From sequence record MT129654.1: a stretch of 64,000 nucleotides of DNA; one strand, written 5' to 3'. Under the pieces are notes generated by a model that worked only from the letters and a program-made list of their open reading frames with translations, did no database searches and was not told the origin of the DNA. This DNA comes from Escherichia phage MN04. This document shows positions 1 through 64,000 of this stretch, in pieces (within the stretch, counting starts at the first letter, position 1; the number at the start of each line of letters is the position of its first letter). The position numbers and the translations under genes are program-made.

Positions 1-1
1 G

Positions 2-181
2 ACTCTTGCCGGACAAGACTGGAAAACTGATGACCCAGATAGCCCGTATTATTTGCACCGATATACACTTCAAAAAATGATTACCGATTATCCGGAGGTT
101 GATGTACAAGAATCTCGTAATGGTCGAATTATTCATCGCACCGCTTTAGAAGCTGGTATTATATACGATTACGTTTATTAA
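2..181 (+). CDS. 3' fragment of a gene truncated by the window edge (hypothetical)
   Basis: Open frame from window start to TAA at 179-181; followed by a GC hairpin. Confidence 0.3.
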   Translation, partial: TLAGQDWKTDDPDSPYYLHRYTLQKMITDYPEVDVQESRNGRIIHRTALEAGIIYDYVY

Positions 182-185
182 TTAA

Positions 186-206
186 GGGCCGCAAGGCCCA
201 TTTTGC
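186..206 (+). terminator. Rho-independent terminator hairpin (GGGCC-GCAA-GGCCC then T-rich)
   Basis: Perfect 5-bp GC stem with GCAA loop followed by ATTTTG. Confidence 0.5.
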
Positions 207-225
207 ATTAAAGTACAAAATTCCT

Positions 226-255
226 GTTTACAAGTTAAAAATTCTATGTTAAGAT
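226..255 (+). promoter_or_regulatory. T4-type early promoter candidate (GTTTAC -35, TAAGAT -10)
   Basis: GTTTAC at 226, 17-bp spacer, -10-like hexamer, about 30 nt before ATG 286. Confidence 0.4.
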
Positions 256-285
256 GAGTTTTACCGACTCAACGAGAGAATTGTT

Positions 286-495
286 ATGGATAAGGTTAAA
301 GTACATTTTTTACACGAATCTGGGTTGAATTTTATAGAAATTGCTAAAAAAATGGGCGGGACCGCTAAGGACATGGCCAAAGCATGGGTTGATGTAGAAC
401 AAGCCAAGGCCAAATTTAAAGCGAAAGAAAAGGTTGTTTATCGTAAAAGATTGAACAACAAGGTTCGGCGCAAAGCGCGTTCTGGTTCAAAGTAA
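286..495 (+). CDS. Small basic protein with helix-turn-helix-like segment (hypothetical)
   Basis: 69 aa ORF; HTH-like 'LNFIEIAKKMGGTAKDMAKAW'; Lys/Arg-rich tail. Confidence 0.45.
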   Translation: MDKVKVHFLHESGLNFIEIAKKMGGTAKDMAKAWVDVEQAKAKFKAKEKVVYRKRLNNKVRRKARSGSK

Positions 496-498
496 TAT

Positions 499-523
499 GC
501 TTTAAATTTAGGTGTGTTATAAT
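499..523 (+). promoter_or_regulatory. MotA-dependent middle promoter candidate for rnlB
   Basis: MotA box GCTTTA 499-504, 13-bp spacer, TATAAT 518-523; conserved GGGTCTAGGTCCTT downstream. Confidence 0.5.
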
Positions 524-609
524 GGGTCTAGGTCCTTCCGTTAAACCATTTGGCTTGGTGACAGAAGACTACTAGCTCTTCTATTTAATTATATTTATTA
601 TGGTGATTT

Positions 610-1614
610 ATGTTCAAGAAATATAGCAGTCTCGAAAACCACTACAACAGTAAGTTTATCGAAAAACTCCGTACTAACGGTTTGACTGGTGGTGAATGGG
701 TAGCACGTGAGAAGATTCATGGAACCAACTTTAGTTTAATCATAGAACGTGACGCAGTCACATGCGCCAAGCGCACTGGCCCTATCCTCCCTGCTGAAGA
801 TTTCTATGGTTATGAAATTGTACTCAAGAACTATGCTGATTCTATTAAATCCGTTCAACATCTAATTGAATCGATTAATTACCAGTCATACCAGATTTAT
901 GGCGAATTCGCTGGGCCAGGTATCCAGAAGAATGTGGACTACGGTGATAAAGACTTTTATGTGTTCGATATCCGAGTTACTAAGGAAGATGGCACTGAAT
1001 CTGTTCTAACCGATACATTGATGGAAGCCTTCTGTATTATCCATAAGTTTAAGGTAGCCCCATGTCTGGCCACTGGTAGCTTTGAAGACCTTATTAAATT
1101 ACCTAATGACTTTGATTCGGTTGTTCCTGATTATAATTTTGCAGTGGATAACGCAGGCTTAACTATTGCTAACTCAACCGATTTTATTCCTAAGGTTGAA
1201 GGTAAAGTATTCACGGCTGAAGGCTTTGTACTTAAACCTGATATTCCTACCTGGCTTCCTAATGGAAATCGTGTAGCGATTAAATGTAAGAACTCTAAAT
1301 TCAGCGAGAAGAAAAAGTCTGATAAGCCTATTAAAGCTGCAGTGGTTTTATCCCAAGATGATATGGATTTGATGTGGCAATTCACTGATTATGTGACTGT
1401 TAACCGCATTAATAATGTCATCAGTAAGATTGGTGAAGTATCTAAAAAGGATTTTGGAAAGGTAATGGGCTTGACAGTTCAAGATATCCTTGAAGAAGCT
1501 GCCCGTGAAGAATTAGAATTAACTGATGCCGAAAATCCTGTTGAAGTTAAAAAGCAGCTCGTTGAGTGCGTAAAAGATACCTTACGAGCCGTATGGATTG
1601 AATTAGTGTCATAA
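610..1614 (+). CDS. rnlB: RNA ligase 2 (Rnl2)
   Basis: 334 aa; N-terminus [20 protein letters not shown] and KIHGTNF lysine-adenylylation motif as in T4 Rnl2; convergent with gene 24 as in T4. Confidence 0.9.
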
Positions 1615-1620
1615 GACGAC

Positions 1621-1646
1621 AAAGGGACCTTACGGTCCCTTTTTAG
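1621..1646. terminator. Bidirectional terminator between convergent rnlB and gp24 paralog
   Basis: AAAGGGACC-TTAC-GGTCCCTTT hairpin with flanking T/A runs. Confidence 0.6.
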
Positions 1647-2926
1647 TTTTTATCCAATGGAGGAAGTTTTACACCAAGATAAGAACTCAATTGACTTTGA
1701 TTAGCCATTTTGTCCATATCCGCACCATCAATAATACGAGCTTCTTTGTCGTCTTTAGCGACGGTATAAGGATTCGCAGTCAATGCATACCGAGCCAATA
1801 AAGATATGGTAGGTTGCAATGAATCCGGGTCTACAATAACCTTGAATTCACCTACTGAAGTATCACCTTCATCATCAACCTCTTCGAGCCCTTCCGTATA
1901 AGGCGCATAATACAAAGATGCGACCGTCTGCCCTTCACCCATCTGAGCATTTACACCGACAATAACATAATCACACGGGCTATTCATATCAGCATAAAGT
2001 GGTAGACCGTTCTTTAATACGCCATAAGCTAATTCGTCTTGGTCTTCTTTTTTCTCAACCCAACCGGATGCAGCTAAAATAGCAGCGCAGCGAGAAGAAG
2101 CTACTGCATAAGTACCTGCAAACGAAGTCTGGCGTTGAACAGCAGAATTCATTTCACACATATAGTAATACAAGGTACGTGCTCGGTCTTGGGCGTTATC
2201 GTATTGTGGGTCTGTTAAGTTCAAGACACCTTTCTCAGAAACTCCTTGGACTTTAAAACGAGAACTTACCGTAATTAAGGACTGTAATACGTCTTTATTA
2301 ATTTCTTCAGCCATTTGAATAGCCAAAATATTGTCTATAAAGTCCGGTGCATTAAACCCGTTGGATTCTAAATCCTGGGCCAGTTCCACAGTCAAAGAAG
2401 TTTTAAGTTTACGCGATTTAACTTCAGTCTGCCACTTATCAATACGGAACCCTGCTTCAGCAATCTCAGGATGACCTTTTTCAAATTTATTGGTAAAGGC
2501 TGCATCAGACATCATACGAATATGGCCCGCGGCAATAGCTTCTGAAATAACTTCACTCAAATCGGTTTCAGTTGTTCCTGCAAACGGAGAAGCTTCTAAT
2601 ACCTTGAAAACCACACTTTCGAATTGGAACATATCGCCAACAGCATATGCTTCGTCTTTATCGGTGAACTCAGGAATGTTTTTACGTTCGAACATACCAA
2701 TTTCGCCTGCAAAAGTGGCTCCGCCGAGATAAGTCATTTTATCGTCTGGGTTTAAAACACGGACACCATATAATGCTGCAACAGGTTGAGTAGTTTTTTG
2801 TTCAGCAACAAGGGCTTTAAAAATTCTTTTATTAGTTGCCTGGGTATATGAAAGAAGATTAGGACGGGCGACCTGGTTGGCCGCCGTCAAAGTTGATTCT
2901 TGTATTAATGCATTAATCTTTTTCAT
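1643..2926 (-). CDS. gp24: Head vertex protein gp24, divergent second paralog
   Basis: 427 aa; clearly paralogous to adjacent gp24 (shared KSRKLKT, ELAQD, NKDVLQSLITVS, NPYTVAKDDKEAR); start ATG abuts upstream stop (TAAATG). Confidence 0.8.
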   Translation of the reverse strand: MKKINALIQESTLTAANQVARPNLLSYTQATNKRIFKALVAEQKTTQPVAALYGVRVLNPDDKMTYLGGATFAGEIGMFERKNIPEFTDKDEAYAVGDMFQFESVVFKVLEASPFAGTTETDLSEVISEAIAAGHIRMMSDAAFTNKFEKGHPEIAEAGFRIDKWQTEVKSRKLKTSLTVELAQDLESNGFNAPDFIDNILAIQMAEEINKDVLQSLITVSSRFKVQGVSEKGVLNLTDPQYDNAQDRARTLYYYMCEMNSAVQRQTSFAGTYAVASSRCAAILAASGWVEKKEDQDELAYGVLKNGLPLYADMNSPCDYVIVGVNAQMGEGQTVASLYYAPYTEGLEEVDDEGDTSVGEFKVIVDPDSLQPTISLLARYALTANPYTVAKDDKEARIIDGADMDKMANQSQLSSYLGVKLPPLDKN

Positions 2927-4207
2927 TTATGCCTCGTAAATAATCGGAGGAAGTTTAACACCAAGCAGATAAGACATGTTACTCTGACCTGCCATTAAAT
3001 CCATATTAGTTGCGTCTATAACACGAGCTTCTTTATCATCTTTAGCAACGGTATATGGGTTTGCTGAAAGTGCATAACGAACCATCAGAGAAATAGCCGG
3101 TTGTAAACTATCAGGGTCTACAATAACTTTATACGCACCAACATGTTCTTGGTCGTCTAAATCCAGACCTTCGGTATACGGAGCATAGAAAATAGAACCA
3201 ACTACTTCATTACCGCCGTAATCTTCTTTAACGCCTACGATAACATAATCTAAAGGACTATTAACATCACAGAATACAGGCAATCCATTAATCAAATAAC
3301 CGTAAGCAGTTTCTGGGAGCCAAGCTTCATCTTCTGGTTTATGTTTCAACCAACCTGAACCAGCGAGCATAGCAGCAGCACGACTAGATGCGACAACAAA
3401 CGTACCTGAATAAGAAGTGGTTTTCTGAATTTCAGAATTCATCTCACAAACCATTTCATATAATTTACGTGCACTTTCTGGGGCGGAATTATAGGACAAA
3501 TCAATAATACCATTATCAGATACACCAGTTACTTTGTAACGTTTAGATACGGTAATCAAGGATTGTAGTACGTCTTTATTGATTTCATCAGCCATTACAG
3601 TGGCTAAAAGGTCTTCTAAGAACGCAGGGGCGTCGAAGCCATTGGATTCCATGTCTTGGGCTAGTTCTACAGTCAAAGCGGTTTTAAGTTTACGAGACTT
3701 AACAGGTGCGTTCCATTTATTAACCTGGAATACTGCATTACTAATTTCAACATCACCTGCTTCGAATTTCTCTGTGTGAGCCGCATCAGGAACCAGACGA
3801 CATGTTAATGACACCAAACCTTCTTGAAGGGCCTCAGCCAATTCTGTAGCGCTAGTGGATGCGAGTGGGCTTGCTTGAAGAGCCTTATAAACTATGTTCT
3901 GATACTTGAAATATTCACCCTTGGCAATAGCCTGGGCCTTATCTGTGAGTTCTGGGATAGTTTCACGGTCTTTAGAACCAACTTCACCGCCATAAACGGC
4001 ACCAGTTTGGAAGCTAAATTCATTATCAGGAGTAAGATATTTGACACCATACAATGCAGCAATAGGCTGGCTAGTACGTTGTTCAGCAATAATATCACGG
4101 TAAATCAATTTGGTTGTAGCACGGGTCAAAGCAACAAGATTAGGGCGACCCAATGAGTTGCTAGAAGTAGTTGTTGACTCGCGCAGTAATTCGTTAATCT
4201 TTGCCAT
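2927..4207 (-). CDS. gp24: Head vertex protein gp24
   Basis: 426 aa; MAKINELLRESTTT N-terminus and overall match to T4 gp24; adjacent to gp23. Confidence 0.85.
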   Translation of the reverse strand: MAKINELLRESTTTSSNSLGRPNLVALTRATTKLIYRDIIAEQRTSQPIAALYGVKYLTPDNEFSFQTGAVYGGEVGSKDRETIPELTDKAQAIAKGEYFKYQNIVYKALQASPLASTSATELAEALQEGLVSLTCRLVPDAAHTEKFEAGDVEISNAVFQVNKWNAPVKSRKLKTALTVELAQDMESNGFDAPAFLEDLLATVMADEINKDVLQSLITVSKRYKVTGVSDNGIIDLSYNSAPESARKLYEMVCEMNSEIQKTTSYSGTFVVASSRAAAMLAGSGWLKHKPEDEAWLPETAYGYLINGLPVFCDVNSPLDYVIVGVKEDYGGNEVVGSIFYAPYTEGLDLDDQEHVGAYKVIVDPDSLQPAISLMVRYALSANPYTVAKDDKEARVIDATNMDLMAGQSNMSYLLGVKLPPIIYEA

Positions 4208-4235
4208 TGCGCTTTCCTTATTGAGGGTATATGTT

Positions 4236-4243
4236 TATTTATA
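4236..4243 (-). promoter_or_regulatory. Late promoter TATAAATA for gp24
   Basis: TATAAATA on minus strand about 30 nt upstream of gp24 ATG (4207). Confidence 0.6.
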
Positions 4244-4249
4244 AAAGTT

Positions 4250-4290
4250 GTTTACAGCAAGGTTATCACATGTTACTATAGACCTATCAA
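4250..4290 (+). promoter_or_regulatory. Early promoter module (GTTTACA ... TACTATAGACCTATCAA)
   Basis: GTTTACA at 4250; conserved TATAGACCTATCAAAACA box shared with more than 8 other copies in window. Confidence 0.6.
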
Positions 4291-4308
4291 AACATGAGGA
4301 GATTAAAA

Positions 4309-4575
4309 ATGAACAAGTTAAACTTTATTCGTACTACTCTTTCCGCTCTTGATAAAGACATCAAAGCCCTGGTAGAAAAATATGGTTCCAATCCTAACGG
4401 TAATGCAGTGAATGCACTAGTTAAGAAATACGAAGCCATGGCTTATGCTACCGACTTCTGGTGGAACGGTGAATACTCTACCCATACCAAAGACAAATCT
4501 GGTAACTGGCTGAAAATCCAAGAAAATCGTATTGACTTCCGTGATATCATCAACCGTCGTGTTAAGATTGCATAG
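4309..4575 (+). CDS. Hypothetical 88 aa protein, early-promoter driven, inside the late capsid module
   Basis: ATG 4309 with GAGGAG RBS; track ORF 4294 is a 5-codon extension; flanked by promoter and terminator hairpin. Confidence 0.5.
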   Translation: MNKLNFIRTTLSALDKDIKALVEKYGSNPNGNAVNALVKKYEAMAYATDFWWNGEYSTHTKDKSGNWLKIQENRIDFRDIINRRVKIA

Positions 4576-4588
4576 TATAGAAACAAGA

Positions 4589-4610
4589 ATGGGAGACCGA
4601 AGTCTCCCAT
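4589..4610. terminator. Bidirectional terminator hairpin (ATGGGAGAC-CGAA-GTCTCCCAT)
   Basis: 9-bp stem between stop of ORF 4309-4575 and stop of gp23. Confidence 0.55.
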
Positions 4611-4623
4611 AATAAGGTTTATA

Positions 4624-6183
4624 TTAGATACCTTTAACATATACGCGACGGAAGTAACCATTCAGACCGAGGCTGTTAACGATGTCAGGCATACCATTCT
4701 GAATACGTTTGGTAGGTGCCTGAGCAGCTGGGTCAGCGAACGGGTTAATACCGATACCGTAACGAGTTTTGAAGCCCATTACCGGTTGGAAGTTCTTCGG
4801 ATCGGAACCACGCAGCGGAGTCAGCGCAACGTACGGAGCATAGTAGATACCTGCGTCCATTTCGTTGGAACCTTTATAACCGATGGTGAAGTAATCGGAA
4901 CGAGCATACTGGTCGATGTAAACACGATATTTACCACCAAGAACACCGGCAAATACTGCTTTGGTTGTGTCAACGTTGAAACCCTGACCCAGACCTTGAG
5001 CTGCATAACTTACAGAAGTATCAACTGCAGCCAGTACGTTAACTACGTTACGGGAAGCGATGATGAAGTTACCAGCACCACGACCGGTCTGACGAGCGAT
5101 TTCGGCTGCTTCTTTATCAATCTGGAACAGAAGGGCTTTAAAGCTCTCACCGGCCCAACGAGCACCACGGATATCAATCGGGTCCTGGAAGTCAAACACA
5201 CCAGCTTTAGCGCCAACGGTGTTGGTCATACCAGATTTACCAACCTGTGCAGAGTAGTTAATCCAATCGATAACTTCACGGTTGATTTCGAGCATAATTT
5301 CGGTAGCAAGGATACCGGACAGTTCAGCATCTGCATCCATACCGTGTACTGCACGAAGGTCCTGTGCCAGTTCGATAGAGTAGCTTGCTTTCAGCTGACG
5401 AGATTTAGCTTCGATAACTTGTTTGTCGATGCGGAAGCCCATTTCGTTCCACGGGTTATCGGTAGAACCGTTGAAACCTTCCTGAAGTTCGGCGATAGAA
5501 GTAGCCATACCTTCAGCGATTTCAGCCAGCTGACCAGCTTCAACCAGAGCGGTAACAGCAGCATCCAGTTTAGCGGCATCAGTAGCGCCTGCATCAACGG
5601 TTACAGCTTCAACAGCCTGGAAGTGTGCAGAACCGGTAGCTTCGAAGAAGTGAGAATAAATTTTACCAACTTCCAGAACTTTGCTTGCAGCCAGTGCTTC
5701 GAAAGTTTCAGCAGCACCCTGACCAGAGAACATAGCGTTCGGAGCATACATCGGATGGAAAGCTTCTTTAGCGCCTGCAGCGATAGGGTCTTTACCATAT
5801 ACTGCACGCAGTGCAAATACCTGACCGGTAGGGTTATTCAGAGGCTGAACACCACAAATATCAAAAGCAATCAGATGAGGAATAGCACGACGAACCATAC
5901 CCATTACTGCCGGCCCAATCTGAGTTACAGCACCAGAAGTCTGGCCAGCTGCGATATTGGTAGCATCATAACCGTGGTCACCACCAATTTCAGCTTCGGT
6001 CAGGAAAGAACCAAATGCTTCAGAGATTTTTTCATCACGGTATTCCGGGGCAGTCAGGATGTCTTGTTCCTGGTTTTCGAAAATTTTAGCGATGATAGCT
6101 TGTTTAGAAGCACCAACGATTTCAGGAAGAGCTTCGTTTTCCAGCAGAGCGGACCATTTTTGAACTAATGCATTCTTTTTCAT
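4624..6183 (-). CDS. gp23: Major capsid protein gp23
   Basis: 519 aa; N-terminal propeptide and body closely match T4 gp23. Confidence 0.95.
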   Translation of the reverse strand: MKKNALVQKWSALLENEALPEIVGASKQAIIAKIFENQEQDILTAPEYRDEKISEAFGSFLTEAEIGGDHGYDATNIAAGQTSGAVTQIGPAVMGMVRRAIPHLIAFDICGVQPLNNPTGQVFALRAVYGKDPIAAGAKEAFHPMYAPNAMFSGQGAAETFEALAASKVLEVGKIYSHFFEATGSAHFQAVEAVTVDAGATDAAKLDAAVTALVEAGQLAEIAEGMATSIAELQEGFNGSTDNPWNEMGFRIDKQVIEAKSRQLKASYSIELAQDLRAVHGMDADAELSGILATEIMLEINREVIDWINYSAQVGKSGMTNTVGAKAGVFDFQDPIDIRGARWAGESFKALLFQIDKEAAEIARQTGRGAGNFIIASRNVVNVLAAVDTSVSYAAQGLGQGFNVDTTKAVFAGVLGGKYRVYIDQYARSDYFTIGYKGSNEMDAGIYYAPYVALTPLRGSDPKNFQPVMGFKTRYGIGINPFADPAAQAPTKRIQNGMPDIVNSLGLNGYFRRVYVKGI

Positions 6184-6204
6184 GTGTTGTATAACCTTAT
6201 TAAA

Positions 6205-7020
6205 TTAAGAAATTCGAGATGCTGCGATTGCAGACAGGTCCGCGAAGGACAGGGTAGGCTTAGTGCCTTTTTCTTCAACTGCTTCCGAAATATAATTCAG
6301 TGCTGCAGCATCGTCTTCAGTTTTATTTATAGCGGCTTCGGTGATTGGTTTTTCAACGTCAGTCTGGCCTTTAACCATTTCAACGATAGCGCCAATTTTT
6401 TTACCAAATGCATCGGAATAATCCATGCCTTCTACCAGAGAACTAACTTTTTCTTTCTGAGATTCAGTCAGGTCTTTAGTTGCTTCAGTCAACGCAACTT
6501 CACGCTGTACGTAATTAATATATGCATCACGCTTACCAACTTCTTCGAACAGACGAGCGGTTTCATCTTTCTGCTCTTGGAGTTCTTCTTCCATTTCAGC
6601 AACAACATCCACTGCTTCTTCTGGAACAACCACATTGTGTTCAACAAACAGTTCTTTCATACCCATCAACATGGATTCGAACAGTTCGGCTTTAATACCT
6701 TTATCAACAGCCAGCTGGTTTTCAGCCATCCATTCTTTAGCAACGTGGTCAAGGAAACGACCAGCAGCTTCTTGGATTTTCTTATCAGCTTTTTCTTCAG
6801 CTTCTTCTTTATTTTTCTCAACTTCTTCTTCCGCTTTTTCAGCGATTTTAGCGATGTGAGATTCAGCCAGTTTAACGGCGTGTTGCTTGACGGTAGCTTC
6901 GAATACAGTGCCGAAAGTTTCTTTTGCTTCCGGAGAAATATTAACTGATTCGAAAATACTGTCAAGAGCAACGGAAGCATCAATATTCTGTGCTTCGGCG
7001 ATCAGTTGTTCTTTAAGCAT
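6205..7020 (-). CDS. gp22: Prohead core scaffold protein gp22
   Basis: 271 aa acidic, helical, Glu/Lys-rich; T4 position between 21 and 23. Confidence 0.8.
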   Translation of the reverse strand: MLKEQLIAEAQNIDASVALDSIFESVNISPEAKETFGTVFEATVKQHAVKLAESHIAKIAEKAEEEVEKNKEEAEEKADKKIQEAAGRFLDHVAKEWMAENQLAVDKGIKAELFESMLMGMKELFVEHNVVVPEEAVDVVAEMEEELQEQKDETARLFEEVGKRDAYINYVQREVALTEATKDLTESQKEKVSSLVEGMDYSDAFGKKIGAIVEMVKGQTDVEKPITEAAINKTEDDAAALNYISEAVEEKGTKPTLSFADLSAIAASRIS

Positions 7021-7047
7021 TTTGTAGTCCTGTTGTTTAGATAATAA

Positions 7048-7055
7048 TATTTATA
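7048..7055 (-). promoter_or_regulatory. Late promoter TATAAATA for gp22
   Basis: TATAAATA on minus strand overlapping gp21 stop, about 28 nt upstream of gp22 ATG. Confidence 0.55.
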
Positions 7056-7686
7056 ACGCTTTTTTCATGGCCTCTGCGAGAGCCATAAAGGCGTCATCGG
7101 CACTGGTATCGGTATCTACCGTTTGTGATTCTGTAATTTGTTTAGGAGTTACATAAGCATCAGGAGCAGATGGACCCCATACTGCATCAACACCGACGGT
7201 TAATTTATAACCTTCGTTTACACGCTTATATCCTTTATTGGTTTCGGTTAAAGAACCTAGACCACGAGAACTAACACCAGGCACCCAACCGGCTCTAATA
7301 TTAGCAGCTAGTTTATCACCAGGACCATGGTCGCCTTCAATAATACGAGCACGTCCATAAACGTCATTACCTTTCCACCACATATCTTCAATAATAATAG
7401 CGGCTTGCATAGGGTCGACGTTAGCACGAGGCGGATGATTTAATTCTCCTAAAGCTTGTTTAGTAGCAACCTGTTCTGCCATATAATCGGCAACAGCTTT
7501 TTCCAAAATAGGTTTTGGATAAAGGCGTTTATTACGGTTAACCACTTCGGCTTGCATGAATATGCCTTCTATATAAAGGCCCGGGGCAAGTCCAGAATCT
7601 TTTCCATCATGAGATTCCAACATCGGAACCCCATCGATAATTTCACCTGGTTGTCCCCAATGTTCGATGAGCAATTCAGGTTTCAT
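7051..7686 (-). CDS. gp21: Prohead protease gp21
   Basis: 211 aa; size and position match T4 gp21. Confidence 0.85.
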   Translation of the reverse strand: MKPELLIEHWGQPGEIIDGVPMLESHDGKDSGLAPGLYIEGIFMQAEVVNRNKRLYPKPILEKAVADYMAEQVATKQALGELNHPPRANVDPMQAAIIIEDMWWKGNDVYGRARIIEGDHGPGDKLAANIRAGWVPGVSSRGLGSLTETNKGYKRVNEGYKLTVGVDAVWGPSAPDAYVTPKQITESQTVDTDTSADDAFMALAEAMKKAL

Positions 7687-8114
7687 TAGTTAAGTCCAAA
7701 GGCTTTACGTTTAGAACGAGCTTTCTTACGCTTACGTTCAGCACGTACTTGAGTAGACGGGTTAGCACGTTTGGTTTTAGATGCTTTGCGAGCAATCTGA
7801 CGGCGTTTTGCTTTAGACAACCCAGTCGTTTGATAAGCGTTGCGTTGACGGGTTTTAATATCTTTAGTACGAGTAAGCTCACCTTTAGAAGAGACGTGCT
7901 TAACGATAAATTCGTTAAGAGCCATATTTTCATTCAAAGAGGCGATGGCAATAGCTGTATCGATATCACCATCAGCAATCATGTTCTCTACAAGATTATT
8001 TATATCGCTTTTCTCGAGGGCTTCAGAAAGAGTAGCAAAACGTCCCTGTGCTTCTGGAATTTTGGCCTCTACGCTTTCTAGAGTTAATTCGTAATCATCA
8101 GGGATAAGGAACAT
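7686..8114 (-). CDS. gp68: Prohead core protein gp68
   Basis: 142 aa; T4 order 20-67-68-21; basic C-terminus. Confidence 0.65.
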
Positions 8115-8389
8115 TATTCGTCGTCCTCGTCGTCTTCATCATCGTCATCACCTTCATCCGCATCGTCAGATTCTTTTTTGTCTTTCTTATCTGCTTTATC
8201 GGATTTTTCGTCTTTATCTTCGTCTTCGTCATCTTCGTCGGCTTCTTCGCCTTCAATCATAACGGAGCGAGCAATTTCTGCTTTACGGGCTTCAATCAAA
8301 GCGGCTACTCGAGATTCGATAAGCGGGCCTGCTGCTTTACGAACTGCTACGAGGTCGTTTGATTTAATAGCTTCGATTAAATCTTCCAT
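8114..8389 (-). CDS. gp67: Prohead core protein gp67
   Basis: 91 aa with poly-acidic Asp/Glu tail; T4 synteny. Confidence 0.65.
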
Positions 8390-9963
8390 TAGAAATCCTC
8401 TTCTTCTTCATCTGGGTTTTGGAAACGAGCCTCTTTAGACTCTTCTTCAATTTGCTTAGCTTCTTGATTAATTTCTTCGTCAGTCATCTGAAGGAAATCT
8501 TTCATAGCCGTTTGATGTGAAATATACTTACCAATAAATGGTTCAGCCATCGTTAGCATATTGATTCTGCGTTCCATGATTTCCGCATCTTTCATTTCAC
8601 TGAAATAGCTATCACGGTTGAACGTAACTTTAATATTATTTATTTCTCTTTCCCACTCATCTTCTGTAATAATCTTTTTAAGAATGAGGTTTGTTTTTAA
8701 TGGGTCTAAGAAAATTTCTTCAAATTTATTTTGGAGCTGTCGAATCCATTTAGCAAATTTCAACTCATCGCGGGTGATTGCTGTACCAGCATCAAACATA
8801 ACACCGGAATTAGATTCACTAGGGATACGTGACTCTGGGATACGCAGCGCACGATAAAGTGCTGTGCGGAAATAAAGAACGTCATCCATATCACTCATAC
8901 CTGTGGCACCAGGCATGGTATCAACTTCTGTTACCGCTTTACCGTCTCGACGTTGCAACCAATAGTCTTCGGTCATTGACATATTATGTTGCTGGTTTTT
9001 AATTTTACCGGTCGAAGCATCATATACCACACGGTTTTTCATCGTGTTCATGATATGTTGCATTTGTGCTGCAGCCTTACGTGAAGGCATATTACCTGTA
9101 TCGATATAAAACACACGACGGTCGGGAGCACGTGTAATACGGTAGATGACCATTGCGTCTTCCATCAATTTAAGCTGGTTTGCAGGCTTAATAGCACGTT
9201 GCAAATAGCCAATGATGTTTTTACCACAACAATCTAATAATCCAGAATGTGCATAAACTACAGCAGCACGAGGAATTTTAACTTTAGTCCCAGCTGAATA
9301 AATGCGTCCGTCAGCACAATAACTTTCATGACCAGTATCGTAAACGAAAAACTCGCGGTACCCATCTACAATTTTAACACCATCTTCCATACGTGTAACA
9401 ATTTCACGAATATATTGGACTTGGCGCGGGTCTAAGCGTCGAAGCTCTTGTACGCCATCTTTCATTTTTTTAGGGTTTATAATTTTATGAAAGAATATTC
9501 TTGAGTCTACATACCAACGTTGGAAATGGTCGGTGCCTTTACGTTGGAAATTTAAAAGATTCAAAACTTCACTAAATTCAGCCAAAATTTTATCTTTAAT
9601 TGATTGACTGAAATCTGTCCCGTCTAAATTTAATGCAACTACTTCTTTATCATCCTCGTAGACAATAGCGTCAGACACAATTTCTTGAACTGCGTTATCG
9701 ACTTCATAGTTGTTCATCAAATTACGGTAGGTATCAATGAGTTCCCTGGTGTTTTTAACTTCAGGCTCATTACTACCAAACATTTGTTGCATAAGAGCGT
9801 TATAAGGAATATTTTGCTCTTGGGTTTCAATTTCGCGAGCGCCATCATCAAGCTTAGGTGCAGTGACAGACTCTAAATTGTTATTAATTTGTTGTTTATA
9901 TTCTTTTTCGTCTTCATTAGCCCATGGCTTAAGAAAACTTAATATTGTATTAAAGTTTGCCAT
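8389..9963 (-). CDS. gp20: Portal vertex protein gp20
   Basis: 524 aa, same length as T4 gp20; synteny. Confidence 0.9.
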
Positions 9964-10011
9964 TAGAGTCTCCGATGAATGGGATAAGGAGCCGAAGCTC
10001 CTTTATAATTC

Positions 10012-10019
10012 TATTTATA
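10012..10019 (-). promoter_or_regulatory. Late promoter TATAAATA for gp20
   Basis: TATAAATA on minus strand just after gp19 stop; GGAGC-CGAA-GCTCC hairpin in 5' leader. Confidence 0.55.
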
Positions 10020-10020
10020 C

Positions 10021-10524
10021 TCATTCCCACCAATCGATAGCGAACGTAGATTCGAAAGTTTCTACCTCGTTGTTTGAATCCCAATCCATCTGGACTTCAC
10101 CAACGTTAGTAGGCCATAAGCCATAAATTGTAACTTCTTTAGTCACAGTCTTACCGTCACGATGGAACTGACGAACAACTGCTTGTTTCTTATATTCTGC
10201 AGGTGCAGCACCTGTAATTTCATTGGTCATACCATGGCAGAGGTTTTGCCAATCAACAATTGCCTGACGGGTGTCATGGGCGTCATCGTTATAAATGGTA
10301 ATGGTCCAATCATCAAATGTACGGTCACCAGCTACGTTAATTTTACGGTTCATGTAGCCAACCGGTACTTTTTCTACAATGCCTGCCGGCATAGGTGCTG
10401 CTTTACATTTAAAGCTAAAGTTTTTACCAAGAAATGGAATTTCCACTTCGAAAAGGTTAGGGCGTGCAAAGTCACCTGACTCAAACGCACGAGTGATATC
10501 TGTCAACTCCATGGGATGCCTCAT
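10021..10524 (-). CDS. gp19: Tail tube protein gp19
   Basis: 167 aa; T4 synteny between 18 and 20. Confidence 0.85.
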   Translation of the reverse strand: MRHPMELTDITRAFESGDFARPNLFEVEIPFLGKNFSFKCKAAPMPAGIVEKVPVGYMNRKINVAGDRTFDDWTITIYNDDAHDTRQAIVDWQNLCHGMTNEITGAAPAEYKKQAVVRQFHRDGKTVTKEVTIYGLWPTNVGEVQMDWDSNNEVETFESTFAIDWWE

Positions 10525-10564
10525 AAGTCAGTTCCTGGCCACACCAGGAACGTTCTGATTAATT

Positions 10565-10572
10565 TATTTATA
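10565..10572 (-). promoter_or_regulatory. Late promoter TATAAATA for gp19
   Basis: TATAAATA on minus strand about 40 nt upstream of gp19 ATG; leader hairpin 10531-10551 overlaps RBS. Confidence 0.55.
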
Positions 10573-10634
10573 ACAGTTGATAAATCATATTCCTGATAGT
10601 TAATCAATCCCAGGCGCAATTCTACGTGATGTAC

Positions 10635-10673
10635 GCTGTAACCAAACACATGGTATAATGGTTTTAGGTTCTT
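10635..10673 (+). promoter_or_regulatory. MotA-box middle-promoter-like element oriented antisense to gene 18
   Basis: GCTGTA box, 13-bp spacer, TATAAT 10654-10659, then GGTTTTAGGTTCTT matching the 14-mer after two other middle promoters. Confidence 0.4.
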
Positions 10674-10697
10674 TATATTACAGCCTGGGATAATAGA

Positions 10698-12680
10698 TTA
10701 TACTAAAGGTCCAATCAATTCATCAAAATCAGCACCAGTGCTCGTTGCAACGAAGTTCAACGTGATGTAATTTATCGATCTCGCAGGTTTGATGTATATA
10801 TTAGCAATAAACTCATTACGGTCGATAACCGCAGGGGTGTTCACTGTAGTATCACAAACCACACGTCCTTCATAAATCCCACCAAGTGCCTTAATACCGT
10901 CTAAGTACTGAGAAACTTCCATACGGAAGCTTGAACGAGTGAAGTTATCGTTCAATTCAAACAGTTTATATTTAGAGGCATCACCGATATTTTTCTTAAG
11001 CATGTTGAACAGACGGCGAACGTTAATGTGGTCCATCGGAGATGGAACTTTAGTTGCAGTCTTATCACCAAACAATACGAAACCATCACCGCCAGCAAAA
11101 CCAACAACCGGGTTAATAGCTTCCTGGTACATGCGGTCACGTTGTGCTTGACGTGGTTCAATTGCCAATTTCAGAACGTTAAGAATCTGACCACGGTTAT
11201 AACCGGCAGGAGACATCCAAGGCTGAGACACATCATCAGTACGTGCACACAAACCAGCCAAATCAGCAGCCAGTGGTACCCAACGGTTTACGTCGTTATA
11301 TTTGTCGTATTGATATTTATAGTTACCATCAATAGCGGCATAAGTGGTACTGATGTTCATGTTGTTGGCATCGAAAGTACCGGCACCGGTACGCCAGTCG
11401 ATAAGGTTATCTACTGCACGAGTCAGTGGAACGTTAACCAACAGACCTTTAGGAGGAGAAATAAATGCTAAGCAATCCTGACGTTCATCAGCAATACTCA
11501 CAACGTGTTTCTGAACAGTAGAAGCCACTTCATCGCCTTCACCAGCAACAGCACCAGCAATAAGCAGGTTAATATGGAGTGCTTCACGGTCGGCAAACAA
11601 ATCCCAACCCTGCATCAAATCGCCTGCAGTAACTTTATCGTTGGCGGAAATACCACCAGACAGATTAATGATACCACTAAATCCTTTCGGCCAGTTTAAC
11701 GAGGTAGCATAGATGTAATTAGAAGTACCTTTAGCGAAATAATCGTCAAGATAAATGTTATTACCGTAAACGTCTTTTTCACCTTCTTTGGTGGAAAGTA
11801 CGACTGATTCTACTATAGCGCCATCGCGACGAACGATAATTGCGTATTGGTCATCTGTTTGTGGGCCGTAATTAAATACTGCCTTGGCAATAGAAGCACG
11901 GGTACCGCCACCAGGATAAACATCCAACATTTTAGAAGAACCGGCTTCGTAAGCTGCTTTAGAAACGATTTCTACTTCCAGAGTAGAACCAATTTCACCA
12001 GGATAAAGGGCCACTACGCCTGGCATAGCAAATTTCTTAAGGGCCGCTTGGAATTCAAGAGAAGTAATAGCTTCTTCACTATTCTCGGCTTCTGTCAAAA
12101 GAATACCGGAATCCGTAACAATTTTACCTACGGTAATAGTACCAGAAACACCCGAAGAGGCGGAAGTAACTTCAGCAGTCCAAGCCGGGCCTAGGGTAGG
12201 ATACTGGTTTAAAGAACGTGCGTAAGCAATAATTTTTGCTGACGGAATAAACACAGAAAGAATTTTACCGTCTGTATCTACAGAAGTCACACGACCTTCA
12301 GATTCGACTACAGTTTGGTTATATTTAATATTAATTTTATCGCCTACAGCATAGTTGGAACCAGCCGTAGTAATAGTGGTTTCAATATTACCAGCGATAG
12401 GAGATGCGTTTTTAGCAAATTCGCGACTAACAACACGAACTGTACGAAGGTCATTACCATACTGGAGGAAGTTCATACCAGACATAAAGTAATCTGCTAC
12501 TTCGTTATTAGGACCTCCAAACAAATCAACCAGTTCAACTTCATTGGTAATCTGAGTTACCTGGAAAGCAGGGCCCCACTGGAATTTACCAACCAGCGCT
12601 GCACGACCCGTTGCGTTACGAACGACAGTACTCTGTACGGACGTTTCTTTGAGCTCAATGCCCGGTGATAATAAAGCCAT
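10698..12680 (-). CDS. gp18: Tail sheath protein gp18
   Basis: 660 aa (T4 gp18 is 659); synteny. Confidence 0.9.
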   Translation of the reverse strand: MALLSPGIELKETSVQSTVVRNATGRAALVGKFQWGPAFQVTQITNEVELVDLFGGPNNEVADYFMSGMNFLQYGNDLRTVRVVSREFAKNASPIAGNIETTITTAGSNYAVGDKINIKYNQTVVESEGRVTSVDTDGKILSVFIPSAKIIAYARSLNQYPTLGPAWTAEVTSASSGVSGTITVGKIVTDSGILLTEAENSEEAITSLEFQAALKKFAMPGVVALYPGEIGSTLEVEIVSKAAYEAGSSKMLDVYPGGGTRASIAKAVFNYGPQTDDQYAIIVRRDGAIVESVVLSTKEGEKDVYGNNIYLDDYFAKGTSNYIYATSLNWPKGFSGIINLSGGISANDKVTAGDLMQGWDLFADREALHINLLIAGAVAGEGDEVASTVQKHVVSIADERQDCLAFISPPKGLLVNVPLTRAVDNLIDWRTGAGTFDANNMNISTTYAAIDGNYKYQYDKYNDVNRWVPLAADLAGLCARTDDVSQPWMSPAGYNRGQILNVLKLAIEPRQAQRDRMYQEAINPVVGFAGGDGFVLFGDKTATKVPSPMDHINVRRLFNMLKKNIGDASKYKLFELNDNFTRSSFRMEVSQYLDGIKALGGIYEGRVVCDTTVNTPAVIDRNEFIANIYIKPARSINYITLNFVATSTGADFDELIGPLV

Positions 12681-12709
12681 TTTGAATCCTCTTGGTTATG
12701 CTTTATTGT

Positions 12710-15107
<2,398 letters not shown>

Positions 15108-15925
15108 TCTGCTTGTTCTACATCTCTTGGAACCACTTCGCTATCAACAGATTCAAAATTACCTTCAGGAGCGAGTTCCTTTGAGTTAGCAAAGAAATCA
15201 AGATAAATGGTTTTAATTTCGCCTTCCATTTCTTTAACTGGAGGATATAACCATCCGTTAACCTCAAACATCATAGACCATTCTAAACGTCGACGAGAAG
15301 TGGTATCACCTTCTAATTGTTCGTCCATTGCAATAGACTGGAATACAATACGAATATCACGGTCAAATTTAATTTCGTTTGTATAGAGTTCCGTAATGGT
15401 GGTATTGAAATGAGGTTGGAAATAAGGCATAATCTGTTCCACAATTTGGAACATATCATCTTGGGTTCTAGTGTAAATGCCCAGTTCGAAAATCATTTTT
15501 ACTGGAGTAGGAGAATATTGGCTAACCCGTTTACGAGGGTCGCCATTCTCAAATTGAATTTGTGTTCTGTTCTGAAGAGCTGTTTTGTATTGTGAGTTAT
15601 AAAGCATATCAACCATTTGAAGGTTCATACGTGGAAGAACTGTTTCCACCTTAGCCTTTTGTTCAGCTCGTTCTTTAGGAGACATATTAGGGTTTGGAAT
15701 ATTTTGAACGGCTGTCCATTTACCCAAATTTGCCATAAATCTTTCTTTAGAAGCATACGTAATAGGAACCTTAATAAATTTAAGTCCTGTATCTTCTCTT
15801 TGACGTGCTACTTGAACATGGGAAAATAAATCACCCATCAAAACAATATAGCGACGTAGCGAACTATTATACCAATGTCCAAACATCAAACCTCCTAAAA
15901 TGGCGCACCATGCGCCATGTATTAT

Positions 15926-16699
15926 TTAATCATCTAAAAAAGCATCATCAAATGCTGTAGGAGGAGCATCTTCTCCTCGTCCATTAATCACAACATAAGG
16001 ATGCACGAATTCCGCCGCTTCAGCATTAATCTCATTGACCTCTTCATATTGAATGTCGGAGACGTCAGCCAATCCGTCGATATTCTTAATAGGCATTAAA
16101 TCAAGCTCACTAAACTCAGGAATATTAATACCTTCATTTCTCTGTAATTCAGGACGAAGTTCTTCACCATTGTAAATGAACTTGGTAGCGGTGATTCTAC
16201 GCTGGACGTTAGCACCCACTTGATAGAACGGGTCGTAAGGCTGTACCCAGTTAATTTCGAATAGGCTGTTGTCCATTGGGAAATAAATCAAATCGCCTGA
16301 AACAGGTTCAGTGCCATTGCATTGATGTTTAAAAAGGTTAGGGTTAATTGTGATTGTTACTTCATCATTAACCATCATACCGAACTTACTGAAATAAGTA
16401 TTGTCACCGGAATAACCTTCAAAGGAATCTAAATACCCTGCAAATTTCCAGGCTTTAGTAAATTTGTTCTGAAGGTCTTCGCCAAATAGCTGGTCCGGTT
16501 TAACGTATTCACGCGGTATATAATAAAGCTCAATACCCCGCATTTGAATAGACTCAGCAACTAAAGCATCAGCCAATGTTTGGGTATTCTCATGCTTGTA
16601 GAAGTTGACGAACGGATTCATTATTTCAGTTTCGTTCGTGTTAGCATAGCCAGTGTTATTTTCTAGCTTGGCAAATAAACTCGAATCGAAAGTAGCCAT
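15926..16699 (-). CDS. gp14: Neck protein gp14
   Basis: 257 aa (T4 256); synteny. Confidence 0.7.
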
Positions 16700-16701
16700 A
16701 A

Positions 16702-17637
16702 TTATCCAATTAAAATAGGTGTTGGTGGGTCGAGTAAATCTAATTCTTCGCGAAGACGTTCTTTTTCTAAACGAGCTTCTTCAATCAATCGAATACCATC
16801 TACAGTGGTTCCACCTGCAAGTTGCATGCCTTGGTGTTTGGCCAAAATATTACCATTGACTTCTTTAACCAATGCCGTGGCATAATCTTTGACCCAACGG
16901 TTATTATATGAACCATCTTGCAAACCAAGGTCTTCACCTGCTCTCATACCTGAAATACGACGAGCCGGGTTATCCCAAATAGCTCCAGGGCTCCATTCAT
17001 TTTCGTCACACCCGCCAGAGGCATATCCATATCCTGCGGTATTTCCTACCATAGAATCAACCCCATTAAAAGAGCGAGTATAAACTTCAATTACAATAAA
17101 ATCACCTTTAACAAAGTTACCCATTACCTTCAACTGTTCAGTGGCATCGTTATACCAATAATCAGGCAACGGAACCAAAAGGTCTTGCATCATAGAACGA
17201 TATTGCATTAATTGTGTAAAATAACCAAGGTCAGCACCAAAGGCATTAGGTCCAAAGCTGTTACAAGAAGTTCCAAGACCGCCATTAATACCTGCTAAGC
17301 CTAATACAAAATCAGTAAACCATGGATAAGTCGCTTGGCCATCCATAGATGTTAAAGAACCTACATTAGTTCTTAAAATTTGTGTCACTGCAAATATATT
17401 ACGGCCTTTAAGGTCAAATACGCCGTTACGGAATTTTTCTTCGTCATCATGGCCTATATAAAAAGCCTGATAACCTTTGTTATAACCGTTATAATGATAC
17501 TCACCGTAGAGCTCCAGGGCGCGCTGGATGCAATCGTATACTTGGTCTGTAGTTACTTCAATATTTGTAATTGGTGCACCCAGGCGGCGCAGGATTGCGT
17601 CCTTGAGTTGCTTAGGGTTATATGATTCACTTGCCAT
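16702..17637 (-). CDS. gp13: Neck protein gp13
   Basis: 311 aa (T4 309); synteny; late promoter upstream. Confidence 0.7.
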
Positions 17638-17658
17638 GGTTTATTCCTCTAATAACCG

Positions 17659-17666
17659 TATTTATA
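17659..17666 (-). promoter_or_regulatory. Late promoter TATAAATA for gp13
   Basis: TATAAATA on minus strand about 22 nt upstream of gp13 ATG. Confidence 0.55.
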
Positions 17667-17670
17667 GCAA

Positions 17671-17690
17671 AAAAGGGCCGAAGCCCTTTT
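17671..17690. terminator. Terminator hairpin downstream of wac (GGGC-CGAA-GCCC flanked by A/T runs)
   Basis: AAAAGGGCCGAAGCCCTTTT palindrome. Confidence 0.55.
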
Positions 17691-17691
17691 A

Positions 17692-19281
17692 TTATGGTGC
17701 TGAGTTTAAAGTCACAAAATCTGACAATAACACCCACGCATTATCAACAAGAACATACGGAAGTCCATCAGCCACAGGAGCAACAGGAGGGCGTTTAGCC
17801 AACTCAGTTTCTAGTGCAGCGATTTTATCTTCTGCTGTAGTAACTCTAGAAGTTAAAGCTGCCACTTTACCATCGGTAACAACTAAATCATCCTTAACAG
17901 ATTCTATTTCAGTAGAAACGTTAGGAACTTCTGTCCATGTAGCATTACGACGAGCATAAAGTTTACCATCGGAAGGGGCATCATTCAACTTACCTAACAT
18001 CTGGGTTTCTAAAGAAGTAACCGCATTAATAAGACCACGTTCTTCTACAGTAGTACCGTTAGGGTTTGTCCCGTCAACCTTATTGGTGAGTTTAAGTAAA
18101 GTACCCTTAATACCAGATTGGTTATTTCCAATTTCTACTTGAATATCCTGGATAGATGAAGTAGATTGGTTTGCTTGGATAATAACGTCATTTAAACGCT
18201 TATTAATGGTCCCAGCTGCCGGAGATACTTCACTACCTAAACGGCGGTTGATATCAGTAACTTGGAAACGTAAGCCATCACTTGAACTAACACCCACTAT
18301 GGTTTTAAGGTCATTTACATCAGTACGAAGACCGCTTAAACGTCCATTAATAGAAGTAGGAGTTGATTCAGAACCTATTTGGGTTTCAATTGATGTTACA
18401 CGAGGTTTTAAATCAACGTTGACTGAATTTTCTAGGGTAAGAGTTTTGCTTTCTAAAGTAGTTACTCGGTCCTTTATAGGCATACCAGAGAAATCAATAT
18501 CAGCCTTAATTTCGTCGATAGATGTATTAAAATTAATTGCGGCCGTTTCTAATACAGAAATTCGGGTATAAGCCGGTTGTTTACCTACAGTATCAGAATG
18601 AGGGCCAAGTTCAGCACGAATTTCATTTAATTTAATACCCAATTGCCCGACGTCAGAATCTTCATAATTCCTTTCAAGGGTATCAATGCGAAGACGATGG
18701 TCGACCAATTGAGTGGTATTATCAATGATGCGACGTTTCATACCGGTGGCTTCACTGGTTTCACCAGGAGGCAATGGATTGCCATTTATATCCTGGTTTT
18801 CATAATGACCTATTTCGGTTTTAAGAAGAACAATATTTTCACGTATAGTTAAATATGGGCCGTCTTGTAAAGGGTCATGGTAACCAACGTCTTCTTTTAG
18901 GTGGTCGAAATTTATGGTTAAATTGTTTAGCCCGGCAGTGGTTTCGCCTTCTACTCTCTTAAGCTCTACGATATCAACACGGTTTTTCTCAATTTGCTGA
19001 ATGGCGGAAATATCCGTAGCCATTTCTAAGGCATCATTGATATTATTAACGTTTTCTACCAGTTCGTTAACTTTATCTGCGGTTTTCAAATCATTCGCAT
19101 CAAGAGCTTCAACGTTTTTCTGAACTCCTAAAGCAGCAGCGTTCAAATTACCTTCATTGCCGTATTTTGTTTTTGCTGCAGACATACAATCACCCTCGCG
19201 TATCCATTGGATACGCTTTTGAGGAGCATCAGGTACGCCGTCAACAAATGGTAACTCACTAAGTTCCAATTTGTTAATCAT
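17692..19281 (-). CDS. wac: Fibritin (whisker antigen control, neck whiskers)
   Basis: 529 aa coiled-coil-rich; C-terminal foldon-like 'DGLPYVLVDNAWVLLSDFV' resembling T4 foldon. Confidence 0.85.
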   Translation of the reverse strand: MINKLELSELPFVDGVPDAPQKRIQWIREGDCMSAAKTKYGNEGNLNAAALGVQKNVEALDANDLKTADKVNELVENVNNINDALEMATDISAIQQIEKNRVDIVELKRVEGETTAGLNNLTINFDHLKEDVGYHDPLQDGPYLTIRENIVLLKTEIGHYENQDINGNPLPPGETSEATGMKRRIIDNTTQLVDHRLRIDTLERNYEDSDVGQLGIKLNEIRAELGPHSDTVGKQPAYTRISVLETAAINFNTSIDEIKADIDFSGMPIKDRVTTLESKTLTLENSVNVDLKPRVTSIETQIGSESTPTSINGRLSGLRTDVNDLKTIVGVSSSDGLRFQVTDINRRLGSEVSPAAGTINKRLNDVIIQANQSTSSIQDIQVEIGNNQSGIKGTLLKLTNKVDGTNPNGTTVEERGLINAVTSLETQMLGKLNDAPSDGKLYARRNATWTEVPNVSTEIESVKDDLVVTDGKVAALTSRVTTAEDKIAALETELAKRPPVAPVADGLPYVLVDNAWVLLSDFVTLNSAP

Positions 19282-19290
19282 TTTTTACCC

Positions 19291-20817
19291 TTATTCTACT
19301 TTAATAATAAAAAGAACGGACATTGTCCAAGGACGAGTTTCATTTGCAATAAGTCCTTCACTATTCAATGTGGTATGTCCATCGCGGTTCCAAGGATCGG
19401 TGGTCTCAAAACCTTCGTTGGTATAATAACTACGGTTATCCCAGTCAAGTCCTTTACGAGTACCAACATATCCAGAGTTAGCGGTGTTACCAAAAGCACC
19501 ATAGTTATCATGTTCACCAAAACCACCAGCATGTTTATGATAACGTAATGCTTGGGCTTGAACGGAAGATTGCGGGAACGAACCGACACCATTACCTAAA
19601 CGGGCCTTACCTTTACCGTCTTGTCCTCGGTTACCGGCAATATGTGGGTTAACTTCGCCTTCAGAATATCCGCCAACCATGTTAGCACCGCGAGGATATA
19701 ATCCACGGAAATCTGGAATAGCACCCCACCATCCCCAACGTCCGCCAACAGCATTTAAATATGCACCACCAGTATAAGTCCCACCTACACAAGCTCGCCA
19801 TTTGCCTGGGATATTACCTTCATGTCCACCCCACATACAAATAGTACCTACCGGAACGCTATCTGATAATTGGTCGTGGGTAACAACATCAACACCATTA
19901 CGACGTAATGCGCCATTAACGTTTAAAGTACCCCATATTTCACCACCGGAAGTAGAAATAACGTTAGCATTATAAGCCAGTGCTGTATTACCATCACCTT
20001 GACCTACGGTAGTAGATAAACGAACTAACCCAATACGTCCGGTATTGCCTGTACGAGCTAACAAAGAAGCCGGTGTAACTGCGGCGGTATGGTCGGTACC
20101 ATTAGATACCATATCCCAACCAGCGAGTTTAATAATACCACTTCTGGCTTCGGTGGAAGTTAATGTGGCTAATCCTGCTGGAGAAATAGCAATACCTACC
20201 GAAAGACTTCCATTACCAACCTCGGCATTGGTCGCTAAACGAACTAAACCTTCATTTGTAGTCGTTGCCGTAGAATAAACCGGTAACGCTGCTGTGGCCG
20301 CACCAATTGCTTGAGATACTTTAAGTGGGGTCATTGCTGTGGTATCATCGGTACCAGCTAATGCAGCAGGCGTAGTTGAAATCTTGATAACGCCTGTAGT
20401 GTTCTCTGTTGATAAACGGTTCTCAAATGTATAATCCATTACCGCTTTCAAAGAGGTTGCTACGATTGCAGCCTGGGGCTCTGTACCTGCTATAGCTTCA
20501 GCGTTAGTAGCATAACGGGTAATACCTACATAAGTTTCTGTTGCCTGAGTAGGAATATCTAAACGTGCTTTTAAAGTTGCCGGGGTCACTGCACTATAGG
20601 CATCCAACCCATCCATTACTTCTTGTGTTGTGGCAAGACGAATAATACCTTGGGATGTTTCTGTGGCTGAAGGAACATTACCTGTGACACCGATTAATGA
20701 AATAGCCGCCAATGCTTCTTGAACATTAGTAATATCAGGCGGGAAATTCGACCCAGTAGGGTCGAATGATTTGAATTCCGATTTATCACTAATGTGTTTT
20801 AGTGTGTTTGTTGACAT
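19291..20817 (-). CDS. gp12: Short tail fiber gp12
   Basis: 508 aa Gly/Thr/Ala-rich fibrous protein; T4 synteny. Confidence 0.75.
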   Translation of the reverse strand: MSTNTLKHISDKSEFKSFDPTGSNFPPDITNVQEALAAISLIGVTGNVPSATETSQGIIRLATTQEVMDGLDAYSAVTPATLKARLDIPTQATETYVGITRYATNAEAIAGTEPQAAIVATSLKAVMDYTFENRLSTENTTGVIKISTTPAALAGTDDTTAMTPLKVSQAIGAATAALPVYSTATTTNEGLVRLATNAEVGNGSLSVGIAISPAGLATLTSTEARSGIIKLAGWDMVSNGTDHTAAVTPASLLARTGNTGRIGLVRLSTTVGQGDGNTALAYNANVISTSGGEIWGTLNVNGALRRNGVDVVTHDQLSDSVPVGTICMWGGHEGNIPGKWRACVGGTYTGGAYLNAVGGRWGWWGAIPDFRGLYPRGANMVGGYSEGEVNPHIAGNRGQDGKGKARLGNGVGSFPQSSVQAQALRYHKHAGGFGEHDNYGAFGNTANSGYVGTRKGLDWDNRSYYTNEGFETTDPWNRDGHTTLNSEGLIANETRPWTMSVLFIIKVE

Positions 20818-21482
20818 TAATATAATCTCTTATAGTAATATAAAGGAATCGTGCCGTTAACTGTACCACCTGCTAACGATTGGGTAGAGTTACCTAAGTA
20901 TTCCCACTTACCGTATCCAGCCCTTGGCTGTTGGACTATAGTATGGGAAATTGTACAACCCGATTGTTTATATGGTGAAAAAATATGATTCTGATAGTCA
21001 TTGTATTTAATATTCAAGGTAGATTGGTCTAAGACATCAATAGCAGTTTCGGCCAAAATATAGCTATTAGCAATAGCGTCTAAAAACACATCATTTACTT
21101 TAGATGCAACCAATACAGATGAATCGCCAACTAAGACCTCTACAGGAAGTCCGAACACTTTAATAATAACCGGGTCGCCAAGTTCACCGCCTGAAGAAAT
21201 AGAACCGGTAAATGTAATTTTATCAGATTGCTGGATAAATCCAGGTGCTCTGTTTTCTGTGGTAATAATAACAGAGTTCACAGGAAGCTCTGTTCTAAAT
21301 GCAATATCATCTATTGCACTTTGGACCGTAGGAAAATAAACACCCTTCTGGGTTTGGTTTGCAGAAGGGCCACCGATAGGTCGTTGGTCAGCAACAGCAG
21401 TAGGCTTGTCACTGGTGTAAGATAATTCCAAATAGTCAGCTAAGCGGGATTTTAACCCGCTTTTCATTTCAGTTAAAGTCAT
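20817..21482 (-). CDS. gp11: Baseplate wedge protein gp11
   Basis: 221 aa (T4 219); synteny. Confidence 0.7.
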   Translation of the reverse strand: MTLTEMKSGLKSRLADYLELSYTSDKPTAVADQRPIGGPSANQTQKGVYFPTVQSAIDDIAFRTELPVNSVIITTENRAPGFIQQSDKITFTGSISSGGELGDPVIIKVFGLPVEVLVGDSSVLVASKVNDVFLDAIANSYILAETAIDVLDQSTLNIKYNDYQNHIFSPYKQSGCTISHTIVQQPRAGYGKWEYLGNSTQSLAGGTVNGTIPLYYYKRLY

Positions 21483-23293
21483 TATGCAATCCTCATCCAG
21501 CGATGAACAGTTAAGTATGGTGGTAGAGTATTAACCGGGATAGGAGTGGTCCCTTGAGCCTTATTAATACTGGCTTTATCTTCACGATATTTTGTATAAG
21601 CCGGTCCTTGTGAATCAGGGTCAACTAAACATCCACCTACAAAAATAGGGCCATCGTTATCAGAAATAAGAACTTTATCATCAGTATTAAGTTCAGGGAT
21701 ATTCTCATATTTCAAATTAGCCACATGAGCACCACCAGTACCACCAGCAGTTGACTGTGGAATACCAGCAGAATCCAGATCGTTATTATTTGCATTAAAC
21801 AAAGAACTAGCGTCAGGAGACCAACCTACCAAGAACACATCAGATAAACGCTTCCATGAACCAAAGCCCATATAAGTTTTAGGGTTATTAGGGTTCACTG
21901 TATTCTCATAGATGGTTCCTATAGGGTAGATTAAATCAAAAAATGTTGATGCCGTATCTATTGTAATATTAGATGGGGCTACTGATTCAACGTTAGGTGC
22001 AAAAGGATTATCTACATCAGTAATACGAACCTGGCCTGTTATATCAATCGACAGGCCTTTAGAAATATAGATGTTATTGGTATAATCCAAAATCTCATCA
22101 ATTTCCATGGTAGTACCGATATCATTATTGTACCAAATTACCGTAAGAATATCGCCGTGTTCAAAGTTACGTCCAAATTCGATGGATTCAATCTTGTCTT
22201 CAGGAGTCAAATTAAAAATATAGTCTGATTTAGATTGTGTCCATTGGCCACCTGCATTAAAACACTCGGTAGCAGTACGACCATCAGCACCTTCACAATA
22301 AAATGAAGGAAGGCCCGCAGTACCAGCTTGATGAAGTAATGTGCTATTAAGCATGACTTGGCAAGCATTTGGGTTGATAGGACTGTTAACAGAAATATTC
22401 AAATCAGCTGCTGATATAACATGCGAAGTATTCAAATCGGCCACGAAAGAAGAACCGGGAACAGAAACGTTTTTAGTCAATTCTGAACTTTGGATTGTTA
22501 TATCACGGCGGTTATAAGAACTACGCCATTGAGCAAGCCCGTCATTATATGATTTGATAATAACAGTATCACCTGCTTCACAAGGATATTTTAAACGGAT
22601 GTCTTTACCATTCAAAGCTACCAATTCGCCAGGTTGAGCACCCGGAGAACCGAACTCTGCGGTAGCCGCATCAAAAATATCATCAACACCGTAGAACAAA
22701 TTGTTACCACGTTGCGAAACGCTTAAACTTGCTACGTTATAAGAAAGACCCGGGAAAATGTCTAGAAAATCTGTTTGACCTTCGGTTGCAATAAACTGCT
22801 TAGTTGCTACAGTAGCGAGGTCGTTATTTGGAATACGGTTTACTTGCTTATTTTCAACATATTCCCAACGACCAGGTGCACAATAAACCAATTCAAGGTC
22901 AGAGAAGTTGCGAGCAATTTCAACTTGAGTAGCTGAACCCTTAATGGTATCACCTGTGGCAGGGATTAAGGTTACTGGGTTAGCTTGCCATGAAGAATAC
23001 ACGTCACGTACACGGATAACAAAGTTATATTCTTCAGGAGAGCCTTTAGGAAGCTGGACGTTAATACGCCCACCCTGGGTATTAAGGGTATAGCTATGGC
23101 CCATTACGGCATTCAACAAAGCACCATCTGCAGTAGAATGCTGTTTCCAAGCGCCTGCTGCATGTGGGTTGTTGCCATCACCTAATTGGTAATAAAGCTC
23201 ATTGAAGTTGTTATTAATTTTAAGACCACCTGCACGCAGGTAATCACCGGACCCGTCATCAACAGCGGAACCTACTTTTAAGTCTTGTTTCAT
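21482..23293 (-). CDS. gp10: Baseplate wedge protein gp10
   Basis: 603 aa (T4 602); synteny. Confidence 0.7.
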   Translation of the reverse strand: MKQDLKVGSAVDDGSGDYLRAGGLKINNNFNELYYQLGDGNNPHAAGAWKQHSTADGALLNAVMGHSYTLNTQGGRINVQLPKGSPEEYNFVIRVRDVYSSWQANPVTLIPATGDTIKGSATQVEIARNFSDLELVYCAPGRWEYVENKQVNRIPNNDLATVATKQFIATEGQTDFLDIFPGLSYNVASLSVSQRGNNLFYGVDDIFDAATAEFGSPGAQPGELVALNGKDIRLKYPCEAGDTVIIKSYNDGLAQWRSSYNRRDITIQSSELTKNVSVPGSSFVADLNTSHVISAADLNISVNSPINPNACQVMLNSTLLHQAGTAGLPSFYCEGADGRTATECFNAGGQWTQSKSDYIFNLTPEDKIESIEFGRNFEHGDILTVIWYNNDIGTTMEIDEILDYTNNIYISKGLSIDITGQVRITDVDNPFAPNVESVAPSNITIDTASTFFDLIYPIGTIYENTVNPNNPKTYMGFGSWKRLSDVFLVGWSPDASSLFNANNNDLDSAGIPQSTAGGTGGAHVANLKYENIPELNTDDKVLISDNDGPIFVGGCLVDPDSQGPAYTKYREDKASINKAQGTTPIPVNTLPPYLTVHRWMRIA

Positions 23294-24153
23294 TATACTG
23301 GAACTCCAATAGTTTGGGTTTCTACGACCTTAATTGCAAGCCTCATAGGATTGACGGAAGAAGCGGTCGCGATAATATAGTTTGATGTATCGAATTTAAA
23401 ATCTAGAGAATAAATTTCGTCATCATCTGAAGTTTGTCCACGTTTAATAACTGCGTATTCAGTGGAATAAATCTTTTTAGCTTGGTTGTCAATAAACACA
23501 AGATATTCTGAAGCTTTGTAAATGGTTTCGTTGGCATTCACCGCCGTAACTAAAAGTTTGACCAATGAATACTGACCTGAATAAACCACTGGGATATCAC
23601 GAGCGACAGAAGATATATTATATGTCTTATTTAATGGAACCCGTTTATCACCAAACATGCTTTCAATTGAATAATCCCATACCGCAACACCATTTGTATC
23701 TGATACACACCATAAAAGAACTCGTGTATAAGGTGTTACAATACGCAAAGTCGAAGTTGAATGGCTTGCAAAAGTATCTAATATACGGATTTCAAGATAG
23801 TTGGTAGGTGAAATACTTCCATTAGAGTTGATAATCTCAATTCCTTCACCAACTGCGCCTTTTACAGTGGTTAACACGATAGAACCGGTAGAAGCATCGA
23901 TATCCACCAAAGAGCCTAAATCAACCGAGCTTGCTTGGTCTGTATCACCAAATTTTTGATAATAACCTGTAGCGTGTAATTTCTGGCCGGTCAATTCGCC
24001 GGTTAAAGCAGTTTTACGTTGGTCGCCGAAAGTATTATAGATGTTGTTTAAGTCAGTGTTCAGTTTAACACCGCCGTCATAAAGAATGTCGCCGGTGCTG
24101 GCATTACCAATTTCACCGACGTCAATTAGTTCTTTACCAGTTTGCTTAATCAT
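23293..24153 (-). CDS. gp9: Baseplate wedge / long-tail-fiber socket gp9
   Basis: 286 aa (T4 288); synteny. Confidence 0.7.
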   Translation of the reverse strand: MIKQTGKELIDVGEIGNASTGDILYDGGVKLNTDLNNIYNTFGDQRKTALTGELTGQKLHATGYYQKFGDTDQASSVDLGSLVDIDASTGSIVLTTVKGAVGEGIEIINSNGSISPTNYLEIRILDTFASHSTSTLRIVTPYTRVLLWCVSDTNGVAVWDYSIESMFGDKRVPLNKTYNISSVARDIPVVYSGQYSLVKLLVTAVNANETIYKASEYLVFIDNQAKKIYSTEYAVIKRGQTSDDDEIYSLDFKFDTSNYIIATASSVNPMRLAIKVVETQTIGVPV

Positions 24154-24195
24154 AGGTATGCCTCATTATTGATATACTGTATTTATTAAACCCGA

Positions 24196-24213
24196 AAGGG
24201 CCTTGCGGCCCTT
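24196..24213. terminator. Hairpin AAGGGCC-TTGC-GGCCCTT between gp8 and gp9
   Basis: 7-bp GC stem immediately after gp8 stop. Confidence 0.45.
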
Positions 24214-24214
24214 A

Positions 24215-25219
24215 TTAGAATTCGAAGACAATGTTAATTTCTTCTGTTTGGTCCATGGAACGAATAACCGGAGGACGGTTTTCCATATAAATCATTTCAC
24301 CGGAGTGGCGGGAGAGGTCTATAACATCATAGTACTCTTTTTCGGCTTTAATGATCGGATCGGATGGGTGAGCTTTAGCTTCTAACGGGTTAGAAATTAT
24401 CGAAAGCTGTCTAAAACCTTTGTTGCCAGGCAAACTAAATTCAGGGAAATAAACTGAATCTAAGAATGCTTTAAAGCGAATAGTATTGGCTTTAATACGG
24501 TAAATTAATCCATAATCGTCTTGTTGCCAAGTGAGGTTATTCTCATATCCCCAACGTTCTGGGTCCTCAGCAATTTCTTCTGGCCATGGAACTACAATAT
24601 ATTCATTAGTGCATCGGTTAATACTTACATCAGGTGGAATCTCATACAAATATTCCCAGAGATATCCATCACCAGTATCCACCATACCTTCCGTATCGCC
24701 TTGTCCTGCCGGGGCTTTAACTGATTGCACATTTGAAGTCCATTTGCCACCAAGTTTAATACACTCGGTTTTATTATCAAGGGACAAAATAGAACATGTA
24801 CCTGATTCAGGAATATCTACACAACGATAAACCATCCACCCAGCACCTACATCAGTACGGTTTTGCGGCTGGCTATTCGCTACTACAATTTCACCGATCT
24901 GGAAAGTAAATGGGTTAGGATAAGTTGTGTCACCCCAGTCTTTGCGTGGGACAACACAATCCAGCATACTCTTATAAACCTTAACACAACCCATCATGTT
25001 GGTCCAGACGTCTTCTACGCCTTCAGAATCATCTACAGGATAGGGTGGTGCAAAACCAGGGTCATTTTCGTTATCGGCCCACGGTCGGGCCCTTCCGAAA
25101 GATACATACATAGTGTTCTGGTCTTCACCGTCACCTATTGTTCTGTAAAAGTTGTACATTTTTTCCGTTCTAAATTTTGAAGTAACAATAGAACGATAAA
25201 CTACTGTAGAATTAATCAT
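24215..25219 (-). CDS. gp8: Baseplate wedge protein gp8
   Basis: 334 aa (T4 334); synteny. Confidence 0.7.
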   Translation of the reverse strand: MINSTVVYRSIVTSKFRTEKMYNFYRTIGDGEDQNTMYVSFGRARPWADNENDPGFAPPYPVDDSEGVEDVWTNMMGCVKVYKSMLDCVVPRKDWGDTTYPNPFTFQIGEIVVANSQPQNRTDVGAGWMVYRCVDIPESGTCSILSLDNKTECIKLGGKWTSNVQSVKAPAGQGDTEGMVDTGDGYLWEYLYEIPPDVSINRCTNEYIVVPWPEEIAEDPERWGYENNLTWQQDDYGLIYRIKANTIRFKAFLDSVYFPEFSLPGNKGFRQLSIISNPLEAKAHPSDPIIKAEKEYYDVIDLSRHSGEMIYMENRPPVIRSMDQTEEINIVFEF

Positions 25220-28200
25220 TAATTTTTACCTGAGTTGGAACTTTAGGGTCTCTAGGATTTCCAATATCGTCTTTAAGACGCTTATCAACCAGTGCACGCC
25301 AATTGGCAAAAGTCACAGCACTTTGGTCAAACAATGGACTATGCTTTTTAATACGTTCGTGTGGTAATTGACCTTGGAATACAGAGAAATCATTTTCTGC
25401 ATCATAATCGGCAGGAATATCAAACGGTTCACCTGCTTTAGGTCCAACGTTGTACATCGGAGCACCTGTACGAGGGTCTCGTTCTATATTACCATCAAAA
25501 CCTATTACAGCAACTCTATCATACCATTCAGATGGCAAACCTGAGTCCCATTTATAGTTCTTAAGGATATTAATAATGGTTTCTGTATGTTTTAGTGTTA
25601 AACCAACGTTAACAAACATAGAAAGCAAAGTTATACCTATAAAGCCGAAACCTACCGGGTGAACAAATCTCAAAACGTCGTTGCGATAACGAGAGGTTGG
25701 GAGATTAGACTTAATAGTCATCACATAGTAAGAACGGTTACGGTTGATATAATCGATATTGTTACTCAAAAGCTCTTTGCCGCGAACACCTTGAACAATC
25801 ATACCCTTAAATGAAGTACGTTCAGATTTGATTTCCTGACCGACTATAAAACGACCTAAAAGATTATGAATGGTTAAACGCCATTGCAATTTACCGTCTT
25901 TGTAATTTCGTTCTATATAAGTAACATTACTTCTTCCTGTAGGAGTATAAATCGTTTGGCCTACGATATCTTCACTGATATTGTCGGATTCTACGATGAT
26001 ATCATATTCGATAGAGTTCTTGGACTCGATATCAATTTCGACATCTTCATTATAAAGCAATTTAAACAGGAATTTATATGAAGCTTCAGTACCTTTAGTT
26101 GACCAAAAATCAGACTGACGAGCTTGGAAAAATCTAACAACTTCGTCGCGTTTTTCTTTTGACAAATAGATATTACGTTTATAAATTTCAGACCACAGGT
26201 ATTCCCATGAGTCTTCTTCACGAGGATACTGATTTCGAATAAGGTTTAACAAATTATTATAATGAGTGCCGGAACCATCACTAATAAACTGTAGATAATA
26301 TTCGCAGAATTTTTCAAAATTGGAATCTTGGAGTAAATAACTATCCGGAACCATTTTGACCAATAACGGTTTCAAATCAGGGTCTTGTTCGCCAGTCTCT
26401 TCTTTAGGGGCCCATGGAATTTCATGCTCTTGGTTTTGGAGCTCTGCCGTAAACATAATTTCTTTAGGCTTCCAAATAACACGAACTTCATCACGCACAC
26501 GATAGTCGAATTCAAAATAACCAACTAATTCACCCGTAGATTTGTGAATCATCATACCAGAAGAATATTTTTTAAAGCCATTAAATTCGATATTAGGGGA
26601 TGTAACTTTGCAAAATCCTTTATTCCAAATCTCGTGAACAATACGTTCCGGCGATGAACCACTATTAAGGTCGATTATTTTCTGATACAAAGCATCATTA
26701 TAAACGACCATAGCATGGTCACCCGTAGTAATCCAAGAACGGGTTCCATCACGACGTGACCAACTGAAGAACGGTTCAGCATAATAAGCCATACGACCCG
26801 GTTTAAATTCTTTAAAATCTGATTTAGAGTTAGACCTAAAGCTCATCATCAAATAATGCTTATTATGAATCCACTGTTCGTCTTTAACGTATTTAACGGC
26901 CGAAGTAACAATTTCAGGATATTTCCAAGGAAGTTCAGAATCAACCTCTACTTCATATCTAAAGTTGCTTGAACTGAAAAATAATTCTTCACCATCTGTA
27001 GACATGCTAGTATATCCATGCTCTATACGACGACGTTCTTCTTCAGTATTTCCGAATACGCGAGTCCAAGTATCTGTTTCTACATCTAACCAATAGACAC
27101 CTTTAGATTCAGAATCAATTACGTTAGCCTCTACTGTAGGGTCCATTTTTTCTTCTTTAACTTCACCTGTAATTAAAGCAAACGTATGCCCTTGAATAGA
27201 ATCTAATTTATAACAAACAGCTTTAGGGTTCCCTGTGATAGTTGAATATCCGCTTTCAAATATCTTCTCGCCGTAAGTTGGTGAGCTAGGGTCAGTGTCT
27301 ATAGGGGCCTCGGATGTTTTTGCTTTATAAACTCTGTCTCTACCCGCAACATAAATGAAATCGTCAGAAGCACACATAGCTTCGGCGATAGTGGAAATAG
27401 GCAATGGGAGTTTTGCGTATGACCCAAATATTTCTATTTCAAACGGAAGGTCTATATCACTACCTATTTTAGCAAAAGTTACATCTTGGGAACTAAATCT
27501 AACATCATCAGCAGACCAACGAATATCACTTGATTTACGTCCGTAAAATATTTGGTCATAACCTAGAACATAAGTAGTCGTTTCAGTTTGGTAATGTACC
27601 GTACGTGAAACAGGGTTACCTACCCGGTCATTAAACAAACGGATATAATGCCAGTTCTGCCCTTTATCATTAGAAACCTTAGCGGTACTTTGGAATCTTT
27701 CTAAAAGGTAAAGTACACCGCCAAGTTCCATTAAAATAGAACGTTTAGGGTCTTTACAAACTGCTTGAATGCTTCCTTGGATTTCATGGAATCGGTCGGC
27801 TTTTAAAACATAATTTGATATAGATGACAAATGCGAATACGCTGGCGTAAAGTTGAAATCTTCCGTCATTAAGGAAGCCATAATGGCATCAGTATTAAAG
27901 TTCACATAATTCTGATTATTTTTTGTGAATTTTTCTTCAATAAATTTATTAGACAAAGCGAATTCGCGCATATGCTCAAATGTATATGCGTTGGTAGAGA
28001 AAGTTTCAAATTCTTCAGTGTAAACCCATTCAGACTGCTCAAACCCCTGAGCAGCTACCGCAACTCGCATTTTATAAAATGAATTAGGAGAAATGAATGC
28101 CTCTTCAAACCATTCGTTATTAGGGGTGTAACCTAAATTTCTCCAAAATAATCTATCGTCGGGAATTTCTACACCCGCATCCTTCGTTTGGGCCAGTTCT

Positions 28201-28307
28201 ACGAAATAATAGAAGTTGGCGCCTACGTCATCCCAAAGAATGCTCACATGGTTAGCCGAGAGCTTATCAATTCTCAGACTAGTAACATAAGGCGCTTGTA
28301 CAGACAT
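25212..28307 (-). CDS. gp7: Baseplate wedge protein gp7
   Basis: 1031 aa (T4 1032); synteny. Confidence 0.75.
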   Translation of the reverse strand: MSVQAPYVTSLRIDKLSANHVSILWDDVGANFYYFVELAQTKDAGVEIPDDRLFWRNLGYTPNNEWFEEAFISPNSFYKMRVAVAAQGFEQSEWVYTEEFETFSTNAYTFEHMREFALSNKFIEEKFTKNNQNYVNFNTDAIMASLMTEDFNFTPAYSHLSSISNYVLKADRFHEIQGSIQAVCKDPKRSILMELGGVLYLLERFQSTAKVSNDKGQNWHYIRLFNDRVGNPVSRTVHYQTETTTYVLGYDQIFYGRKSSDIRWSADDVRFSSQDVTFAKIGSDIDLPFEIEIFGSYAKLPLPISTIAEAMCASDDFIYVAGRDRVYKAKTSEAPIDTDPSSPTYGEKIFESGYSTITGNPKAVCYKLDSIQGHTFALITGEVKEEKMDPTVEANVIDSESKGVYWLDVETDTWTRVFGNTEEERRRIEHGYTSMSTDGEELFFSSSNFRYEVEVDSELPWKYPEIVTSAVKYVKDEQWIHNKHYLMMSFRSNSKSDFKEFKPGRMAYYAEPFFSWSRRDGTRSWITTGDHAMVVYNDALYQKIIDLNSGSSPERIVHEIWNKGFCKVTSPNIEFNGFKKYSSGMMIHKSTGELVGYFEFDYRVRDEVRVIWKPKEIMFTAELQNQEHEIPWAPKEETGEQDPDLKPLLVKMVPDSYLLQDSNFEKFCEYYLQFISDGSGTHYNNLLNLIRNQYPREEDSWEYLWSEIYKRNIYLSKEKRDEVVRFFQARQSDFWSTKGTEASYKFLFKLLYNEDVEIDIESKNSIEYDIIVESDNISEDIVGQTIYTPTGRSNVTYIERNYKDGKLQWRLTIHNLLGRFIVGQEIKSERTSFKGMIVQGVRGKELLSNNIDYINRNRSYYVMTIKSNLPTSRYRNDVLRFVHPVGFGFIGITLLSMFVNVGLTLKHTETIINILKNYKWDSGLPSEWYDRVAVIGFDGNIERDPRTGAPMYNVGPKAGEPFDIPADYDAENDFSVFQGQLPHERIKKHSPLFDQSAVTFANWRALVDKRLKDDIGNPRDPKVPTQVKIND

Positions 28308-28334
28308 TAAATCTCCTTAAACCTCCGAAGAGGC

Positions 28335-30293
28335 TTATATTGTAATTGGTTCCAACTCTATAGTTGTGTACTGAGGACGAAGGTCATCTTCAAATACGAT
28401 TAAAGAACCGTCTTTGGTAAAGATGTTGTCTTGGTCTGGTCCTGCATAAAGTTCAATAGACTGGACTTCAAAACGGTCGGAAGTAAGGCCTATTGCGGCG
28501 ATATCCCAGAAAATAAAGTCTGAGTAATAATCAATTTCGCCAATAACATAGTAGACCGATTGGTCTGCAGGAGCTGCCATTTTATCGAAGTCATCTCCGG
28601 TATAAGGTTGGATGTATTGGTTTTCAATTACATCACCTGGACGGAAAGGACCTATAACCATTTTACCATCGCCTCGTTCGTCTTTATCTGTGGCAACAAT
28701 ACGTACGTTATAAGATTTAATATCATCCGATACGTTTGTTGGGACGAACTCAAATTCACTAGAAGTTACAGAACGGTTGGTGTATTGATTATAGTATTTA
28801 ATACCCGCTTCAGGTGTTTTGAAGAAGTTTAATACCTCGCGAACCATTGTTACCGTAGCCGAAGAGCCAAGGATACTGTGGTCTGCGTTATCAATATAAG
28901 TCAGCATTTTAGACTTGGCAAATCCATGGTTGAATATTTCAACTTCGTTAATATAATAACGGTCTATTTGGGAAAGGATTTGGGCCGTTAGCCATTGTTC
29001 GGATTCCTGTAATTTGTTCAGTGCATATGAAACCTTAATTTTATGCTTTAAGAACAAATAGTCTGGAGAAATAACCGAAGGAGTAATAGGCGCCAAGTTA
29101 AATTCTGAAAGATAATTTTGGATATCTTCGCGTTGAACCGCTGTCAAATACAATCCTGATTTAGGTTTAATAGTAACAAAGGCGTAACCTGGTTTATTTG
29201 GGTCTGTAAATGTTTGTACTGCTTGTACAATAGAACCAAATCGTTCTGAAACGAATGTATCATAATCTGTACCGGTTACGGCACGCATCTGGGCTTCGCG
29301 TTTAACTACAGCCAGTTCACGAATACGTTCGATATCTTCAGGGTCACCGCCGCCATCAGCACCTACATAATCCGGGTTCCCATCATAGTTTTCTGTAATT
29401 TTTTCAACTGTAATATATGCCAAAGAATCCGCATAACTAAAGTCCACTGCGCCGTTAGCAACTTCACCATCGGTACGAAGATATTCTATAACAATGGTAG
29501 CATCTTTAACAGGTTTTAAACCACCAATATAGTTAGCTTCTAATACACCGCCCGCAACTGATTTTTCGGCAACGCCTTCACCAAAGAAGAATTCAGTATT
29601 ACCATCTACGGTTTCACGCATATAGTAAATGGTTGATGTACTACCAGCATGAACCATGGATTTATTAGTCCAGTTAGTCCATTCTGCACCATCGACATAA
29701 AGTTTAACTTCTTGTCTATCAATATCCGGGTCACGAATAAGAATAGGGGTTTTAGGGTCATACTTAAGTTCAGTACGAATAATACGACCTTGTGCTAAAG
29801 ATACAATAGGGAGATATTGGTTATTAACATCACGTACGGCAATAACGTTTTCCGTGGTAACAAAAGCATACGGGTCTGCCGAAGTATCACGAGCATAGGC
29901 CAAGAATTTAGTACCACGTGGGATACGAATATTCTTTTCATTCAGGGCCTGAGTACAGGTCAACATAATACTTGTTTTTGCCGCGGATTTGGAACTAGGA
30001 AGGTATCCGTTATCTTGTGCAGCCTGGACAACCGAAGAACGAAGGTTTGCCGTTCCTATAAAAGACTCGTATAAAGCTGTGTTAGCAAATTGCTGTATAT
30101 AAAGAGTATTATAAGCAAGCATATCAATAAGGATATTCATTCGAGAACCAACGAAATCATAATCCTTAAATTCTTCCTGGCTGGAAAGCCAATCGATAAT
30201 ATTCTTTTTAATTTCTTCAAACGTAGCTCCCACAAATACTTTTGGGATAGCGTTAACGGTTCTTGTTAATTGGTAATTCGTAGGAGTAGCCAT
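28335..30293 (-). CDS. gp6: Baseplate wedge protein gp6
   Basis: 652 aa (T4 660); synteny. Confidence 0.75.
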   Translation of the reverse strand: MATPTNYQLTRTVNAIPKVFVGATFEEIKKNIIDWLSSQEEFKDYDFVGSRMNILIDMLAYNTLYIQQFANTALYESFIGTANLRSSVVQAAQDNGYLPSSKSAAKTSIMLTCTQALNEKNIRIPRGTKFLAYARDTSADPYAFVTTENVIAVRDVNNQYLPIVSLAQGRIIRTELKYDPKTPILIRDPDIDRQEVKLYVDGAEWTNWTNKSMVHAGSTSTIYYMRETVDGNTEFFFGEGVAEKSVAGGVLEANYIGGLKPVKDATIVIEYLRTDGEVANGAVDFSYADSLAYITVEKITENYDGNPDYVGADGGGDPEDIERIRELAVVKREAQMRAVTGTDYDTFVSERFGSIVQAVQTFTDPNKPGYAFVTIKPKSGLYLTAVQREDIQNYLSEFNLAPITPSVISPDYLFLKHKIKVSYALNKLQESEQWLTAQILSQIDRYYINEVEIFNHGFAKSKMLTYIDNADHSILGSSATVTMVREVLNFFKTPEAGIKYYNQYTNRSVTSSEFEFVPTNVSDDIKSYNVRIVATDKDERGDGKMVIGPFRPGDVIENQYIQPYTGDDFDKMAAPADQSVYYVIGEIDYYSDFIFWDIAAIGLTSDRFEVQSIELYAGPDQDNIFTKDGSLIVFEDDLRPQYTTIELEPITI

Positions 30294-30301
30294 TTTAATT
30301 C

Positions 30302-30595
30302 CTATTTTATGAATACTTTAGATGAGGCTTGTGCGACTGTATCTCCGCACGAAATAGGGTCTGCCATTTGGACAGCCTTTTTGCCTGTAACATATACCTT
30401 TGATGTTCTAGGTTGGGTTACCCCACCGTGGGTTTCATATGGTTTTTTAATTTCTGTATGAGGAGTTATTGGGTCCCCATCGACTAATACAGGAATGCCG
30501 CCTGTAAATACTTTACCCTGGGTGGCATTTATTACTGTAGGAGGCCATGCTTCATGACCTGCTGTTACGCATTGGTTATAACTTAAGCCCGACAT
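30302..30595 (-). CDS. gp5.4: PAAR-repeat baseplate spike tip protein gp5.4
   Basis: 97 aa, same size and position as T4 gp5.4. Confidence 0.75.
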
Positions 30596-31092
30596 TATGG
30601 CCTCGCATATACATATTCTCTAAGTTGATTAGCCCATTTGCTCCAATTACCCACTATAACCTTGGTATAAACCTTAGTAAGAGTTTTTCTTACCGGTGCT
30701 GGAGGAGGGTCTGTTTCGTTACCGGCTCTAGAATTACTTCCTCCTGAGCTCCCTGTATCACCTCCTGATGACTCTTCCTGAAAGTCATAGATTAATGTGA
30801 CGGTATAGGAAAAAGTCTTCTGAAGATTACCAGGGGCTTTCCAGAGGTATAATTGGGTGCTCTTGTCCTCTGGTAAATCTTTCCATGACCCTGCTGTTTT
30901 AAATTCATCACCTAATCGATATTTTAACGCATCTTCAGAAAATCCGAATACCGATTCATAGGTTCCGTATAAACGAGCCCCATCGACAATAATGCCTTCT
31001 GTTGGCTCATATTCTGTTATATTTATTTCAACTAATGTTTCGTTTGTTTCTAATTGAGCGGTAAACGTAACATCGATTGAGGCTCCTTCCAT
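30595..31092 (-). CDS. gp5.1-like hypothetical protein
   Basis: Start set to ATG 31092 with AGGAG RBS, 34 nt after gp5 stop; track ORF 30595-31176 overlaps gp5. Confidence 0.5.
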
Positions 31093-31126
31093 GGAGTCTC
31101 CTAAATCTGTGCTCATAGGTAAAATA

Positions 31127-32869
31127 TTAGCCAATGTCAATCCTCGAACCATCAATAGTATATTGACCGGACGCAATAGAACTCATAGTCGACATAGTTT
31201 CAGACCAATTACCGGCAACAGTCATATCGACGTTTCCGTTTACCGACCACTTAACATTTCCATTTACTGTATAATCATGATTGCCTTCGACTAAGGTTTT
31301 TGCATCACCTTTAACAGTTATATCGGCATTGCCTTCAACAATAACTGTAACATTTCCTTTAACAATAAGGGTCCCGTCGCCTTCTACCGTTTTGGTTTCA
31401 TTACCACGAATATGGATGCTTTCAGAACCGTCAGTTTGACGTCGAACGTTTGCCATATTATAATAGGTTTCATCACCGCCTATATTGACTTTATTATTAC
31501 CACCAACATAAGTATTAGAATCGCCTTGGGTCATATAATACCCGTCGGCTACTGTCTTAGAAGTTTTACGTCCGTCAGGAGCGACTTCTTCGTAACTACC
31601 TGTAGGGTGGATTAATCGGTAACGTTCTTGCCCTGGGGTGTTATCGAATTCTTGGATATGCCCACCTTCAGTTTGCATGGTTTGGACATACGGGTATTCG
31701 CCTTTATAACTAGAATCTGGCTCTTTAAAAAGAATCCTTGTATCTTCCGGAGTCCATGGGTCGGCAGGGTCAGAATTTGTAGGGGCTGCAAAGGTTTGAA
31801 TCATCCTATAAGAACGTCCTTTAAATTCTCTTTCTTTAGGGGCCATAATACCGTATGATTCCATATTACCTGTAAGGATAATCATTGATACCCTTGATGC
31901 TCGGCCTTTAGTTTGGTTGAACCATACTGAATCACGAGCGGCATCAAATGCTTTCTTATAATCTCCGACTAGCATTGCGCCAAGCATCGTTTTAAATTTG
32001 GCAAGTCCACCTAAACCCATTTGGAAAGCCATGTTTTCAAGAGCCATTTGTCTTGAACGGTTTTCTTTATTGTAAACCGGACCTACAACACTATGCCTGC
32101 CTATATCGTTTTGAACTTTTTTAAGGTCTTCTTGGAATAACTTGGAAGCCTCGTCCATTGATATTGCACCCGGGTTTCCTTTAACTTCACGACCTATTTG
32201 ATTAGATAATATTTTGTTTATCTGATTCATATCTCTAATAGGTTGTGGTGTAATAAGGTGACCTATACCAATAGTAGGGTATCCTTCGGTATCCCAATAT
32301 ACCTTCAGTCTAAGCCCTTCATCACGATGAAGCATGTTTTCTATTGTGAAATTAGGATTATCATCAGGCTTAACTTGGCTTAAATCTAATCCATCCGGAT
32401 TAATACCTACATCAGTGTTTGCATCTTGTATTACGTTAGAAGTGGCATCATATCCAACTTCACCACCTCGGTTTAGTGCAGCGGCATCATTACCTAAATA
32501 AAGCGGATACTGTCCTGTCGGGTCACTAAAACCTTCGTTTGGATTTGCCTTTTGTTTTGAAGCCGAACCGTATGTACCGAGGACAAGCCCGTTTAATTTC
32601 CACTTATCAAGAAAGTGTCCGTAAACTTGTGTACCTGGGACCATACCAGTCATAGCGGTTTGGATACCTGAAACAGAGGCAGAAGATGTAGGCATTAATA
32701 CCGACATCCATGGTAAATCTTCTGTACGAAGGCCTTTTACAGGACCTTGTACTTTTTCATATGGATGCATACCCCAGACGCGTACGCGTACTCGGCCTTG
32801 TTTGAGTGGGTCCATTCGGTCTTCAACTACACCGACGAACCAACTTAAATTATCAGACATGTTAATCAT
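31127..32869 (-). CDS. gp5: Baseplate hub and tail lysozyme gp5
   Basis: 580 aa; internal lysozyme domain 'YWDTEGYPTIGIGHLI' and C-terminal VxGxxxV beta-helix repeats. Confidence 0.9.
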   Translation of the reverse strand: MINMSDNLSWFVGVVEDRMDPLKQGRVRVRVWGMHPYEKVQGPVKGLRTEDLPWMSVLMPTSSASVSGIQTAMTGMVPGTQVYGHFLDKWKLNGLVLGTYGSASKQKANPNEGFSDPTGQYPLYLGNDAAALNRGGEVGYDATSNVIQDANTDVGINPDGLDLSQVKPDDNPNFTIENMLHRDEGLRLKVYWDTEGYPTIGIGHLITPQPIRDMNQINKILSNQIGREVKGNPGAISMDEASKLFQEDLKKVQNDIGRHSVVGPVYNKENRSRQMALENMAFQMGLGGLAKFKTMLGAMLVGDYKKAFDAARDSVWFNQTKGRASRVSMIILTGNMESYGIMAPKEREFKGRSYRMIQTFAAPTNSDPADPWTPEDTRILFKEPDSSYKGEYPYVQTMQTEGGHIQEFDNTPGQERYRLIHPTGSYEEVAPDGRKTSKTVADGYYMTQGDSNTYVGGNNKVNIGGDETYYNMANVRRQTDGSESIHIRGNETKTVEGDGTLIVKGNVTVIVEGNADITVKGDAKTLVEGNHDYTVNGNVKWSVNGNVDMTVAGNWSETMSTMSSIASGQYTIDGSRIDIG

Positions 32870-33471
32870 TAGAGGGCTTTCTCCATTTCGCGAATAAGAG
32901 CAGAAATAAAAGACTCAATATCATTAGGGTCTATAATTTTTATTTCGCGCTTATATTCATTTTTGCGAATAGCATCCTCGTAAATATCTACTGCGGCCAA
33001 TGGGCCTTCGTATTGAGGATAACGTTTTTCTGTATCGCCTTTATCATACCAAGTATATGGATTTTCTGGTGTGTTGACAAGATTCCAGAATTTCTCGCCT
33101 TTTTCGTTTACATGGTAAAGGACCTGGTTTCCACCAGCGGTAGAATATCTTTGGATGGCTGCTTGGTAGGCGGCTTCTTGGCCGGTAATCCATCCATAAT
33201 ACGGGTCGTATATATTATTACACATCAGTAGAACCCAATATAATTGGACATTGCCATAAAGAAGATGGGCTAATTCTTCCGGACGCGGGGCTCCATTGAT
33301 ATAATAAGTTTTTAGTGTATAATTTTTAGCCACTCTATCAAAGTATTCTTTATAATTTCTAAATATATCAGTCATCGGCACGCTCAATACATCGGCATTT
33401 GTTAATGAGCCGGAATCTGGCTTGACTGTTTTTGATTCGTAATCGATAGGATCGAAAAATGAGAAGAGCAT
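32869..33471 (-). CDS. gp53: Baseplate wedge protein gp53
   Basis: 200 aa (T4 196); synteny; late promoter upstream. Confidence 0.7.
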   Translation of the reverse strand: MLFSFFDPIDYESKTVKPDSGSLTNADVLSVPMTDIFRNYKEYFDRVAKNYTLKTYYINGAPRPEELAHLLYGNVQLYWVLLMCNNIYDPYYGWITGQEAAYQAAIQRYSTAGGNQVLYHVNEKGEKFWNLVNTPENPYTWYDKGDTEKRYPQYEGPLAAVDIYEDAIRKNEYKREIKIIDPNDIESFISALIREMEKAL

Positions 33472-33483
33472 AGGGCCTCCGAG

Positions 33484-33491
33484 TATAAATA
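33484..33491 (+). promoter_or_regulatory. Late promoter TATAAATA for gp4-gp2-gp3
   Basis: TATAAATA about 27 nt upstream of gp4 ATG. Confidence 0.55.
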
Positions 33492-33498
33492 ATATTAA

Positions 33499-33506
33499 TA
33501 TTTATA
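33499..33506 (-). promoter_or_regulatory. Late promoter TATAAATA for gp53 (divergent)
   Basis: TATAAATA on minus strand about 28 nt upstream of gp53 ATG. Confidence 0.55.
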
Positions 33507-33517
33507 AGGAGGCAACT

Positions 33518-33967
33518 ATGGCTTACTCAGGGAAATTTAAACCTACCAACTTACAAAAATATAAAGGTGACTGGAAGAAAATCCAATATCGTTCCTCATG
33601 GGAAGCATGGCTCATGCGTTGGCTTGACAATCATCCTAACGTAGTCCAATGGAACTCTGAAGAGGTAGTTATTCCGTATTTTAGTAATGCTGATGGAAAG
33701 AAACGTCGATATTTTATGGACTTCTGGGTTAAGTTTGATAACGGCCAACAATTCTTTTTTGAAGTCAAACCTTTTAAAGAAACCCATCCTCCAGCGGCTC
33801 CTGCTAAAATGACTACAGCCGCTAAAAAGAGATATATCAACGAACATTATACATGGAGTGTAAATAAAGATAAATGGAAAGCTGCTAAAGCTACAGCAGA
33901 TAAAATGGGAATCAATTTTAGATTGATAACTGAAAACTCACTGAAAAAATTAGGATGGAAAGGATGA
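33518..33967 (+). CDS. gp4: Head completion protein gp4
   Basis: 149 aa (T4 150); synteny 53/4/2/3/1. Confidence 0.75.
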
Positions 33968-34791
33968 GTATATTTTCCTACATCAATGAGGCTACTGAAA
34001 CCACAAAAGGTTCTAAGCCTACTCGTTCAGAACAACAATGGATAACTTTAGGCGTTGAATATGCCAAAGCTAAGGCCAAAGGTGTCTCGGCTAAGAAATT
34101 CGCTGAAGATAAAGGCATCAAGTATTCTAGCTTTACATCTGCGATGTCTCGATACTCGAGTCGAATTAAAACTGCTGTACAGGTTGAAAAGCTTCAGAAT
34201 AAACCTGGCAATAAATTGACCAAAGCCGAACGTCAATTAATTTTGGTGAATAGTTTTAGAAAGAGTATTCGTGATAAGATTGCTAACGAAGGCGCTGCTG
34301 TAAACAATAAATCAGCTAAATGGTTTACAGAAACATTAAAGAAAGGAATTCGTGGACACCAGGTATCTAAACCATCTCCTGGTAAGCTTTATGCTTATAT
34401 CTATGATGCTAAACACAAGGACACATTACCCTACTGGGACAAATATCCTTTAATCATTTATCTTGGGCTTGGTAAGCATAATCTGATGTACGGGTTGAAC
34501 TTACACTATATTCCGCCTAAAGCACGCCAGCAATTTCTAGAAGAATTGCTGAAGCAATACGCGAGTACGCCTACCATTACGAACTCGACTAAATTAAAAA
34601 TCGATTGGAGTAAGGTAAAAGGATTCGCTGGCGCTGACGTGATGATTAAGGCTTATATCCCTGGAAATATCAAGGGTCCTTTAGTAGAGATAAAACCTTC
34701 TGATTGGGCTAATGTAGTCATGCTTCCGCTTCAGCAATTTGTATCTAAAGGTAAGCGTTACTCAGCTCAGAAAGTATGGAAGAACGCATAA
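33955..34791 (+). CDS. gp2: DNA end protector protein gp2
   Basis: 278 aa (T4 274); synteny. Confidence 0.7.
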
Positions 34792-34876
34792 TAATCTATT
34801 ATCCCAGCCAGTTATTGAATGGAACAGACCTAGGACCATTATACACTGGCTAGGACTTAAGCAATATAGGAATCCT

Positions 34877-35467
34877 ATGAACGGTTTATTTAACCAAACT
34901 AACACTACCAACTTTATCTTAGAGGTTAGTGACTCAGGAATGACGCAGTCATTCAAATTGAACGTACAAGATGTAACACTACCAGGTATCCATATTCCGG
35001 TCTCAGACGTCCCAGGATCGACCCAAGGTATAAACCGTGCTAAACTGCCAGGTTCTACTGTAGAATTCGACCCTTTGATTGTGAACTTTCTTGTAGACCG
35101 CGAATTGAAATCATGGCTGGACGTTTATAAATGGATGCTATCATTAAACAACTATGTAACACATGAATCCGAAGCCTGGCATCCTAAAGGTCAGCCTGAG
35201 GCTATCACCCTCCACATCCTTGATAACAACAAACAGAAAATCGTAATGAGCATTCATTACTACGGTGGTTGGCCATCAGACCTTTCCGAGATTCAGTACT
35301 CTTATAAAGAAGATTCCGACCCTGCGATAATCGCTACAGCAACATTCAACTTCAAATCGTTTGCTGTAGAAATAGATGGTACAATAGTTACAGGTCGTCC
35401 ACAAATTGATTCGTATGCCGAACAACGTGTGGCTCGTATGTCTATGCATCCATCTATGAGAAAATAA
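34877..35467 (+). CDS. gp3: Tail tube terminator / tail completion gp3
   Basis: ATG 34877 with AGGA RBS; track ORF 34739 is a run-on through the gp2 overlap. Confidence 0.65.
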   Translation: MNGLFNQTNTTNFILEVSDSGMTQSFKLNVQDVTLPGIHIPVSDVPGSTQGINRAKLPGSTVEFDPLIVNFLVDRELKSWLDVYKWMLSLNNYVTHESEAWHPKGQPEAITLHILDNNKQKIVMSIHYYGGWPSDLSEIQYSYKEDSDPAIIATATFNFKSFAVEIDGTIVTGRPQIDSYAEQRVARMSMHPSMRK

Positions 35468-36220
35468 TGAAACTAATATCAATTGTAGGAATCAAACGTA
35501 GCGGTAAGGATACCGTTGCTAACTATGTAATTGAGAATATGGATTCCGTAAAATTCCAACTCGCTGGTCCTATTAAAAAGTATCTGGCTGAAGCTTATGA
35601 ATACATATCTGATGACCCTGTATTCGACCGTAGCTATATGCCTAAACTTGATTTTAACTGTTTTGAAGGTATCGGTTACGACCGTGAAGAAATCCTTCCT
35701 TTAAAACCATATGATGTGGTTGATATTTTTGAACATGCTATTGTTAAACTGAATAATATCCTTCCTATTCCAGGAATTGATGTTCTTACCGCATATCATT
35801 ATGGTCTTACCCCGGTCCAGTATCTGTCTGAAGAAACAAAAGACCAGCTATTTGAAGTAATAAATAAAAATAACAATTGGTCAGTACGTCGTCTCATGCA
35901 GACCCTTGGGACTGATATTATTGTTAACCAATTTGATAAGATGTATTGGGTTAAGTTGTTCGCTTTAGACTATTTTGATAAAATATACTCTGATGCGAAA
36001 TACTATGTCGTACCTGATGTTCGTCAAACACATGAAATTGATTCGCTCAGAGCGATGGGTGCTACGATTATTCATGTAGTTCGCGCTGAAACCGGTCAAG
36101 TACAAGACTCGCACATCACTGAAGCGGGTCTACCAATTTTACCTGGTGACGTTGTTGTTGAAAATAACGGCACTCTTTCTGAACTATACACCACTATTGA
36201 TAAATTATTAGGAAATAAAA

Positions 36221-36228
<8 letters not shown>
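35467..36228 (+). CDS. gp1: Deoxynucleoside monophosphate kinase gp1
   Basis: 253 aa; P-loop 'GIKRSGKDT'; 'SVRRLMQTLGTDIIVNQFDKMYWVKLFALDY' matches T4 gp1. Confidence 0.85.
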
Positions 36229-37127
<899 letters not shown>

Positions 37128-37139
37128 TTTAAAAAAGAT

Positions 37140-37185
37140 GTTTACAAGGTCTATAGACATGATACTATAGACCTATCAAAACAAA
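37140..37185 (+). promoter_or_regulatory. Early promoter module
   Basis: GTTTACA, 17-bp spacer, TACTAT, conserved AGACCTATCAAAACA. Confidence 0.6.
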
Positions 37186-37208
37186 CCCAACCTAACGGAA
37201 ACAAAAAA

Positions 37209-37502
37209 ATGAAAACTTATCAAGAATTTATCAAAGAATCGACAGATTTGTATTCCATTAACAAAGCGGCTATGGCCGATATTAGTAGCGATATTAAAAG
37301 AGCCTTTGGCTCAGGTGATGTTGATAAGGCTCAGCAAATTACTATTACAGTAAATGGTAAACCTGTTAGTATAGCATTCAATACGGTTAAAAAGAAATAT
37401 TATATTAATCTTGGTGATGATATCCACTTTACAAAATATAAGACTTTTTCCGGTCTTACCAAAGATAAAGTAGTTTCTAAAATCAAAGAAATTACAAAAT
37501 AA
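37209..37502 (+). CDS. Internal-protein-like protein (ipI-locus) with capsid targeting sequence
   Basis: N-terminus MKTYQEFIKES; 97 aa; early promoter upstream. Confidence 0.65.
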   Translation: MKTYQEFIKESTDLYSINKAAMADISSDIKRAFGSGDVDKAQQITITVNGKPVSIAFNTVKKKYYINLGDDIHFTKYKTFSGLTKDKVVSKIKEITK

Positions 37503-37504
37503 TT

Positions 37505-37550
37505 GTTTACAACGGGCTTTAGTTGATGATACTATAGCCCTATCAAAACA
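37505..37550 (+). promoter_or_regulatory. Early promoter module
   Basis: GTTTACA ... GATACTATAGCCCTATCAAAACA. Confidence 0.6.
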
Positions 37551-37571
37551 AATGAGTGATTGGAGAATAAA

Positions 37572-37757
37572 ATGAAACGTTGTGAATTAATTAGAAATGT
37601 TACTGCACTGACCGCCGTTACTGCTTTTGGCTTTAGTATGTTTGCAGGATTCATGTTGGATTTGCTTACAACTTCCGAGAATACAATCTCTTTAGTAGTG
37701 GCATTCTTAATTGGTTCAATCTCTTTCGTTATGGATAAAATCTCTAAAGGTGAATAA
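37572..37757 (+). CDS. Small membrane protein (hypothetical)
   Basis: 61 aa from ATG 37572 (GGAG RBS); two hydrophobic helices. Confidence 0.45.
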   Translation: MKRCELIRNVTALTAVTAFGFSMFAGFMLDLLTTSENTISLVVAFLIGSISFVMDKISKGE

Positions 37758-38158
37758 TGAACGTTGAATATTATGTATATGCGGATTACGAAAATAATCC
37801 GTCTAAAGATGAAGATAATCGTTTAGGTGTTGATGCTTTTGAATCCCCTGCAGCAGCATGGCAATGGGTTGAAAGTACTGATATTCCTTACCGTTATATT
37901 GAAGTGGTAGACCATGCAGGAAACAAGTATCCTAAGGAAGCATATGTTCCTTCCGGAAAGGTAAATTTCCTTTTGTTTGCGGGTGATAATTATTATCCAC
38001 GCGGTGGGTATACTGATTTAATCGCTAAAGCCTTCTCTGAAGATGAACTGCACGATATCATTAAAGAAAACGAGAATAAGCCTCTTTACGGTTCTAATCG
38101 TTTTGGTTGGTGGCAGATTGTTAATGCCAATACCCACACTATTGTAGACGAGGGTTAA
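37757..38158 (+). CDS. Hypothetical protein
   Basis: 133 aa; ATG overlaps upstream stop (TAATG). Confidence 0.5.
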   Translation: MNVEYYVYADYENNPSKDEDNRLGVDAFESPAAAWQWVESTDIPYRYIEVVDHAGNKYPKEAYVPSGKVNFLLFAGDNYYPRGGYTDLIAKAFSEDELHDIIKENENKPLYGSNRFGWWQIVNANTHTIVDEG

Positions 38159-38449
38159 ATGTTATACGTTAAGGTTACTAATCCAGAGAATGGCTATAAA
38201 TCCGATCAGGTTGCAGCTGAGTTGTTGATTCGAAATTACGGCAAAGATGCTGTGCTTGATGTTCAACAGGTTAATATTGGCCGTAGTTCAAGCGATGTTA
38301 AACTCAAAGTTAACGGCCATCGCTATAATTCTGTTAACTTTACTTTTTATACTGCAACTGAAAATGGATTGGTCGAATACGACATCTTTAAAAATCCTTT
38401 GAAGATTGCTTCTATTAAACTTGATTATATTAATATGTGGCCACAATGA
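38159..38449 (+). CDS. Hypothetical protein
   Basis: 96 aa; tight spacing to upstream stop. Confidence 0.5.
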   Translation: MLYVKVTNPENGYKSDQVAAELLIRNYGKDAVLDVQQVNIGRSSSDVKLKVNGHRYNSVNFTFYTATENGLVEYDIFKNPLKIASIKLDYINMWPQ

Positions 38450-38922
38450 ATATTAAATTCGGACAAGTTATTCCTAAAGGTTATGCGATTGAAATTGAAA
38501 CCTGGGAAAATGATGGCGATAACTATAAAACCCAGACTATATTTGGCGTAGAAGAACAAGAAATCCAACAGTACAAATATATCCTAGAACTTTTCCATGG
38601 TTCGCATTGCAACAACCCGGATAAATGCGGTAATTCGGAATGGGACGTAGTTAAGCATTTGGTTATTGCTCACATTGAATCCGGTGTAAAATCAGGCCAA
38701 TTGACTCCTGAATTTTTAGATAAAGTCCTCGGTATCCAAGACTTAGAAGCCTTGCTGAACGATGACGAAGAAGAATACTACTTGAATGAAGCCCTTACTG
38801 AGCTCCTTGGTATGGCTTGTGAATATGGTGGCGATTTTATCCGTGCAATTTCTTATGTCAAGCTGTATATCATTGAAGAAGAAATTAAAATCCCTGATGT
38901 GAAAGCACTTGATATGCTTTAA
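38446..38922 (+). CDS. Hypothetical acidic protein
   Basis: ATG 38446 overlapping upstream stop (ATGA); 158 aa. Confidence 0.5.
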   Translation: MNIKFGQVIPKGYAIEIETWENDGDNYKTQTIFGVEEQEIQQYKYILELFHGSHCNNPDKCGNSEWDVVKHLVIAHIESGVKSGQLTPEFLDKVLGIQDLEALLNDDEEEYYLNEALTELLGMACEYGGDFIRAISYVKLYIIEEEIKIPDVKALDML

Positions 38923-39051
38923 GAATTATGTGATATTATTACTCTATCATTAATACCCTCTATTACCAAAGGTTCTTCCCTCAAAGAGCCTTTCATAATA
39001 GACAAGGTCTATTAATCAAACTTACTTTACTTAATTTTATTTGAGGTGTTT

Positions 39052-39318
39052 ATGTTAGTATTAAAATTAGCTTTTTATGACCCAGAAACCAAGACAACAA
39101 CTACTAAACGTTGTTCTATTTCATATGAATGCCAATTTGGCGAAGTTGAGACCGACGGCGAGCCCTTTATGGCAATTGCCGATAGCACATTCGCTAAACC
39201 AAAAATAATTCCACTAGTTAACGCTGCGGCTTATCTGGTTGCTCCTGAAGAAATGACTTATCATACAATTCAGCACATGGCTAAAGACGATAATGCTCCT
39301 GCTGGATTTGTAATTTAA
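39052..39318 (+). CDS. Hypothetical protein
   Basis: ATG 39052 with GAGGTG RBS (track start 39046 is GTG); ends 5 nt before first tRNA. Confidence 0.45.
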   Translation: MLVLKLAFYDPETKTTTTKRCSISYECQFGEVETDGEPFMAIADSTFAKPKIIPLVNAAAYLVAPEEMTYHTIQHMAKDDNAPAGFVI

Positions 39319-39323
39319 ATTAA

Positions 39324-39397
39324 GGCCCTGTAGCTGGACGGTCAAGCGAGCGACTCATAATCGCTGGATGGTGGTTCGATTCCACCCAGGGCCACCA
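39324..39397 (+). tRNA. tRNA-Met (anticodon CAU; could be Ile2 if lysidine-modified)
   Basis: Perfect 7-bp acceptor stem, anticodon stem AGCGA/TCGCT with loop CTCATAA, T-arm GGTGG-TTCGATT-CCACC, encoded CCA. Confidence 0.8.
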
Positions 39398-39401
39398 ATT
39401 T

Positions 39402-39476
39402 GGATGTGTAGCTCAGTGGTAGAGCAGTTGACTGTTAATCAATTGGTCCATGGTTCGAATCCATGCATGTCCGCCA
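39402..39476 (+). tRNA. tRNA-Asn (anticodon GUU)
   Basis: Cloverleaf: D-arm GCTC/GAGC, anticodon loop CTGTTAA, T-arm CATGG-TTCGAAT-CCATG, acceptor with two G-U pairs, CCA. Confidence 0.75.
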
Positions 39477-39480
39477 AATA

Positions 39481-39556
39481 CGAGGCATAGCTCAGAAGGA
39501 AGAGCAACGGTCTTCTAAACCGTAGGTCGTAGGTTCGATCCCTACTGTCTCGACCA
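39481..39556 (+). tRNA. tRNA-Arg (anticodon UCU)
   Basis: Cloverleaf: D-arm GCTC/GAGC, anticodon stem ACGGT/ACCGT loop CTTCTAA, T-arm GTAGG-TTCGATC-CCTAC, CCA. Confidence 0.85.
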
Positions 39557-39840
39557 AACAAGAAACCGGGTCGCTACCGGTAAGCCGTCGGACTGATGTT
39601 CCCTGAGTAAGGACTGACATTAACAAATCTTTACGATCTGTTAACGTCCCCTTACATCACAGCAGAAACGGCGCACCGAATTATCGATTCGAGGAAATAT
39701 CTTTGCCGTAAGCCGAGTAGCGTTTTTGACGGAACGTTCGGATATGGTCGAGATATGGCCTTTTAAAAATATTGAGTAGCGTCAACTACTTAATAACCGG
39801 GTTCGAATCCTGGCGTTTCGTACAAACACTTGCCTAGCAG
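39557..39840 (+). ncRNA. Candidate small stable RNA(s) or degenerate tRNA-like element after the tRNA cluster
   Basis: No ORF; tRNA-like T-arm (CCGGG-TTCGAAT-CCTGG) and 7-bp acceptor pairing 39730-36 with 39814-20; internal repeats CGGTAAGCCG and GAGTAGCG. Confidence 0.3.
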
Positions 39841-39872
39841 GTGGAACCCCGACAAGGTTACCCTAGGTTAAA

Positions 39873-39909
39873 GGCCCTTCCGAAAGGTTGGGCCTTTTTT
39901 GTATAAATA
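39873..39909 (+). repeat. Terminator hairpin plus late promoter cassette, copy 1
   Basis: GGCCCTTCCGAAAGGTTGGGCC, T-run, then GTATAAATA; near-identical copy at 40496. Confidence 0.7.
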
Positions 39910-39935
39910 TACAGTAAACTAACTTAGGAAATAAT

Positions 39936-40490
39936 ATGAAACTTTTAAAATATTTGAGTTGGATTCTGTTGGTCCCACTAGATTTTATCTCTATGGTTCT
40001 AGCCGTTATCCTTGCGCCTTTTGTGGTTCCTTTCCACAATAAAAAGACTGGTAAATTGCCGTACGGTTTTGATTGGATGATGACATACGATAATCCAATT
40101 GACGGTGACAAAGGTCATATTAAACGTTGGGCTAAAATCAGGAAAATGCCTGGCGGTGTTTATCTCCAGAGGGTAGCTTGGCTATGGCGAAATAAAGCTT
40201 ATAACTTTGCTTACCATAAACTCGGTCGCGATTGTAGCTCAGAATTCCATTATCGTGGTAATCCTGATGTGGAATCAGGTTCTCCTGATAAAGCTCACCA
40301 TGGTTGGTTGTGGATGTGGAATGATGACGCCTGGGGTGTATTTGCTTCAGTTCCTTATCTTAAGGTCGGTGGAATCACATTTTACCTTCGCGTGTACTGT
40401 GGCTGGAAGCTTAAGAGTCTTTTGTCTCGTAAAATCCCTAAAGCTATGTTAGCCTTCCACGTGAACCCGTTCCGGTTCTACAAGAACTGA
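39936..40490 (+). CDS. Membrane-anchored hypothetical protein (late-promoter driven)
   Basis: 184 aa; N-terminal TM helix (LSWILLVPLDFISMVLAVILAPFVVPF); Trp-rich; AGGAA RBS. Confidence 0.55.
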   Translation: MKLLKYLSWILLVPLDFISMVLAVILAPFVVPFHNKKTGKLPYGFDWMMTYDNPIDGDKGHIKRWAKIRKMPGGVYLQRVAWLWRNKAYNFAYHKLGRDCSSEFHYRGNPDVESGSPDKAHHGWLWMWNDDAWGVFASVPYLKVGGITFYLRVYCGWKLKSLLSRKIPKAMLAFHVNPFRFYKN

Positions 40491-40495
40491 TTTAC

Positions 40496-40531
40496 GGCCC
40501 TTCCGAAAGGTTGGGCCTTTTTGTATAAATA
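40496..40531 (+). repeat. Terminator hairpin plus late promoter cassette, copy 2
   Basis: Same 36-bp sequence as 39873-39909 with one fewer T. Confidence 0.7.
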
Positions 40532-40559
40532 GATAAGTTAATTAACACAGGAAACAATA

Positions 40560-41177
40560 ATGAAAACTTACAATGAATTTTTGAACGAAAGCGTTCTGAC
40601 TGAAGCCAGCGTGCGCATGACTAAAGATATGTGGCAAGCTGCTTATGATAAAATTTCCGGGACTAAAACCACTACCGAGTTCTTTAAAAACGTTTATGAT
40701 ATGTATGGTTTTGATACTAGTAGCCAGAAAGAATATTACAAAGCTTCCAAAGCTTTTAAAGATATCGTAGCCGGTGGCGCTACTAAGCCTGCTAAACCAG
40801 CTAAAGCTCCTGTTTCTAAACCCGTGGCTCAGACCAAAGTTGCAGCACCGAAACCGACACCTAAAGCAGAGCCTGTAAAAGAAGCTCCTAAACCTAAAAT
40901 CAAGTTCGACACCAGCACTATTGTTAAAAAATATAACCAGCTGGCTTCTTTGGTTTCTGAAATCGAATCCGAAACTAAACAACTCGTTCGAGAATTCAAC
41001 GCCCTTCGTAATGGGCAGCACATTAACAACCTGGATACCCCAGACCTCTATCGTCTTTACCTGACGGTTGAAGGCCTTAAGTATACCCAGCCTATGCACG
41101 AAGAAATTGATAACAAACTTCGTCAAGCCCGCCGCCTTGCAGGTGACGCAGCACAGTTCGAAAAGACCCGTAAATAA
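40560..41177 (+). CDS. Internal-protein-like protein with capsid targeting sequence and Pro/Ala/Lys-rich linker
   Basis: N-terminus MKTYNEFLNES; 'KPAKPAKAPVSKPVAQTKVAAPKPTPKAEPVKEAPKPK' linker; late promoter upstream. Confidence 0.65.
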   Translation: MKTYNEFLNESVLTEASVRMTKDMWQAAYDKISGTKTTTEFFKNVYDMYGFDTSSQKEYYKASKAFKDIVAGGATKPAKPAKAPVSKPVAQTKVAAPKPTPKAEPVKEAPKPKIKFDTSTIVKKYNQLASLVSEIESETKQLVREFNALRNGQHINNLDTPDLYRLYLTVEGLKYTQPMHEEIDNKLRQARRLAGDAAQFEKTRK

Positions 41178-41180
41178 TGA

Positions 41181-41203
41181 AAGGAGACTTTGGTCTCCTT
41201 TTA
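41181..41203 (+). terminator. Rho-independent terminator (AAGGAGAC-TTTG-GTCTCCTT then T-run)
   Basis: 8-bp stem plus T-run right after stop at 41177. Confidence 0.6.
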
Positions 41204-41236
41204 GGGGGTTTAAACTAAAAATAATTTCACAAAGTT

Positions 41237-41280
41237 GTTTACACCTCCTTTAAATATGATACTATAGACCTATCAAAACA
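41237..41280 (+). promoter_or_regulatory. Early promoter module
   Basis: GTTTACA ... ATGATACTATAGACCTATCAAAACA. Confidence 0.6.
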
Positions 41281-41300
41281 ACAGTGTGAAGGAGAGTAAA

Positions 41301-41564
41301 ATGGATAATTATGGTGAATTGTTTAATTTCTTTATGAAATGCGTTCCTGAAGAATTTGGTGCTACTGTTAACGATATTAAGGTTATCGGTCCTGAACACC
41401 CAGTGTATGAAACCTATGCAGTAATGGGTAACGAAGATGGACAGTGGTATACAATTAAAGTTGTGATTAATATGTTCTCAGCTGAAGGCTACGCCAAAAC
41501 GTCTACCAAAGTTTACCATGATAACGATTTTGATGCAGAAGATTATTTCAATAATATGAAATAA
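41301..41564 (+). CDS. Hypothetical protein
   Basis: ATG 41301 with GGAG RBS (track 41286 is GTG extension); 87 aa. Confidence 0.5.
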   Translation: MDNYGELFNFFMKCVPEEFGATVNDIKVIGPEHPVYETYAVMGNEDGQWYTIKVVINMFSAEGYAKTSTKVYHDNDFDAEDYFNNMK

Positions 41565-41566
41565 TT

Positions 41567-41596
41567 GTTTACATGGGCCCATGATTGAGATATTAT
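41567..41596 (+). promoter_or_regulatory. Early promoter candidate (GTTTACA ... TATTAT)
   Basis: GTTTACA, 18-bp spacer, TATTAT; GGGCCC-containing inverted repeat spans -10. Confidence 0.45.
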
Positions 41597-41621
41597 GAGC
41601 CCATAATTTGAGGAGAGCATA

Positions 41622-42020
41622 ATGAATATCGAAGATAAAGAAATGCAAGAGTTATATAATTCATTAACACCTGAACAACAAAAAGCTGCCAAAGAATTAG
41701 AGAAAGCTCTTGCTTTCAACTTGGCAAAAACCGATTGGGCCGCCATGTATGAAGAAAAAAGGAGATCGGAAATTGAAGCTGCCGAGAGAAATGAATGGAT
41801 TGTAGAAACCAAGATTTCTGATGGTGGTTGCTCTGTTGAGGTGTCAGCTGTGGTTAAAGGTAGTCATGGCGAAAAATCACTAGGTTGGCATAATGAGGCA
41901 AACAAATATATTGTTCTCTCAACGTCAAAAACTTATGGTCAAAAGGTTCCTGTATCCAAAGCTATTATTAAGCAAGCTCAATGGGAAGCCAATGAAATCT
42001 GCCTCACCAAAATGAAATAA
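41622..42020 (+). CDS. Hypothetical protein
   Basis: 132 aa; GAGGAG RBS. Confidence 0.5.
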
Positions 42021-42023
42021 AAT

Positions 42024-42053
42024 GTTTACAACCCTCAGAGGACGGGGTATAAT
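42024..42053 (+). promoter_or_regulatory. Early promoter (GTTTACA, 18 bp, TATAAT)
   Basis: Consensus hexamers; lies inside the N-terminal extension of track ORF 42022. Confidence 0.6.
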
Positions 42054-42096
42054 GTCCTCATGGATTACAAAATACCAACCGACTGAAGGAAATACT

Positions 42097-42690
42097 ATGA
42101 ATACTTTAAAGAAAATTGTTGAGTTCATCCGTTCTAAACTGGGTACCGCAATGACTCAGAACCTGTCAATCGAAGACCAGTATACTAAAGCTGCTTCTAC
42201 CCTGATTGATAAAATTACTGAACTCCAGACTGCTCATGTTAAGTCTGTGAATGAAGAAAAACGCATTCGTGCATTGGCAAATGAAAAAGACCAACTGGCT
42301 GCTTCTAAAGAACGTGAAATTCGTAAACTGATTGCCGAAGGCGCCGATGTTCAGGTACATGCTAAACTCGGCCTCCTTTATCGTCGTACAGCCACTCAAC
42401 TTCGTAAGAAAGCTGACGATTATATCGAAATGCGTAATGAAATTAAACTGAAGGTCAAGGAACTTGATGACTCTCGCCAGGAACTGGCTGTTAAGCTCGA
42501 GTACATCCGTGAAACTCGTAATATGGCTGCCCTTGGTATTGCTACTGCCGATGATGTGGTTGAAATCGCTGCACTGACTAAGATTGATATTGAAGACACT
42601 CTGATGCGTGTAGAAACGTTTAAAGGCCCACAAGTTGGAATGGATACGACTTCAGCTGATATCGAAGACTACATTAATTCACTTAAGTAA
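42097..42690 (+). CDS. Coiled-coil protein (possible PspA/IM30-like), hypothetical
   Basis: ATG 42097 with GAAGGA RBS, downstream of promoter; 197 aa, heptad-rich, charged. Confidence 0.5.
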
Positions 42691-42697
42691 TGTTACC

Positions 42698-42720
42698 CGG
42701 AGACTTCGGTCTCCCTATTT
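42698..42720 (+). terminator. Rho-independent terminator (GGAGAC-TTCG-GTCTCC)
   Basis: Stem-loop then TATTT, immediately after stop at 42690. Confidence 0.5.
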
Positions 42721-42738
42721 GGAGGAGAGGAGAATATT

Positions 42739-43284
42739 ATGAGTTTATATGATGACCTGATATCAAATGTTGGCTGGTTTAAAAATAGTGGTCTTTCCCA
42801 TGAAACTAATTCGGTTCTTTATAGAATTCGCCAAGACCTAGGTTATTCTAATGATTTCTTAAGTCGAACAAGTAGCAGCCGTGGATATACTACCAAATTA
42901 CCCTTTATCTTTGCTTTAGCTGAAGACCTTTCTTTTGCAGAAGCTTTAGAAATTATTGACGTAAATCTGGGTATTCAACGGGTGGAATTCGCTGGACTAC
43001 GTTATTCAGTATACTCTTTAAATGAACCAAGCGATTATAAACAGCTTGTTGATGCTGATGATGATTATCACTTGGTATGCTATTTGATGTTAGAAAACGG
43101 TGACCACTTTGGTATGGTCGACCGCCGTCCGAGTTATTCGGATATAAAAAACTATGATAAAGATGAGCTTATTATTTTAGCCAACGAATACACATCAGAG
43201 AGTCGTAAACAGCAACGTAAACTTAATCGTTTTATTAAAGAATGCCGTGAATACGCTAAAGAGGTTCAAAATGGAGCGGCCTAG
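42739..43284 (+). CDS. Hypothetical protein
   Basis: 181 aa; GGAGGAGAGG RBS. Confidence 0.5.
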   Translation: MSLYDDLISNVGWFKNSGLSHETNSVLYRIRQDLGYSNDFLSRTSSSRGYTTKLPFIFALAEDLSFAEALEIIDVNLGIQRVEFAGLRYSVYSLNEPSDYKQLVDADDDYHLVCYLMLENGDHFGMVDRRPSYSDIKNYDKDELIILANEYTSESRKQQRKLNRFIKECREYAKEVQNGAA

Positions 43285-43624
43285 TCTTGCATCACATGTT
43301 TATCAATTGGCTGAATATAATATTGGTGACAATTTATTATTAGGGATTGCCACCGGTATGCTTGGTGGTTTGGTTGGTCTGGTAATGACCACGGTTATGG
43401 CTGCAATCGAAGGAGTCATGCCCGTTGAGATGGGTTTCTATATGATAATCGCTCCGGCTGTCGTGGCTTATTTTATCCCTCTCGTGTATGATATTTGCCA
43501 TACAAATGCTTTGAATGCTCCCATCCGTAAGAGATATGCTTTAGAGATGGCTAATTATAATGAGTATGTAAAACAAACCAAACGTAATGACCTTGAAACC
43601 TTTATTAAGGAATGTAAATCATGA
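43271..43624 (+). CDS. Small membrane protein (hypothetical)
   Basis: ATG 43271; two or three TM helices (LLLGIATGMLGGLVGLVMTTVMAAI...). Confidence 0.45.
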   Translation: MERPSLASHVYQLAEYNIGDNLLLGIATGMLGGLVGLVMTTVMAAIEGVMPVEMGFYMIIAPAVVAYFIPLVYDICHTNALNAPIRKRYALEMANYNEYVKQTKRNDLETFIKECKS

Positions 43625-43911
43625 ATAAAATTGAAATTGAAATCCCTGAATACAACGACGAGAAATCTGCAGAAAAAGCTATCTATGCTCTTCTGAATAA
43701 AGTAGATACCATCGAACATGAATGTGAAGCTATTGCCGATAAGTACGGTATTCAATTCGGAACAGGTGATTATGGCTCAGGACGTACATACTACCCCGTT
43801 GGTTATGAATGCTCACAGTGGTTTAAAGATGAAATTGAAAACAATGGTGGTGAAGTTGAAAATGGCGTCGTTACAGTTGGTGCCTGGGTCTCCTCTTCAG
43901 CATTATGCTAA
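43621..43911 (+). CDS. Member 1 of tandem small-protein family with W-V-S-S-S-x-x-C C-terminus
   Basis: 96 aa ending ...GAWVSSSALC; ATGA overlap with upstream gene. Confidence 0.55.
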   Translation: MNKIEIEIPEYNDEKSAEKAIYALLNKVDTIEHECEAIADKYGIQFGTGDYGSGRTYYPVGYECSQWFKDEIENNGGEVENGVVTVGAWVSSSALC

Positions 43912-43920
43912 GGAAACGCT

Positions 43921-44202
43921 ATGATGAATGATAATCATAACCACCCAGAGCTTCTGGCCGCAGTAAAAGAAATTCATGAAGCTATTCGTCGTGCCGAGGA
44001 AATTGCAGACAAATATGAGTCCCATTTTAATATATACCCTGCTCGCGGTATGGGCGGCGACTATTATTCTCCTGGTGCCTTGAAAGCTGACCTTGCCCAT
44101 TGGGAAGAAGATGGTCATCCTGAATGGGCTATTGTTAATACTCATGACTATACAACTGACCTGGAAAATGGTGGTTGGGTGTCCTCTTCTTCTGAATGTT
44201 AA
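43921..44202 (+). CDS. Member 2 of tandem small-protein family
   Basis: 93 aa ending ...ENGGWVSSSSEC; shares EAIADKY/EEIADKY with member 1. Confidence 0.55.
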   Translation: MMNDNHNHPELLAAVKEIHEAIRRAEEIADKYESHFNIYPARGMGGDYYSPGALKADLAHWEEDGHPEWAIVNTHDYTTDLENGGWVSSSSEC

Positions 44203-44211
44203 GGAAATATT

Positions 44212-44409
44212 ATGTCTCGTGAATTAGATTGTGCAATCCGAACTGCCGCCGCAGCTATTGAAAACGTTATCCAGATTTGTAAAGAAGAACGCGAAGAAGC
44301 TGATATCTATATCGATGGTGTTCGTGACTTAGAACGACATATCACGCTTTATAATGGTTGTATTACTATTAGTGGTACCTCTTGGGTATCATCCTCTTAC
44401 GAATGCTAA
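44212..44409 (+). CDS. Member 3 of tandem small-protein family
   Basis: 65 aa ending ...SGTSWVSSSYEC. Confidence 0.55.
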   Translation: MSRELDCAIRTAAAAIENVIQICKEEREEADIYIDGVRDLERHITLYNGCITISGTSWVSSSYEC

Positions 44410-44418
44410 GGTAATAAA

Positions 44419-44631
44419 ATGACTATTGATGAAATCGAAAAACAAATCCGTGAATTAGTACGTAAAGGCCAGTCCGTGGCTGACGAAACAGGTGAAGAGT
44501 TCCATGTTTCCGGACGTGGACAATACATTTCTCCAAAGAATCCGGAATATGATGATTACGAATGGGTCCGTGACGATTACGGTATCCCAGATGGTGAAGG
44601 TTTCTGGTTTACATCCTCTATGTCTTGCTAA
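44419..44631 (+). CDS. Member 4 of tandem small-protein family
   Basis: 70 aa ending ...GEGFWFTSSMSC. Confidence 0.55.
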   Translation: MTIDEIEKQIRELVRKGQSVADETGEEFHVSGRGQYISPKNPEYDDYEWVRDDYGIPDGEGFWFTSSMSC

Positions 44632-44642
44632 GGAATAAAAAA

Positions 44643-44867
44643 ATGACCGATATTGATGAATTAGAAAAAGCTGCCCTTGAACTGGCTGCCCTGTATAAGA
44701 AAGTAAAAGATATGGCTTCTGCTCAGGATTTTGGTGTTGAGCTAGATGATTATGACGGTGAAGTTCGTCTTGAAGATTGGCTGAATAGTTCTTGTTATGG
44801 TGAAGAAGCTGGTCGTACCTTCGTTGCTCGTCCCGATGGTAAAATCTGGTACCCGAGCTCATGCTAA
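44643..44867 (+). CDS. Member 5 of tandem small-protein family
   Basis: 74 aa from ATG 44643, ending ...GKIWYPSSC; TAAGGA stop-RBS junction as in other members. Confidence 0.5.
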   Translation: MTDIDELEKAALELAALYKKVKDMASAQDFGVELDDYDGEVRLEDWLNSSCYGEEAGRTFVARPDGKIWYPSSC

Positions 44868-45088
44868 AATTAAAGAAAAGATATATTCGTAAAATAAACG
44901 GTCTTCGTGATTATGCCAAAGGTTGGCCGTTAAGTATTATTATGGCCGATAGACACCCACGTTATAATACTGAGATGACTTATTACAAAAAGTATGATTC
45001 ATATTGTCGGTCTAAAGCTGGTCGTTTAGATGGTTCTTATGAAGAATATTTTGGCAAAAAACCTACTCGTATTTCGTTAGGAAAATAA
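44861..45088 (+). CDS. Hypothetical basic protein
   Basis: 75 aa; ATG overlaps upstream stop. Confidence 0.4.
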   Translation: MLKLKKRYIRKINGLRDYAKGWPLSIIMADRHPRYNTEMTYYKKYDSYCRSKAGRLDGSYEEYFGKKPTRISLGK

Positions 45089-45118
45089 TTTAACCACAAG
45101 GATGTGGTAGGAGGACTT

Positions 45119-45448
45119 ATGCACAAAGATTCAGTATTCAAATACCTTTTGAAAACAGATAAAGAATTCTATATGAATGGACAAGCTTTCTTGTTCATTC
45201 GTGGTAAACGTGAGATGTTTTATAAATGCGACCTCTCAATGCATCATCATATGTATCATACTCATGGTGAGCCTATACTAGGGTTTTCTGGTGACGAGAC
45301 TAGACGCATAGCTATGTACTACGACCATTTTAAGCTCAATGATTGTGGTGACAACGCTTTGGTCTGGAACCCGTCTTGGCGTCGTTGGGATACAGTAGAC
45401 AACGATAAATTATTTTTAGAATATTGCAGAAGTGATGTACAACTCTAA
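45119..45448 (+). CDS. Hypothetical protein
   Basis: ATG 45119 with AGGAGG RBS; 109 aa; His/Cys-rich. Confidence 0.5.
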   Translation: MHKDSVFKYLLKTDKEFYMNGQAFLFIRGKREMFYKCDLSMHHHMYHTHGEPILGFSGDETRRIAMYYDHFKLNDCGDNALVWNPSWRRWDTVDNDKLFLEYCRSDVQL

Positions 45449-45492
45449 AAATACGTGTTACTATTACCGTACACCAACATGAGGAGAACATT

Positions 45493-45732
45493 ATGTGGTA
45501 TTACTCTCCACTGTCTGATAAGTCTGATGAGCCGGTACGAATTAGTCGTGCTAAGTTTAAAAAGATTTATGGCTTTGCCTATAAGAAGTCTGATTACGGC
45601 GTTCGTTTTGAAGATGCCCACTGTATCAATGACCCTTATGCAGAAGAAATCTCTAATGAGATAATTCCTATCATTAAGAATAATTCTGATGATATGTGGG
45701 AGTTGCATAACGATTATGTTGCTGAAATTTAA
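45493..45732 (+). CDS. Hypothetical protein
   Basis: 79 aa; GAGGAG RBS. Confidence 0.5.
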   Translation: MWYYSPLSDKSDEPVRISRAKFKKIYGFAYKKSDYGVRFEDAHCINDPYAEEISNEIIPIIKNNSDDMWELHNDYVAEI

Positions 45733-45753
45733 GTTTACTCTGAGGAAAATATT

Positions 45754-45921
45754 ATGTATAATGTTCTTATTGTTTTTGTTACTCACCCACAAGGTGGCGT
45801 AAGGCAGAATACTTCCCAAGTGGTCCAATTTTCTTCGGTAGAGGCTGCTAATCTAGCCGCAACGCGTATTGAAGCAAAAAAATCTGAACTGGGTAAATAT
45901 GAAGTAACTCGTCTTTATTAA
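45754..45921 (+). CDS. Hypothetical 55 aa protein (below ORF-track cutoff)
   Basis: GAGGAAAATATT-ATG RBS arrangement identical to the next gene; open to TAA 45919-21. Confidence 0.35.
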   Translation: MYNVLIVFVTHPQGGVRQNTSQVVQFSSVEAANLAATRIEAKKSELGKYEVTRLY

Positions 45922-45934
45922 TGAGGAAAATATT

Positions 45935-46894
45935 ATGATGTTAGTTATTGGTTCTCGTGCACTGCACCAAGCTGGTCTGATTGAAAGTAAGTATATCGAA
46001 AATTCTGATTGGGATTTCATTGCCGACCAAGGCTCATGGAATCACTTTAAAGCCCGGATGTTCGGCGCTCATGTTCCTGTGGATAATCCTGATGTCCAGG
46101 CCTTTAAATGTATGTACAATGGTAAAGAAACCTATTTTGAAGCTTATATCGTCCGTGCCCTGACTAACGTACGAGAAATCACCGGCGAGCTTCAGGACGA
46201 AGATTTCACCTCAAGTTATCGTCTCCTGAAATATGCCGAAAATCATATTAAAAAGGACCGTCTTACGGGTTTCTATTGGGCCACACCTGATATCTGTCTG
46301 GCCATCAAAATGAGCCATCGTTATCTGAAGAATAACCCTTTCTTTTTGAAGACGATGTCCCACATCAAATACCTTCGTAATAAAGGTGTAACCCTGAATG
46401 AAGAGCTCCAAGAAATCATGCTGCAACGTCAGAAAGAAACGTTGAGCTATTCTCATCCTAAATTGGATGTAAACAAATCATCATTCTTTAATGACACCAT
46501 TTATACGCTAGACCATGACTCTATCCACGAAGCTGTGGCATTGGCTGGACGCCCTGCATATACCTTTTATATGAAAGATGGTTCTGAAGTCATGACCTCA
46601 CGTGAGAAGTTTGAAGCTTTGCCTGAAGCTATTAAACTGGCTGGCGTATATGAAGAAACTTGTGTGTTGGCCCTAGAACGTTCACAGGTTCCTAATGACT
46701 TCAATATTTCACCATCATTAAGTTTCTATATGGCTCTTGAGAAAGTGTGTACCTCAATCACTTCAGGCTGGTTCCGCGAGTATGCCTGGGAAAACTACCA
46801 AGCTGTAGTGAATATGTATAAGACGCTAGGTGAAAATGACTACATCAAGCGATTCCAAGATAACCAACATTTAATTCGTCCTTTCACAAAATAA
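45935..46894 (+). CDS. Hypothetical protein with possible nucleotidyltransferase-fold motif
   Basis: 319 aa; 'VIGSRALHQAG...SDWDFI' resembles GS-x(n)-DxD NTase signature. Confidence 0.5.
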   Translation: MMLVIGSRALHQAGLIESKYIENSDWDFIADQGSWNHFKARMFGAHVPVDNPDVQAFKCMYNGKETYFEAYIVRALTNVREITGELQDEDFTSSYRLLKYAENHIKKDRLTGFYWATPDICLAIKMSHRYLKNNPFFLKTMSHIKYLRNKGVTLNEELQEIMLQRQKETLSYSHPKLDVNKSSFFNDTIYTLDHDSIHEAVALAGRPAYTFYMKDGSEVMTSREKFEALPEAIKLAGVYEETCVLALERSQVPNDFNISPSLSFYMALEKVCTSITSGWFREYAWENYQAVVNMYKTLGENDYIKRFQDNQHLIRPFTK

Positions 46895-46906
46895 TTGCAT
46901 AAAACA

Positions 46907-46950
46907 GTATACAAGGTCTATAGGTGTGATACTATAGACCTATCAAAACA
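46907..46950 (+). promoter_or_regulatory. Early promoter module (GTATAC variant of -35)
   Basis: GTATACAAGGTCTATAGGTGTGATACTATAGACCTATCAAAACA. Confidence 0.5.
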
Positions 46951-46972
46951 ACAGAGTGAAATGGAGAATAAA

Positions 46973-47185
46973 ATGAAACTTTCTAACCAAGCAATCAACA
47001 TGTTAAACGAAGTTCGTGCAGCTGGTGCTAAATGTCTGATGGTTAACACTCGTGACGGTGACCTTCGTCAAGCATTTGGTGAATTGAAATCTGCTGACCT
47101 GGTTAAATGTTCAGTTGGTATTGGTAACGCACTTCGTGTATCCTTATCCCCTAAAGGTAAAATGTACTTTTTCAACAAAAAGTAA
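46973..47185 (+). CDS. Hypothetical protein
   Basis: ATG 46973 with GGAG RBS (alternative ATG 46961); 70 aa. Confidence 0.45.
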   Translation: MKLSNQAINMLNEVRAAGAKCLMVNTRDGDLRQAFGELKSADLVKCSVGIGNALRVSLSPKGKMYFFNKK

Positions 47186-47199
47186 TTGAGGAAAATATT

Positions 47200-47886
47200 A
47201 TGAACAGCCCGAAAACTTTTAATTCTCAAGCTCGTGCAGTAGGCGGTTTCGCCGGTAAAATTTCTAACGATAAAATCAAAAATGAAACTATGTTCTTCAA
47301 CAGCTCATTGGCTTTCGCTTTTGATAATGGTGGTCCTATTACTCGCAGCTTCATCATGAACCTGCCAGATGGGTGGAACACCGACCAGGTTGTATTTGAT
47401 TCTCGGGTTCATATGCTGATGCCTGGTTGGTATCCTGCTATCCCAGGTTATCACCATGATGATGTACCACGTCCGGATATTCCGGTTGGTCAACACTTTA
47501 TTACTGCAGGGCAACCTGATTATGATAATCCTCGATACCATTCTGAACATATTCTTGGTCTTGTTAACGCTGATGTGTGTCCTACTTATTTTGCAACCGG
47601 AACTGCGCAATTTAGCCAGATTCCTGAAGGCGAACTTATCTATCGCCAGTGGCATAAAGAAGTTCTGGAAAAAATCGAGTCCAATGAATTAACCAAGTGG
47701 GATGCTCCTGACCGCACATTGCTCCAGTTTGATTGGCAGACATGGCATACAGGTTCTCGTGCAGTAAGTAACGGTTGGCGCTGGTTTGGTCGTGTGTCTC
47801 GTAATACTGACCGTGTTAAAAAGATTACAAATGAAATCCGCGTTAATGCTCAAGTATATCTGGAATTCCCTATGGAGGGCTGGTAA
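47200..47886 (+). CDS. Hypothetical protein (His/Asp-rich, possible metal-binding)
   Basis: 228 aa; 'PGYHHDDVPRP' and 'YHSEHILG'; GAGGAAAATATT RBS. Confidence 0.5.
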   Translation: MNSPKTFNSQARAVGGFAGKISNDKIKNETMFFNSSLAFAFDNGGPITRSFIMNLPDGWNTDQVVFDSRVHMLMPGWYPAIPGYHHDDVPRPDIPVGQHFITAGQPDYDNPRYHSEHILGLVNADVCPTYFATGTAQFSQIPEGELIYRQWHKEVLEKIESNELTKWDAPDRTLLQFDWQTWHTGSRAVSNGWRWFGRVSRNTDRVKKITNEIRVNAQVYLEFPMEGW

Positions 47887-48473
47887 TGGCCCTTTATGAA
47901 CCAGGTTGTATGGGTGTTGATGTAAACTTCATCCGTCGGTCTGAAAATGCCGGAATCATTATCCCAAGTGGTGAGAATATGATTATTAAAAAGTCCTGGC
48001 GAAATATTGATGATGGTGATGAAGGAATTTCAGCCAGTACAATAGATTGGTCAGGTTGTACTGCTGAAATGAAACAACTTTTAATTGAGGAATATAAAAT
48101 GGGTTATATCGTAAATGGTTGGCAACCAGAACCTCATAAAGAACAGACTCCAGACCCATTGATTTGTTATAGCAAAAAATATGGCTTTCGTGCATGGAGT
48201 GATGAATACGACAAATTGGTGAGTTCTAGGTTCTATGTTTGGATGGGTATATTATTTTTCCCACTCCTAGGGTTTTTCCTGACAACAGATAATGACCTGC
48301 CTATTACTGTATTCGCTTCGGCCATGTCTGCAGCTATCTTAGGTCTTATTGCATCATTTTTATGGACCTCTGTTATCGAAGTACCTTTTCGTATTTCTAA
48401 AGTTAAAAAGGTGTATGACGATATAACCAAGAAAAATACATTAAACTCTTTTATTGAGGAATGCCGTAAATGA
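47886..48473 (+). CDS. Membrane protein (hypothetical)
   Basis: 195 aa; two TM helices in C-terminal half; ATG overlaps upstream stop. Confidence 0.5.
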   Translation: MALYEPGCMGVDVNFIRRSENAGIIIPSGENMIIKKSWRNIDDGDEGISASTIDWSGCTAEMKQLLIEEYKMGYIVNGWQPEPHKEQTPDPLICYSKKYGFRAWSDEYDKLVSSRFYVWMGILFFPLLGFFLTTDNDLPITVFASAMSAAILGLIASFLWTSVIEVPFRISKVKKVYDDITKKNTLNSFIEECRK

Positions 48474-48706
48474 GTATTGCAATTTATATTAAATCTGAGT
48501 CGTGTGATTCTTATCTGTATTCCTATGATACGGGTACATCAGAAGAGAAAATCAAAGAAGATTTAGAAAGCGACTTGGATATGTTCCGCCCTATTTCTGA
48601 CTATATGGTCCAAATATCTGATAGTGAAAGTCCGTCAACAGAAACGTGTGTTGAAATTATTATACGAGATATTTTTGAACAATCATGGAAACGAGACGAT
48701 GAGTAA
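48470..48706 (+). CDS. Hypothetical acidic protein
   Basis: 78 aa; ATGA overlap. Confidence 0.4.
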   Translation: MSIAIYIKSESCDSYLYSYDTGTSEEKIKEDLESDLDMFRPISDYMVQISDSESPSTETCVEIIIRDIFEQSWKRDDE

Positions 48707-49145
48707 AGTTAAAGAATTATCCGCAGGTATTTTGTTCATGACCGCCGATAAAGAATTGGTTATGGGTCGTGTAACAGGCTCTCGTAATCCAGAGAACATG
48801 CGTCATAAATGGGACATTCCTAAAGGTCATGTCGAACCAGGCGAAGAGCCTATTCAAGCAGCAATGCGTGAAACCGAAGAAGAGATTGGATTCACGGCAT
48901 ACGACCCTGCGTTCCTGAAAGACCTAGGTGAGTTCAAATATTCAAGCAATAAGAATCTACACCTGTTCTTATATACTGTGCCTGTCGAACACGAGCAGTT
49001 CAAGAATTGCAAATGTACAGCTTACCATACGTTCCCTGATGGTCGTACGATTCCGGAATTCGACGCTTTCGCTTTGATTAAACGTCCGCAATGGGAATAT
49101 GTCATGGGCCCGTCGATGTTTAAGGTTTTAGATTCGCTCTTTTGA
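48699..49145 (+). CDS. nudE: Nudix hydrolase
   Basis: Nudix box 'GHVEPGEEPIQAAMRETEEEIG'; ATG 48699 (track start is upstream extension); directly upstream of e as in T4. Confidence 0.8.
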   Translation: MSKVKELSAGILFMTADKELVMGRVTGSRNPENMRHKWDIPKGHVEPGEEPIQAAMRETEEEIGFTAYDPAFLKDLGEFKYSSNKNLHLFLYTVPVEHEQFKNCKCTAYHTFPDGRTIPEFDAFALIKRPQWEYVMGPSMFKVLDSLF

Positions 49146-49175
49146 TATAAATACCTCCTATAATCAGGAGGTATT

Positions 49176-49664
49176 ATGGATATTTTTGATATGTTACGTC
49201 AAGACGAAGGTCTTGATTTAAATCTTTATAAAGACACTGAAGGTTATTGGACTATTGGTATTGGCCAGTTAGTTACCAAGAACCCATCTAAAGATGTTGC
49301 TCGCGCTGAACTTGATAAGCTTATGGGCCGAGTTTGTAATGGTCGTATTACTATGGCTGAAGCTGAACAACTCTTTAATCGTTCAGTGGAAAATGCTCGT
49401 AGAGCTATAATGCGTAATCCTAAATTGAAACCGGTTTATGATGTGCTGGACGAAGTTCGTCGTTGCGCATTGATTAATATGGTCTTCCAAATGGGCGAAG
49501 CTGGTGTAGCAGGATTTACCAACTCTCTGCGTATGCTCCAACAGAAACGTTGGGATGATGCCGCAGTTAACCTGGCGCAGTCTCGTTGGTACAAGCAAAC
49601 CCCGAATCGTGCCAAGCGTGTTATCGCCACTTTTAAAACAGGTACTTGGGCTGCTTATAGATAA
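49176..49664 (+). CDS. e: Lysozyme (endolysin)
   Basis: 162 aa; '[30 protein letters not shown]...' near-collinear with T4 lysozyme. Confidence 0.95.
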
Positions 49665-49669
49665 AAGCA

Positions 49670-49698
49670 GTTTACATCTCCTAGAATTGTGATAGTAT
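49670..49698 (+). promoter_or_regulatory. Early promoter (GTTTACA ... TAGTAT)
   Basis: GTTTACATCTCCT shared with promoter at 52196. Confidence 0.55.
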
Positions 49699-49748
49699 AT
49701 CTACAGTTACTTGAACAGACTAATTAAATTTACATTTGAAGGACCCGT

Positions 49749-50345
49749 ATGAAAACGTATAAAGAATTTATCACCGAAGCTACTGCAGGAAAGGTCAAAG
49801 GCATTAATAAAGATGAGTGGACCTACCGAGGAAACGGCGTTGACAACCCAGGAAACGGCTTTGACGCTAAAACAGCTCCTATTGAACGGTATTTAGCTAC
49901 AAAAGCTTCCGACTTTAAAGCTTTCGCCTGGGAAGGACTTCGCTGGCGTAACGACCTAAATATTGAAGCTGATGGACTTAAATTTGCTCATATTCAGGAT
50001 GTTGTTGCTAGTAACTTAGACGCAGCTTTTGTTAAAGCTGACAGCGACCTTCGTCGCTGGAATTTAAAACTGTTCTCTAAACAGAAAGGTCCGGTATTTG
50101 TACCTAAAGCAGGTAAATGGACTATTGATAATAAATTGGCTAAAGCAGTCAACTTCGCTGGTCTTGAATTTGCCAAGCATAAATCAGCATGGAAAGGTCT
50201 TGATACAATGGCTTTCCGTAAAGAATTTGCCGATGTTATGACTAAAGCCGGCTTTAAGGCAGAGCTAGATACCTCTAAAGGTACGTTTAAAGACGCTAAT
50301 ATTCAGTACGCTTACGCCGTTGCTAATGCCGCTCGTGGTAATTAA
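49749..50345 (+). CDS. ipIII: Internal protein III-like (capsid targeting sequence)
   Basis: 198 aa; N-terminus MKTYKEFITEA; position after e as T4 ipIII. Confidence 0.7.
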   Translation: MKTYKEFITEATAGKVKGINKDEWTYRGNGVDNPGNGFDAKTAPIERYLATKASDFKAFAWEGLRWRNDLNIEADGLKFAHIQDVVASNLDAAFVKADSDLRRWNLKLFSKQKGPVFVPKAGKWTIDNKLAKAVNFAGLEFAKHKSAWKGLDTMAFRKEFADVMTKAGFKAELDTSKGTFKDANIQYAYAVANAARGN

Positions 50346-50405
50346 TAAAGCCTATACTGACCCTTAAATCCGTGATAGAATACTTCTATCAACTTAAGGA
50401 ATAAT

Positions 50406-50705
50406 ATGAAAACTTATCAAGAATTTATTACAGAAGCCAAAGCTCCTAAAGCATTCCAAATAGGTGTCCAAGGCACCTTAGACCAAGAATATGTTGATGC
50501 TATTGTAGCAAGCCTCGGTAAACAGGGTGTACAAGTGGATTTGGTTGATTTTACTAAAGGTAATACTTTTAATATTGTTACATCTAAAGGCTCTTTAGCT
50601 AAAGTTAAAAAGGCCTTTGGTGTAGCCCAAGCATACGAAATCGACCACTCCGAATTGGAAAATAAAGGTCGCCAGAACACAATTAAAGGTTCTGGTTCTT
50701 TCTAA
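50406..50705 (+). CDS. ipII: Internal protein II-like (capsid targeting sequence)
   Basis: 99 aa (T4 IPII about 100); N-terminus MKTYQEFITEA. Confidence 0.7.
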   Translation: MKTYQEFITEAKAPKAFQIGVQGTLDQEYVDAIVASLGKQGVQVDLVDFTKGNTFNIVTSKGSLAKVKKAFGVAQAYEIDHSELENKGRQNTIKGSGSF

Positions 50706-50801
50706 TAAAGGCAAGCCGGCCCTCTCCTCATGAACGTCGCGTCCTCTGAGTGATGGACCTTTCCCTACCTGTAATAAGGTCGAGCCCAAGTGCGGTAAAG
50801 G

Positions 50802-50830
50802 GTTTACATACGGATACATGGATGAATTAT
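50802..50830 (+). promoter_or_regulatory. Early promoter (GTTTACA, 17 bp, AATTAT)
   Basis: Hexamers with 17-bp spacer, 35 nt upstream of ATG 50866. Confidence 0.5.
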
Positions 50831-50865
50831 GTGCCAAGGAATGGCCCCACAACTAAGAGACAATT

Positions 50866-51411
50866 ATGAAAACGTTTTTAACCGGTAGTTATCTATCCCT
50901 GATGAATGCTTTTGCAAACCATTCTGATGCTAGAGTAGAACACATTTGTAATAGTGGGTTTTATGTACCCGATTCACCAACCCTGTTTAAAGAATGCTGC
51001 ACCTTAAAACTTGACGGCGGACGCCAATCTGGCAAAACAAGGGCAGTATCCATTTTTGCTACAGAATGGTTAGCTAATGGTGGCTCTATTGTTATTTTGT
51101 CTAATAACACGGCGTATGCTAATGTTTCGGCTACTGCAATCCGAAAAGAATATTTTAATAACCATACAGAAAGTATTAAGTACCGTTTGTACACTGATTC
51201 TGTTCGTAGTTTTATTGGTAACACTGCATGCAAATTCCGTGGATTATCACTTTCACGGGTTCTGTATATAATTGATGAGCCTGTTAAAACACCTGATATG
51301 GATAAGATTTATGATGCTCATATAAAGGTAGTCCAGAATTGCTGCCGAGCTCAATGCGTAGAAAGAAATCAAACCGCAAGACCTTTGTTTTTTGTGATAG
51401 GAATGCAATGA
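50866..51411 (+). CDS. P-loop NTPase (hypothetical)
   Basis: 181 aa; Walker A 'GGRQSGKT', Walker B 'LYIIDEP'. Confidence 0.55.
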   Translation: MKTFLTGSYLSLMNAFANHSDARVEHICNSGFYVPDSPTLFKECCTLKLDGGRQSGKTRAVSIFATEWLANGGSIVILSNNTAYANVSATAIRKEYFNNHTESIKYRLYTDSVRSFIGNTACKFRGLSLSRVLYIIDEPVKTPDMDKIYDAHIKVVQNCCRAQCVERNQTARPLFFVIGMQ

Positions 51412-51704
51412 TGACTGATGAAGAGCTTTTTGAGTTCTGTTATTTCTCACGTAAGGTTCGAAGAGAGGACCTTACTGCAAATTTCGAATATGCTTATTTC
51501 TATCCATTAGAATATGTATTCATGTCAGGGCCCTTTAAGGGCTCTCGTTTTAGATGCCATGCCCCAAGCATCCGATTAATGAAACAGGTTCCTTACTTCA
51601 CTCTCGAGTTCATCTCTGGGCCGTGTAAGGGTATTATTACTCGCAGTCTCTTGACGTATGACCAAGAGATTCATATGATTTCTGACTGGAAAAAATATGT
51701 CTAA
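51408..51704 (+). CDS. Hypothetical protein, translationally coupled to P-loop gene
   Basis: ATG 51408 overlapping upstream TGA; 98 aa with internal duplication (YVFMSGPFKGSRF / LEFISGPCKGII). Confidence 0.45.
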   Translation: MMTDEELFEFCYFSRKVRREDLTANFEYAYFYPLEYVFMSGPFKGSRFRCHAPSIRLMKQVPYFTLEFISGPCKGIITRSLLTYDQEIHMISDWKKYV

Positions 51705-51915
51705 ATTGACAATTGAAGGCTCTGATGAAGCCCTGAAGATGTTTGTTGACTGGTTCCACGAACAGGGCGAACAAGGCTTTATGGAATGTTGGGACGGTGG
51801 CCAATGGAATGGTAAAGAAATTGTTTACCCGACTACGTATATCTCTGTTAGTGGTGGATACGATGGCCTTCGTTTTGTAGAATATGATATTGCATCTGAT
51901 GAGGAAGTGAAATGA
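51697..51915 (+). CDS. Hypothetical protein
   Basis: 72 aa; ATG overlaps upstream stop. Confidence 0.45.
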   Translation: MSKLTIEGSDEALKMFVDWFHEQGEQGFMECWDGGQWNGKEIVYPTTYISVSGGYDGLRFVEYDIASDEEVK

Positions 51916-52190
51916 TTGAAGATATCAAGGGTTACAAGCCACATACCGACGATAAAATCAGTAAAGTGAATGCCATTAAAGATGCTGAAGTTCGATTAGG
52001 CTTAATCTTTAAAGCATTAGAAGAAGAATACGTTGAAGCCTTTACATGCTCAGGTGTTGATAAAATGAGTGATGAAGAATTCGACCTCACTCATGAACGT
52101 CTCGCCCAGATTCGTACGGCAATCGAACGCTTGAAAGAAGCCTCCATGTGGGCCTGTCGTTCTGTTTTCCAACCCGAAGAAAAATACTAA
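51912..52190 (+). CDS. Hypothetical protein
   Basis: 92 aa; ATGA overlap. Confidence 0.45.
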   Translation: MIEDIKGYKPHTDDKISKVNAIKDAEVRLGLIFKALEEEYVEAFTCSGVDKMSDEEFDLTHERLAQIRTAIERLKEASMWACRSVFQPEEKY

Positions 52191-52195
52191 AAGCA

Positions 52196-52240
52196 GTTTA
52201 CATCTCCTGTAGACGTGGTACTATAGACCTATCAACTACA
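52196..52240 (+). promoter_or_regulatory. Early promoter module with flanking inverted repeat
   Basis: GTTTACA; CTCCTGTAG ... TACTATAGACCTATCAA ... CTACAGGAG. Confidence 0.6.
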
Positions 52241-52252
52241 GGAGATTACAAA

Positions 52253-52711
52253 ATGTCAGAAATTAATTCAGAAGTATTCATCCGCCGCAACAAATTACGT
52301 CGTCAGTTCGAAACCGAATTTCGTGAACTTAACGCGTCCATCAAAAAAGCCGCCATCAAGAGCGGTGTCCCAGCTTTCTTTATTAAGTACTCTAATCACT
52401 TGTTGGACCGTGCTATCCAACGTGAAATTGACGAAAAATATGTTTTCTCTTTGTTCAAGAAGCTCCATAATCATGTTAAAGAAATCCATGAATTTTTAAT
52501 CCAGGAGCCTCTTCCTGACATAGAATCTGAAATTGTCCCAGGTAAAGTGTATCGTCCACTGCGTCTCGAGATTACCGATAAAACCTTATGGTTGGGTATG
52601 ACCGTAGATCGTAAACATCCTGATAAAGGATATTCATTAAAATGTCGTATGGCATTTGTTAACTCTAAACGTTTAGAAGGTAAAACCAGCACGAAAGTAA
52701 TCTATCTTTAA
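52253..52711 (+). CDS. regB: RegB-like endoribonuclease (tentative)
   Basis: 152 aa (T4 RegB 153); early promoter; position between ip genes and tk; assignment by size and synteny, not confirmed alignment. Confidence 0.45.
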   Translation: MSEINSEVFIRRNKLRRQFETEFRELNASIKKAAIKSGVPAFFIKYSNHLLDRAIQREIDEKYVFSLFKKLHNHVKEIHEFLIQEPLPDIESEIVPGKVYRPLRLEITDKTLWLGMTVDRKHPDKGYSLKCRMAFVNSKRLEGKTSTKVIYL

Positions 52712-52723
52712 TAATGAGGTCTC

Positions 52724-53263
52724 ATGAAAAAAGTATTAGCCACTTTACTATTGACAGTTAGTATGTCTGCCTATAGCGTAGAGCCTACTTTCAGTAATGA
52801 ACAACTCGATAATTTACATTATGCGTATGCTTTCGGTGAACAATACCAAAAGTCGGGAAAGTTCAAAGAAAACCCTAATCAAAAAGGATTAGGATATATA
52901 ATGGCCGGATTATTATGGCAGGAATCATCTGCTGGAATTAATCAAGGTTTAAATAAAGATAAGCACCATGCTTATGGCATGTTCCAAAATTACTTGCCTA
53001 CGTTAAGAAGTCGTGTTCAACAGGTAGGTTGGAAGATGTCAGACAAAGAAATAATTCGTATGGTCCAAAAACGACAGAACAGTGCCTCTTGGGCCTACAT
53101 TGAGCTGTCTTATTGGATTAATGTTCACAAAGGTGACCTGAGAAAAGCGATTGCTTCTTATAATGCGGGCTGGAATGTCAAAGCAGGCAGTAAATATGCT
53201 TCCGAAGTTCTAGAAAAGGCCAATTACCTAAAATCTAAAAAGATGTTTGAGGCGGTATATTAA
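52724..53263 (+). CDS. Secreted lytic transglycosylase-like protein (SLT family motifs)
   Basis: Signal peptide MKKVLATLLLTVSMSAYS; motifs 'WQESS', 'AYGMFQ', 'ASYNAGWN' resembling SLT E-S / GLMQ / AYNAG. Confidence 0.6.
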   Translation: MKKVLATLLLTVSMSAYSVEPTFSNEQLDNLHYAYAFGEQYQKSGKFKENPNQKGLGYIMAGLLWQESSAGINQGLNKDKHHAYGMFQNYLPTLRSRVQQVGWKMSDKEIIRMVQKRQNSASWAYIELSYWINVHKGDLRKAIASYNAGWNVKAGSKYASEVLEKANYLKSKKMFEAVY

Positions 53264-53620
53264 ATGATTAAACAGATGACTATAGCGCTTATGTTGATTG
53301 CTCCGGGAGTATTAGCATCACAGGTTGATGATACAAATAATTCAATTGTCGAGTATGCCACCCGTACAGCAAAAGATTATTGTCATCCAAGTAATACTGA
53401 ATGTGTTATTGAATTCAGTTCAAAAATAACAGCTGCTTTTAAAGATGGGCAGAACGACGTCGAGCATCGCCGAATGAAAGAGAAAACTCTTTCTAAAAGA
53501 TACGAGCAACGTCTAAACGTTACTGAATGTGTTCCGTCTGATAAAAAGTACAAAGAAATGTGCGCGTCTATGGTAGACAGACTCGTTGACTCTTACAACC
53601 GAGGGCTAAACTCTAAATGA
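53264..53620 (+). CDS. Secreted Cys-containing small protein (hypothetical)
   Basis: Signal peptide MIKQMTIALMLIAPGVLAS; four Cys; 118 aa. Confidence 0.5.
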   Translation: MIKQMTIALMLIAPGVLASQVDDTNNSIVEYATRTAKDYCHPSNTECVIEFSSKITAAFKDGQNDVEHRRMKEKTLSKRYEQRLNVTECVPSDKKYKEMCASMVDRLVDSYNRGLNSK

Positions 53621-54096
53621 TTATTGATTATATTAAGGGCGATATCGTCGCCCTGTTTCTCCAAGGTAATATTATTGCACATGGGTGTAACTGCTTTCAC
53701 ACAATGGGTTCAGGTGTAGCGGGTCAATTAGCAAGAGCTTATCCTAAAATTTTAGAAATTGATAAGACTACTACCGAATACGGCTCTCGTGATAAATTAG
53801 GTGATATGTCTATTGTTTTTAAACATAAGCCTAATGGATTTGCAATGTGCTATAATTTATACACCCAATACGAACCAGGCCCTAATCTTGATTACGGTGC
53901 TTTAGTAAACTGTATGATAGAATTAAATCTACAAGCAAATGACCTTTTGTTTAAACCAAGAATTTATATTCCTCGTATAGGTTGTGGTATTGCTGGTGGC
54001 GATTGGGACAAGGTTTCTCAATTAATTGATATGTTTACCCCTGATATTGATTTAATAGTGGTGGATTATGAAAGCACATTACCCACATCCGTTTGA
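53617..54096 (+). CDS. Macro-domain-like protein (putative ADP-ribose binding/processing)
   Basis: 159 aa; 'GDIVAL...NIIAHGCNCFHTMGSGVAGQLARAY' and 'IPRIGCGIAGGDWDKV' resemble macro-domain Gly-rich motifs. Confidence 0.55.
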   Translation: MIIDYIKGDIVALFLQGNIIAHGCNCFHTMGSGVAGQLARAYPKILEIDKTTTEYGSRDKLGDMSIVFKHKPNGFAMCYNLYTQYEPGPNLDYGALVNCMIELNLQANDLLFKPRIYIPRIGCGIAGGDWDKVSQLIDMFTPDIDLIVVDYESTLPTSV

Positions 54097-54280
54097 CCCT
54101 AAAAACAAAGCGGAAATTATTCGGAGTTGGACCGAAACCCGAGTAACTAAATGCCCTATAAAAAGTCAGCATAACACCGATAAATGGTATATTGGTGAAT
54201 ACGTTGAATATACTTTTATAGATAAAAATAAACGTAAACAGCATGTAGAAGAATATTGCTTAAAGGTGCAATGGTTATGA
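54068..54280 (+). CDS. Hypothetical protein
   Basis: 70 aa; overlaps upstream gene by 29 nt. Confidence 0.4.
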   Translation: MKAHYPHPFDPKNKAEIIRSWTETRVTKCPIKSQHNTDKWYIGEYVEYTFIDKNKRKQHVEEYCLKVQWL

Positions 54281-54483
54281 GCCAAGCCCGAATTCTTAAA
54301 ACGGCTAAATGTGAAAAATGTGAATGGCCGGTAATCGCAGCTTTATGCAACGATGAAATGGAATGTGAATTTGATTACTGGTGGTACTGTTCTAATAAAG
54401 GATGTTCTAATCATAAGGGTGAAGGTTTTCATTCTGGTTATTGCGAACATCCTAAATTTGTGCGATATGGTGAACCTAAATGA
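54271..54483 (+). CDS. Cys-rich small protein (putative zinc-binding)
   Basis: ATG 54271; 9 Cys including CEKCEW and CSNKGC. Confidence 0.4.
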   Translation: MVMSQARILKTAKCEKCEWPVIAALCNDEMECEFDYWWYCSNKGCSNHKGEGFHSGYCEHPKFVRYGEPK

Positions 54484-54665
54484 GTTTAAGTATTAGTCAG
54501 AAAAGTAGATTGTTTGAGCTTATTCATGAGCTTTTGGATGAACATACCGAAGCAAACGCTTTTTACGATGAATATGGCCCGCTATCCCCCGAACAGCAAG
54601 AAGAATTTGCTGATCGGTTTGATGAGAAAGAAAACGAATTAATTGCTTATGTGAATACGCTTTAA
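54480..54665 (+). CDS. Hypothetical acidic protein
   Basis: 61 aa; ATGA overlap. Confidence 0.4.
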   Translation: MSLSISQKSRLFELIHELLDEHTEANAFYDEYGPLSPEQQEEFADRFDEKENELIAYVNTL

Positions 54666-54674
54666 GAAGGTAAT

Positions 54675-55247
54675 ATGGCTCAACTTTATTTTCATTATGC
54701 GGCAATGAACTCAGGTAAGACCGCTTCATTGCTAACGGCCGCTCATAACTACAAAGAACGCGGTATGGGCGTGCTCCTTTTAAAGCCTGCGATAGACAAT
54801 AGAGAATCAAGCCATACCATTTCGTCTCGTATAGGGATTAGTCAAGAGGCCAATGCGGTGACTCCGGATATGGACCTATACGAGTTCTATCGTTGGGCTG
54901 AATCTCAAAAAGATATCCACTGTGTGTTTGTGGATGAAGCACAGTTCTTAGAACCTGCACAGATAAAACAACTGGCAAAGATAGTAGACAATTATAATGT
55001 TCCGGTTATGTGTTACGGGCTAAGAACTGATTTTCAGGGTAAACTGTTTCCTGGTTCTGCTGAATTACTCGCTACGGCAGATAAACTCGTTGAGTACAAA
55101 GGTGTGTGCCATTGCGGCCGTAAAGCTACTATGACTGCTAGGGTCCAAGATGGTGTCGCAATTAAGGACGGAGCCCAAGTTTCTATAGGTGGCAACGATT
55201 CTTACGTGTCATTGTGCAGGAAGCACTGGATAGAAATAACGAGTTGA
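54675..55247 (+). CDS. tk: Thymidine kinase
   Basis: 190 aa; 'YAAMNSGKTASLLTAAHNYKERGM' P-loop; 'VFVDEAQF'; C-terminal Cys zinc ribbon. Confidence 0.9.
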   Translation: MAQLYFHYAAMNSGKTASLLTAAHNYKERGMGVLLLKPAIDNRESSHTISSRIGISQEANAVTPDMDLYEFYRWAESQKDIHCVFVDEAQFLEPAQIKQLAKIVDNYNVPVMCYGLRTDFQGKLFPGSAELLATADKLVEYKGVCHCGRKATMTARVQDGVAIKDGAQVSIGGNDSYVSLCRKHWIEITS

Positions 55248-55254
55248 GGGTACT

Positions 55255-55533
55255 ATGGACCTAAATTCAAAGATTTTAATTCTAGCGTTCGCTGTGGCCA
55301 TCTCTTATATTGTTCTTTTGCCCATCATGGATGATGCGGCTTACAAAAGAGAGATAGAAGTTGTAGCAGCGACGTATAATGCTAATAATAAAGAATGTCC
55401 TAATAAAAATGGAATGGATTTAATTAAAGCGCATTATATGCTTTCCATTACCTCGCCTATACAGAGGAATTGGGTTGAATATAATTTTAACGACGTGTTC
55501 TATTCTTATTGTCGTAAGCTTAAAAAGCTATAA
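55255..55533 (+). CDS. Small membrane protein (hypothetical)
   Basis: 92 aa; N-terminal TM helix. Confidence 0.45.
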   Translation: MDLNSKILILAFAVAISYIVLLPIMDDAAYKREIEVVAATYNANNKECPNKNGMDLIKAHYMLSITSPIQRNWVEYNFNDVFYSYCRKLKKL

Positions 55534-55626
55534 ATAGTAATACTAACCGTAGAGCTTTAGCTTTTGGTAATCGCTATCGGTTAAGGCCGAAAGGCAAATT
55601 CGTATAAAATAACAAAGGACTTTTGT

Positions 55627-55920
55627 ATGGGTATTTTCCGTACAGTGGCTTGTATCCTTATGATTGGATGTTTAAGCCCAACATCTTCACTAGCAAACAA
55701 ATCCGACCCTAAATTGATGGACGCCTTTGCTAGTAGTGCGATGCCAGTTTATGCGCAAATGAGTAAACCTAGTGTAAAGGCCTCCGAAGACTACTGGGCT
55801 TATGTAACTGCTTCTTGGAAAATTTCAAATTGCAATACAATAGAGTCTTGCTCGATTGAAGGTCGGGCTATCGGAGAACGATACGCTAAACTAATGAAGG
55901 TAGATGATGAAATTCAATGA
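55627..55920 (+). CDS. Secreted protein or lipoprotein (hypothetical)
   Basis: Signal peptide MGIFRTVACILMIGCLSPTSSLA with lipobox-like LMIGC. Confidence 0.5.
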   Translation: MGIFRTVACILMIGCLSPTSSLANKSDPKLMDAFASSAMPVYAQMSKPSVKASEDYWAYVTASWKISNCNTIESCSIEGRAIGERYAKLMKVDDEIQ

Positions 55921-56290
55921 TTTCGTACTTAGTCGAGGGACTGAAGTAGATTCTTATATTGGTTGGCTGTTGGTTTCTTTAGCCTATTTTAAGTCAGCCC
56001 ATTTGGAAACCAAAAGCTATGCAAGACACAAAGCATATGACTTCTATTATACAGAAGTTCAAGGACCACTAGACCAGTTCAGTGAACAGTATTTAGGATT
56101 TAGTGGCAAAGAATATAAAGCATCACTACCATCTGCTTCAGAACTGCCTAAAGACCCCATAGATTTTCTTGATGAACTTATTAAAGCGTCTGATAAAATC
56201 TACAAAAATCTTCCTAAGGCCATCCAATCGACTTTGGACGACATCACTGGTGTCTTTTACCAGACTAAGTATTTGTTAACGTTAGAATAA
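55904..56290 (+). CDS. Hypothetical protein
   Basis: 128 aa; followed by strong terminator. Confidence 0.45.
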   Translation: MMKFNDFVLSRGTEVDSYIGWLLVSLAYFKSAHLETKSYARHKAYDFYYTEVQGPLDQFSEQYLGFSGKEYKASLPSASELPKDPIDFLDELIKASDKIYKNLPKAIQSTLDDITGVFYQTKYLLTLE

Positions 56291-56295
56291 TCAAA

Positions 56296-56322
56296 GGTCT
56301 CACTTCGGTGGGACCTTTTTTC
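56296..56322 (+). terminator. Rho-independent terminator (GGTCTCAC-TTCG-GTGGGACC then TTTTTT)
   Basis: 8-bp stem plus T6 right after stop 56290. Confidence 0.65.
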
Positions 56323-56330
56323 GTTTTAGT

Positions 56331-56371
56331 GTTTACATCCTCTAGGAACGTGATACTATAGACCTATCAAC
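56331..56371 (+). promoter_or_regulatory. Early promoter module
   Basis: GTTTACA ... GTGATACTATAGACCTATCAACTA. Confidence 0.6.
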
Positions 56372-56387
56372 TAATGAGGAGAACAGT

Positions 56388-56624
56388 ATGAAACTTACAA
56401 GTACTACGGTTTCATTGGAATATGAAATCAATAACCGCCTCCTTGAGATTAAGATATTCGACGACCGAAGTATCTTTGCTGACTACCGAGGGTACAGAAT
56501 TCGTCTAGAAAAGGACGAGCTCAAGGAACCATGGCTCCTTAAAGACACATTAAAGGGTTGTGGGTGTAAGCTGAAGACCACTCAAGCCCAAGAATTAATT
56601 TCTACTATCAACAAATACTGGTGA
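56388..56624 (+). CDS. Hypothetical protein
   Basis: 78 aa; GAGGAG RBS. Confidence 0.45.
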   Translation: MKLTSTTVSLEYEINNRLLEIKIFDDRSIFADYRGYRIRLEKDELKEPWLLKDTLKGCGCKLKTTQAQELISTINKYW

Positions 56625-56628
56625 TATT

Positions 56629-56811
56629 ATGTTAACTACCGAACAGATTGAGAAAATTATCAAACTCGCCCAGCATATTGAAAACGCATCCAATGACCTA
56701 GCTGTTGAATATTGCGAAGGTTATTCATATTCCGGAATAGAGCAGTGTAAACGAGATTTGGCTAACTCTAAAGCAGCCTTGGCTGAGTATCTTAATGAGT
56801 TGAAAGCATAA
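56629..56811 (+). CDS. Hypothetical protein
   Basis: 60 aa. Confidence 0.4.
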   Translation: MLTTEQIEKIIKLAQHIENASNDLAVEYCEGYSYSGIEQCKRDLANSKAALAEYLNELKA

Positions 56812-57068
56812 TGGCCGTTGGATTTGCTAAGGACGGAGCCGAACAGCTCGAAATGGAAGCGGTCGTTCAGGCCGCTATAGTACACGCCCGTAAGCAAGTA
56901 GCAGTTGAACGTGAATCGGCTAAATATTGTTTTGATTGCGATGAAGAGATTCCTGAAGCACGACGTCAAGCTATCAAAGGTGTGATATATTGTATAGGTT
57001 GTCAGTCAATGCATGATGAAATTTTTAAACGTGAGCCACGTAACTGTTGGCACAGGAGCATGAGATGA
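56811..57068 (+). CDS. TraR/DksA-type C4 zinc-finger protein
   Basis: CFDC-x17-CIGC (CxxC-x17-CxxC) spacing typical of the DksA/TraR family. Confidence 0.55.
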   Translation: MAVGFAKDGAEQLEMEAVVQAAIVHARKQVAVERESAKYCFDCDEEIPEARRQAIKGVIYCIGCQSMHDEIFKREPRNCWHRSMR

Positions 57069-57160
57069 TTTACTATCTTGAACCTTGGGCTTGGCTTACA
57101 ATGCTTATTGGTCCAGTTTTAATAGGTTTATTCTTTTCATGGCTAGCGAGGAAACTGTAA
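57065..57160 (+). CDS. Hydrophobic micro-peptide (31 aa), tentative
   Basis: MIYYLEPWAWLTMLIGPVLIGLFFSWLARKL; overlap-coupled on both sides (ATGA / TAATG). Confidence 0.3.
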   Translation: MIYYLEPWAWLTMLIGPVLIGLFFSWLARKL

Positions 57161-57357
57161 TGTTATACGACCCAAGTGGTAATTCTGAAGACGGTATTAT
57201 TGTCCTTTTGGCAGATGTTGAAGAGTCTGACGATGACATTTTTGTTAAAGATTGGGAAGAAAAAGGCGGAATCACAATCCAGCAAGAAAATGATATGATT
57301 TGTCTGAATGCAAGCCAAGTCGAAGAACTTTATAGTATTTTAAAACATAACCGTTGA
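57160..57357 (+). CDS. Hypothetical acidic protein
   Basis: ATG 57160 (track start 57085 is a TTG-initiated extension); 65 aa. Confidence 0.4.
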   Translation: MLYDPSGNSEDGIIVLLADVEESDDDIFVKDWEEKGGITIQQENDMICLNASQVEELYSILKHNR

Positions 57358-57367
57358 GGAACAGAAA

Positions 57368-57928
57368 ATGATTATTGAAACAACTGAATTGTTTGGTGAA
57401 CTGACCGCTGAAGTAGTTGATAATGCAATTGTGCTTTCACAAGAAGACGATAAAATCGTACTAACTATCCAAGATATTAAACCACTTTATGATTTAAAGG
57501 TTTTGGATAAAGATGGGTATCTTGATGGACGCCATAGAGCATCGTTTGATATTAACGACGATGTATGGGCCCAGATTTATAAAAATGAAGACGGGTTTAA
57601 TATCGAAACTGATACGGAATGTCTAAGCATTAGGAATTCTAGTAATTTCTTTAAATGTATTTTTAAACTGTTCCAGGAAGAATGCAAGCCTGAAGTTGAA
57701 TGGAAAGTTCCAGGTCAAGATGCGGTGATTCGTTCTAGTGAAACATTCGAAGGTGATGAAGAAGAACTGGATTATGATACCGAATTATCCGTGTATCAAC
57801 ACCAGGGTCGTGATTTGCTATCCTTGACCCAAAGACACGACGGTGAAAATGAAGTGGTATTTACTAAAGACGAGCTAAAAGTTTTAGTCTCTTATCTGAA
57901 CTCTGTTATCCCAACTATGAACCCTTAA
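57368..57928 (+). CDS. Hypothetical acidic protein
   Basis: 186 aa. Confidence 0.5.
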   Translation: MIIETTELFGELTAEVVDNAIVLSQEDDKIVLTIQDIKPLYDLKVLDKDGYLDGRHRASFDINDDVWAQIYKNEDGFNIETDTECLSIRNSSNFFKCIFKLFQEECKPEVEWKVPGQDAVIRSSETFEGDEEELDYDTELSVYQHQGRDLLSLTQRHDGENEVVFTKDELKVLVSYLNSVIPTMNP

Positions 57929-57938
57929 GGAAAATATT

Positions 57939-58391
57939 ATGATTATCAATTCAAACTCTTGGCACGTTAAATTACACGACCGTTTTTATGACCGTCATTC
58001 TCGACCGCACTCTTTGTGTGCTTATTTCTGGAAAATGGTTTGGGCTTGTTTTGCTTGTGCCATTGTTGCAGGTAGTACGCTTTTTGGATTAACTGTTGCA
58101 GGCGCTGGTGTATTAGAGCATTTCTTTGTATTAAGTACTCCCGTTCTGTTGAGTCTAGGGTTTGTTTTAGGGTTGATTGCAATAGCTCTTATTATTGCTC
58201 TATCCATTGGTTTGGCATTAGGTGCGATGAATTTACACGCGTGGTATGATGCACGTAGAGAAGAAAAGGAATGGCAACGTATTCAAGCTGAGCGTGAAGG
58301 CCGAGAAACTAAAGAAAATATCGTCGTCCAATACATTAAAGCTCGTAAATCTAAGATGTGTCCTGTAATCCACTTCGAGAACAAAGAATGA
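57939..58391 (+). CDS. Membrane protein (hypothetical)
   Basis: 150 aa; two long TM segments. Confidence 0.5.
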   Translation: MIINSNSWHVKLHDRFYDRHSRPHSLCAYFWKMVWACFACAIVAGSTLFGLTVAGAGVLEHFFVLSTPVLLSLGFVLGLIAIALIIALSIGLALGAMNLHAWYDARREEKEWQRIQAEREGRETKENIVVQYIKARKSKMCPVIHFENKE

Positions 58392-59398
58392 GAACTGTTA
58401 TGAAAGGCTACTTCGGTAGCCACCTTTATGGAACAAGTACTCCGGAATCTGATGTCGATTTTAAAGAAATCTTTGTTCCACATCCGCGTGATATTCTGTT
58501 AGGTACGGCTATGAACCATACCAACCTGAACACGAATAACACTGCTTCCAAAAACACTAAAGATGATGTTGACCATGAGCTTTATAGTCTGAAATATTTC
58601 TTTAAACTGGCTGCTGAAGGCGAAACCGTTGCTCTGGATATGCTCCACACTCCGCCTGAAATGGTGGTTAAATCTGATTTACCTGATGTATGGAAATTTA
58701 TCCAAGACAACCGTTCTCGGTTCTATACAACCAACATGAAAGCCTATTTAGGGTACGTCCGTAAGCAAGCTTCTAAATATGGTGTTAAGGGTTCTCGACT
58801 GGCTGCTCTGCGTGGTGTACTGGCTATTGTTAACCAGATTCCTGAACAATGGGTCGATTATCAAGAAGACGGTTCGACTAAGCAACGTCGCACTAAGGTA
58901 GAAGATATCAAACATCGACTCCCTGAAAATGAGTTCTGTGAATGGGTATTCCATAACCATGAGAAAACAGGACCTCAAACGTTCTATACTGTTCTCGGAC
59001 GTAAGTACCAAACCACTTTGTCATTAATCGAGCTCAAGCAATCTCTGAATAAGCTCGATGCGGAATATGGTGAACGCGCTCGTAAAGCTGAAGCTAACGA
59101 AGGTATTGACTGGAAAGCTCTGAGCCATGCTTATCGTGCTGGTTATCAGTTGAAGGAAATCTATCAAACTGGTGACCTCCAATATCCTTTACGTACAGCA
59201 CCGTTTATCCTTGAAATCAAACAAGGGCTTCATGCTTTTAAAGATGTACAGGCCGAACTTGAAGCTATCGTTGATGAAGTCGAAACCAATGCTATCTGGG
59301 CCGCTAAGAACGGCATGCCTGAGAAGGTAGACATGAAGTTCTGGGACAAGTTCGTTGAAGAGGTGTACCTTGACAACCACAACGCTTATTACCGCTAA
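58388..59398 (+). CDS. Nucleotidyltransferase-fold protein (hypothetical)
   Basis: ATG 58388 (ATGA overlap; alt 58400); 'GYFGSHLYGTSTPESDVDF' = GS-x11-DxD NTase signature, downstream third Asp (ALDMLH). Confidence 0.55.
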   Translation: MRTVMKGYFGSHLYGTSTPESDVDFKEIFVPHPRDILLGTAMNHTNLNTNNTASKNTKDDVDHELYSLKYFFKLAAEGETVALDMLHTPPEMVVKSDLPDVWKFIQDNRSRFYTTNMKAYLGYVRKQASKYGVKGSRLAALRGVLAIVNQIPEQWVDYQEDGSTKQRRTKVEDIKHRLPENEFCEWVFHNHEKTGPQTFYTVLGRKYQTTLSLIELKQSLNKLDAEYGERARKAEANEGIDWKALSHAYRAGYQLKEIYQTGDLQYPLRTAPFILEIKQGLHAFKDVQAELEAIVDEVETNAIWAAKNGMPEKVDMKFWDKFVEEVYLDNHNAYYR

Positions 59399-59594
59399 AG
59401 AAGAAATTAACGTCTTTCTATCGTATGGAAGACCTCATAAAACTCGACGTTGGTATCTTGAAGCTGTCTGTAAAGAAACCGGACGTCGAGTCAATGTCAA
59501 ATACGTATGTAAACCGTCTCCCAAACAAACTCGCAGGTTTGTTAACTGGGCTATCAATACTATAAGATTCCATAATTTTTGGAGTGCAATATAA
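59355..59594 (+). CDS. Small basic ORF, questionable
   Basis: TTG-initiated, overlaps 3' end of upstream gene; terminator follows directly. Confidence 0.25.
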   Translation: MKRCTLTTTTLITAKEEINVFLSYGRPHKTRRWYLEAVCKETGRRVNVKYVCKPSPKQTRRFVNWAINTIRFHNFWSAI

Positions 59595-59616
59595 GGGCCG
59601 TATGGCCCTTTTTTTG
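59595..59616. terminator. Bidirectional terminator (GGGCC-GTAT-GGCCC then T7)
   Basis: Separates plus-strand early unit from convergent minus-strand collagen-like gene. Confidence 0.65.
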
Positions 59617-59617
59617 T

Positions 59618-60373
59618 TTACGAAGTCACTGTTTGTTCGGCTACTAACAATGCAGAGGTTATTGTAAAGTTGCCGCCATTTGGCGTAACAGTTATAGCTG
59701 TACCATTGGTTGCCATTGGCCCATCTTTATCAATGCTAAAGAACGTCGTAAAAGACAAAATATCTGTAGCATTTTCTGGACGGTTCTGTATATAGGAGTT
59801 TCCGTTGGTTCCAACGAAATTTAATGTTATACTTCGAGCTTGCGAGACTCCTGTAAAATTACCAATAAGGTTGAGTTTAAACATTAGGCTTCTGTCTTGC
59901 TTATATGGCCACATCTTATCATCAGCGGTTCTAAAAAACGGAGATAGAGTCCCTGCTGTCGGCGGAATCCCCTTTAAAATACTAATTATGTTTGAAGCCG
60001 CACCATTAGTTAATAGAACGTTTATACCACTCCAAAACACTTCTGATTTTCTTCTCTTTCCTGCTGTTGCAGTCAAAAAATCATCTACTGTTCCACTATT
60101 ACCCTCATCAATCCATAATTGGTATGAAGACTTTCCTGGTTCACCTTGAACTCCCGGGTCGCCAGGATTTCCCGGGTCACCTTTATCACCTTTTTGTCCA
60201 GGAGGTCCTGGAATCTGGGTAACTGATTTTGACATCGTTTGAAAGAACCGTTCGCTGTTATCAGTTACGGTATTAGGAAGGACTACCGTTGAACCAAAAA
60301 GATGCCAGTTATCGTCTAATGCTAACTGGACCTTCTCGTTCAATTCATCGATGGTTTTTGCTGATAAAATCAT
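59618..60373 (-). CDS. Collagen-like repeat protein (putative virion fiber or decoration protein), late gene
   Basis: 251 aa; G-X-Y run 'GPPGQKGDKGDPGNPGDPGVQGEPG'; late promoter TATAAATA plus AAGGAG RBS upstream. Confidence 0.65.
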   Translation of the reverse strand: MILSAKTIDELNEKVQLALDDNWHLFGSTVVLPNTVTDNSERFFQTMSKSVTQIPGPPGQKGDKGDPGNPGDPGVQGEPGKSSYQLWIDEGNSGTVDDFLTATAGKRRKSEVFWSGINVLLTNGAASNIISILKGIPPTAGTLSPFFRTADDKMWPYKQDRSLMFKLNLIGNFTGVSQARSITLNFVGTNGNSYIQNRPENATDILSFTTFFSIDKDGPMATNGTAITVTPNGGNFTITSALLVAEQTVTS

Positions 60374-60395
60374 AAACCTTCTCCTTTAAATAAAA

Positions 60396-60403
60396 TATTT
60401 ATA
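60396..60403 (-). promoter_or_regulatory. Late promoter TATAAATA for collagen-like gene
   Basis: TATAAATA on minus strand about 23 nt upstream of ATG 60373. Confidence 0.55.
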
Positions 60404-60409
60404 AAAGTA

Positions 60410-60450
60410 GTTTACACTTTCGTAGAGCATGTTATTATGGACCTATCAAA
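60410..60450 (+). promoter_or_regulatory. Early promoter module
   Basis: GTTTACA ... TGTTATTATGGACCTATCAAATC. Confidence 0.55.
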
Positions 60451-60475
60451 TCTACTGAGTGAAACGGAGAATATA

Positions 60476-61456
60476 ATGTTAACTATCAAAATCAACAAAG
60501 GTATCTATCGCGGTAATGAAATCTCTGGTACGTTCATGAGTTCAGGTAAAACCTGGTTCCCTAATAAAATTCATGAATCCGAAGCTCATCTCGGTGATGG
60601 CAAGGTATTTGTACAGATTGATGGTGTTGAACGTGGTGTATGGGTGTTCAAATGTGACGTTGAAATGGAAGGTGTTGAAGCTCCTGCAATGGTTACTGAA
60701 TCCGCTGAAGAAATGAAACATCGCATCAACAAACGTTTTAAAGTAATGAACATGATGACTAACGGAATCATTGATGGTAAAATTCGTTCCCTTATCATCT
60801 CTGGTGCCGCAGGTATCGGTAAAACGTATTCTTTGGATAAAGCATTACAAAATGCCCACGAAAATGAAACTATCGAATATAAATCAATCAACGGAAAGAT
60901 TAGTGGAATCGGTCTTTACGAGCAGCTTTGGAATAACCGCGGCCCTAATAGTGTTCTTCTTATTGATGATGTTGATGTATTCTCTGACATGGATATCCTG
61001 AACCTTCTTAAAGCTGCATTGGATACCGGTGAGAAACGTAAGGTGTGCTGGAGCACTTCAAGTTCTTATCTCGATGATAAAAATATCGATAAAGAATTCG
61101 AATACGAAGGCACCATCGTGTTCATCACCAACGTTGATATTGATCGTGAATTAGAGCGTGGAACTAAACTTGCTCCACACCTCCAAGCTTTAGTATCTCG
61201 TTCAGTTTACTTAGACCTCGGAGTTCACTCGAATGAAGAGATTATGGTTCGTGTTGAAGACGTTATCCTGTCCACCGATATGATGCAAAACCGAGGTCTG
61301 ACTGATGCTGAGACTTATCAAGCTCTAGCATGGATGAAGGCCAATGTATCTCGTCTTCGTAACGTATCATTACGTACAGCTCTTTATCTGGCGGACTTCA
61401 TTGCCACCGATAAAAATGACTGGAGCGAAATCGCCGAAGTTACACTTCTGAAATAA
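60476..61456 (+). CDS. P-loop ATPase, AAA+-like (hypothetical)
   Basis: ATG 60476 with GGAG RBS; Walker A 'GAAGIGKT', Walker B 'VLLIDDVD'. Confidence 0.6.
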   Translation: MLTIKINKGIYRGNEISGTFMSSGKTWFPNKIHESEAHLGDGKVFVQIDGVERGVWVFKCDVEMEGVEAPAMVTESAEEMKHRINKRFKVMNMMTNGIIDGKIRSLIISGAAGIGKTYSLDKALQNAHENETIEYKSINGKISGIGLYEQLWNNRGPNSVLLIDDVDVFSDMDILNLLKAALDTGEKRKVCWSTSSSYLDDKNIDKEFEYEGTIVFITNVDIDRELERGTKLAPHLQALVSRSVYLDLGVHSNEEIMVRVEDVILSTDMMQNRGLTDAETYQALAWMKANVSRLRNVSLRTALYLADFIATDKNDWSEIAEVTLLK

Positions 61457-61466
61457 AGGTGAAATT

Positions 61467-61808
61467 ATGTTCGAACAATTTATTTACAATCTTTTTAATG
61501 CAGGCCAAACTTTTTCCAAAGCCATGAAACAGTCCGTCGAGGACTATGATAAAGAAGTTATCGACGGATATACCAATAGAGTTTATAAAACGGATTGTGA
61601 AGAAGGAGACTACAGGAGACTGCTCTTGGCAGCGAAGACCCAAGCCTTAATAAATCTAGACCGTAAGCAGGTTAAGTTGGCAGGCGACTTCAGAGATGAA
61701 CTCTGTGCCATCAGGAACGAATACCTTATTCGTATTAAACACCAACGGAAAGAGAACACACAATCCGCCTGGTTTAGTGGGCAAGCCGGTGAAAAAAGTT
61801 TTTATTAG
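61467..61808 (+). CDS. Hypothetical protein
   Basis: 113 aa. Confidence 0.45.
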   Translation: MFEQFIYNLFNAGQTFSKAMKQSVEDYDKEVIDGYTNRVYKTDCEEGDYRRLLLAAKTQALINLDRKQVKLAGDFRDELCAIRNEYLIRIKHQRKENTQSAWFSGQAGEKSFY

Positions 61809-61810
61809 TT

Positions 61811-61851
61811 GTTTACATCTCCAGTAGAAATGATACTATAGACCTATCAAC
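61811..61851 (+). promoter_or_regulatory. Early promoter module with flanking inverted repeat
   Basis: GTTTACA; CTCCAGTAG ... TACTATAGACCTATCAA ... CTACTGGAG. Confidence 0.6.
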
Positions 61852-61865
61852 TACTGGAGGTTATC

Positions 61866-62390
61866 ATGAACGCTAAAGATATTTTTTCATTGATTAATTT
61901 TAACAATGGTAATTTCAAATCTGAAAAACAAAGCAAGTTCTTTAACGACGTTGCTTGTGGTAATGAGATTACCGTATCTGGAGGAGAGATTTACAAAAGC
62001 CGTTGGAACTGGATTGCTATCATCGATTCAGTTGGTATTGTAGAGCTCTATAAAAACACCAACAAAAAACGTACTCTTCACTGGAGTCGTGAAACCAACC
62101 AAGCTTATCAAGCTGAGCGTAATAAACGTTTAATGCCTACTGAATCTGACCTGGCAAACGTTAAATCAGATATCGCTTATTTTGATAACTTGATTGCCGA
62201 ACAACAAGCGGTTATTGATAAGTTTGACGAAATCAAAGCTTGTAAAGAGATTCCTGAATTCATGCGGGAATCAGTAAACGAACAGTACGCCCTCACTTCA
62301 GGTCGTATTGAGCAGTACAAATCACAACGAGCTGAACGCCAAGCTCTGCTTCAGAAATTTGAAGAGCGTTTAAAGACGGTTCTCGCATAA
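61866..62390 (+). CDS. Hypothetical protein
   Basis: 174 aa; helical C-terminal region. Confidence 0.5.
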   Translation: MNAKDIFSLINFNNGNFKSEKQSKFFNDVACGNEITVSGGEIYKSRWNWIAIIDSVGIVELYKNTNKKRTLHWSRETNQAYQAERNKRLMPTESDLANVKSDIAYFDNLIAEQQAVIDKFDEIKACKEIPEFMRESVNEQYALTSGRIEQYKSQRAERQALLQKFEERLKTVLA

Positions 62391-62392
62391 AC

Positions 62393-62430
62393 GCTTTATA
62401 CCAAGGATGGTATAATGGTTCTAGGTTCTT
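62393..62430 (+). promoter_or_regulatory. MotA-dependent middle promoter candidate
   Basis: GCTTTA box, 12-bp spacer, TATAAT 62411-16, conserved GGTTCTAGGTTCTT downstream. Confidence 0.5.
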
Positions 62431-62453
62431 AATTACTTACTGAGGAAATTATT

Positions 62454-63299
62454 ATGTCACAAGCAATTAATCAAATTCGTTCTGAAGTTAAAAAAGTTGT
62501 TAAATTTGGTCGTATTCCGAGTTCTAAAGAAGTGGTTGAAAAGGTCCTATATATGATGTGGGACAAGTTCAACGTTTGTACTGTTAAAGATGACTTCACT
62601 AAAATCTTTGACAAGACTAAAGGTTCGTTTACGTTAGAAGACCGAGTCATGAAAACTCTTCGTAAAACAGGTATGTTGTCTCGTGCTAATGCCAAAATTA
62701 TTCTTAAAAATTATAACAAAGGCTACGACCTCTATGGTCGTTTAATCCCGGCGATGACATTTGATGAAGTTGTTAAAGACCTTAATACTAATCAACGTCG
62801 TCTACTGGCCCTTGGTGCTCGCCTTGCAAAAGGTCAAGATAAACAAATGACCTTTAAAACCAATGGTTCAGGCGATTGGATTATCTTTAATATTGTTAAC
62901 CATCCAAGAAATGAAAACGAGTATACTATTTCCCATTACAGTGGGTGTCAATATGACAACTGGAAGTTCCATCTCCGATTAGCCCTGTCTGAATTAGAAC
63001 AGCACGGTGTTCTTAGTTTTGGTGATGCTGAAACTGGAATGGGTCAGCGTATTAAACTTTATAAAATTAAAGACCTGGCTGAAGAGCATTCAGAACAAGC
63101 TCCTAAAATGGAACCTGTACCAGTGCGCAGCAATGAGAAACATCAAGCCCAGATTGAGTATTTTAGCAATTTGCTTACTTGCTTGAATGTTACAATCCAA
63201 CAACAAGATGATGAGATTTTCCGACTCTCTGGTCTGAATGCCAAAGCTAAGGCTGAACGCCAGAAATATATCGATATCCTAAATCTTCTTAAGGATTAA
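62454..63299 (+). CDS. Hypothetical protein
   Basis: 281 aa; GAGGAAATTATT RBS. Confidence 0.5.
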   Translation: MSQAINQIRSEVKKVVKFGRIPSSKEVVEKVLYMMWDKFNVCTVKDDFTKIFDKTKGSFTLEDRVMKTLRKTGMLSRANAKIILKNYNKGYDLYGRLIPAMTFDEVVKDLNTNQRRLLALGARLAKGQDKQMTFKTNGSGDWIIFNIVNHPRNENEYTISHYSGCQYDNWKFHLRLALSELEQHGVLSFGDAETGMGQRIKLYKIKDLAEEHSEQAPKMEPVPVRSNEKHQAQIEYFSNLLTCLNVTIQQQDDEIFRLSGLNAKAKAERQKYIDILNLLKD

Positions 63300-63301
63300 T
63301 T

Positions 63302-63382
63302 ATGGAATGGCTCACTGTTCTTGGTTATGTAATCGTAGCCACGGGTGTTCTGTGGCTAATTTTCTCAAACATTATAGGTTAA
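63302..63382 (+). CDS. Hydrophobic micro-peptide (26 aa), tentative
   Basis: MEWLTVLGYVIVATGVLWLIFSNIIG; tightly packed between genes. Confidence 0.3.
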   Translation: MEWLTVLGYVIVATGVLWLIFSNIIG

Positions 63383-63383
63383 T

Positions 63384-63599
63384 ATGGAAATCTTAGGTTT
63401 TATTCTCCTTTACTTTGTGCTAGGATTTATGACGACCTTTATCATTCATAAATCGGGTGATTGGAATCCAATCGAAATTGAATCAAGCTATGATGCAGTA
63501 TTCATTACACTAGTATGGCCTATGTTTTGGATAGTGGGCATTATAATGTGTATCGCATGGCCTTTCGCTAAATTCTATGAAAAATTATTTGGACTTTAA
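63384..63599 (+). CDS. Small membrane protein (hypothetical)
   Basis: 71 aa; two TM helices. Confidence 0.4.
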   Translation: MEILGFILLYFVLGFMTTFIIHKSGDWNPIEIESSYDAVFITLVWPMFWIVGIIMCIAWPFAKFYEKLFGL

Positions 63600-63600
63600 T

Positions 63601-64000
63601 ATGAACATTAAAACACGTAAAGAATATTCTATATATGACCATGACACGACTCGTCGTATCGCTATTGACCGGCTGGCCGACTTTGGTTATATTTGTAATG
63701 GTAATTATACTTATGGTGTAGGCCATAAAGGAACTTATATCGGTTCTTTGAACGATTATTGCCGTTGCCCAGCCCACCTGTTTGGTGCAACATTGCGAGC
63801 TAATATCAAAGACCTCTTGGCTACTGCAGGACGTATTTCTACGGTTCCTGTTAATATCAAAAGTATTAATTTTACGGCTCGTAACCTGGTCATTAATATT
63901 CTGGCTGAGGGTATTCAAGTTCGTTTCCGTCCTACCTCAAAAGGTAATAAGGCCCTTCGTGAAGCATTCGAAACCTTATTCAGAGAAGCAATGACTCGTA
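63601..64000 (+). CDS. 5' part of a gene truncated by the window edge (hypothetical)
   Basis: ATG 63601; open frame to end of window. Confidence 0.4.
   Translation, partial: MNIKTRKEYSIYDHDTTRRIAIDRLADFGYICNGNYTYGVGHKGTYIGSLNDYCRCPAHLFGATLRANIKDLLATAGRISTVPVNIKSINFTARNLVINILAEGIQVRFRPTSKGNKALREAFETLFREAMTR

Follow-up and report, generated by a model that had tools for sequence, protein, structure and literature searches.

The window analysed here, a stretch of 64,000 nucleotides from Escherichia phage MN04 (MT129654.1), belongs to a JS98-like Dhakavirus, a T4-like coliphage, and shares 98.3% identity with JS98 over the 1.8 kb around the two genes under study. The ORF listing places a 198-aa reading frame starting with MKTYKEFITEA (MKTYKEFITEATAGK...) at 49749-50345 (+) and a 99-aa reading frame starting with MKTYQEFITEA (MKTYQEFITEAKAPK...) at 50406-50705 (+). 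Their upstream neighbour is the gene for lysozyme e (162 aa; 49176-49664, +), recognised by Pfam Phage_lysozyme (E=6.5e-13) and 74% identical to T4 e, which is preceded by nudE (48696-49145, +) as in T4; a vs.8-like ORF (181 aa; 50866-51411, +) follows. The first-pass annotation, which had described two ORFs of these lengths with these MKTY starts after lysozyme e, is borne out by the exact ORF coordinates and by Pfam. Full-length PHROG matches, of the 198-aa protein to phrog_5341 ('internal virion protein', E=2e-114) and of the 99-aa protein to phrog_2667 ('internal head protein', E=5.4e-43), argue that the pair has not arisen by chance. The order of genes is e - ipIII - ipII - denV - vs.8 in T4, e - ipIII - a 132-aa leader-bearing gene - denV - ip7 - vs.8 in JS98, e - ipIII - a true ipII - denV - ip7 in fDHCT2 and e - ipIII - ip7 - vs.8 in the MN04 window.

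Homology identifies the product of the first gene (198 aa) as a true orthologue of IPIII. Pairwise alignment with T4 IPIII extends over the full length (198 columns) with 86.4% identity (E=7e-126), which upholds the earlier designation of the first gene as IPIII-like; identity to JS98 IpIII is 98.5%, and the body of the protein alone, in a tblastn comparison with T4 IPIII, retains 88% (E=2e-105). The gene lies directly downstream of lysozyme e, as in T4, and besides the full-length homology and the position it has in common with T4 IPIII (phrog_5341) an early-type promoter and the leader with its cleavage motif. The predicted mature IPIII* (188 aa, 20.8 kDa, pI 9.6) resembles its T4 counterpart in size and isoelectric point. 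Differences to T4 IPIII consist of an insertion of 5-6 residues close to where the mature part begins (198 versus 193 aa) and of substitutions at leader positions 5 (K in MN04 versus Q) and 9 (T versus A), both outside the mapped critical positions. An exact-protein look-up retrieved no identical copy of the 198-aa protein on record. A precomputed Pfam assignment, PF26861, exists for JS98 IpIII; our Pfam search gave no meaningful match for either the 198-aa or the 99-aa protein, the searched copy of Pfam being apparently without the IpIII family, and sequence searches of the PDB equally gave no relatives of either protein.

The 99-aa protein is, on the same kind of evidence, an Ip7-family internal head protein and not IPII. 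JS98 gp112, annotated as 'internal head protein', has the identical sequence (100%), and the family of the protein, phrog_2667, also holds T2 Ip7, while T4 IPII belongs to phrog_7857. The body of the protein shares 48% identity with T2 Ip7 (E=2e-23) and was found by tblastn in 283 phage records, several of which name it Ip7 (T2, RB32, myPSH1140 and KaAlpha); equally, the top viral structural match is the 'Ip7 protein' of phage MX01. The predicted mature Ip7* would have 89 aa, 9.5 kDa and a pI of 9.0. Its model, which is of moderate confidence only (pLDDT 74.7), suggests a ferredoxin-like beta-alpha-beta-beta-alpha-beta fold with a C-terminal helix; a fold search with this model returned generic ferredoxin-like matches only, with no hint of a target, and no function of Ip7 was found reported in the literature. 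The likeness to Ip7 (phrog_2667) of T2, RB32, RB15, K3 and vB_EcoM-VR5 extends to body (48% to T2 Ip7), leader and size, whereas the place of the gene differs, being the ipI locus between 57B and tRNA.4 in T2 and RB32 and the interval between denV and vs.8 in Dhakaviruses.

Both proteins begin with a capsid-targeting sequence (CTS), MKTYKEFITE in ipIII (codons 1-10, 49749-49778) and MKTYQEFITE in ip7 (codons 1-10, 50406-50435). In T4, the first 10 residues of IPIII have been found sufficient for the entry of a protein into the core of the prohead, and suppressor mutagenesis of T4 IPIII has assigned targeting to positions 4 and 7 and processing to positions 8 and 10 (PMC9026906). These residues, Y4, F7, I8 and E10, are kept in both IPIII and Ip7, whose genes both encode a capsid-targeting sequence of the T4 type. 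The gp21 motif [LI]xE occurs exactly once per protein, with E10 as its last residue and alanine next to it (I-T-E/A, residues 8-11). The 14 members of the Ip7 family that were compared share only 47-97% identity overall, yet none deviates at residues 1-3 or 6-12 and residue 4 hardly varies; this constancy of the leader in spite of divergence to 47% argues for selection on it. The head machinery on which such a leader would act is encoded in the same 64 kb: the gp21 prohead core serine protease (7051-7686, -; Pfam Peptidase_S77, E=1.1e-103), which is expected to remove the 10-residue leaders, the gp22 scaffolding core protein (6205-7020, -; Pfam T4_CASP, E=2.3e-90), the presumed leader target, and furthermore the genes for the gp23 capsid protein and the gp20 portal. 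Both predicted mature proteins are basic, like T4 IPII* and IPIII*. A literature search retrieved no virion proteomics for Dhakavirus/JS98 or for any Ip7-family protein.

Further leader-bearing ORFs are present elsewhere in the window. The ipI locus contains a 69-aa ORF with a GTG start (36918-37127, +), which adjoins 57B, and a 97-aa ORF starting with MKTYQEFIKES (37209-37502, +; phrog_27873, 'unknown function'), and a 205-aa ORF starting with MKTYNEFLNES (phrog_2280, 'unknown function') is found at 40560-41177 (+), with TATAAATA at 40524-40531, 29 nt upstream. Counting the ORFs at 36918, 37209 and 40560, the window holds five candidate internal proteins. The stretch that separates the ipI locus from the 205-aa ORF contains a cluster of three tRNA genes (Met-CAT, Asn-GTT and Arg-TCT; 39324-39556, +).

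In our interpretation, both genes very probably encode T4-type internal head proteins, each consisting of a 10-residue CTS joined to an unrelated cargo, which would be loaded, trimmed and injected, and which have come to lie side by side through the loss of approximately 900 bp. The leader would direct IPIII and Ip7 into the gp22 scaffolding core while the prohead assembles; the gp21 protease would then cut after Glu10 (Ile-Thr-Glu/Ala) with removal of 10 residues, and the basic mature proteins would remain with the packaged DNA and enter the next host by injection, where IPIII* and Ip7* may serve as first-response counter-defence factors. The roles of leader, cleavage, injection and counter-defence in this proposal come from the T4 literature on IPI, IPII and IPIII. 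T4 IPI* inhibits GmrS/GmrD (PMC3012670), T4 IpII inhibits the fused GmrSD (bioRxiv 10.1101/2023.04.06.535777) and infection of E. coli ECOR17 depends on T4 IPIII, a protein active in the cytoplasm also when its leader is missing (PMC9391042). Close orthology to T4 IPIII suggests a counter-defence role for MN04 IPIII; for Ip7, packaging and counter-defence are proposed by analogy.

On the other hand, IPIII and Ip7 might mainly be structural or DNA-associated head components, engaged in core assembly or charge neutralisation, and not anti-defence effectors. T4 IPIII mutants have been described to show slower head assembly, polyheads and a burst size of ~40%, lysines of internal proteins are reported to contact DNA phosphates, and the basic character of both mature proteins would suit such a role. 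We nevertheless consider it unlikely, as T4 can do without its internal proteins on laboratory hosts (PMC9026906), leaderless cytoplasmic IPIII rescues the infection of ECOR17 (PMC9391042), IPI and IpII have defined restriction-enzyme targets and the fast turnover of cargo bodies at the locus suits an arms race better. Structural and anti-defence roles are not exclusive.

With respect to expression, an exact-match scan located the T4-type late promoter TATAAATA upstream of e (49146-49153, +). No other late-promoter consensus was located close to the two internal protein genes, neither of which has its own; in T4, TATAAATA is equally found only upstream of e within the 8-kb region, and ipIII and ipII are likewise without a late promoter of their own. 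Late synthesis of the internal proteins must therefore rely on read-through from e or on early-type promoters, and late transcription of ipIII and ip7 is likely to proceed by read-through from the e promoter. A hairpin, CCTCC-TATAATC-AGGAGG, which follows TATAAATA (49146-49178, +), holds the Shine-Dalgarno sequence of e. It resembles an arrangement known from T4, where early read-through transcripts sequester the ribosome-binding site of e and late transcripts start inside the hairpin. Upstream of ipIII, a promoter scan identified a T4-early-type sigma-70 promoter (TTTACA-16 nt-TAGTAT with TG before the -10; 49671-49698, +), and with the intergenic sequences side by side this promoter (GTTTACA...TGaTAGTAT) matches the sequence upstream of T4 ipIII. 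The consensus of the T4/PST early-promoter plus stem-loop elements (PeSL) has been given as TTTACW-N17-TAYWAT (PMC4122927). Before ip7, an extended -10 element, TGaTAGAAT (50373-50381, +), was recognised as a promoter remnant, followed by the Shine-Dalgarno sequence AAGGA (50396-50400, +).

The early-type promoter remnant as the sole signal of ip7, which has no late promoter of its own, could be read as the signature of an ordinary early cytoplasmic protein that is not packaged and whose leader-like N-terminus is a recombination scar, all the more as leader-encoding DNA acts as a recombination site in this region (the 132-aa protein ends in ...WMKTYK*, and its gene overlaps the e stop in QL01 and WG01). 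We regard this as improbable: all four functionally mapped leader positions are kept, residues 1-3 and 6-12 stay invariant and residue 4 nearly so within a family diverged to 47%, and T4 IPII and IPIII, which are packaged, show the same promoter layout.

As judged by alignment, the adjacency of ipIII and ip7 is secondary and has come about by a loss of ~900 bp relative to JS98. The 900 bp absent from MN04 (JS98 locus 3762-4661) correspond to the 132-aa internal-protein gene and denV. In the intergenic junction between ipIII and ip7 (50346-50405, +), which was delimited by blastn boundaries and alignment to JS98, window position 50358 corresponds to JS98 locus position 3761 and window position 50364 to 4662, so that the match to JS98 runs to 13 nt past the ipIII stop and resumes at the base after the denV stop. 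Five bases in between, GACCC at 50359-50363, match neither JS98 flank. Together with the following TTAAAT they resemble the spacer after ipIII in T4 (GACGCTTAAAT), and TTAAAT also follows denV in JS98. With the ipII slot defined as the place between ipIII and denV, both the slot gene and denV are gone in MN04, and homologues of denV, IPII, IP132, IP119 and IP85 were found nowhere in the 64 kb; it is because denV is missing that ip7 directly follows ipIII. The resemblance of GACCC and TTAAAT to these spacers makes a microhomology deletion from an ancestor with the order ipIII - slot gene - denV - ip7 the simplest reading, and recombination at the short TTAAAT repeat in the intergenic spacers is the most likely route. 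Recombination between the repeated leader-coding sequences was considered and rejected because both breakpoints fall into spacers, one ~13 nt beyond the stop codon of ipIII and the other ~42 nt ahead of the start codon (ATG) of ip7. The deletion also removed the -35 element (GTTTAC) of the ip7 promoter, which in JS98 is located inside the 3' end of denV, and expression of ip7 may for this reason differ from that in JS98.

Among 50,697 phage records none showed a direct ipIII-ip7 junction, and IMG/VR contained no exact copy of the junction string either. This uniqueness, together with the repeated leader and promoter sequences at the locus, invites the suspicion that the adjacency is an artefact of assembly or cloning. 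Such an origin is nevertheless very unlikely, since the breakpoints fall into unique intergenic sequence outside the repeated leader, the 5-nt stretch and TTAAAT resemble the T4 spacer as would be expected of a real microhomology deletion, and other natural Dhakaviruses gain and lose genes comparably at the same locus. A natural-looking deletion of one internal-protein gene and denV is the sole new feature at the pair, and it makes MN04 an isolate without the UV-repair gene denV (endonuclease V).

The second gene had been called IPII-like in the first-pass annotation, and the position after ipIII had been equated with that of T4 ipII. Neither claim stood up to comparison. Only the first ~12 residues of the 99-aa protein are shared with T4 IPII; with the leaders removed, the two bodies gave no BLASTP alignment at E<=100, and the match to phrog_7857 is confined to residues 1-13 (E=0.011), the protein belonging to phrog_2667 instead. 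The orthologue of the gene follows denV, beside vs.8, in JS98, fDHCT2 and QL01. The idea of an IPII orthologue that occupies the ipII slot of T4 and inhibits fused GmrSD like T4 IpII can practically be dismissed, for the comparable length of the 99-aa protein (99 versus 100 aa), the common leader and the place of the gene directly after ipIII are outweighed by unrelated bodies in different PHROGs (2667 versus 7857), by fDHCT2, which has both a true ipII (91% to T4 IPII) and ip7 on opposite sides of denV, and by the DNA flanking ip7 in the window, which matches the JS98 post-denV spacer. Identity with IPII is refuted at the level of sequence.

The relation to T4 IpII (phrog_7857) comprises the leader (11/12 N-terminal residues), length, basic charge and general locus, whereas the cargo body is unrelated and the PHROG is a different one. 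With no homology of the Ip7 body to IPII and no IPII in the 64 kb, the anti-GmrSD activity is not transferable by homology. The second gene should consequently be named as an Ip7-family internal head protein rather than IPII, and the activity reported for T4 IpII against fused GmrSD must not pass to MN04 ip7 by name. T4 IPI* is alike in the principle of delivery (leader, gp21 trimming and injection) and in being a small compact domain; it differs in having no sequence relation to MN04 Ip7, and in description also the folds are set apart, with two beta-sheets and flanking terminal helices for IPI* and a single ferredoxin-like sheet in the Ip7 model.

A more far-reaching view, possible though doubtful, would see in the Ip7-type protein an injected inhibitor of a host defence system, which would use a small RRM/ACT-like ferredoxin fold and replace both the missing IpII and the missing 132-aa protein; the particular set of five leader-bearing genes might then determine the host range, and the loss of denV might raise UV sensitivity compared to JS98.

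The deletion can be placed in the context of the variability of this region in related phages. In Dhakaviruses the interval from e to vs.8 is a variable tandem array with a common 10-residue leader and cargo families of 132, 119, 99, 100 and 85 aa. The order is e-IP132-ipIII-denV-ip7 in QL01, ABTNLsp5 possesses an extra 119-aa leader-bearing gene, WG01 has an 85-aa leader-bearing gene in place of ip7, and IME281 and EcWhh-1 are without ipIII. These arrangements across Dhakavirus relatives agree with the earlier remark that cargo is swapped between T4-like phages, and they fit the published polymorphism of the internal-protein locus with its promoter/stem-loop-mediated shuffling (PMC4122927). 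The similarity to PeSL and internal-protein locus shuffling (Repoila 1994; Arbiol 2010; Comeau 2014) includes the tandem small genes, each after a TTTAC-type early promoter, and the gains, losses and changes of order between close relatives; the difference is that the MN04 breakpoints, as deduced from the sequences, would lie outside the promoter-stem-loop pair at a 6-7 nt TTAAAT microhomology. The locus is one more natural case of how cargo for injection is exchanged in T4-like phages while the 10-residue address label in front of it stays fixed. At the 3' end of its gene, the 132-aa protein carries leader-like codons (C-terminus ...NWMKTYK*), and the start of IP132, ATGAAAACTTATAA, overlaps the lysozyme stop (..AYENL*) in QL01, WG01 and IME281.

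Both genes of the pair have already been annotated in JS98 and its relatives and are ordinary. The pair leaves current understanding unchanged, and the one item that might change it is an RNA-like element downstream. This unannotated conserved element of 160 nt (50706-50865, +) fills the space between ip7 and vs.8 and contains a 31-nt core, CCTGTAATAAGGTCGAGCCCAAGTGCGGTAA, at 50768-50798 (+), which differs from T4 by one base. By blastn the element is present in 1021 phage records, usually unannotated, with a nearly invariant core. In T4 it is annotated as the first 40 codons of vs.8; the block 50706-50865 would, however, be read in three different frames by T4, JS98 and MN04, so that conservation concerns the nucleotide sequence and not a reading frame or its protein. 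The core is also found in unrelated phages, namely the Vequintavirus MaxTheCat, the 45-kb phage Ivi and a metagenomic phage family of ~46-48 kb, and it is intergenic in MaxTheCat, in Ivi and in two metagenomic loci with ORFs listed. Rfam contained no family for the element even at E<=10, no match was obtained in 5,426 E. coli genomes or in 185,579 GTDB species genomes, and no paper containing the sequence was found in the literature.

Concerning structure, the core is closed by a four-pair helix with one bulged G, in which, over 25 distinct versions, 94% of cells are paired and every pair shows changes on both sides; slid registers of the helix drop to 20-46% paired. Covariation of the whole 12-pair structure amounts to 0.332 versus 0.096 in shuffles, of which 0/500 reach 0.332. 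Pairs inside the core are invariant and hence uninformative either way. A 5' hairpin of differing sequence precedes the core in each lineage; in the 46-48 kb family, reading by eye moreover shows ~130 nt to be enclosed by an outer helix of 8 bp that has compensatory changes. The folding energy of the element as a single sequence is not unusual (z=0.35), minimum free energy folds of individual homologues conflict with one another, and RNAalifold on a longer T4-like alignment detected little covariation beyond the closing helix. The element looks like a candidate for an undescribed structured RNA, or alternatively a single-strand element, of virulent enterobacterial phages.

The gene that follows the element has annotated starts that vary, with 219 aa in T4, 198 aa in JS98 and 181 aa in the window, and a conserved start that reads M(K/R)TFLTG. 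The 181-aa vs.8 homologue has a weak match to a terminase large-subunit ATPase domain (Pfam Terminase_6N, E=5.6e-5), and a 2026 preprint describes T4 vs.8 as terminase-ATPase-like and toxic together with the Avs2 defence sensor. Further downstream, a 92-aa ORF (51912-52190, +) occupies the vs.4 position; for the equivalent 92-aa protein of JS98-like phages, the precomputed Pfam assignment is Acb2_Tad1_hairpin, an anti-CBASS/anti-Thoeris sponge fold.

What the first reader, a model, noticed from the sequence alone, without database searches (positions are those of the whole stretch)
50706..50801. GC-rich non-coding segment between ipII-like gene and the next early promoter
About 95 nt (GCAAGCCGGCCCTCTCCTCATGAACGTCGCGTCCTCTGAGTG...) is more GC-rich than its surroundings and has no ORF. 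T4 has denV near this position and it is absent here, so this could be a gene remnant, a structured RNA, or a recombination scar.
Basis: inference. Interest (0 to 1): 0.35.

Follow-up and report, generated by a model that had tools for sequence, protein, structure and literature searches.

The report
Unannotated conserved structured phage RNA
The GC-rich gap after the ipII-like gene is not a dead denV gene but an unannotated, intricately folded non-coding RNA that is conserved in over a thousand phage genomes, including T4, and that in other phages sits inside tRNA gene clusters; its function is unknown.

Summary
Window 50706-50801 is 55% G+C against 40% for the window (top 0.12% of 96-nt windows) and is closed in all three forward frames.

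It is neither a denV remnant nor a recombination scar. The same segment follows denV in T4 and PG7, and follows ipII, ipIII or ip4 in other T4-like genera. It is better conserved (70-81% nt identity in most comparisons) than the adjacent gene vs.8 (59-62%).

Window 50707-50814 (+) folds into a covariation-supported RNA. It has a three-way junction (P1, hairpin P2 with loop UGUAAUAA, hairpin P3, junction GGUAA), a 5' hairpin domain (Pa, Pb, Pc) and a pseudoknot helix (P0). In 21 T4-like sequences 94% of pair cells are paired and 11 of 34 pairs show compensatory changes. An unrelated environmental phage lineage gives the same architecture.

The 49-nt core occurs in rV5-like, ~46-kb and jumbo phages and in Pseudomonas megaplasmids. 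Outside T4-likes it usually lies in or beside tRNA clusters, always on their strand. Rfam 15, E. coli genomes and a literature sequence search gave nothing.

Best reading: a new family of autonomous stable structured phage RNA, of the kind of T4 RNAC/RNAD or ROOL/GOLLD. Its partner is unknown.

The parts
50707..50814 (+). Body of the structured RNA (all helices Pa to P0). It begins 2 nt after the ipII-like stop codon.
   Evidence: Alignment A3 of 21 T4-like homologues: 34 pairs, 94.3% of cells paired, 11 pairs with compensatory changes, register-shift controls at most 41%. G-U pairs occur on this strand only.
50707..50711 (+). Pa 5' strand (AAAGG). It pairs with 50758-50762 (CCTTT) and closes the 5' domain.
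   Evidence: The pair at A3 columns 11/58 is GC in 10 sequences, CG in 6 and AU in 1.
50715..50718 (+). P0 5' strand (GCCG). It pairs with 50811-50814 (CGGA) in a long-range helix that crosses Pa, i.e. a pseudoknot.
   Evidence: Found by RNAalifold. All 4 pairs show compensatory changes, e.g. 17/113 is CG14, AU3, UA3, GC1. The equivalent helix covaries in lineage A6.
50720..50756 (+). Pb (50720-24 with 50752-56) and Pc hairpin (50727-30 with 50747-50), with the conserved UGAAC at 50731-35.
   Evidence: Pair 20/56 is CG in 12 sequences and AU in 9, with none unpaired; the Pc pairs are invariant.
50758..50762 (+). Pa 3' strand (CCTTT).
50763..50766 (+). P1 5' strand (CCCT). It pairs with 50799-50802 (AGGG).
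   Evidence: In 89 distinct sequences the innermost pair is AU48, UA23, CG8, GC5, UG5, with 0 unpaired. In A3 all three tested P1 pairs are 100% paired, two of them with compensatory changes.
50767..50780 (+). P2 hairpin: ACC [TGTAATAA] GGT.
   Evidence: The closing pair is AU81, GC6, CG2 with 0 unpaired. The CC/GG pairs and loop positions U, G, U ... A, A are invariant.
50781..50783 (+). Junction J2/3 (CGA; consensus C-N-A).
   Evidence: Alignment A2.
50784..50793 (+). P3 hairpin: GC(C) [CAAG] (T)GC.
   Evidence: The second pair is CG65, UA19, GC3, AU1, with 1 unpaired.
50794..50798 (+). Junction J3/1 (GGTAA). Part of it was required by the search patterns, so its invariance is partly imposed.
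50799..50802 (+). P1 3' strand (AGGG).
50804..50808 (+). TTACA. Tentative second pseudoknot with the P2 loop TGTAA (50770-50774).
   Evidence: 99% of cells paired in A3, with one compensatory change (PG7: UGUGA/UCACA) and one G-U. Evidence is thin. A competing local hairpin GUAAA/UUUAC was proposed by RNAalifold.
50811..50814 (+). P0 3' strand (CGGA).
50818..50848 (+). 3' module found in T4-likes only: two GGA motifs (50820-22 and 50838-40) 18 nt apart, the second in the loop of hairpin GCCA/TGGC (50833-36 with 50842-45). It always lies just upstream of the next ORF.
   Evidence: Nearly invariant in A1 and A3. Absent from first copies in tandem arrays and from non-T4 phages.
50406..50705 (+). 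Upstream ipII-like internal head protein gene (context only).
50866..51411 (+). Downstream vs.8-like gene encoding a P-loop, terminase-N-like ATPase (context only).

Best explanation
Window 50707-50814 (+) encodes a member of a previously unannotated family of compactly folded non-coding RNAs carried by virulent phages.

Shown: the RNA has a closing stem (Pa), an inner hairpin domain, and a three-way junction (P1-P2-P3) with about 20 near-invariant unpaired nucleotides (P2 loop UGURNNAA, J2/3 C-N-A, J3/1 GGUAA). A pseudoknot helix (P0) ties the 5' domain to the 3' tail.

Shown: it is an autonomous module. Its flanking genes differ between phage lineages. Outside T4-likes it usually sits in or next to tRNA clusters, always on their strand, at the start, in the middle or at the end of the cluster.

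Inferred: it is transcribed with its neighbours. Here that means as the tail of the ipIII-ipII message; in other phages it means within tRNA precursors, or from its own promoter as in FV3. It is then trimmed to a stable RNA of roughly 110-150 nt that acts through its fold rather than on the adjacent gene.

Inferred: because no phage protein travels with it, the partner is most likely a conserved host component or a tRNA-related substrate, which the RNA binds or sequesters. That would make it the same kind of object as T4 RNAC/RNAD and ROOL/GOLLD. The exact partner is unknown.
For: Conservation: 1036 phage records match the segment, whatever the upstream gene. Nucleotide identity to the window is higher for the element (0.70-0.81) than for vs.8 (0.59-0.62) in five of seven comparisons.

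Structure, core: A2 and A5 (53 and 89 distinct sequences) show multi-type compensatory pairs with 0-1 unpaired cells. The covariation score is 0.28-0.29, against 0.11 in shuffles.

Structure, full length: the T4-like alignment A3 has 94.3% of cells paired and 11 of 34 pairs compensatory. The independent lineage A6 has 94.8% paired and 11 of 24 pairs compensatory, with the same Pa/P0/hairpin/P1/P2/P3 order.

Specificity: model R1 finds one hit in the window (72 bits, E=6e-23) and the next best scores 9 bits. It finds 106 hits in fetched loci.

Autonomy: no protein family is shared by the neighbourhoods of three or more lineages, apart from two trivial clusters. In FV3 a promoter-like site lies upstream of the RNA, and a terminator-like hairpin plus a strong promoter-like site lie downstream. 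L083 and L058 end in hairpin + U-run terminators by direct reading.

tRNA link: the RNA is on the same strand as the neighbouring tRNAs in 43 of 43 loci that have both. Gaps to the nearest tRNA are as small as 18-52 nt.

Not a known family: Rfam 15 at E<=10 and E<=0.1 gives nothing at the element in the window or in 15 loci.
Against: There are no expression or processing data here.

The single-sequence folding energy is unremarkable (z=+0.46).

In every T4-like phage the RNA is followed by a conserved GGA module and then an ORF, usually vs.8. A cis role in that lineage therefore cannot be excluded.

Some lineages (Ivi-type, the L061, L062 and L077 types, and the Pseudomonas megaplasmids) show no tRNA within the DNA held.

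From my own knowledge, classical gel work on T4 stable RNAs reported only the tRNAs, RNAC and RNAD.

A single-sequence shuffle test for P0 complementarity across lineages was not significant (median p 0.65). P0 therefore rests on within-lineage covariation only.
Confidence: 0.55

Rival explanations
1. It is a cis-regulatory leader, i.e. a riboswitch or a protein- or tRNA-sensing element. The three-way junction would be an aptamer that controls expression of the gene downstream (vs.8 in most T4-likes).
For: The junction is ultra-conserved and the fold is pseudoknotted, as in aptamers. In T4-likes an ORF always follows within about 50-90 nt, preceded by a conserved hairpin module. Tandem copies exist, as with some riboswitches.
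Against: The downstream gene is not constant: an ipII-like gene in Marfavirus, tRNAs, terminators or unrelated ORFs elsewhere. In FV3 a strong promoter-like site separates the RNA from the next gene. In L083 and L058 it is the last element before a terminator. No conserved alternative pairing was found: the CCUUU/AAGGG alternative from the minimum-energy fold is not conserved.
Confidence: 0.15
2. It is a new self-cleaving or RNA-processing ribozyme that helps cut polycistronic tRNA or mRNA precursors.
For: The features resemble twister, pistol and hatchet ribozymes and the theta HDV-like ribozymes next to phage tRNAs (PMC10879173): small size, invariant unpaired nucleotides, variable peripheral stems, occasional tandem copies, no partner protein, and a phage/tRNA context.
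Against: No Rfam ribozyme model matches even at E<=10. By hand, the junction lengths (0-1, 3 and 5 nt) fit neither hammerhead nor HDV-like topology. The distance to the tRNA ends varies (18 to over 500 nt), whereas theta ribozymes abut the tRNA 3' end. Catalysis cannot be tested here.
Confidence: 0.1
3. It is an anti-defence decoy RNA, a mimic of a host RNA such as an antitoxin RNA or a tRNA part targeted by host nucleases. This is a special case of the best explanation.
For: Phage tRNA islands are known counter-defence loci (PMC11464382). One related phage (L070) carries an Rfam abiF-RNA match (45.4 bits, gathering score 37) between a tRNA and this RNA. Tandem copies occur in some phages.
Against: No host counterpart was found. 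There is no match in 5,426 complete E. coli genomes. In about 185,000 species-representative genomes, only two Pseudomonas megaplasmid copies looked genuine by the structural filter.
Confidence: 0.12
4. It is a denV gene remnant or a recombination scar.
For: denV is absent from the window, and the position corresponds to the place of denV in T4.
Against: The element is present, intact, downstream of denV in T4 and PG7. It occurs in many other contexts. It shows RNA-type covariation and has no similarity to DenV.
Confidence: 0.02
5. It is a DNA-level signal (an early promoter with an upstream element, or a protein-binding site) or a small protein-coding gene.
For: A weak promoter-like match at 50803-50830. 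T4 RefSeq annotates the homologous stretch as the N-terminus of vs.8.
Against: The -10-like part is not conserved. Paired columns covary with G-U pairs on one strand only. Indels are not multiples of 3. In the window the vs.8 frame is closed by TAA four codons upstream of the ATG.
Confidence: 0.04

Closest known systems
T4 RNAC and RNAD (species 1 and 2 stable RNAs of the T4 tRNA region)
   Same: These are small (about 120-140 nt) stable non-coding RNAs encoded by T4-type phages, co-located and co-oriented with tRNA genes. Their function is still unknown (PMC3014915, PMC9697503). Homologues are present in this window at 39557-39840, and an RNAD-like RNA lies about 300 nt from the new RNA in the ~46-kb phages.
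   Different: No sequence or model similarity: model R1 does not hit rnaC or rnaD. RNAC has a tRNA-like T-arm, which this RNA lacks. In T4-likes the new RNA lies about 11 kb away from the tRNA cluster.
ROOL and GOLLD RNAs
   Same: Phage and prophage structured RNAs with multiple pseudoknots, 'often near tRNA islands', with no known protein partner and unknown function (PMC12286853).
   Different: They are 5-8 times larger and form homo-oligomeric cages. No Rfam match was found here. The new RNA occurs in phages of Gammaproteobacteria, including T4.
Theta (HDV-like) ribozymes next to phage tRNAs
   Same: Small structured RNAs embedded in phage tRNA loci (PMC10879173).
   Different: By hand mapping the fold is not a nested double pseudoknot of HDV type. 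The RNA does not abut tRNA 3' ends, and catalysis is untested.
Riboswitch aptamers built on three-way junctions (e.g. purine, TPP)
   Same: A three-way junction with invariant junction and loop nucleotides and a long-range tertiary pairing.
   Different: No constant downstream gene, no recognisable expression platform, and no Rfam match.
Candidate structured RNAs predicted in bulk from IMG/VR (8,495 'DNAVirus_n' motifs, PMC10690425)
   Same: Same data source and the same kind of evidence. This motif may be among them.
   Different: This could not be checked, because the supplementary files are not held. That paper does not describe such a motif in its text.

Membership tests
Any Rfam 15 family | Covariance-model match at or near the gathering score | tested here: not met
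   Window 50300-51200 at E<=10 gave only a spurious mir-101 hit elsewhere. In 15 loci at E<=0.1 there was nothing at the element.
denV remnant | Similarity to DenV or denV, and mutual exclusivity with an intact denV | tested here: not met
   No tblastn similarity. The element co-exists with intact denV in T4 and PG7.
tRNA or tRNA-like gene | Cloverleaf detectable by ARAGORN or the Rfam tRNA model | tested here: not met
   ARAGORN finds only 39324-39556 in the window. The Rfam tRNA model does not hit the element in any locus.
Intrinsic terminator / plain 3' UTR hairpin | G+C-rich hairpin followed by a U-run | tested here: not met
   No terminator-like site in 50706-50865. The fold is multi-helix.
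Sigma-70 / T4 early promoter | Conserved -35 and -10 hexamers at 16-18 nt spacing | tested here: inconclusive
   9 of 12 matches at 50803-50830. The -35-like GTTTAC is conserved but the -10-like part is not.
Riboswitch | Conserved aptamer-grade fold | tested here: met
Riboswitch | Constant position in the 5' UTR of functionally related genes, with an expression platform | tested here: not met
   The downstream element varies: vs.8, ipII-like gene, tRNA, terminator or promoter.
Riboswitch | Ligand binding | not testable with these tools
   Needs in-line probing or ITC.
Self-cleaving ribozymes (hammerhead, twister, twister-sister, pistol, hatchet, HDV-like) | Match to the class consensus | tested here: not met
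   No Rfam hit. By hand, the junction lengths do not fit.
Self-cleaving ribozymes (new class) | Site-specific self-scission | not testable with these tools
   Needs an in-vitro transcription and cleavage assay.
Phage tRNA-island accessory ncRNAs (kind: RNAC/RNAD, ROOL, GOLLD) | Non-coding, structured and phage-borne | tested here: met
Phage tRNA-island accessory ncRNAs (kind: RNAC/RNAD, ROOL, GOLLD) | Co-located and co-oriented with tRNA genes | tested here: met
   43 of 43 loci with tRNAs have the same strand, with gaps from 18 nt. Not met in T4-likes themselves (11 kb away) or in about 6 of 17 lineages.
Phage tRNA-island accessory ncRNAs (kind: RNAC/RNAD, ROOL, GOLLD) | Accumulates as a discrete stable RNA | not testable with these tools
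   No expression data are available here.
CsrA-binding site (3' module only) | Two GGA motifs 10-63 nt apart, at least one in a hairpin loop | tested here: met
   GGA at 50820 and 50838, 18 nt apart; the second lies in the loop of GCCA/UGGC. Actual binding is untested, and the site rules are from my own knowledge.
Type III antitoxin / decoy RNA | Homologous RNA next to a toxin gene in host genomes | tested here: not met
   No E. coli match. Only Pseudomonas megaplasmid copies in the genome scan.

The most novel reading that the evidence does not exclude
The RNA is the founding member of a new functional class: a protein-independent, pseudoknotted RNA that phages of several families (T4 included) carry alongside their tRNA genes, and that acts directly on tRNAs or on the host tRNA-processing or tRNA-targeting immune machinery. 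It might do so as a tRNA-docking module, as a nuclease decoy, or as a new self-cleaving ribozyme. If so, it would be the first structured regulatory or catalytic RNA assigned a role in T4 beyond the tRNAs.
Probability: 0.25. Interest if true: 0.9.

Novelty: new member of a known kind. Interest (0 to 1): 0.72.

Why it matters
T4 is the most intensively studied virulent phage. [quoted passage not shown] A 2022 omics paper repeats the latter point (PMC9697503).

Here is a third, far more widely distributed, structured RNA. It is hidden in T4 under a probably over-extended vs.8 annotation. It is shared with rV5-like, ~46-kb and jumbo phages and with Pseudomonas megaplasmids, and it is linked to tRNA islands.

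It gives a small, genetically tractable model (T4 or JS98 in E. coli) for an open question: why do phage tRNA islands carry conserved non-coding RNAs such as ROOL, GOLLD, RNAC and RNAD?

It also has practical value. It corrects gene starts, and a covariance model is now available to annotate over 1000 genomes.

Tried and rejected
- Rfam scans of the window region and of 15 related loci: no family at the element.
- BLAST against 5,426 complete E. coli genomes: no match, so it is not a host-derived sequence.
- Single-sequence minimum-energy folding of both strands: z-scores +0.46 and +0.23, uninformative. The minimum-energy pairing CCUUU/AAGGG was rejected because it is not conserved, whereas Pa is.
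- The RNAalifold local hairpin GUAAA/UUUAC has no covariation and is broken in PG7. It is kept only as a competitor to the tentative loop-linker pseudoknot.
- Neighbourhood protein clustering across 17 lineages gave no shared partner. The two clusters found were antisense pseudo-ORFs over the RNA itself, and unrelated large proteins in rV5-like phages and L079.
- A generic shuffle test for P0 complementarity in single sequences was not significant.
- The genome-wide pattern scan gave 108 stretches. By a structural filter nearly all were chance hits in coding DNA; these loci were not scored with model R1.
- The plasmid search found one further Pseudomonas megaplasmid, with no annotation.
- A literature search for the sequence itself found nothing relevant. 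Key-word searches found no description. The supplement of the bulk-prediction paper is not held.
- Hand mapping onto hammerhead, HDV-like, twister and T-loop motifs, and a 9-nt identity (GUGCGGUAA) to E. coli RNase P RNA recalled from memory: judged compatible with chance and not pursued.
- The terminator scan missed the L083 and L058 terminators, whose U-run is partly in the stem. These are cited only as direct reading.

Full report
**1. The observation**

The window is a JS98-type (Dhakavirus-like) T4 relative. The + strand is the direction of early transcription. The local gene order is:
- e (lysozyme), 49176-49664
- ipIII-like gene, 49749-50345
- ipII-like gene, 50406-50705
- a 160-nt gap
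- vs.8-like gene, 50866-51411

The flagged stretch 50706-50801 is 55.2% G+C, against 39.8% for the window. Only 0.12% of 96-nt windows are as G+C-rich.

All three forward frames are closed. denV is absent from the whole window.

**2. Not a gene remnant or scar**

BLASTN of the gap finds 1036 phage records. The homologous segment lies:
- after denV in T4 and in Enterobacter phage PG7
- after ipIII in Moon, LC53 and the Klebsiella Marfavirus PhiKpNIH-6
- after ip4 or another internal head protein gene in RB68 and CGG4-1
- after a hypothetical gene in a Mosigvirus

It is thus a module of its own, independent of denV.

Its nucleotide identity to the window (0.70-0.81 in five of seven comparisons) exceeds that of the adjacent protein gene vs.8 (0.59-0.62, at 40-46% amino-acid identity). 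The two exceptions are as follows:
- T4 has a shortened 5' domain, and the element is less conserved than vs.8 (0.59 against 0.68).
- A Mosigvirus shows the same trend as the main group (0.78 against 0.70), but with a better-conserved vs.8.

A 32-nt core, ACCTGTAATAAGGTCGAGCCCAAGTGCGGTAA, also matched rV5-like phages (FV3) and a 45-kb phage (Ivi), in both cases in intergenic DNA.

**3. Collecting relatives**

Degenerate pattern scans of IMG/VR, of one genome per prokaryotic species and of metagenomes were filtered first by structure (genome scan only) and then with a covariance model (R1).

They gave 106 model hits at 27.6-72.5 bits in 100 sources, comprising 89 distinct sequences. The carriers include:
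- T4-like phages of many genera
- two groups of rV5-like phages
- ~46-kb phages
- a 359-kb jumbo phage contig (L064)
- several environmental lineages
- roughly 1-Mb Pseudomonas megaplasmids (L152, L160, L199)

In the genome scan, nearly all of the 108 pattern matches looked like chance hits in coding DNA. This was judged by the structural filter only, since those loci were not scored with R1. No E. coli genome has a match. In the window the model finds only 50759-50807 (72 bits, E=6e-23), and the next best hit scores 9 bits.

**4. The fold: core**

The MAFFT alignment A2 (53 sequences) and the model alignment A5 (89 distinct sequences) support a three-way junction.

| Element | Content | Pair counts in A5 (89 distinct sequences) |
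|---|---|---|
| P1, innermost pair | variable helix | AU48, UA23, CG8, GC5, UG5; 0 unpaired |
| P2 hairpin | N-CC[UGURNNAA]GG-N' | closing pair AU81, GC6, CG2; 0 unpaired |
| J2/3 | C-N-A | - |
| P3 hairpin | G-N-(N)[loop](N)-N-C | second pair CG65, UA19, GC3, AU1; 1 unpaired |
| J3/1 | GGUAA | - |

The covariation score is 0.28-0.29, against 0.11 in column shuffles (0 of 500 shuffles reach it). Register shifts mostly collapse the pairing. The +1 shift stays fairly high only because P1 has two registers.

**5. The fold: full length in T4-likes**

RNAalifold on 21 sequences (A3) added two features: a long-range helix P0 (window 50715-18 with 50811-14) and helix Pb.

By eye I had found three more:
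- Pa (AAAGG/CCUUU, 50707-11 with 50758-62), which crosses P0
- the Pc hairpin
- complementarity of the P2 loop UGUAA to a downstream UUACA (50804-08)

Counting all of these together gives 34 pairs, with 94.3% of cells paired and 11 pairs with compensatory changes. All six register shifts give at most 41% paired. The loop-UUACA pairing rests on a single compensatory change (PG7) and is tentative.

G-U pairs occur on the + strand only, so the RNA strand is the strand of the flanking genes.

**6. The fold: an independent lineage**

An unrelated environmental lineage (A6, 12 sequences) has different sequences in every variable helix but shows the same order: Pa, P0 5' strand, inner hairpin, Pa', P1, P2, P3, P1', P0 3' strand. 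There, 94.8% of cells are paired and 11 of 24 pairs are compensatory, including three in P0.

Two members that fall out of register carry their own 7-8 bp P0 (CAAGAAC/GTTCTTG).

By direct reading, equivalents of P0 exist in other lineages:
- ACCG/CGGU in L083
- ACUG/CAGU in L058
- CCAG/CUGG in FV3
- CGGA/UCCG in the 46-kb phages

However, a generic single-sequence shuffle test for such complementarity is not significant. I therefore claim P0 only where alignments show covariation.

**7. Context**

No protein family is shared by the neighbourhoods of different lineages. What recurs is tRNA genes.

- Among 36 non-T4 IMG/VR and genome loci, 24 have a same-strand tRNA within about 1 kb. That is 11 of 17 lineages.
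- The metagenome set repeats this pattern.
- In all 43 loci that hold both, the RNA is on the tRNA strand.
- Gaps to the nearest tRNA can be very short: 18 nt before tRNA-Thr (L066); 30-52 nt after a tRNA (L250, L083, L316, L064, L276).
- The RNA can also lie between tRNAs (L079, L080, L214, L257).

The RNA can be first, internal or last in the cluster. In L083 and L058 it is followed by a hairpin + U-run terminator (direct reading; the scan tool missed these).

In FV3 it is bracketed by a promoter-like site upstream (10 of 12 matches) and, downstream, a terminator-like hairpin plus a strong promoter-like site (11 of 12 matches, with TG). That arrangement makes it a transcription unit of its own.

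Tandem copies occur in Karamvirus-like phages and in two other lineages. In one degenerate second copy (L037), P2 and P3 are replaced by unrelated hairpins, but the junction is kept.

In T4-likes the RNA is about 11 kb from the tRNA cluster. It is followed by a lineage-specific module (50818-50848) with two GGA motifs 18 nt apart, the second in a hairpin loop, and then by the next ORF. That ORF is usually vs.8, but it is an ipII-like gene in Marfavirus.

**8. What it most likely is**

Shown: a non-coding, strand-specific, intricately folded RNA module, conserved across unrelated phages, autonomous with respect to its neighbours, and linked to tRNA islands.

Inferred: it is co-transcribed with its neighbours and processed to a stable RNA that acts through its fold. 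Its partner would be something not encoded next to it, such as a conserved host factor, tRNA-related machinery, a small ligand, or the RNA itself.

I rate the autonomous stable-RNA reading at about 0.55. Within it, a decoy or sequestering role is the favoured but unproven mechanism.

The rivals are:
- a cis leader or riboswitch (0.15). This cannot be excluded for T4-likes, but it is contradicted by the variable downstream element and by the FV3 promoter.
- a new ribozyme (0.10). No known class fits, and catalysis is untestable here.
- a DNA signal or small ORF (0.04).
- a denV remnant or scar (0.02).

**9. Comparison with what is known**

Rfam 15 has no matching family. No paper in the held library prints the sequence.

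The closest kind is the set of accessory RNAs of phage tRNA islands:
- T4 RNAC and RNAD, whose roles are unknown (PMC3014915, PMC9697503). Homologues are present in this window at 39557-39840.
- ROOL and GOLLD, described as 'often near tRNA islands' with no known partner (PMC12286853).
- Theta ribozymes (PMC10879173).

The new RNA shares their context and its non-coding, structured nature. It shares none of their sequences or folds.

It may be among the 8,495 unnamed motifs predicted in bulk from IMG/VR (PMC10690425), but this could not be checked.

I therefore file it as a new member (a new family) of a known kind. The possibility that it defines a new functional class is stated separately.

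**10. Verdict**

The coordinates should be extended to 50707-50814, plus the 3' module up to 50848.

Noticed in passing
window 39557-39840 (+): Close homologues of T4 rnaD and rnaC (stable RNAs of unknown function) lie directly after tRNA-Arg (39481-39556). ARAGORN does not report them.
   Followed up: partly
T4 NC_000866.4 64253-64912 (L198 2254-2913, minus strand): RefSeq annotates vs.8 as a 219-aa ORF whose first ~19 codons cover the core of the RNA (64855-64903). In the window the vs.8 frame is closed by TAA four codons upstream of ATG 50866. The long T4 start is therefore probably an over-extension, and the true start is probably the 179-aa ORF 64.0(4) of X04567.
   Followed up: partly
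window 50818-50848 (+): A nearly invariant module in T4-likes: AUGGA, then 18 nt later GGA in the loop of hairpin GCCA/UGGC, always just upstream of the next ORF. The geometry resembles a two-site CsrA target; the site rules are from my own knowledge and binding is untested.
   Followed up: partly
L070 3624-3655 (-): Rfam abiF RNA (RF03085) matches at 45.4 bits (gathering score 37), inside a phage tRNA cluster between tRNA-Asn and the new RNA. It may be a phage-borne antitoxin-RNA mimic.
   Followed up: no
L022 and L035, about 300 nt downstream of the RNA and just before tRNA-Arg (L035 ~2330-2456): An RNAD-like sequence (UAAAGUCGUCGAACUGAU ... GAAGCGGCGCACCAAA) in ~46-kb phages. T4's RNAD family therefore also extends beyond T4-likes.
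   Followed up: no
L032 5092-5251 (-), L038 9020-9180 (+), L306 362-522 (+), L074 829-962 (+), L203 2107-2240 (+), L281 158-204 and 2459-2506 (+): Two copies of the RNA in one locus. In L037 (reverse-strand offsets ~3250-3320 as printed) a degenerate second copy keeps P1 and the junction, but P2 and P3 are replaced by unrelated hairpins.
   Followed up: partly
L152, L160, L199 (Pseudomonas serbica, Pseudomonas sp. PLMAX, P. silesiensis; 0.95-1.17 Mb 'plasmids'): Genuine copies of the RNA (42-50 bits) on roughly 1-Mb Pseudomonas megaplasmids, with no tRNA within the 8 kb scanned for L152 and L160. The plasmid record has no annotation.
   Followed up: partly
window 51339-51704 (+): The listed 121-aa TTG ORF overlaps the end of vs.8. 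The PHROG match (phrog_2049) starts at residue 24, so the real start is probably the ATG at about 51408, overlapping the vs.8 stop.
   Followed up: no
window 50975-51045 (-): A mir-101 Rfam hit (18 bits, gathering score 60) inside the vs.8 coding sequence. It is a chance match.
   Followed up: yes

What the first reader, a model, noticed from the sequence alone, without database searches (positions are those of the whole stretch)
50866..51704. Small P-loop NTPase translationally coupled to a protein with an internal duplication
ORF 50866 (181 aa) has GGRQSGKT and LYIIDEP motifs. The next ORF starts on an ATGA overlap and contains two similar segments (YVFMSGPFKGSRF and LEFISGPCKGII), suggesting a two-component module occupying roughly the T4 denV position.
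Basis: seen in the sequence. Interest (0 to 1): 0.4.

Follow-up and report, generated by a model that had tools for sequence, protein, structure and literature searches.

The report
T4 vs.8–vs.7 pair plus unannotated RNA
The two overlapping genes are this phage's copies of T4 vs.8 (a stand-alone copy of the ATPase domain of the DNA-packaging terminase) and vs.7 (a small SH3-like protein), so the pair is ordinary; the gap just upstream holds a conserved, pseudoknotted RNA that I could not find described anywhere.

Summary
ORF 50866-51411 has intact Walker A and B motifs. The next ORF starts on an ATGA overlap and carries two similar GPxKG segments.

The interpretation needs correcting. The window is a JS98-like (Dhakavirus) T-even phage, and the two ORFs are orthologues of T4 vs.8 and vs.7. 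In T4 these lie directly after denV, so nothing has replaced denV; it is simply absent.

Vs.8 is a stand-alone paralogue of the terminase large-subunit ATPase domain, not a kinase. A 2026 paper already reports this and shows that Vs.8 triggers the immune sensor EcAvs2. Vs.7 is an SH3/KOW-like barrel, and the "duplication" is a repeated hairpin inside that one domain. The overlap and adjacency persist in lineages with about 40% identity, but such overlaps are common in T4. A Vs.8-Vs.7 complex and an anti-defence role are inferred, not shown.

The 160-nt gap upstream (50706-50850) is not a denV remnant. It is a structured RNA with strong covariation and a pseudoknot, present in about 1000 phage genomes. 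T4's annotation reads it as the Vs.8 N-terminus. It has no Rfam match, and in other phage families it lies beside tRNA genes.

The parts
50706..50850 (+). Conserved structured RNA immediately upstream of vs.8. It is adjacent to the finding and probably an autonomous element. Helices in window coordinates: P1 50707-50711/50758-50762; P2a 50720-50724/50752-50756; P2 50727-50730/50747-50750; P3 50763-50766/50799-50802; P4 50767-50770/50777-50780; P4b 50784-50786/50791-50793; near-invariant GGUAA 50794-50798; P5 50806-50809/50829-50832; P6 50833-50836/50842-50845.
   Evidence: Nucleotide conservation with T4 exceeds that of the flanking genes. Covariance model R1 finds the element in all T4-like loci tested except L022, at E 1e-46 to 1e-18. 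On 42 sequences, 87% of cells are paired, 17 pairs change on both sides, and 0 of 500 shuffles reach the observed values. RNAalifold independently recovers P1, P4 and P4b. No conserved ORF exists in the frame that T4 annotates as coding. No Rfam match at E <= 10.
50716..50718 (+). 5' strand of the pseudoknot (CCG, in the bulge between P1 and P2a). It pairs with 50811-50813.
   Evidence: Found by an all-against-all column scan and confirmed with the count of structure pairs. One pair shows CG 16, UA 11, AU 6 and GC 3; its neighbour shows GC 22, CG 9 and AU 4. The pseudoknot was not part of the model used to align the sequences, so the alignment was not fitted to it.
50811..50813 (+). 3' strand of the pseudoknot (CGG).
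50855..50860 (+). Purine-rich ribosome-binding region (AAGAGA), 5 nt before the vs.8 ATG.
   Evidence: Read from the sequence. An in-frame TAA four codons upstream of the ATG closes the frame, so Vs.8 cannot carry the N-terminal extension annotated in T4.
50866..51411 (+). vs.8 orthologue, 181 aa: a stand-alone terminase-type (RecA-like ASCE) ATPase domain. Walker A GGRQSGKT is at 51016-51039 and Walker B LYIIDEP at 51262-51282.
51399..51411 (+). Translational-coupling junction: AGGA (51399-51402) inside the vs.8 coding sequence, and the ATGA start/stop overlap (51408-51411).
   Evidence: GGAATGCAATGATGA is conserved in most of 20 loci, with TAATG or a similar overlap in the rest.
51408..51704 (+). 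vs.7 orthologue, 98 aa: two N-terminal helices plus a five-stranded SH3/KOW-like barrel. The repeated hairpin motifs are at 51513-51551 (YVFMSGPFKGSRF) and 51603-51638 (LEFISGPCKGII).

Best explanation
SHOWN. The two ORFs are the orthologues of T4 vs.8 and vs.7 in a JS98-like (Dhakavirus) T-even phage. denV, vs.6, vs.5 and vs.3 are simply absent from this genome segment.

[quoted passage not shown] It has the terminase-style Walker A with Arg-Gln (G-R-Q-x-G-K-T; T4 gp17 has S-R-Q-L-G-K-T) and a hhhhDE Walker B. It lacks the nuclease domain. These motifs are nearly invariant across the family, so nucleotide binding, and probably hydrolysis, is under selection.

Vs.7 is a small SH3/KOW-like beta-barrel. 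Its first two hairpins (strands 1-2 and 3-4) both turn on a GPxKG motif, and that is the 'duplication'.

vs.7 starts on the vs.8 stop codon behind an internal AGGA, and this arrangement is kept in lineages whose proteins share only about 40% identity.

INFERRED. The two proteins are made in fixed proportion from one transcript and act together, with Vs.7 as an adaptor or regulatory subunit bound to the Vs.8 ATPase.

The pair lies at the head of a run of known counter-defence genes. In this window that run includes vs.4 (Acb2, anti-CBASS); T4 also has vs.3 (TadIV-1, anti-Thoeris IV). T4 Vs.8 is bound by and activates the terminase sensor EcAvs2. The most likely role is therefore in the phage-host conflict around terminase recognition: a terminase-ATPase look-alike that engages host factors which target TerL. 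Some Avs2 alleles have in turn learned to detect it.

The complex, the ATPase activity and the anti-defence role are all untested.
For: - Orthology and synteny with T4. PHROG families at E 1e-68 and 8e-46.
- High-confidence models for both proteins.
- Motif invariance across 34 family members that share as little as 20% identity with the window protein.
- The family is small and always a stand-alone protein of about 170-185 aa: 44 representatives among 1.84 billion proteins.
- Coupling junction and Vs.7 adjacency conserved.
- SH3-like fold of Vs.7. Repeat statistics.
- Neighbourhood: Acb2 domain at 51912-52190 and RegB.
- Literature: Vs.8 is homologous to the terminase ATPase and toxic with EcAvs2 (AF3 ipTM 0.84), and the authors suggest a possible anti-defence function (PMC13601566). 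Vs.3 is TadIV-1, and Vs.3-Vs.8 were expressed from 'the promoter of vs.8' (PMC13243611).
Against: - No direct evidence here that Vs.8 and Vs.7 bind each other. No multimer prediction was possible.
- 4-nt overlaps are the rule in this cluster, and gene order in T-even phages is conserved in general, so coupling and synteny are weak evidence for a functional module.
- vs.7 is missing after vs.8 in 2 of 20 loci (L016, L022), so Vs.8 can exist without it.
- In the only experiment on record, Vs.8 activates EcAvs2 rather than inhibiting it.
- Strictly conserved catalytic residues point to an enzymatic job that a passive decoy would not need.
- The Terminase_6N and gp17 sequence matches are marginal (23.3 bits; E 0.007).
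Confidence: 0.45

Rival explanations
1. The two proteins are merely neighbours. Vs.8 and Vs.7 act independently, and the ATGA overlap is the generic tight packing of T4 early genes rather than the sign of a two-component module.
For: Comparable overlaps join unrelated neighbours in the same cluster: vs.7/ORF72 overlap by 8 nt at 51697-51704, ORF72/acb2 by 4 nt at 51912-51915, and vs/tk.4 by 4 nt at 53617-53620. vs.8 occurs without vs.7 in L016 and L022. No fusion of Vs.8 with Vs.7 turned up among 44 family representatives.
Against: The adjacency and the overlap survive in lineages at about 40% identity, where other vs genes (vs.6, vs.5, vs.3, denV) come and go. No Vs.7 homologue was recovered from a contig of a size other than that of T4-like phages.
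Confidence: 0.25
2. The pair is an accessory of DNA packaging or another nucleic-acid transaction. Vs.8 would be a minimal motor or regulatory ATPase acting with gp16, gp17, the portal or DNA, and Vs.7 would be its nucleic-acid- or partner-binding SH3/KOW-like subunit.
For: Terminase-type Walker A, the gp17 match and RecA1-type fold. Conserved catalytic Glu. Vs.7's weak structural matches include the SH3-like domains of the SF1B helicases RecD, Pif1 and Helraiser, while Vs.8 matches Dda, RecD2 and Helraiser.
Against: The gene sits among counter-defence genes, not with the structural and packaging genes. A single RecA-like domain has no obvious translocation mechanism. The family is confined to T4-like phages, whereas all tailed phages package DNA.
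Confidence: 0.12
3. The pair forms a ribonucleoprotein with the upstream RNA. Vs.8/Vs.7 would bind the structured RNA at 50706-50850, either to autoregulate the operon or to assemble an RNA-ATPase particle comparable to phi29 pRNA with gp16.
For: The RNA precedes vs.8 in about 1000 T4-like genomes: the RNA is in 1021 phage records and Vs.8 in 1009. The pattern-matched copies were followed by vs.8 in almost every evaluable locus. SH3/KOW-like and RecA1 folds are common RNA binders.
Against: The RNA core occurs without vs.8 or vs.7 in the stretches fetched from Vequintavirus-like and other phages. vs.8 occurs without the RNA in L022. In L031, L034, L042 and L069 an internal-protein gene separates the RNA from vs.8 while the RNA stays intact.
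Confidence: 0.08
4. ORF181 is a standard nucleotide or nucleoside kinase.
For: Only the presence of a P-loop.
Confidence: 0.01

Closest known systems
Phage T4 Vs.8 (NP_049732) and Vs.7 (NP_049731)
   Same: Orthologues: 61% and 48% identity, the same order, the same 4-nt overlap, and the same neighbours (ipIII, ipII upstream; vs.4/Acb2, regB, vs.1, vs, tk.4 downstream).
   Different: This phage lacks denV, vs.6, vs.5 and vs.3 in the region. T4's Vs.8 is annotated 40 aa longer at the N-terminus. That extension is the translation of the conserved RNA and is closed by stop codons in most other lineages.
Large terminase ATPase domain (T4 gp17 N-terminal subdomain I; Pfam Terminase_6N)
   Same: Walker A with Arg-Gln before G-K-T, Walker B hhhhDE, and a RecA-like ASCE fold. 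gp17 is the best sequence match in the PDB and a top structural match. Homology is reported in PMC13601566.
   Different: Only about 180 aa: no nuclease domain and no second ATPase subdomain. It lies among counter-defence genes rather than packaging genes. The sequence similarity is marginal.
Ksap1 and Ksap2, the other non-terminase activators of Avs2
   Same: Small lineage-restricted phage proteins that resemble the terminase ATPase fold and trigger Avs2. Their own function is unknown and is suspected to be anti-defence.
   Different: No sequence relationship. Ksap1 is 74 aa and sits between a methyltransferase gene and a phosphatase gene. Only Vs.8 keeps Walker motifs. Whether Vs.8 is the trigger during a real infection is unknown.
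SH3-like / KOW barrels (Spt5/NusG KOW, KIN17 SH3-like tandem, FeoA)
   Same: Five-stranded small barrel. The first hairpin reads like a KOW motif (x-D/S-G-P-F-K-G).
For the adjacent RNA: HDV-like ribozymes (nested double pseudoknot), and phage RNAs that lie beside tRNA genes (T4 RNA C/D, ROOL, GOLLD)
   Same: The strand order is the same as in the HDV fold as I recall it (P1 5' strand, pseudoknot 5' strand, hairpin, P1 3' strand, second domain, pseudoknot 3' strand). Outside T4-like phages the RNA sits next to tRNA genes.
   Different: There is no conserved cytosine in the strand joining the second domain to the pseudoknot. The most conserved part here is the domain that is dispensable in HDV. 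No Rfam model (HDV, ROOL, GOLLD or any other) matches. The model found only one copy in the window, about 11 kb from the window's tRNA genes.

Membership tests
T4 Vs.8 family (phrog_1488) | Full-length profile match and conserved position after the internal-protein/denV genes | tested here: met
   E 1.2e-68 over residues 3-181. 61% identity to T4 Vs.8 at the syntenic position.
T4 Vs.7 family (phrog_2049 / PF26834) | Full-length profile match; conserved Y-x-F-x-x-G-P-F ... F-x-x-G ... S-L-x-x-Y-D core | tested here: met
   E 8.2e-46. Close homologues carry PF26834. Invariant G41, P42, F43 and D85.
Large terminase subunit (TerL) | Terminase-type Walker A (R-Q before G-K-T/S) and Walker B hhhhDE | tested here: met
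   GGRQSGKT and LYIIDE are nearly invariant in 34 homologues and align to gp17 RQLGKTT.
Large terminase subunit (TerL) | Pfam Terminase_6N score at or above the gathering threshold | tested here: met
   23.3 bits against a cutoff of 22, covering only profile positions 4-86 of 215. A marginal pass.
Large terminase subunit (TerL) | C-terminal RNase H-like nuclease domain and full two-subdomain ATPase | tested here: not met
   The protein is 181 aa and a single RecA-like domain. All family members are about 145-260 aa. It is therefore a paralogue of the ATPase domain, not a terminase.
SF2 / DEAD-box helicases | Two tandem RecA-like domains | tested here: not met
   Only one domain is present, and only the RecA1 domain of the helicases aligns. 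No helicase family appears in Pfam at E <= 1.
Nucleotide / nucleoside kinases | Kinase-type P-loop fold and family profile match | tested here: not met
KOW / SH3 domains (for Vs.7) | Profile match to KOW (PF00467) or an SH3 family; small five-stranded barrel | tested here: inconclusive
Anti-defence protein (as for neighbours Acb2 and TadIV-1) | Demonstrated inhibition of a defence system | not testable with these tools
   Only neighbourhood and published EcAvs2 activation are available. The PADLOC and anti-defence libraries were not searched.
Any Rfam 15 family (for the RNA at 50706-50850) | Covariance-model match | tested here: not met
   Nothing relevant at E <= 10 in focused scans of the window element and of the L067 variant, and nothing at E <= 1 in 48000-54000. 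ARAGORN finds no tRNA or tmRNA at the element in T4 or three other loci.
HDV-like self-cleaving ribozymes (for the RNA) | Nested double pseudoknot, plus a conserved catalytic C in the strand before the closing pseudoknot | tested here: not met
   The topology matches. The joining strand is UUUACAUA, UAAAUA, UAUA or CU in different lineages, with no conserved C. No Rfam HDV hit.
Riboswitch (for the RNA) | Conserved aptamer, an expression platform, and a consistent class of downstream genes | tested here: inconclusive
   In favour: near-invariant junction nucleotides, and tandem copies in L013, L084, L040 and L020. Against: no terminator or SD-sequestering helix in the window, and the downstream genes differ between phage families.

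The most novel reading that the evidence does not exclude
The 145-nt stretch at 50706-50850 may belong to an undescribed class of phage structured RNA. It has a nested double-pseudoknot core of about 90 nt: P1, a bulge-to-3' pseudoknot, and a three-way junction carrying the near-invariant ACCUGUAAUAAGGUCGAGCCNAAGNGCGGUAA. BLAST finds it in about 1000 sequenced phage genomes, most of them T4-like and including T4 itself, where the reference annotation translates it as the first 40 residues of Vs.8. The core also occurs in Vequintavirus-like phages, a Pseudomonas phage and phages of about 45 kb, usually within a few hundred nucleotides of tRNA genes. On this reading it is an autonomous functional RNA: a stable non-coding RNA, or a ligand- or protein-binding RNA linked to tRNA/translation biology or counter-defence. 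The T4-like lineage would have extended it with two hairpins whose loops read ANGGA, which I recall as the CsrA-binding motif.
Probability: 0.5. Interest if true: 0.75.

Novelty: new member of a known kind. Interest (0 to 1): 0.5.

Why it matters
Taken as written, the finding is the JS98-type copy of two known T4 genes, and the ATPase nature of Vs.8 was published in 2026. It still has value in two ways.

1. It gives a testable design for an open question raised by that paper: what Vs.8 is for. Vs.8 has a conserved, co-translated SH3-like partner that the Avs2 work did not consider. Co-expressing Vs.7 could change whether Vs.8 triggers or blocks terminase sensors.

2. Following the "empty" 160 nt upstream led to an RNA in the best-studied phage that appears unannotated and has strong covariation support. 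If confirmed, it corrects the T4 reference annotation of vs.8. It also adds a widespread structured RNA to phage biology, tied to tRNA clusters in several phage families.

Tried and rejected
- **denV remnant or replacement.** Rejected. There is no DenV similarity anywhere in the 64-kb window. The same upstream element sits next to an intact denV in T4.
- **Small ORF in the gap.** T4 annotates the gap as coding, and the window has a 39-aa GTG ORF at 50750-50869. Rejected: in that frame many lineages have no ATG, the frame opens only 0-18 nt before the core in many loci, stops fall at variable places, and 1-nt indels occur inside the core.
- **Known RNA families, tRNA or tmRNA.** None found.
- **HDV-like ribozyme.** The topology is similar, but there is no conserved catalytic C.
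- **Thermodynamic support.** The single-sequence MFE is a different structure with z = -0.01. The comparative structure scores -17.4 kcal/mol without the pseudoknot, against -38.8 for the MFE. The case for the RNA therefore rests on covariation, not on energy.
- **Host origin of the RNA.** No match in 5,426 complete E. coli genomes. The 7 hits to a 22-mer in 185,579 species genomes are about the number my own rough estimate gives for chance, and they match the model only locally.
- **Link between the RNA and Ksap1/Ksap2 loci.** Ksap1 lies elsewhere in its genome, so I dropped this.
- **Promoter or terminator flanking the RNA in the window.** Nothing convincing.
- **afdb50 fold search.** The library was unavailable.
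- **Literature searches on 'vs.8' alone.** Swamped by clinical 'vs. 8' text until I combined the term with 'phage'. Three searches for a description of the RNA found nothing.
- **Automated search for the pseudoknot in all families.** Too noisy to use. Outside the T4-like set, the pseudoknot was read by eye from the sequences printed.

Full report
**What the window is.** The region reads, on the + strand:
- nudE (48624)
- lysozyme e (49176-49664)
- two internal head proteins with the MKTY(K/Q)EFITEA targeting peptide (49749-50345 and 50406-50705)
- a 160-nt gap
- ORF181 (50866-51411)
- ORF98 (51408-51704)
- a 72-aa ORF (51697-51915)
- an Acb2/Vs.4 homologue (51912-52190)
- regB (52253-52711), then vs.1, vs and a 159-aa ORF at the tk.4 position

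Megablast places the region in JS98-like Dhakavirus phages at 93-97% identity. In T4 the order is nudE, e, ipIII, ipII, denV, vs.8, vs.7, vs.6, vs.5, vs.4, vs.3, regB, vs.1, vs, tk.4.

**The observation.**
- GGRQSGKT (residues 51-58) and LYIIDEP (133-139) are in ORF181.
- vs.7 starts at ATG 51408, which overlaps the TGA of ORF181 as ATGA, with AGGA five bases upstream.
- The two segments YVFMSGPFKGSRF and LEFISGPCKGII are more alike than chance allows: hhalign of the two halves of the family alignment gives 85% probability and E 5.8e-6, and the shuffle test gives p = 0.0014.

**Identity of the proteins.** ORF181 matches phrog_1488 (E 1e-68) and ORF98 matches phrog_2049 (E 8e-46). tblastn finds ORF181 in 1009 phage records, including T4 vs.8 at 61% identity. 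T4 Vs.7 is 48% identical to ORF98. The pair is therefore T4's own vs.8/vs.7.

denV is absent from the whole 64-kb window, as are vs.6, vs.5 and vs.3. In the close relative vB_EcoM_005, denV lies between two internal-protein genes further upstream, and the same 160-nt gap still precedes vs.8. Nothing has replaced denV.

**Vs.8.**
- Pfam gives Terminase_6N just above threshold (23.3 against 22 bits).
- A profile of 34 homologues finds the T4 gp17 ATPase as the best PDB sequence (E 0.007), aligning the Walker A region.
- The AF2 model is confident (pLDDT 88.5). It is a single RecA-like ASCE domain.
- An exhaustive profile search of 1.84 billion representatives finds only 44 clusters, nearly all 145-195 aa. 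Walker A and B are nearly invariant among them.
- BFVD shows similar small stand-alone ATPase folds in Aeromonas and Vibrio phages and in jumbo phages.

This is not new. A Nature Communications paper of August 2026 describes T4 vs.8 as an uncharacterised ATPase-like homologue of the terminase ATPase domain. It reports that Vs.8 is toxic when co-expressed with the immune sensor EcAvs2, leaves its function open, and suggests a possible anti-defence role (PMC13601566). That paper's main text does not mention Vs.7.

The two GPxKG motifs are the turns of hairpins beta1-beta2 and beta3-beta4 of this one barrel. The "internal duplication" is therefore a repeated hairpin, not a duplicated domain.

Distant homologues lack the N-terminal helices but keep both motifs. 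No Pfam KOW or SH3 hit was found. Homologues carry a precomputed PF26834 label, and I could not look up its name.

**Is it a module?** The overlap is present in 18 of 20 diverse loci; most read GGAATGCAATGATGA and the rest have a 1-nt TAATG-type overlap. A complete Vs.7 follows in 16. Two loci (L016, L022) have a different gene after vs.8, and two are cut by the locus end or interrupted.

This favours a functional pair, but the evidence is weak for two reasons. First, such overlaps also join other neighbours in the cluster. Second, T-even gene order is generally stable.

The neighbourhood is rich in proven counter-defence genes: Acb2 here, plus TadIV-1 (Vs.3) in T4 (PMC13243611). My best reading is a co-translated ATPase and SH3-like adaptor acting in the conflict around terminase recognition. 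A physical complex, ATPase activity and the anti-defence role are inference.

**The gap upstream.** Aligning 50690-50900 with T4 showed the "intergenic" stretch to be better conserved than the genes around it.

T4 annotates this stretch as the first 40 codons of Vs.8. In the window an in-frame TAA lies four codons before the ATG, and most other lineages also close the frame. In that frame there is no conserved ORF: many loci have no ATG, stops fall at variable places, and 1-nt indels occur inside the core.

Across 42 distinct sequences aligned with a covariance model, the proposed helices are 87% paired. Seventeen pairs change on both sides, 0 of 500 shuffles reach the observed values, and registers slid by 1-3 columns fall to 21-45% paired. 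P1 alone appears as AAAGG/CCUUU, AAAGC/GCUUU, AAAGA/UCUUU, GGGAA/UUCCC, GGGAG/CUCCC and GGGG/CCCC, among others.

An all-against-all column scan then revealed a pseudoknot between the bulge after P1 and the bases just 3' of the P5 5' strand. It occurs as CCG/CGG, CAC/GUG, CGC/GCG, CUG/CAG, CCA/UGG and UCG/CGA. This helix was not in the model used for the alignment, so it is independent evidence.

G-U pairs occur on the + strand only, so the RNA is read in the same direction as vs.8. RNAalifold independently recovers P1, P4 and P4b.

Against this, single-sequence folding neither recovers nor favours the structure. The MFE z-score is -0.01, and the comparative structure scores -17.4 against -38.8 kcal/mol.

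**Distribution of the RNA.**
- BLAST finds it in 1021 phage records, mostly T4-like.
- It is a single copy in the window.
- It is absent from 5,426 E. coli genomes.
- Hits to a 22-mer in 185,579 species genomes are few (7, roughly what my own estimate gives for chance) and match the model only locally.
- Rfam 15 has no match.
- Some phages carry two tandem copies of the 5' domain (L013, L084, L040, L020).

The roughly 90-nt core (P1, pseudoknot, P3/P4/P4b junction with GGUAA) also occurs elsewhere:
- Vequintavirus isim and related 121-140-kb contigs
- Pseudomonas phage PsgM04F, where it lies inside the tRNA cluster
- E. coli phage Ivi (45 kb), where it follows the endolysin gene and has an intrinsic-terminator-like hairpin with a U-run about 100 nt downstream (read by eye from the sequence)
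- phages of about 46 kb and 75 kb

In 11 of 14 such loci, tRNA genes lie within about 600 nt on the same strand. No vs.8 or vs.7 is nearby in L067, L079 or L024. In four T4-like loci an internal-protein gene sits between the RNA and vs.8. L022 has vs.8 without the RNA.

The RNA therefore looks autonomous rather than a vs.8-specific leader. Its function is unknown.

The strand topology equals that of HDV-like ribozymes as I recall it, but the catalytic C is not conserved. Tandem copies and invariant junction bases are riboswitch-like, but I found no expression platform. The T4-like 3' extension carries two hairpin loops reading ANGGA (50818-50822 and 50836-50840). From memory this resembles CsrA binding sites; I did not test it.

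**Verdict.** The finding as written is a correct observation of a known gene pair, so I file it as a new member of a known kind. The denV-replacement idea is wrong, and the "module" and "duplication" claims are only partly right.

The main open questions are whether Vs.7 partners with Vs.8, and what the pair does. The most interesting thing at this locus is the adjacent RNA. I could not find it described in Rfam or in the searchable literature. That is not proof that it is unpublished.

Noticed in passing
window 50706-50850 (+): The 'intergenic' stretch before vs.8 is a conserved structured RNA with eight helices, one of them a pseudoknot. Covariation support is strong and Rfam has no match. 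Single-sequence folding does not favour the structure (z about 0).
   Followed up: yes
L001 (T4 NC_000866) 2881-3000, the annotated first 40 codons of vs.8: The T4 reference start of vs.8 is probably wrong. The N-terminal extension (MRDSRQPVIRSSPSAV...) is the translation of the RNA core. The conserved start is the MRTFLTG methionine, and other lineages have stop codons in this frame. Several database proteins of 194-196 aa (P0004, P0005, P0008, P0011) may carry similar over-extensions.
   Followed up: yes
L087 2467-2553, L088 2478-2565, L089 2469-2563, and L090, L094, L095, L097, L098, L100, L103, L104: The RNA core also occurs in Vequintavirus, a Pseudomonas phage, a 45-kb E. coli phage and several uncultured phage contigs, usually within 200-600 nt of tRNA genes on the same strand. 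In the 46-kb phages and in L088 an outer stem (GUUGUGA/UCACAAC) appears to close the whole element; I read this by eye.
   Followed up: partly
L013 2224-2481, L084 309-566, L040 5048-5304, L020 2244-2428: Two tandem copies of the RNA 5' domain, each apparently with its own pseudoknot partner (read by eye), lie ahead of a single P5-P6 region and vs.8.
   Followed up: partly
window 50818-50822 and 50836-50840: The loops of P5 and P6 both read ANGGA (AUGGA and AAGGA) and keep GGA in nearly all T4-like copies. From memory this resembles CsrA/RsmA binding sites. Not tested.
   Followed up: no
window 51697-51915; protein P0073; L018 3037-3093: The 72-aa ORF after vs.7 (phrog_1986) overlaps vs.7 by 8 nt. 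In Enterobacter phage PG7 the database protein P0073 joins the Vs.7 barrel to a homologue of this ORF, which could be a frameshift or a real fusion. In that phage's locus (L018) the vs.7 frame is interrupted after 18 codons. In L016 and L022 this ORF directly follows vs.8.
   Followed up: no
window 51912-52190, 52253-52711, 53617-54096: Neighbours are an Acb2/Vs.4 homologue (PF24729, E 5e-16), RegB, and a 159-aa ORF at the position of T4 tk.4 (which T4 annotates with an A1pp phosphatase motif); I did not scan that ORF. The T4 counter-defence gene vs.3 (TadIV-1), and vs.5, vs.6 and denV, are absent from the whole window.
   Followed up: partly
(BFVD matches to the Vs.8 model): Small (about 145-175 aa) uncharacterised proteins with a similar single RecA-like fold occur in Aeromonas and Vibrio phages and in jumbo phages (201phi2-1, PhiPA3, phiRSL1, EL). 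This may be a wider class of stand-alone mini-ATPases.
   Followed up: no
L097 810-1148, L100 237-629, L024 403-762 (- strand): In Vequintavirus-like contigs the RNA is followed by a sigma70-like promoter (read by eye from the sequence) and a 112-130-aa protein with a KKRRRRGRPLKEE motif. tRNA genes, spanins and the large terminase follow within about 2.5 kb. L024 has a similar GGRPT protein downstream. The small protein was not identified.
   Followed up: no

Follow-up and report, generated by a model that had tools for sequence, protein, structure and literature searches.

The vs.1–vs gene pair of a JS98-like phage: a predicted exported GH23-type lytic transglycosylase and a small four-cysteine neighbour with a signal-like N-terminus

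The window, i.e. the whole 64,000-nucleotide stretch of DNA analyzed here, shares 99% DNA identity with Escherichia phage JS98 (Dhakavirus, Straboviridae) over positions 52000–54700. A preliminary description of this DNA had drawn attention to two adjacent open reading frames on the plus strand, one of 179 codons at 52724–53263 and one of 118 codons at 53264–53620. Both are present as described; they had been presented without names, and they are the known T4-like genes vs.1 (179 aa) and vs (118 aa) of the JS98 record. Judged by sequence, ORF 52724–53263 is the JS98 orthologue of T4 vs.1 and ORF 53264–53620 is vs; the T4 proteins Vs.1 (NP_049725) and Vs (NP_049724) are orthologues with 67% and 46% (full-length) identity to those encoded here. 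The gene order in JS98, all on one strand, is denV ... vs.4 – regB – vs.1 – vs – tk.4 – tk.3 – tk.2 – tk – rI. The block comprises the following features:

52197..52224, plus strand: early-type sigma-70 promoter, TTTACA-16-TACTAT with TG, before regB; a consensus match only
52253..52711, plus strand: regB endoribonuclease (Pfam REGB_T4, 2.2e-69; JS98 annotation), upstream in the same transcription unit, given as context
52724..53263, plus strand: vs.1, precursor (179 aa) of a predicted exported, single-domain GH23 SLT-type lytic transglycosylase, as judged from sequence and model
53264..53620, plus strand: vs, 118-aa precursor of a small protein modelled as four helices
53617..54096, plus strand: tk.4, macro domain (Pfam Macro, 2.7e-8), downstream neighbour outside the pair, given as context
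54675-55247: tk

The site at 52197–52224 is the sole promoter-like sequence near upstream of the regB–vs.1–vs–tk.4 block, and no MotA-type middle promoter was found between 51801 and 53700. A ribosome-binding site, GAGG, lies 6 nt before the vs.1 start. The genes are tightly packed: the stop codon of vs.1 and the start codon of vs abut (TAAATG), and at its other end vs overlaps tk.4, stop codon on start codon (ATGA). T4 shows the same regB–vs.1–vs–tk.4–tk order with overlapping or abutting frames (its vs.1 and vs overlap by 8 nt), together with the signal-like N-termini, the motifs and the four cysteines discussed below; the differences between T4 and JS98 are at the sequence level only, and some small nearby T4 ORFs are missing from JS98. 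In a T4 time course vs.1 and vs were both classed as 'early RNA, middle protein' (PMC9697503 supplements), so both proteins are made. The placement of the pair among early genes is thus borne out by its position, with regB before it, tk.4/tk after it and an early-type promoter upstream, and by the early RNA of the T4 orthologues.

The three motifs by which the first ORF had been likened to family-1 lytic transglycosylases map as follows:

52916..52930, plus strand: motif I, WQESS, residues 65–69; W65, E67 and S69 invariant
52922-52924: codon GAA of Glu67, the predicted catalytic acid/base
52970..52990, plus strand: motif II, AYGMFQN (AYGMFQ being residues 83–88); G85, Q88 and N89 invariant; counterpart of GLMQ in family-1 lytic transglycosylases
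53153..53176, plus strand: motif III, ASYNAGWN, residues 144–151; Y146, N147 and G149 invariant; counterpart of AYNAG

In an alignment of 36 homologues, with identity down to 42%, the invariant residues of Vs.1 are W65, E67, S69, G85, Q88, N89, E127, W131, Y146, N147, G149 and Y158. Motif II is a variant, with MF where GLMQ has LM. Taken alone, this Vs.1 matches the Pfam SLT family (PF01464) with E=0.015 and 15.3 bits, the gathering cut-off being 21.3 bits. At E≤0.01, 30 of the 36 family members match the same model (best 1.3e-7), and precomputed PF01464 matches are present on several homologues. Because the motif residues are invariant and most members match Pfam SLT, the resemblance cannot be put down to chance. 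The family is also widespread: tblastn located Vs.1 homologues in 2076 of 50,697 phage records, some of them outside the T4-like family, and few 'hypothetical' genes of T4-like phages are conserved as widely as this one. NCBIfam holds a model for neither Vs.1 nor Vs. The prediction that Vs.1 is a cell-wall-cutting enzyme is said to date from 2003. Homologues carry the names 'Transglycosylase SLT domain-containing protein' or 'lytic transglycosylase' in UniRef and in several GenBank records, and Nolan et al. 2006 described the SLT similarity of vs.1 as 'marginally significant', citing earlier PSI-BLAST lysozyme matches (PMC1524935). The enzyme part of the present reading was therefore already known, as a prediction.

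To the extent that a model can tell, Vs.1 has the lysozyme-like, alpha-helical catalytic fold. The AlphaFold2 model built from the 36-homologue alignment has a pLDDT of 87, and in Foldseek searches MltD, goose-type lysozyme and Slt come out on top, with probabilities of 0.97–0.99. The catalytic glutamate, whose conservation had been named beforehand as one of two points on which the reading could fail, is retained: E67, in an E-S motif at a helix end, is invariant and aligns with the catalytic glutamates of GEWL, Slt70 and MltE. In a profile alignment that is not significant on its own, Glu67 falls on Glu73 of the goose-type lysozyme GEWL (in IISRES), and motif III is aligned to the YNAG of g-type lysozyme. 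With hhalign on single sequences, Glu67 corresponds to Glu505 of the Slt70 precursor, which we take to be Glu478, the catalytic residue in mature numbering, and to Glu64 of MltE, and motif II pairs with SGLMQ in Slt70 and IGLMQ in MltE; these alignments are weak (probability <1%), look locally correct and were used for residue correspondence only. The 'vdk' stretch of g-type lysozymes, which presumably holds Asp97, their second acidic residue, appears in the profile alignment as an insertion for which Vs.1 has no counterpart. This favours a transglycosylase over a hydrolase, and the predicted chemistry of Vs.1 leans that way, short of proof.

Compared with the E. coli enzymes, Vs.1 is reduced and divergent. 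It shares 13–16% identity with MltE and with the catalytic domain of Slt70, from which it is further distinguished by GMFQN and by the extra invariant Glu127. The superhelical U and L domains of Slt70 are missing from Vs.1, and whereas MltE/EmtA, like Slt70 a GH23 family-1 enzyme of E. coli, is lipid-anchored, Vs.1 is predicted to be a soluble single domain behind a plain signal peptide. A profile search of the PDB with Vs.1 yielded weak matches only (E 0.17–0.6); those to metacaspase-9 were rejected as chance matches on the 'ESSAG..AYG' stretch. The divergence of Vs.1, its score below the Pfam cut-off and the F in place of L/M in motif II would suit a catalytically dead protein that has kept the fold for murein binding alone. 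Against this, the catalytic Glu and all motif positions are invariant across >2000 phage records, down to about 27% identity, as one would expect if the enzyme were active, and we consider a dead enzyme very improbable. We regard Vs.1 as very likely an exported GH23-fold protein and, with fair confidence, as an active transglycosylase.

Both proteins begin with a segment typical of exported precursors:

52724..52777, plus strand: predicted Sec signal peptide of Vs.1, residues 1–18, MKKVLATLLLTVSMSAYS followed by VEP; heuristic cleavage site
53264..53317, plus strand: predicted signal peptide of Vs, residues 1–18, MIKQMTIALMLIAPGVLA followed by SQ; heuristic cleavage site

Vs.1 starts with MKK, continues with an 11-residue hydrophobic core (VLATLLLTVSM) and has its predicted cleavage site between SAYS and VEP; the mature protein would comprise 161 aa, with a mass of 18.6 kDa and a pI of 9.5. 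Vs starts with MIK, followed by QMTIALMLIAPGVLA and then SQ, the hydrophobic core being followed by VLA directly before the predicted cleavage site; mature Vs would have 100 aa and 11.5 kDa, and mature T4 Vs 11.0 kDa. N-termini from 70 related IMG/VR loci were scanned with a heuristic that looks for a positively charged n-region, an uncharged hydrophobic core of 7–15 residues and small residues at -3 and -1. The cleavable signal peptide proposed for the first ORF agrees with the outcome, 37 of 44 distinct Vs.1 N-termini being signal-like; the other seven are upstream-start calls by the ORF caller or truncated genes. The signal region varies in sequence across the family and keeps its hydrophobic character. 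Distant Vs.1 homologues from Felixounavirus, Suspvirus, Kuttervirus and Vibrio phage nt-1 also keep a signal-like N-terminus, and in the last three groups the catalytic motifs are kept as well. A signal-anchor-release (SAR) or membrane anchor was considered for Vs.1 and rejected, the hydrophobic core being just ∼11 residues long.

For Vs, 54 of 54 distinct N-termini are signal-like, in line with the earlier proposal that this ORF, too, is secreted. Five Vs homologues of a CC31-like clade carry a lipobox (LSGC, followed by K), and such a switch from a signal peptidase I to a lipoprotein signal is sensible only for an envelope protein. Independent annotators described Vs.1 of Acinetobacter phage Lazarus as a 'putative lytic murein transglycosylase, putative periplasmic secretion signal', and likewise attached 'putative periplasmic secretion signal' to the ORF that follows vs.1 in that phage. 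Export of Vs is in our judgement probable. The searchable literature yielded no localisation, activity or interaction data for either protein.

An exported murein-cutting enzyme of a phage could be thought of as an auxiliary lysis factor, i.e. a back-up or Sec-delivered endolysin that aids the final burst. The GH23 fold of Vs.1, the label 'putative lysin' on a Felixounavirus homologue and the mention of 'some role in cell lysis' by Nolan et al. (PMC1524935) agree with this. However, vs.1 is transcribed early, lies distant from the lysis genes and is non-essential in T4, and a lysin that was made early, exported and constitutively active would lyse the cell prematurely. T4 e-minus mutants do not lyse, so Vs.1 is unable to replace the endolysin. 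We consider an auxiliary lysis role improbable. Being made early and dispensable for plaques, Vs.1 most likely remodels or turns over the sacculus to a limited, non-lytic extent. An early wall-cutting enzyme that is exported has no place in the classical T4 lysis scheme.

The pair forms a conserved two-gene unit, for which the evidence is good. Searching with tblastn, we found Vs in 795 phage records, compared with the 2076 for Vs.1; this gap is a sensitivity artefact. An HMM built with the Lazarus and Miller homologues among its sequences was used to survey pairing in the 70 IMG/VR loci. A Vs-like ORF lies downstream of vs.1 on the same strand in 64 of them, separated from it by -8 to +7 nt in 56 and by 470–1216 nt in the remaining eight, which are RB43-like. 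Vs is missing from six loci, namely four Aeromonas-type contigs and two of ∼310 kb. The junction is kept in Acinetobacter-phage loci that have no regB, tk.4 or tk nearby, and also where additional ORFs separate vs and tk.4. In Aeromonas T4-like phages, Felixounavirus, Kuttervirus and Vibrio phage nt-1, Vs.1 is present and no Vs was detected, which implies that the enzyme does not depend on Vs.

Adjacency in itself is weak evidence of a functional link, given the broad synteny of T4-like genomes. A mirror-tree analysis revealed no specific co-evolution of Vs.1 and Vs: their distances correlate with r=0.68, which drops to a partial correlation of 0.29 when Tk is controlled for, and Vs.1 follows Tk (r=0.85) better than it follows Vs. 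Vs evolves much faster than Vs.1, with mean p-distances of 0.63 and 0.39. Given the general synteny and the mirror-tree result, the conserved adjacency is only suggestive of a physical partnership between the two proteins. The word 'partner' in the preliminary description accordingly stands as far as a conserved gene unit goes, and is at odds with the long-standing annotation of ORF 53264 as a cytoplasmic valyl-tRNA synthetase modifier.

That annotation comes with T4 and hundreds of its relatives. Vs matches phrog_1256 (4.3e-34), and PHROG 1256 is T4 Vs, 'valyl-tRNA synthetase modifier'. Precomputed Vs matches cite PF26829; the Pfam copy that we searched did not contain a Vs model. An exhaustive profile search with Vs returned seven proteins, all short, of which the named ones are phage Vs orthologues; no bacterial annotation was found among the seven. 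The Vs model has a pLDDT of 79 overall and >80 outside the signal peptide, and contains helices at residues 23–39, 45–68, 73–89 and 94–115. The four cysteines that had been noticed in this ORF (residues 40, 47, 89 and 100) flank two of the interhelical turns:

53381..53404, plus strand: codons of Cys40 and Cys47, flanking the turn between helix 1 and helix 2 in the model; predicted disulfide 1, pairing putative
53528..53563, plus strand: codons of Cys89 and Cys100, flanking the turn between helix 3 and helix 4; predicted disulfide 2, pairing putative

Every Vs homologue examined has four cysteines, including members of the wider family whose identity to this Vs drops to 18–27%. In a 24-sequence alignment only three Cys columns are invariant, together with one Tyr, two Gly and one Leu; all 24 sequences do have the fourth Cys, displaced by about two alignment columns. 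The spacings within the two pairs vary, at 5–10 and 8–10 residues. Such a pattern is more readily explained by two disulfide-stapled hairpins than by a metal site, and a Zn(Cys)4 site was rejected as less likely on account of the long and variable spacings.

If the name of the gene is taken at face value, Vs would be the T4-type 'tau' factor that binds cytoplasmic ValRS, its adjacency to vs.1 would reflect inherited synteny, and Vs.1 would act as a stand-alone exported transglycosylase. The annotation itself speaks for this, as does classical genetics, which suits a cytoplasmic role: in work by Neidhardt, Marchin and McClain in the 1970s–80s, vs mutants reportedly altered the properties of ValRS and plating on valS(ts) hosts. 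The size of mature Vs, ∼11 kDa, is near that of purified tau factor, which we take to be ∼10 kDa, and suits either account. The signal peptide in all 54 distinct homologues and the canonical lipobox in one clade argue against a cytoplasmic modifier, as do the pattern of invariant residues, which is that of a disulfide-stapled secreted protein, the Cys spacing, which is unlike that of a zinc site, and the insolubility of full-length His-tagged T4 Vs in the E. coli cytoplasm. A search of the accessible literature yielded no record of how the tau factor came to be assigned to the vs ORF, and neither the predicted export of Vs nor the near-universal abutment of vs.1 and vs was found there. The clash of these two features with the gene name is the only part of this analysis that has some novelty. 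We rate the ValRS-modifier account of the whole locus as doubtful.

The phenotypes of T4 mutants bear on the same question. Transposon mapping on LB plates classed both genes as non-essential, with 46 of 52 TA sites hit in vs.1 and 30 of 32 in vs (10.1101/2025.11.20.689424). On M9-glucose, vs was the most strongly depleted T4 gene, and a clean deletion confirmed the defect; plaques of the precise vs deletion are impaired on M9-glucose only (10.1101/2025.11.20.689424). In the LB-versus-M9 comparison of the same study, the log2FC was -2.19 for vs (adjusted p 0) and -0.87 for vs.1 (p 0.0055; adjusted 0.155, not significant after correction) (10.1101/2025.11.20.689424). A defect confined to M9-glucose, where amino-acid supply matters, suits a ValRS modifier no less than it does an envelope role, and the lack of a significant M9 effect for vs.1 after correction also favours the former. 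In LB liquid culture the read values were 26.6 and 22.6 for the vs.1/vs pair, as against 179 for regB, 290 for tk.4 and 652 for vs.3 (10.1101/2025.11.20.689424). The pair thus received about tenfold fewer transposon reads than its neighbours in liquid competition; the common low counts are compatible with a shared function, and those of vs.1 could also reflect polarity on vs.

A further possibility is that the two genes form an immunity-like enzyme–inhibitor pair, in which Vs would block Vs.1 or another muramidase, for example the gp5 tail lysozyme of a superinfecting phage; an early-exported wall-cutting enzyme would thereby be kept from killing the cell too soon. Translational coupling and co-conservation of the genes and the predicted export of both products would fit, and so would the much faster evolution of Vs (0.63 versus 0.39) and the stronger defect that loss of vs causes in minimal medium compared with insertions in vs.1, which a harmful, unrestrained Vs.1 would explain. 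On the other hand, many phages that have Vs.1 and no Vs-like gene evidently tolerate the enzyme, and the depletion of vs.1 insertions is not predicted by a pure toxin–antidote relation, unless they are polar on vs. The Vs model is, moreover, unlike any known lysozyme or transglycosylase inhibitor: comparison with known lysozyme inhibitors and T4 Spackle revealed no structural similarity, generic helical matches only, and neither sequence nor fold of Vs matched Spackle, PliG, PliC/MliC, Ivy or Tsi3. We regard an inhibitor pair as quite unlikely.

The reading that we favour, with moderate confidence as a whole, is that of an early exported murein-remodelling enzyme, Vs.1, with Vs as a putative co-exported partner. 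Vs.1 would be made from the early regB transcript and exported via Sec soon after infection, with removal of a signal peptide of ∼18 residues. In the periplasm it would act as a small soluble lytic transglycosylase of the GH23 family-1 type, Glu67 cutting MurNAc-beta-1,4-GlcNAc bonds of the host murein to leave 1,6-anhydroMurNAc ends; such cuts in the sacculus would be limited and would be made well ahead of holin-dependent lysis. Vs, translationally coupled to vs.1, would be co-exported and oxidised in the periplasm, where two disulfides would staple its four helices. In this compartment of the envelope it may bind Vs.1 and so restrain, target or stabilise the enzyme. That Vs is a functional partner of Vs.1 at all is a tentative proposal, of which the inhibitor version is one sub-case; export, catalysis and any contact between the two proteins are predicted from the features described above.

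The value of re-examining this locus lies in vs, a neighbour that bears every sequence hallmark of an exported protein. A stronger version, which we put forward as a speculative and rather unlikely proposal, holds that modification of ValRS in the cytoplasm is not the function of Vs, or not its only one, and that Vs acts as an exported, disulfide-bonded regulator or inhibitor in an envelope module with Vs.1. If this were true, the old vs label would be a mis-assignment, an artefact of compartment mixing in extracts or the sign of a second activity, and the vs.1–vs module would count for phage fitness on hosts in poor medium. Should export of Vs be confirmed, a 50-year-old label would need revision and the M9 phenotype would move from translation to envelope physiology; should it be disproved, Vs would be an odd cytoplasmic family with a conserved signal-like N-terminus.

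Some known systems come near to the proposed partnership. EtgA and the rod protein EscI of type III secretion combine a small transglycosylase with a protein partner; unlike that system, the vs.1–vs partnership is one that we infer, no secretion apparatus is encoded here, and Vs is unrelated to EscI. Spackle (acting on gp5), PliG (on g-type lysozyme) and Tsi3 (on Tse3) are small exported proteins that neutralise periplasmic GH23/GH24 wall-cutting enzymes; Spackle is the product of an early T4 gene that is not adjacent to the gene of its target. The gene directly downstream of the pair, tk.4, has a T4 orthologue described as AdfM, an anti-DarT factor (2025 preprint).

The second invariant glutamate of Vs.1, the predicted exported lytic transglycosylase, is E127 (residue 127, window nt 53102-53104), which lies within YIELSYW in the long helix preceding the SYNAG motif. 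Homologues of the enzyme were found under apparently misleading names as well as outside Straboviridae:

L007 1315-1962, Vs.1 homologue with a RegB-type name, Citrobacter phage Miller
L009 1456-2073, Vs.1 homologue with a RegB-type name, Salmonella phage Guerrero
L008 1501-2052, Vs.1 homologue, Escherichia phage SUSP2 (outside Straboviridae)

In several GenBank and UniRef records, the Vs.1 homologue is called 'RegB', 'endoribonuclease' or 'site-specific RNA endonuclease'; RegB-type names were also seen in the phage-record matches H36, H51 and H58. The RegB-named homologues contain the ES, GxxQ and SYNAG motifs and lack a RegB domain. These names look like an annotation error originating from the adjoining regB gene.

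The SUSP2 homologue retains the signal peptide and all of the motifs. Its gene is directly preceded by rIIA-rIIB and followed by a polynucleotide kinase gene; by annotation, a Vs-like gene is absent immediately downstream of it in this locus. The Vs.1 enzyme has passed from one phage family to another as a single gene.

Two variants of Vs, the predicted secreted product of the next gene, were seen in related loci:

start about 3549, Vs homologue, CC31-like contigs L037, L041-L043 and L058
L012 3541-3798, Vs orthologue of only 85 aa, Escherichia phage vB_EcoM_005-like contig

The CC31-like homologues begin with MKKLFVLLVV(V/F)ALSGC|K, which is a canonical lipoprotein signal that replaces the signal peptidase I type found elsewhere. 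The short length of the L012 orthologue and the loss of its first Cys pair suggest an internal deletion; the adjoining vs.1 is intact, and this protein may represent a natural vs-defective variant.

The following features surround vs.1 and vs in the window:

51912-52190, + strand, vs.4 orthologue, 92 aa, Pfam Acb2/Tad1 hairpin domain (4.7e-16)
52236-52252 (52253-52258 region), regB ribosome-binding site with GGAG (caGGAGat)
53617-54096, + strand, tk.4, macro-domain protein, Pfam Macro (2.7e-8)
55255-55533, small membrane-anchored ORF, ~2 kb downstream of vs.1/vs
55627-55920, rI, ~2 kb downstream of vs.1/vs

The GGAG in the Shine-Dalgarno region of regB is the RegB cleavage motif; the ribosome-binding sites of vs.1, vs and tk.4 have GAGG or none. 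Should the T4 rule apply here, the mRNA of regB would be cleaved by its own product, and those of vs.1 and vs would be spared.

Early genes aimed at the envelope tend to cluster around the vs.1-vs-rI region. In Acinetobacter phage Lazarus (L006 1995-3320), five consecutive genes carry predicted secretion signals, with vs.1 being the first; the run comprises Vs.1, a Vs-like ORF, two further ORFs and rI.

Two genes ahead of vs.1 on its upstream side, the vs.4 orthologue probably acts as a cyclic-nucleotide sponge directed against CBASS/Thoeris-type defence. The T4 orthologue of tk.4 was named AdfM, a factor against the DarTG2 defence system, in a 2025 preprint; most records still label tk.4 a 'phosphatase'.
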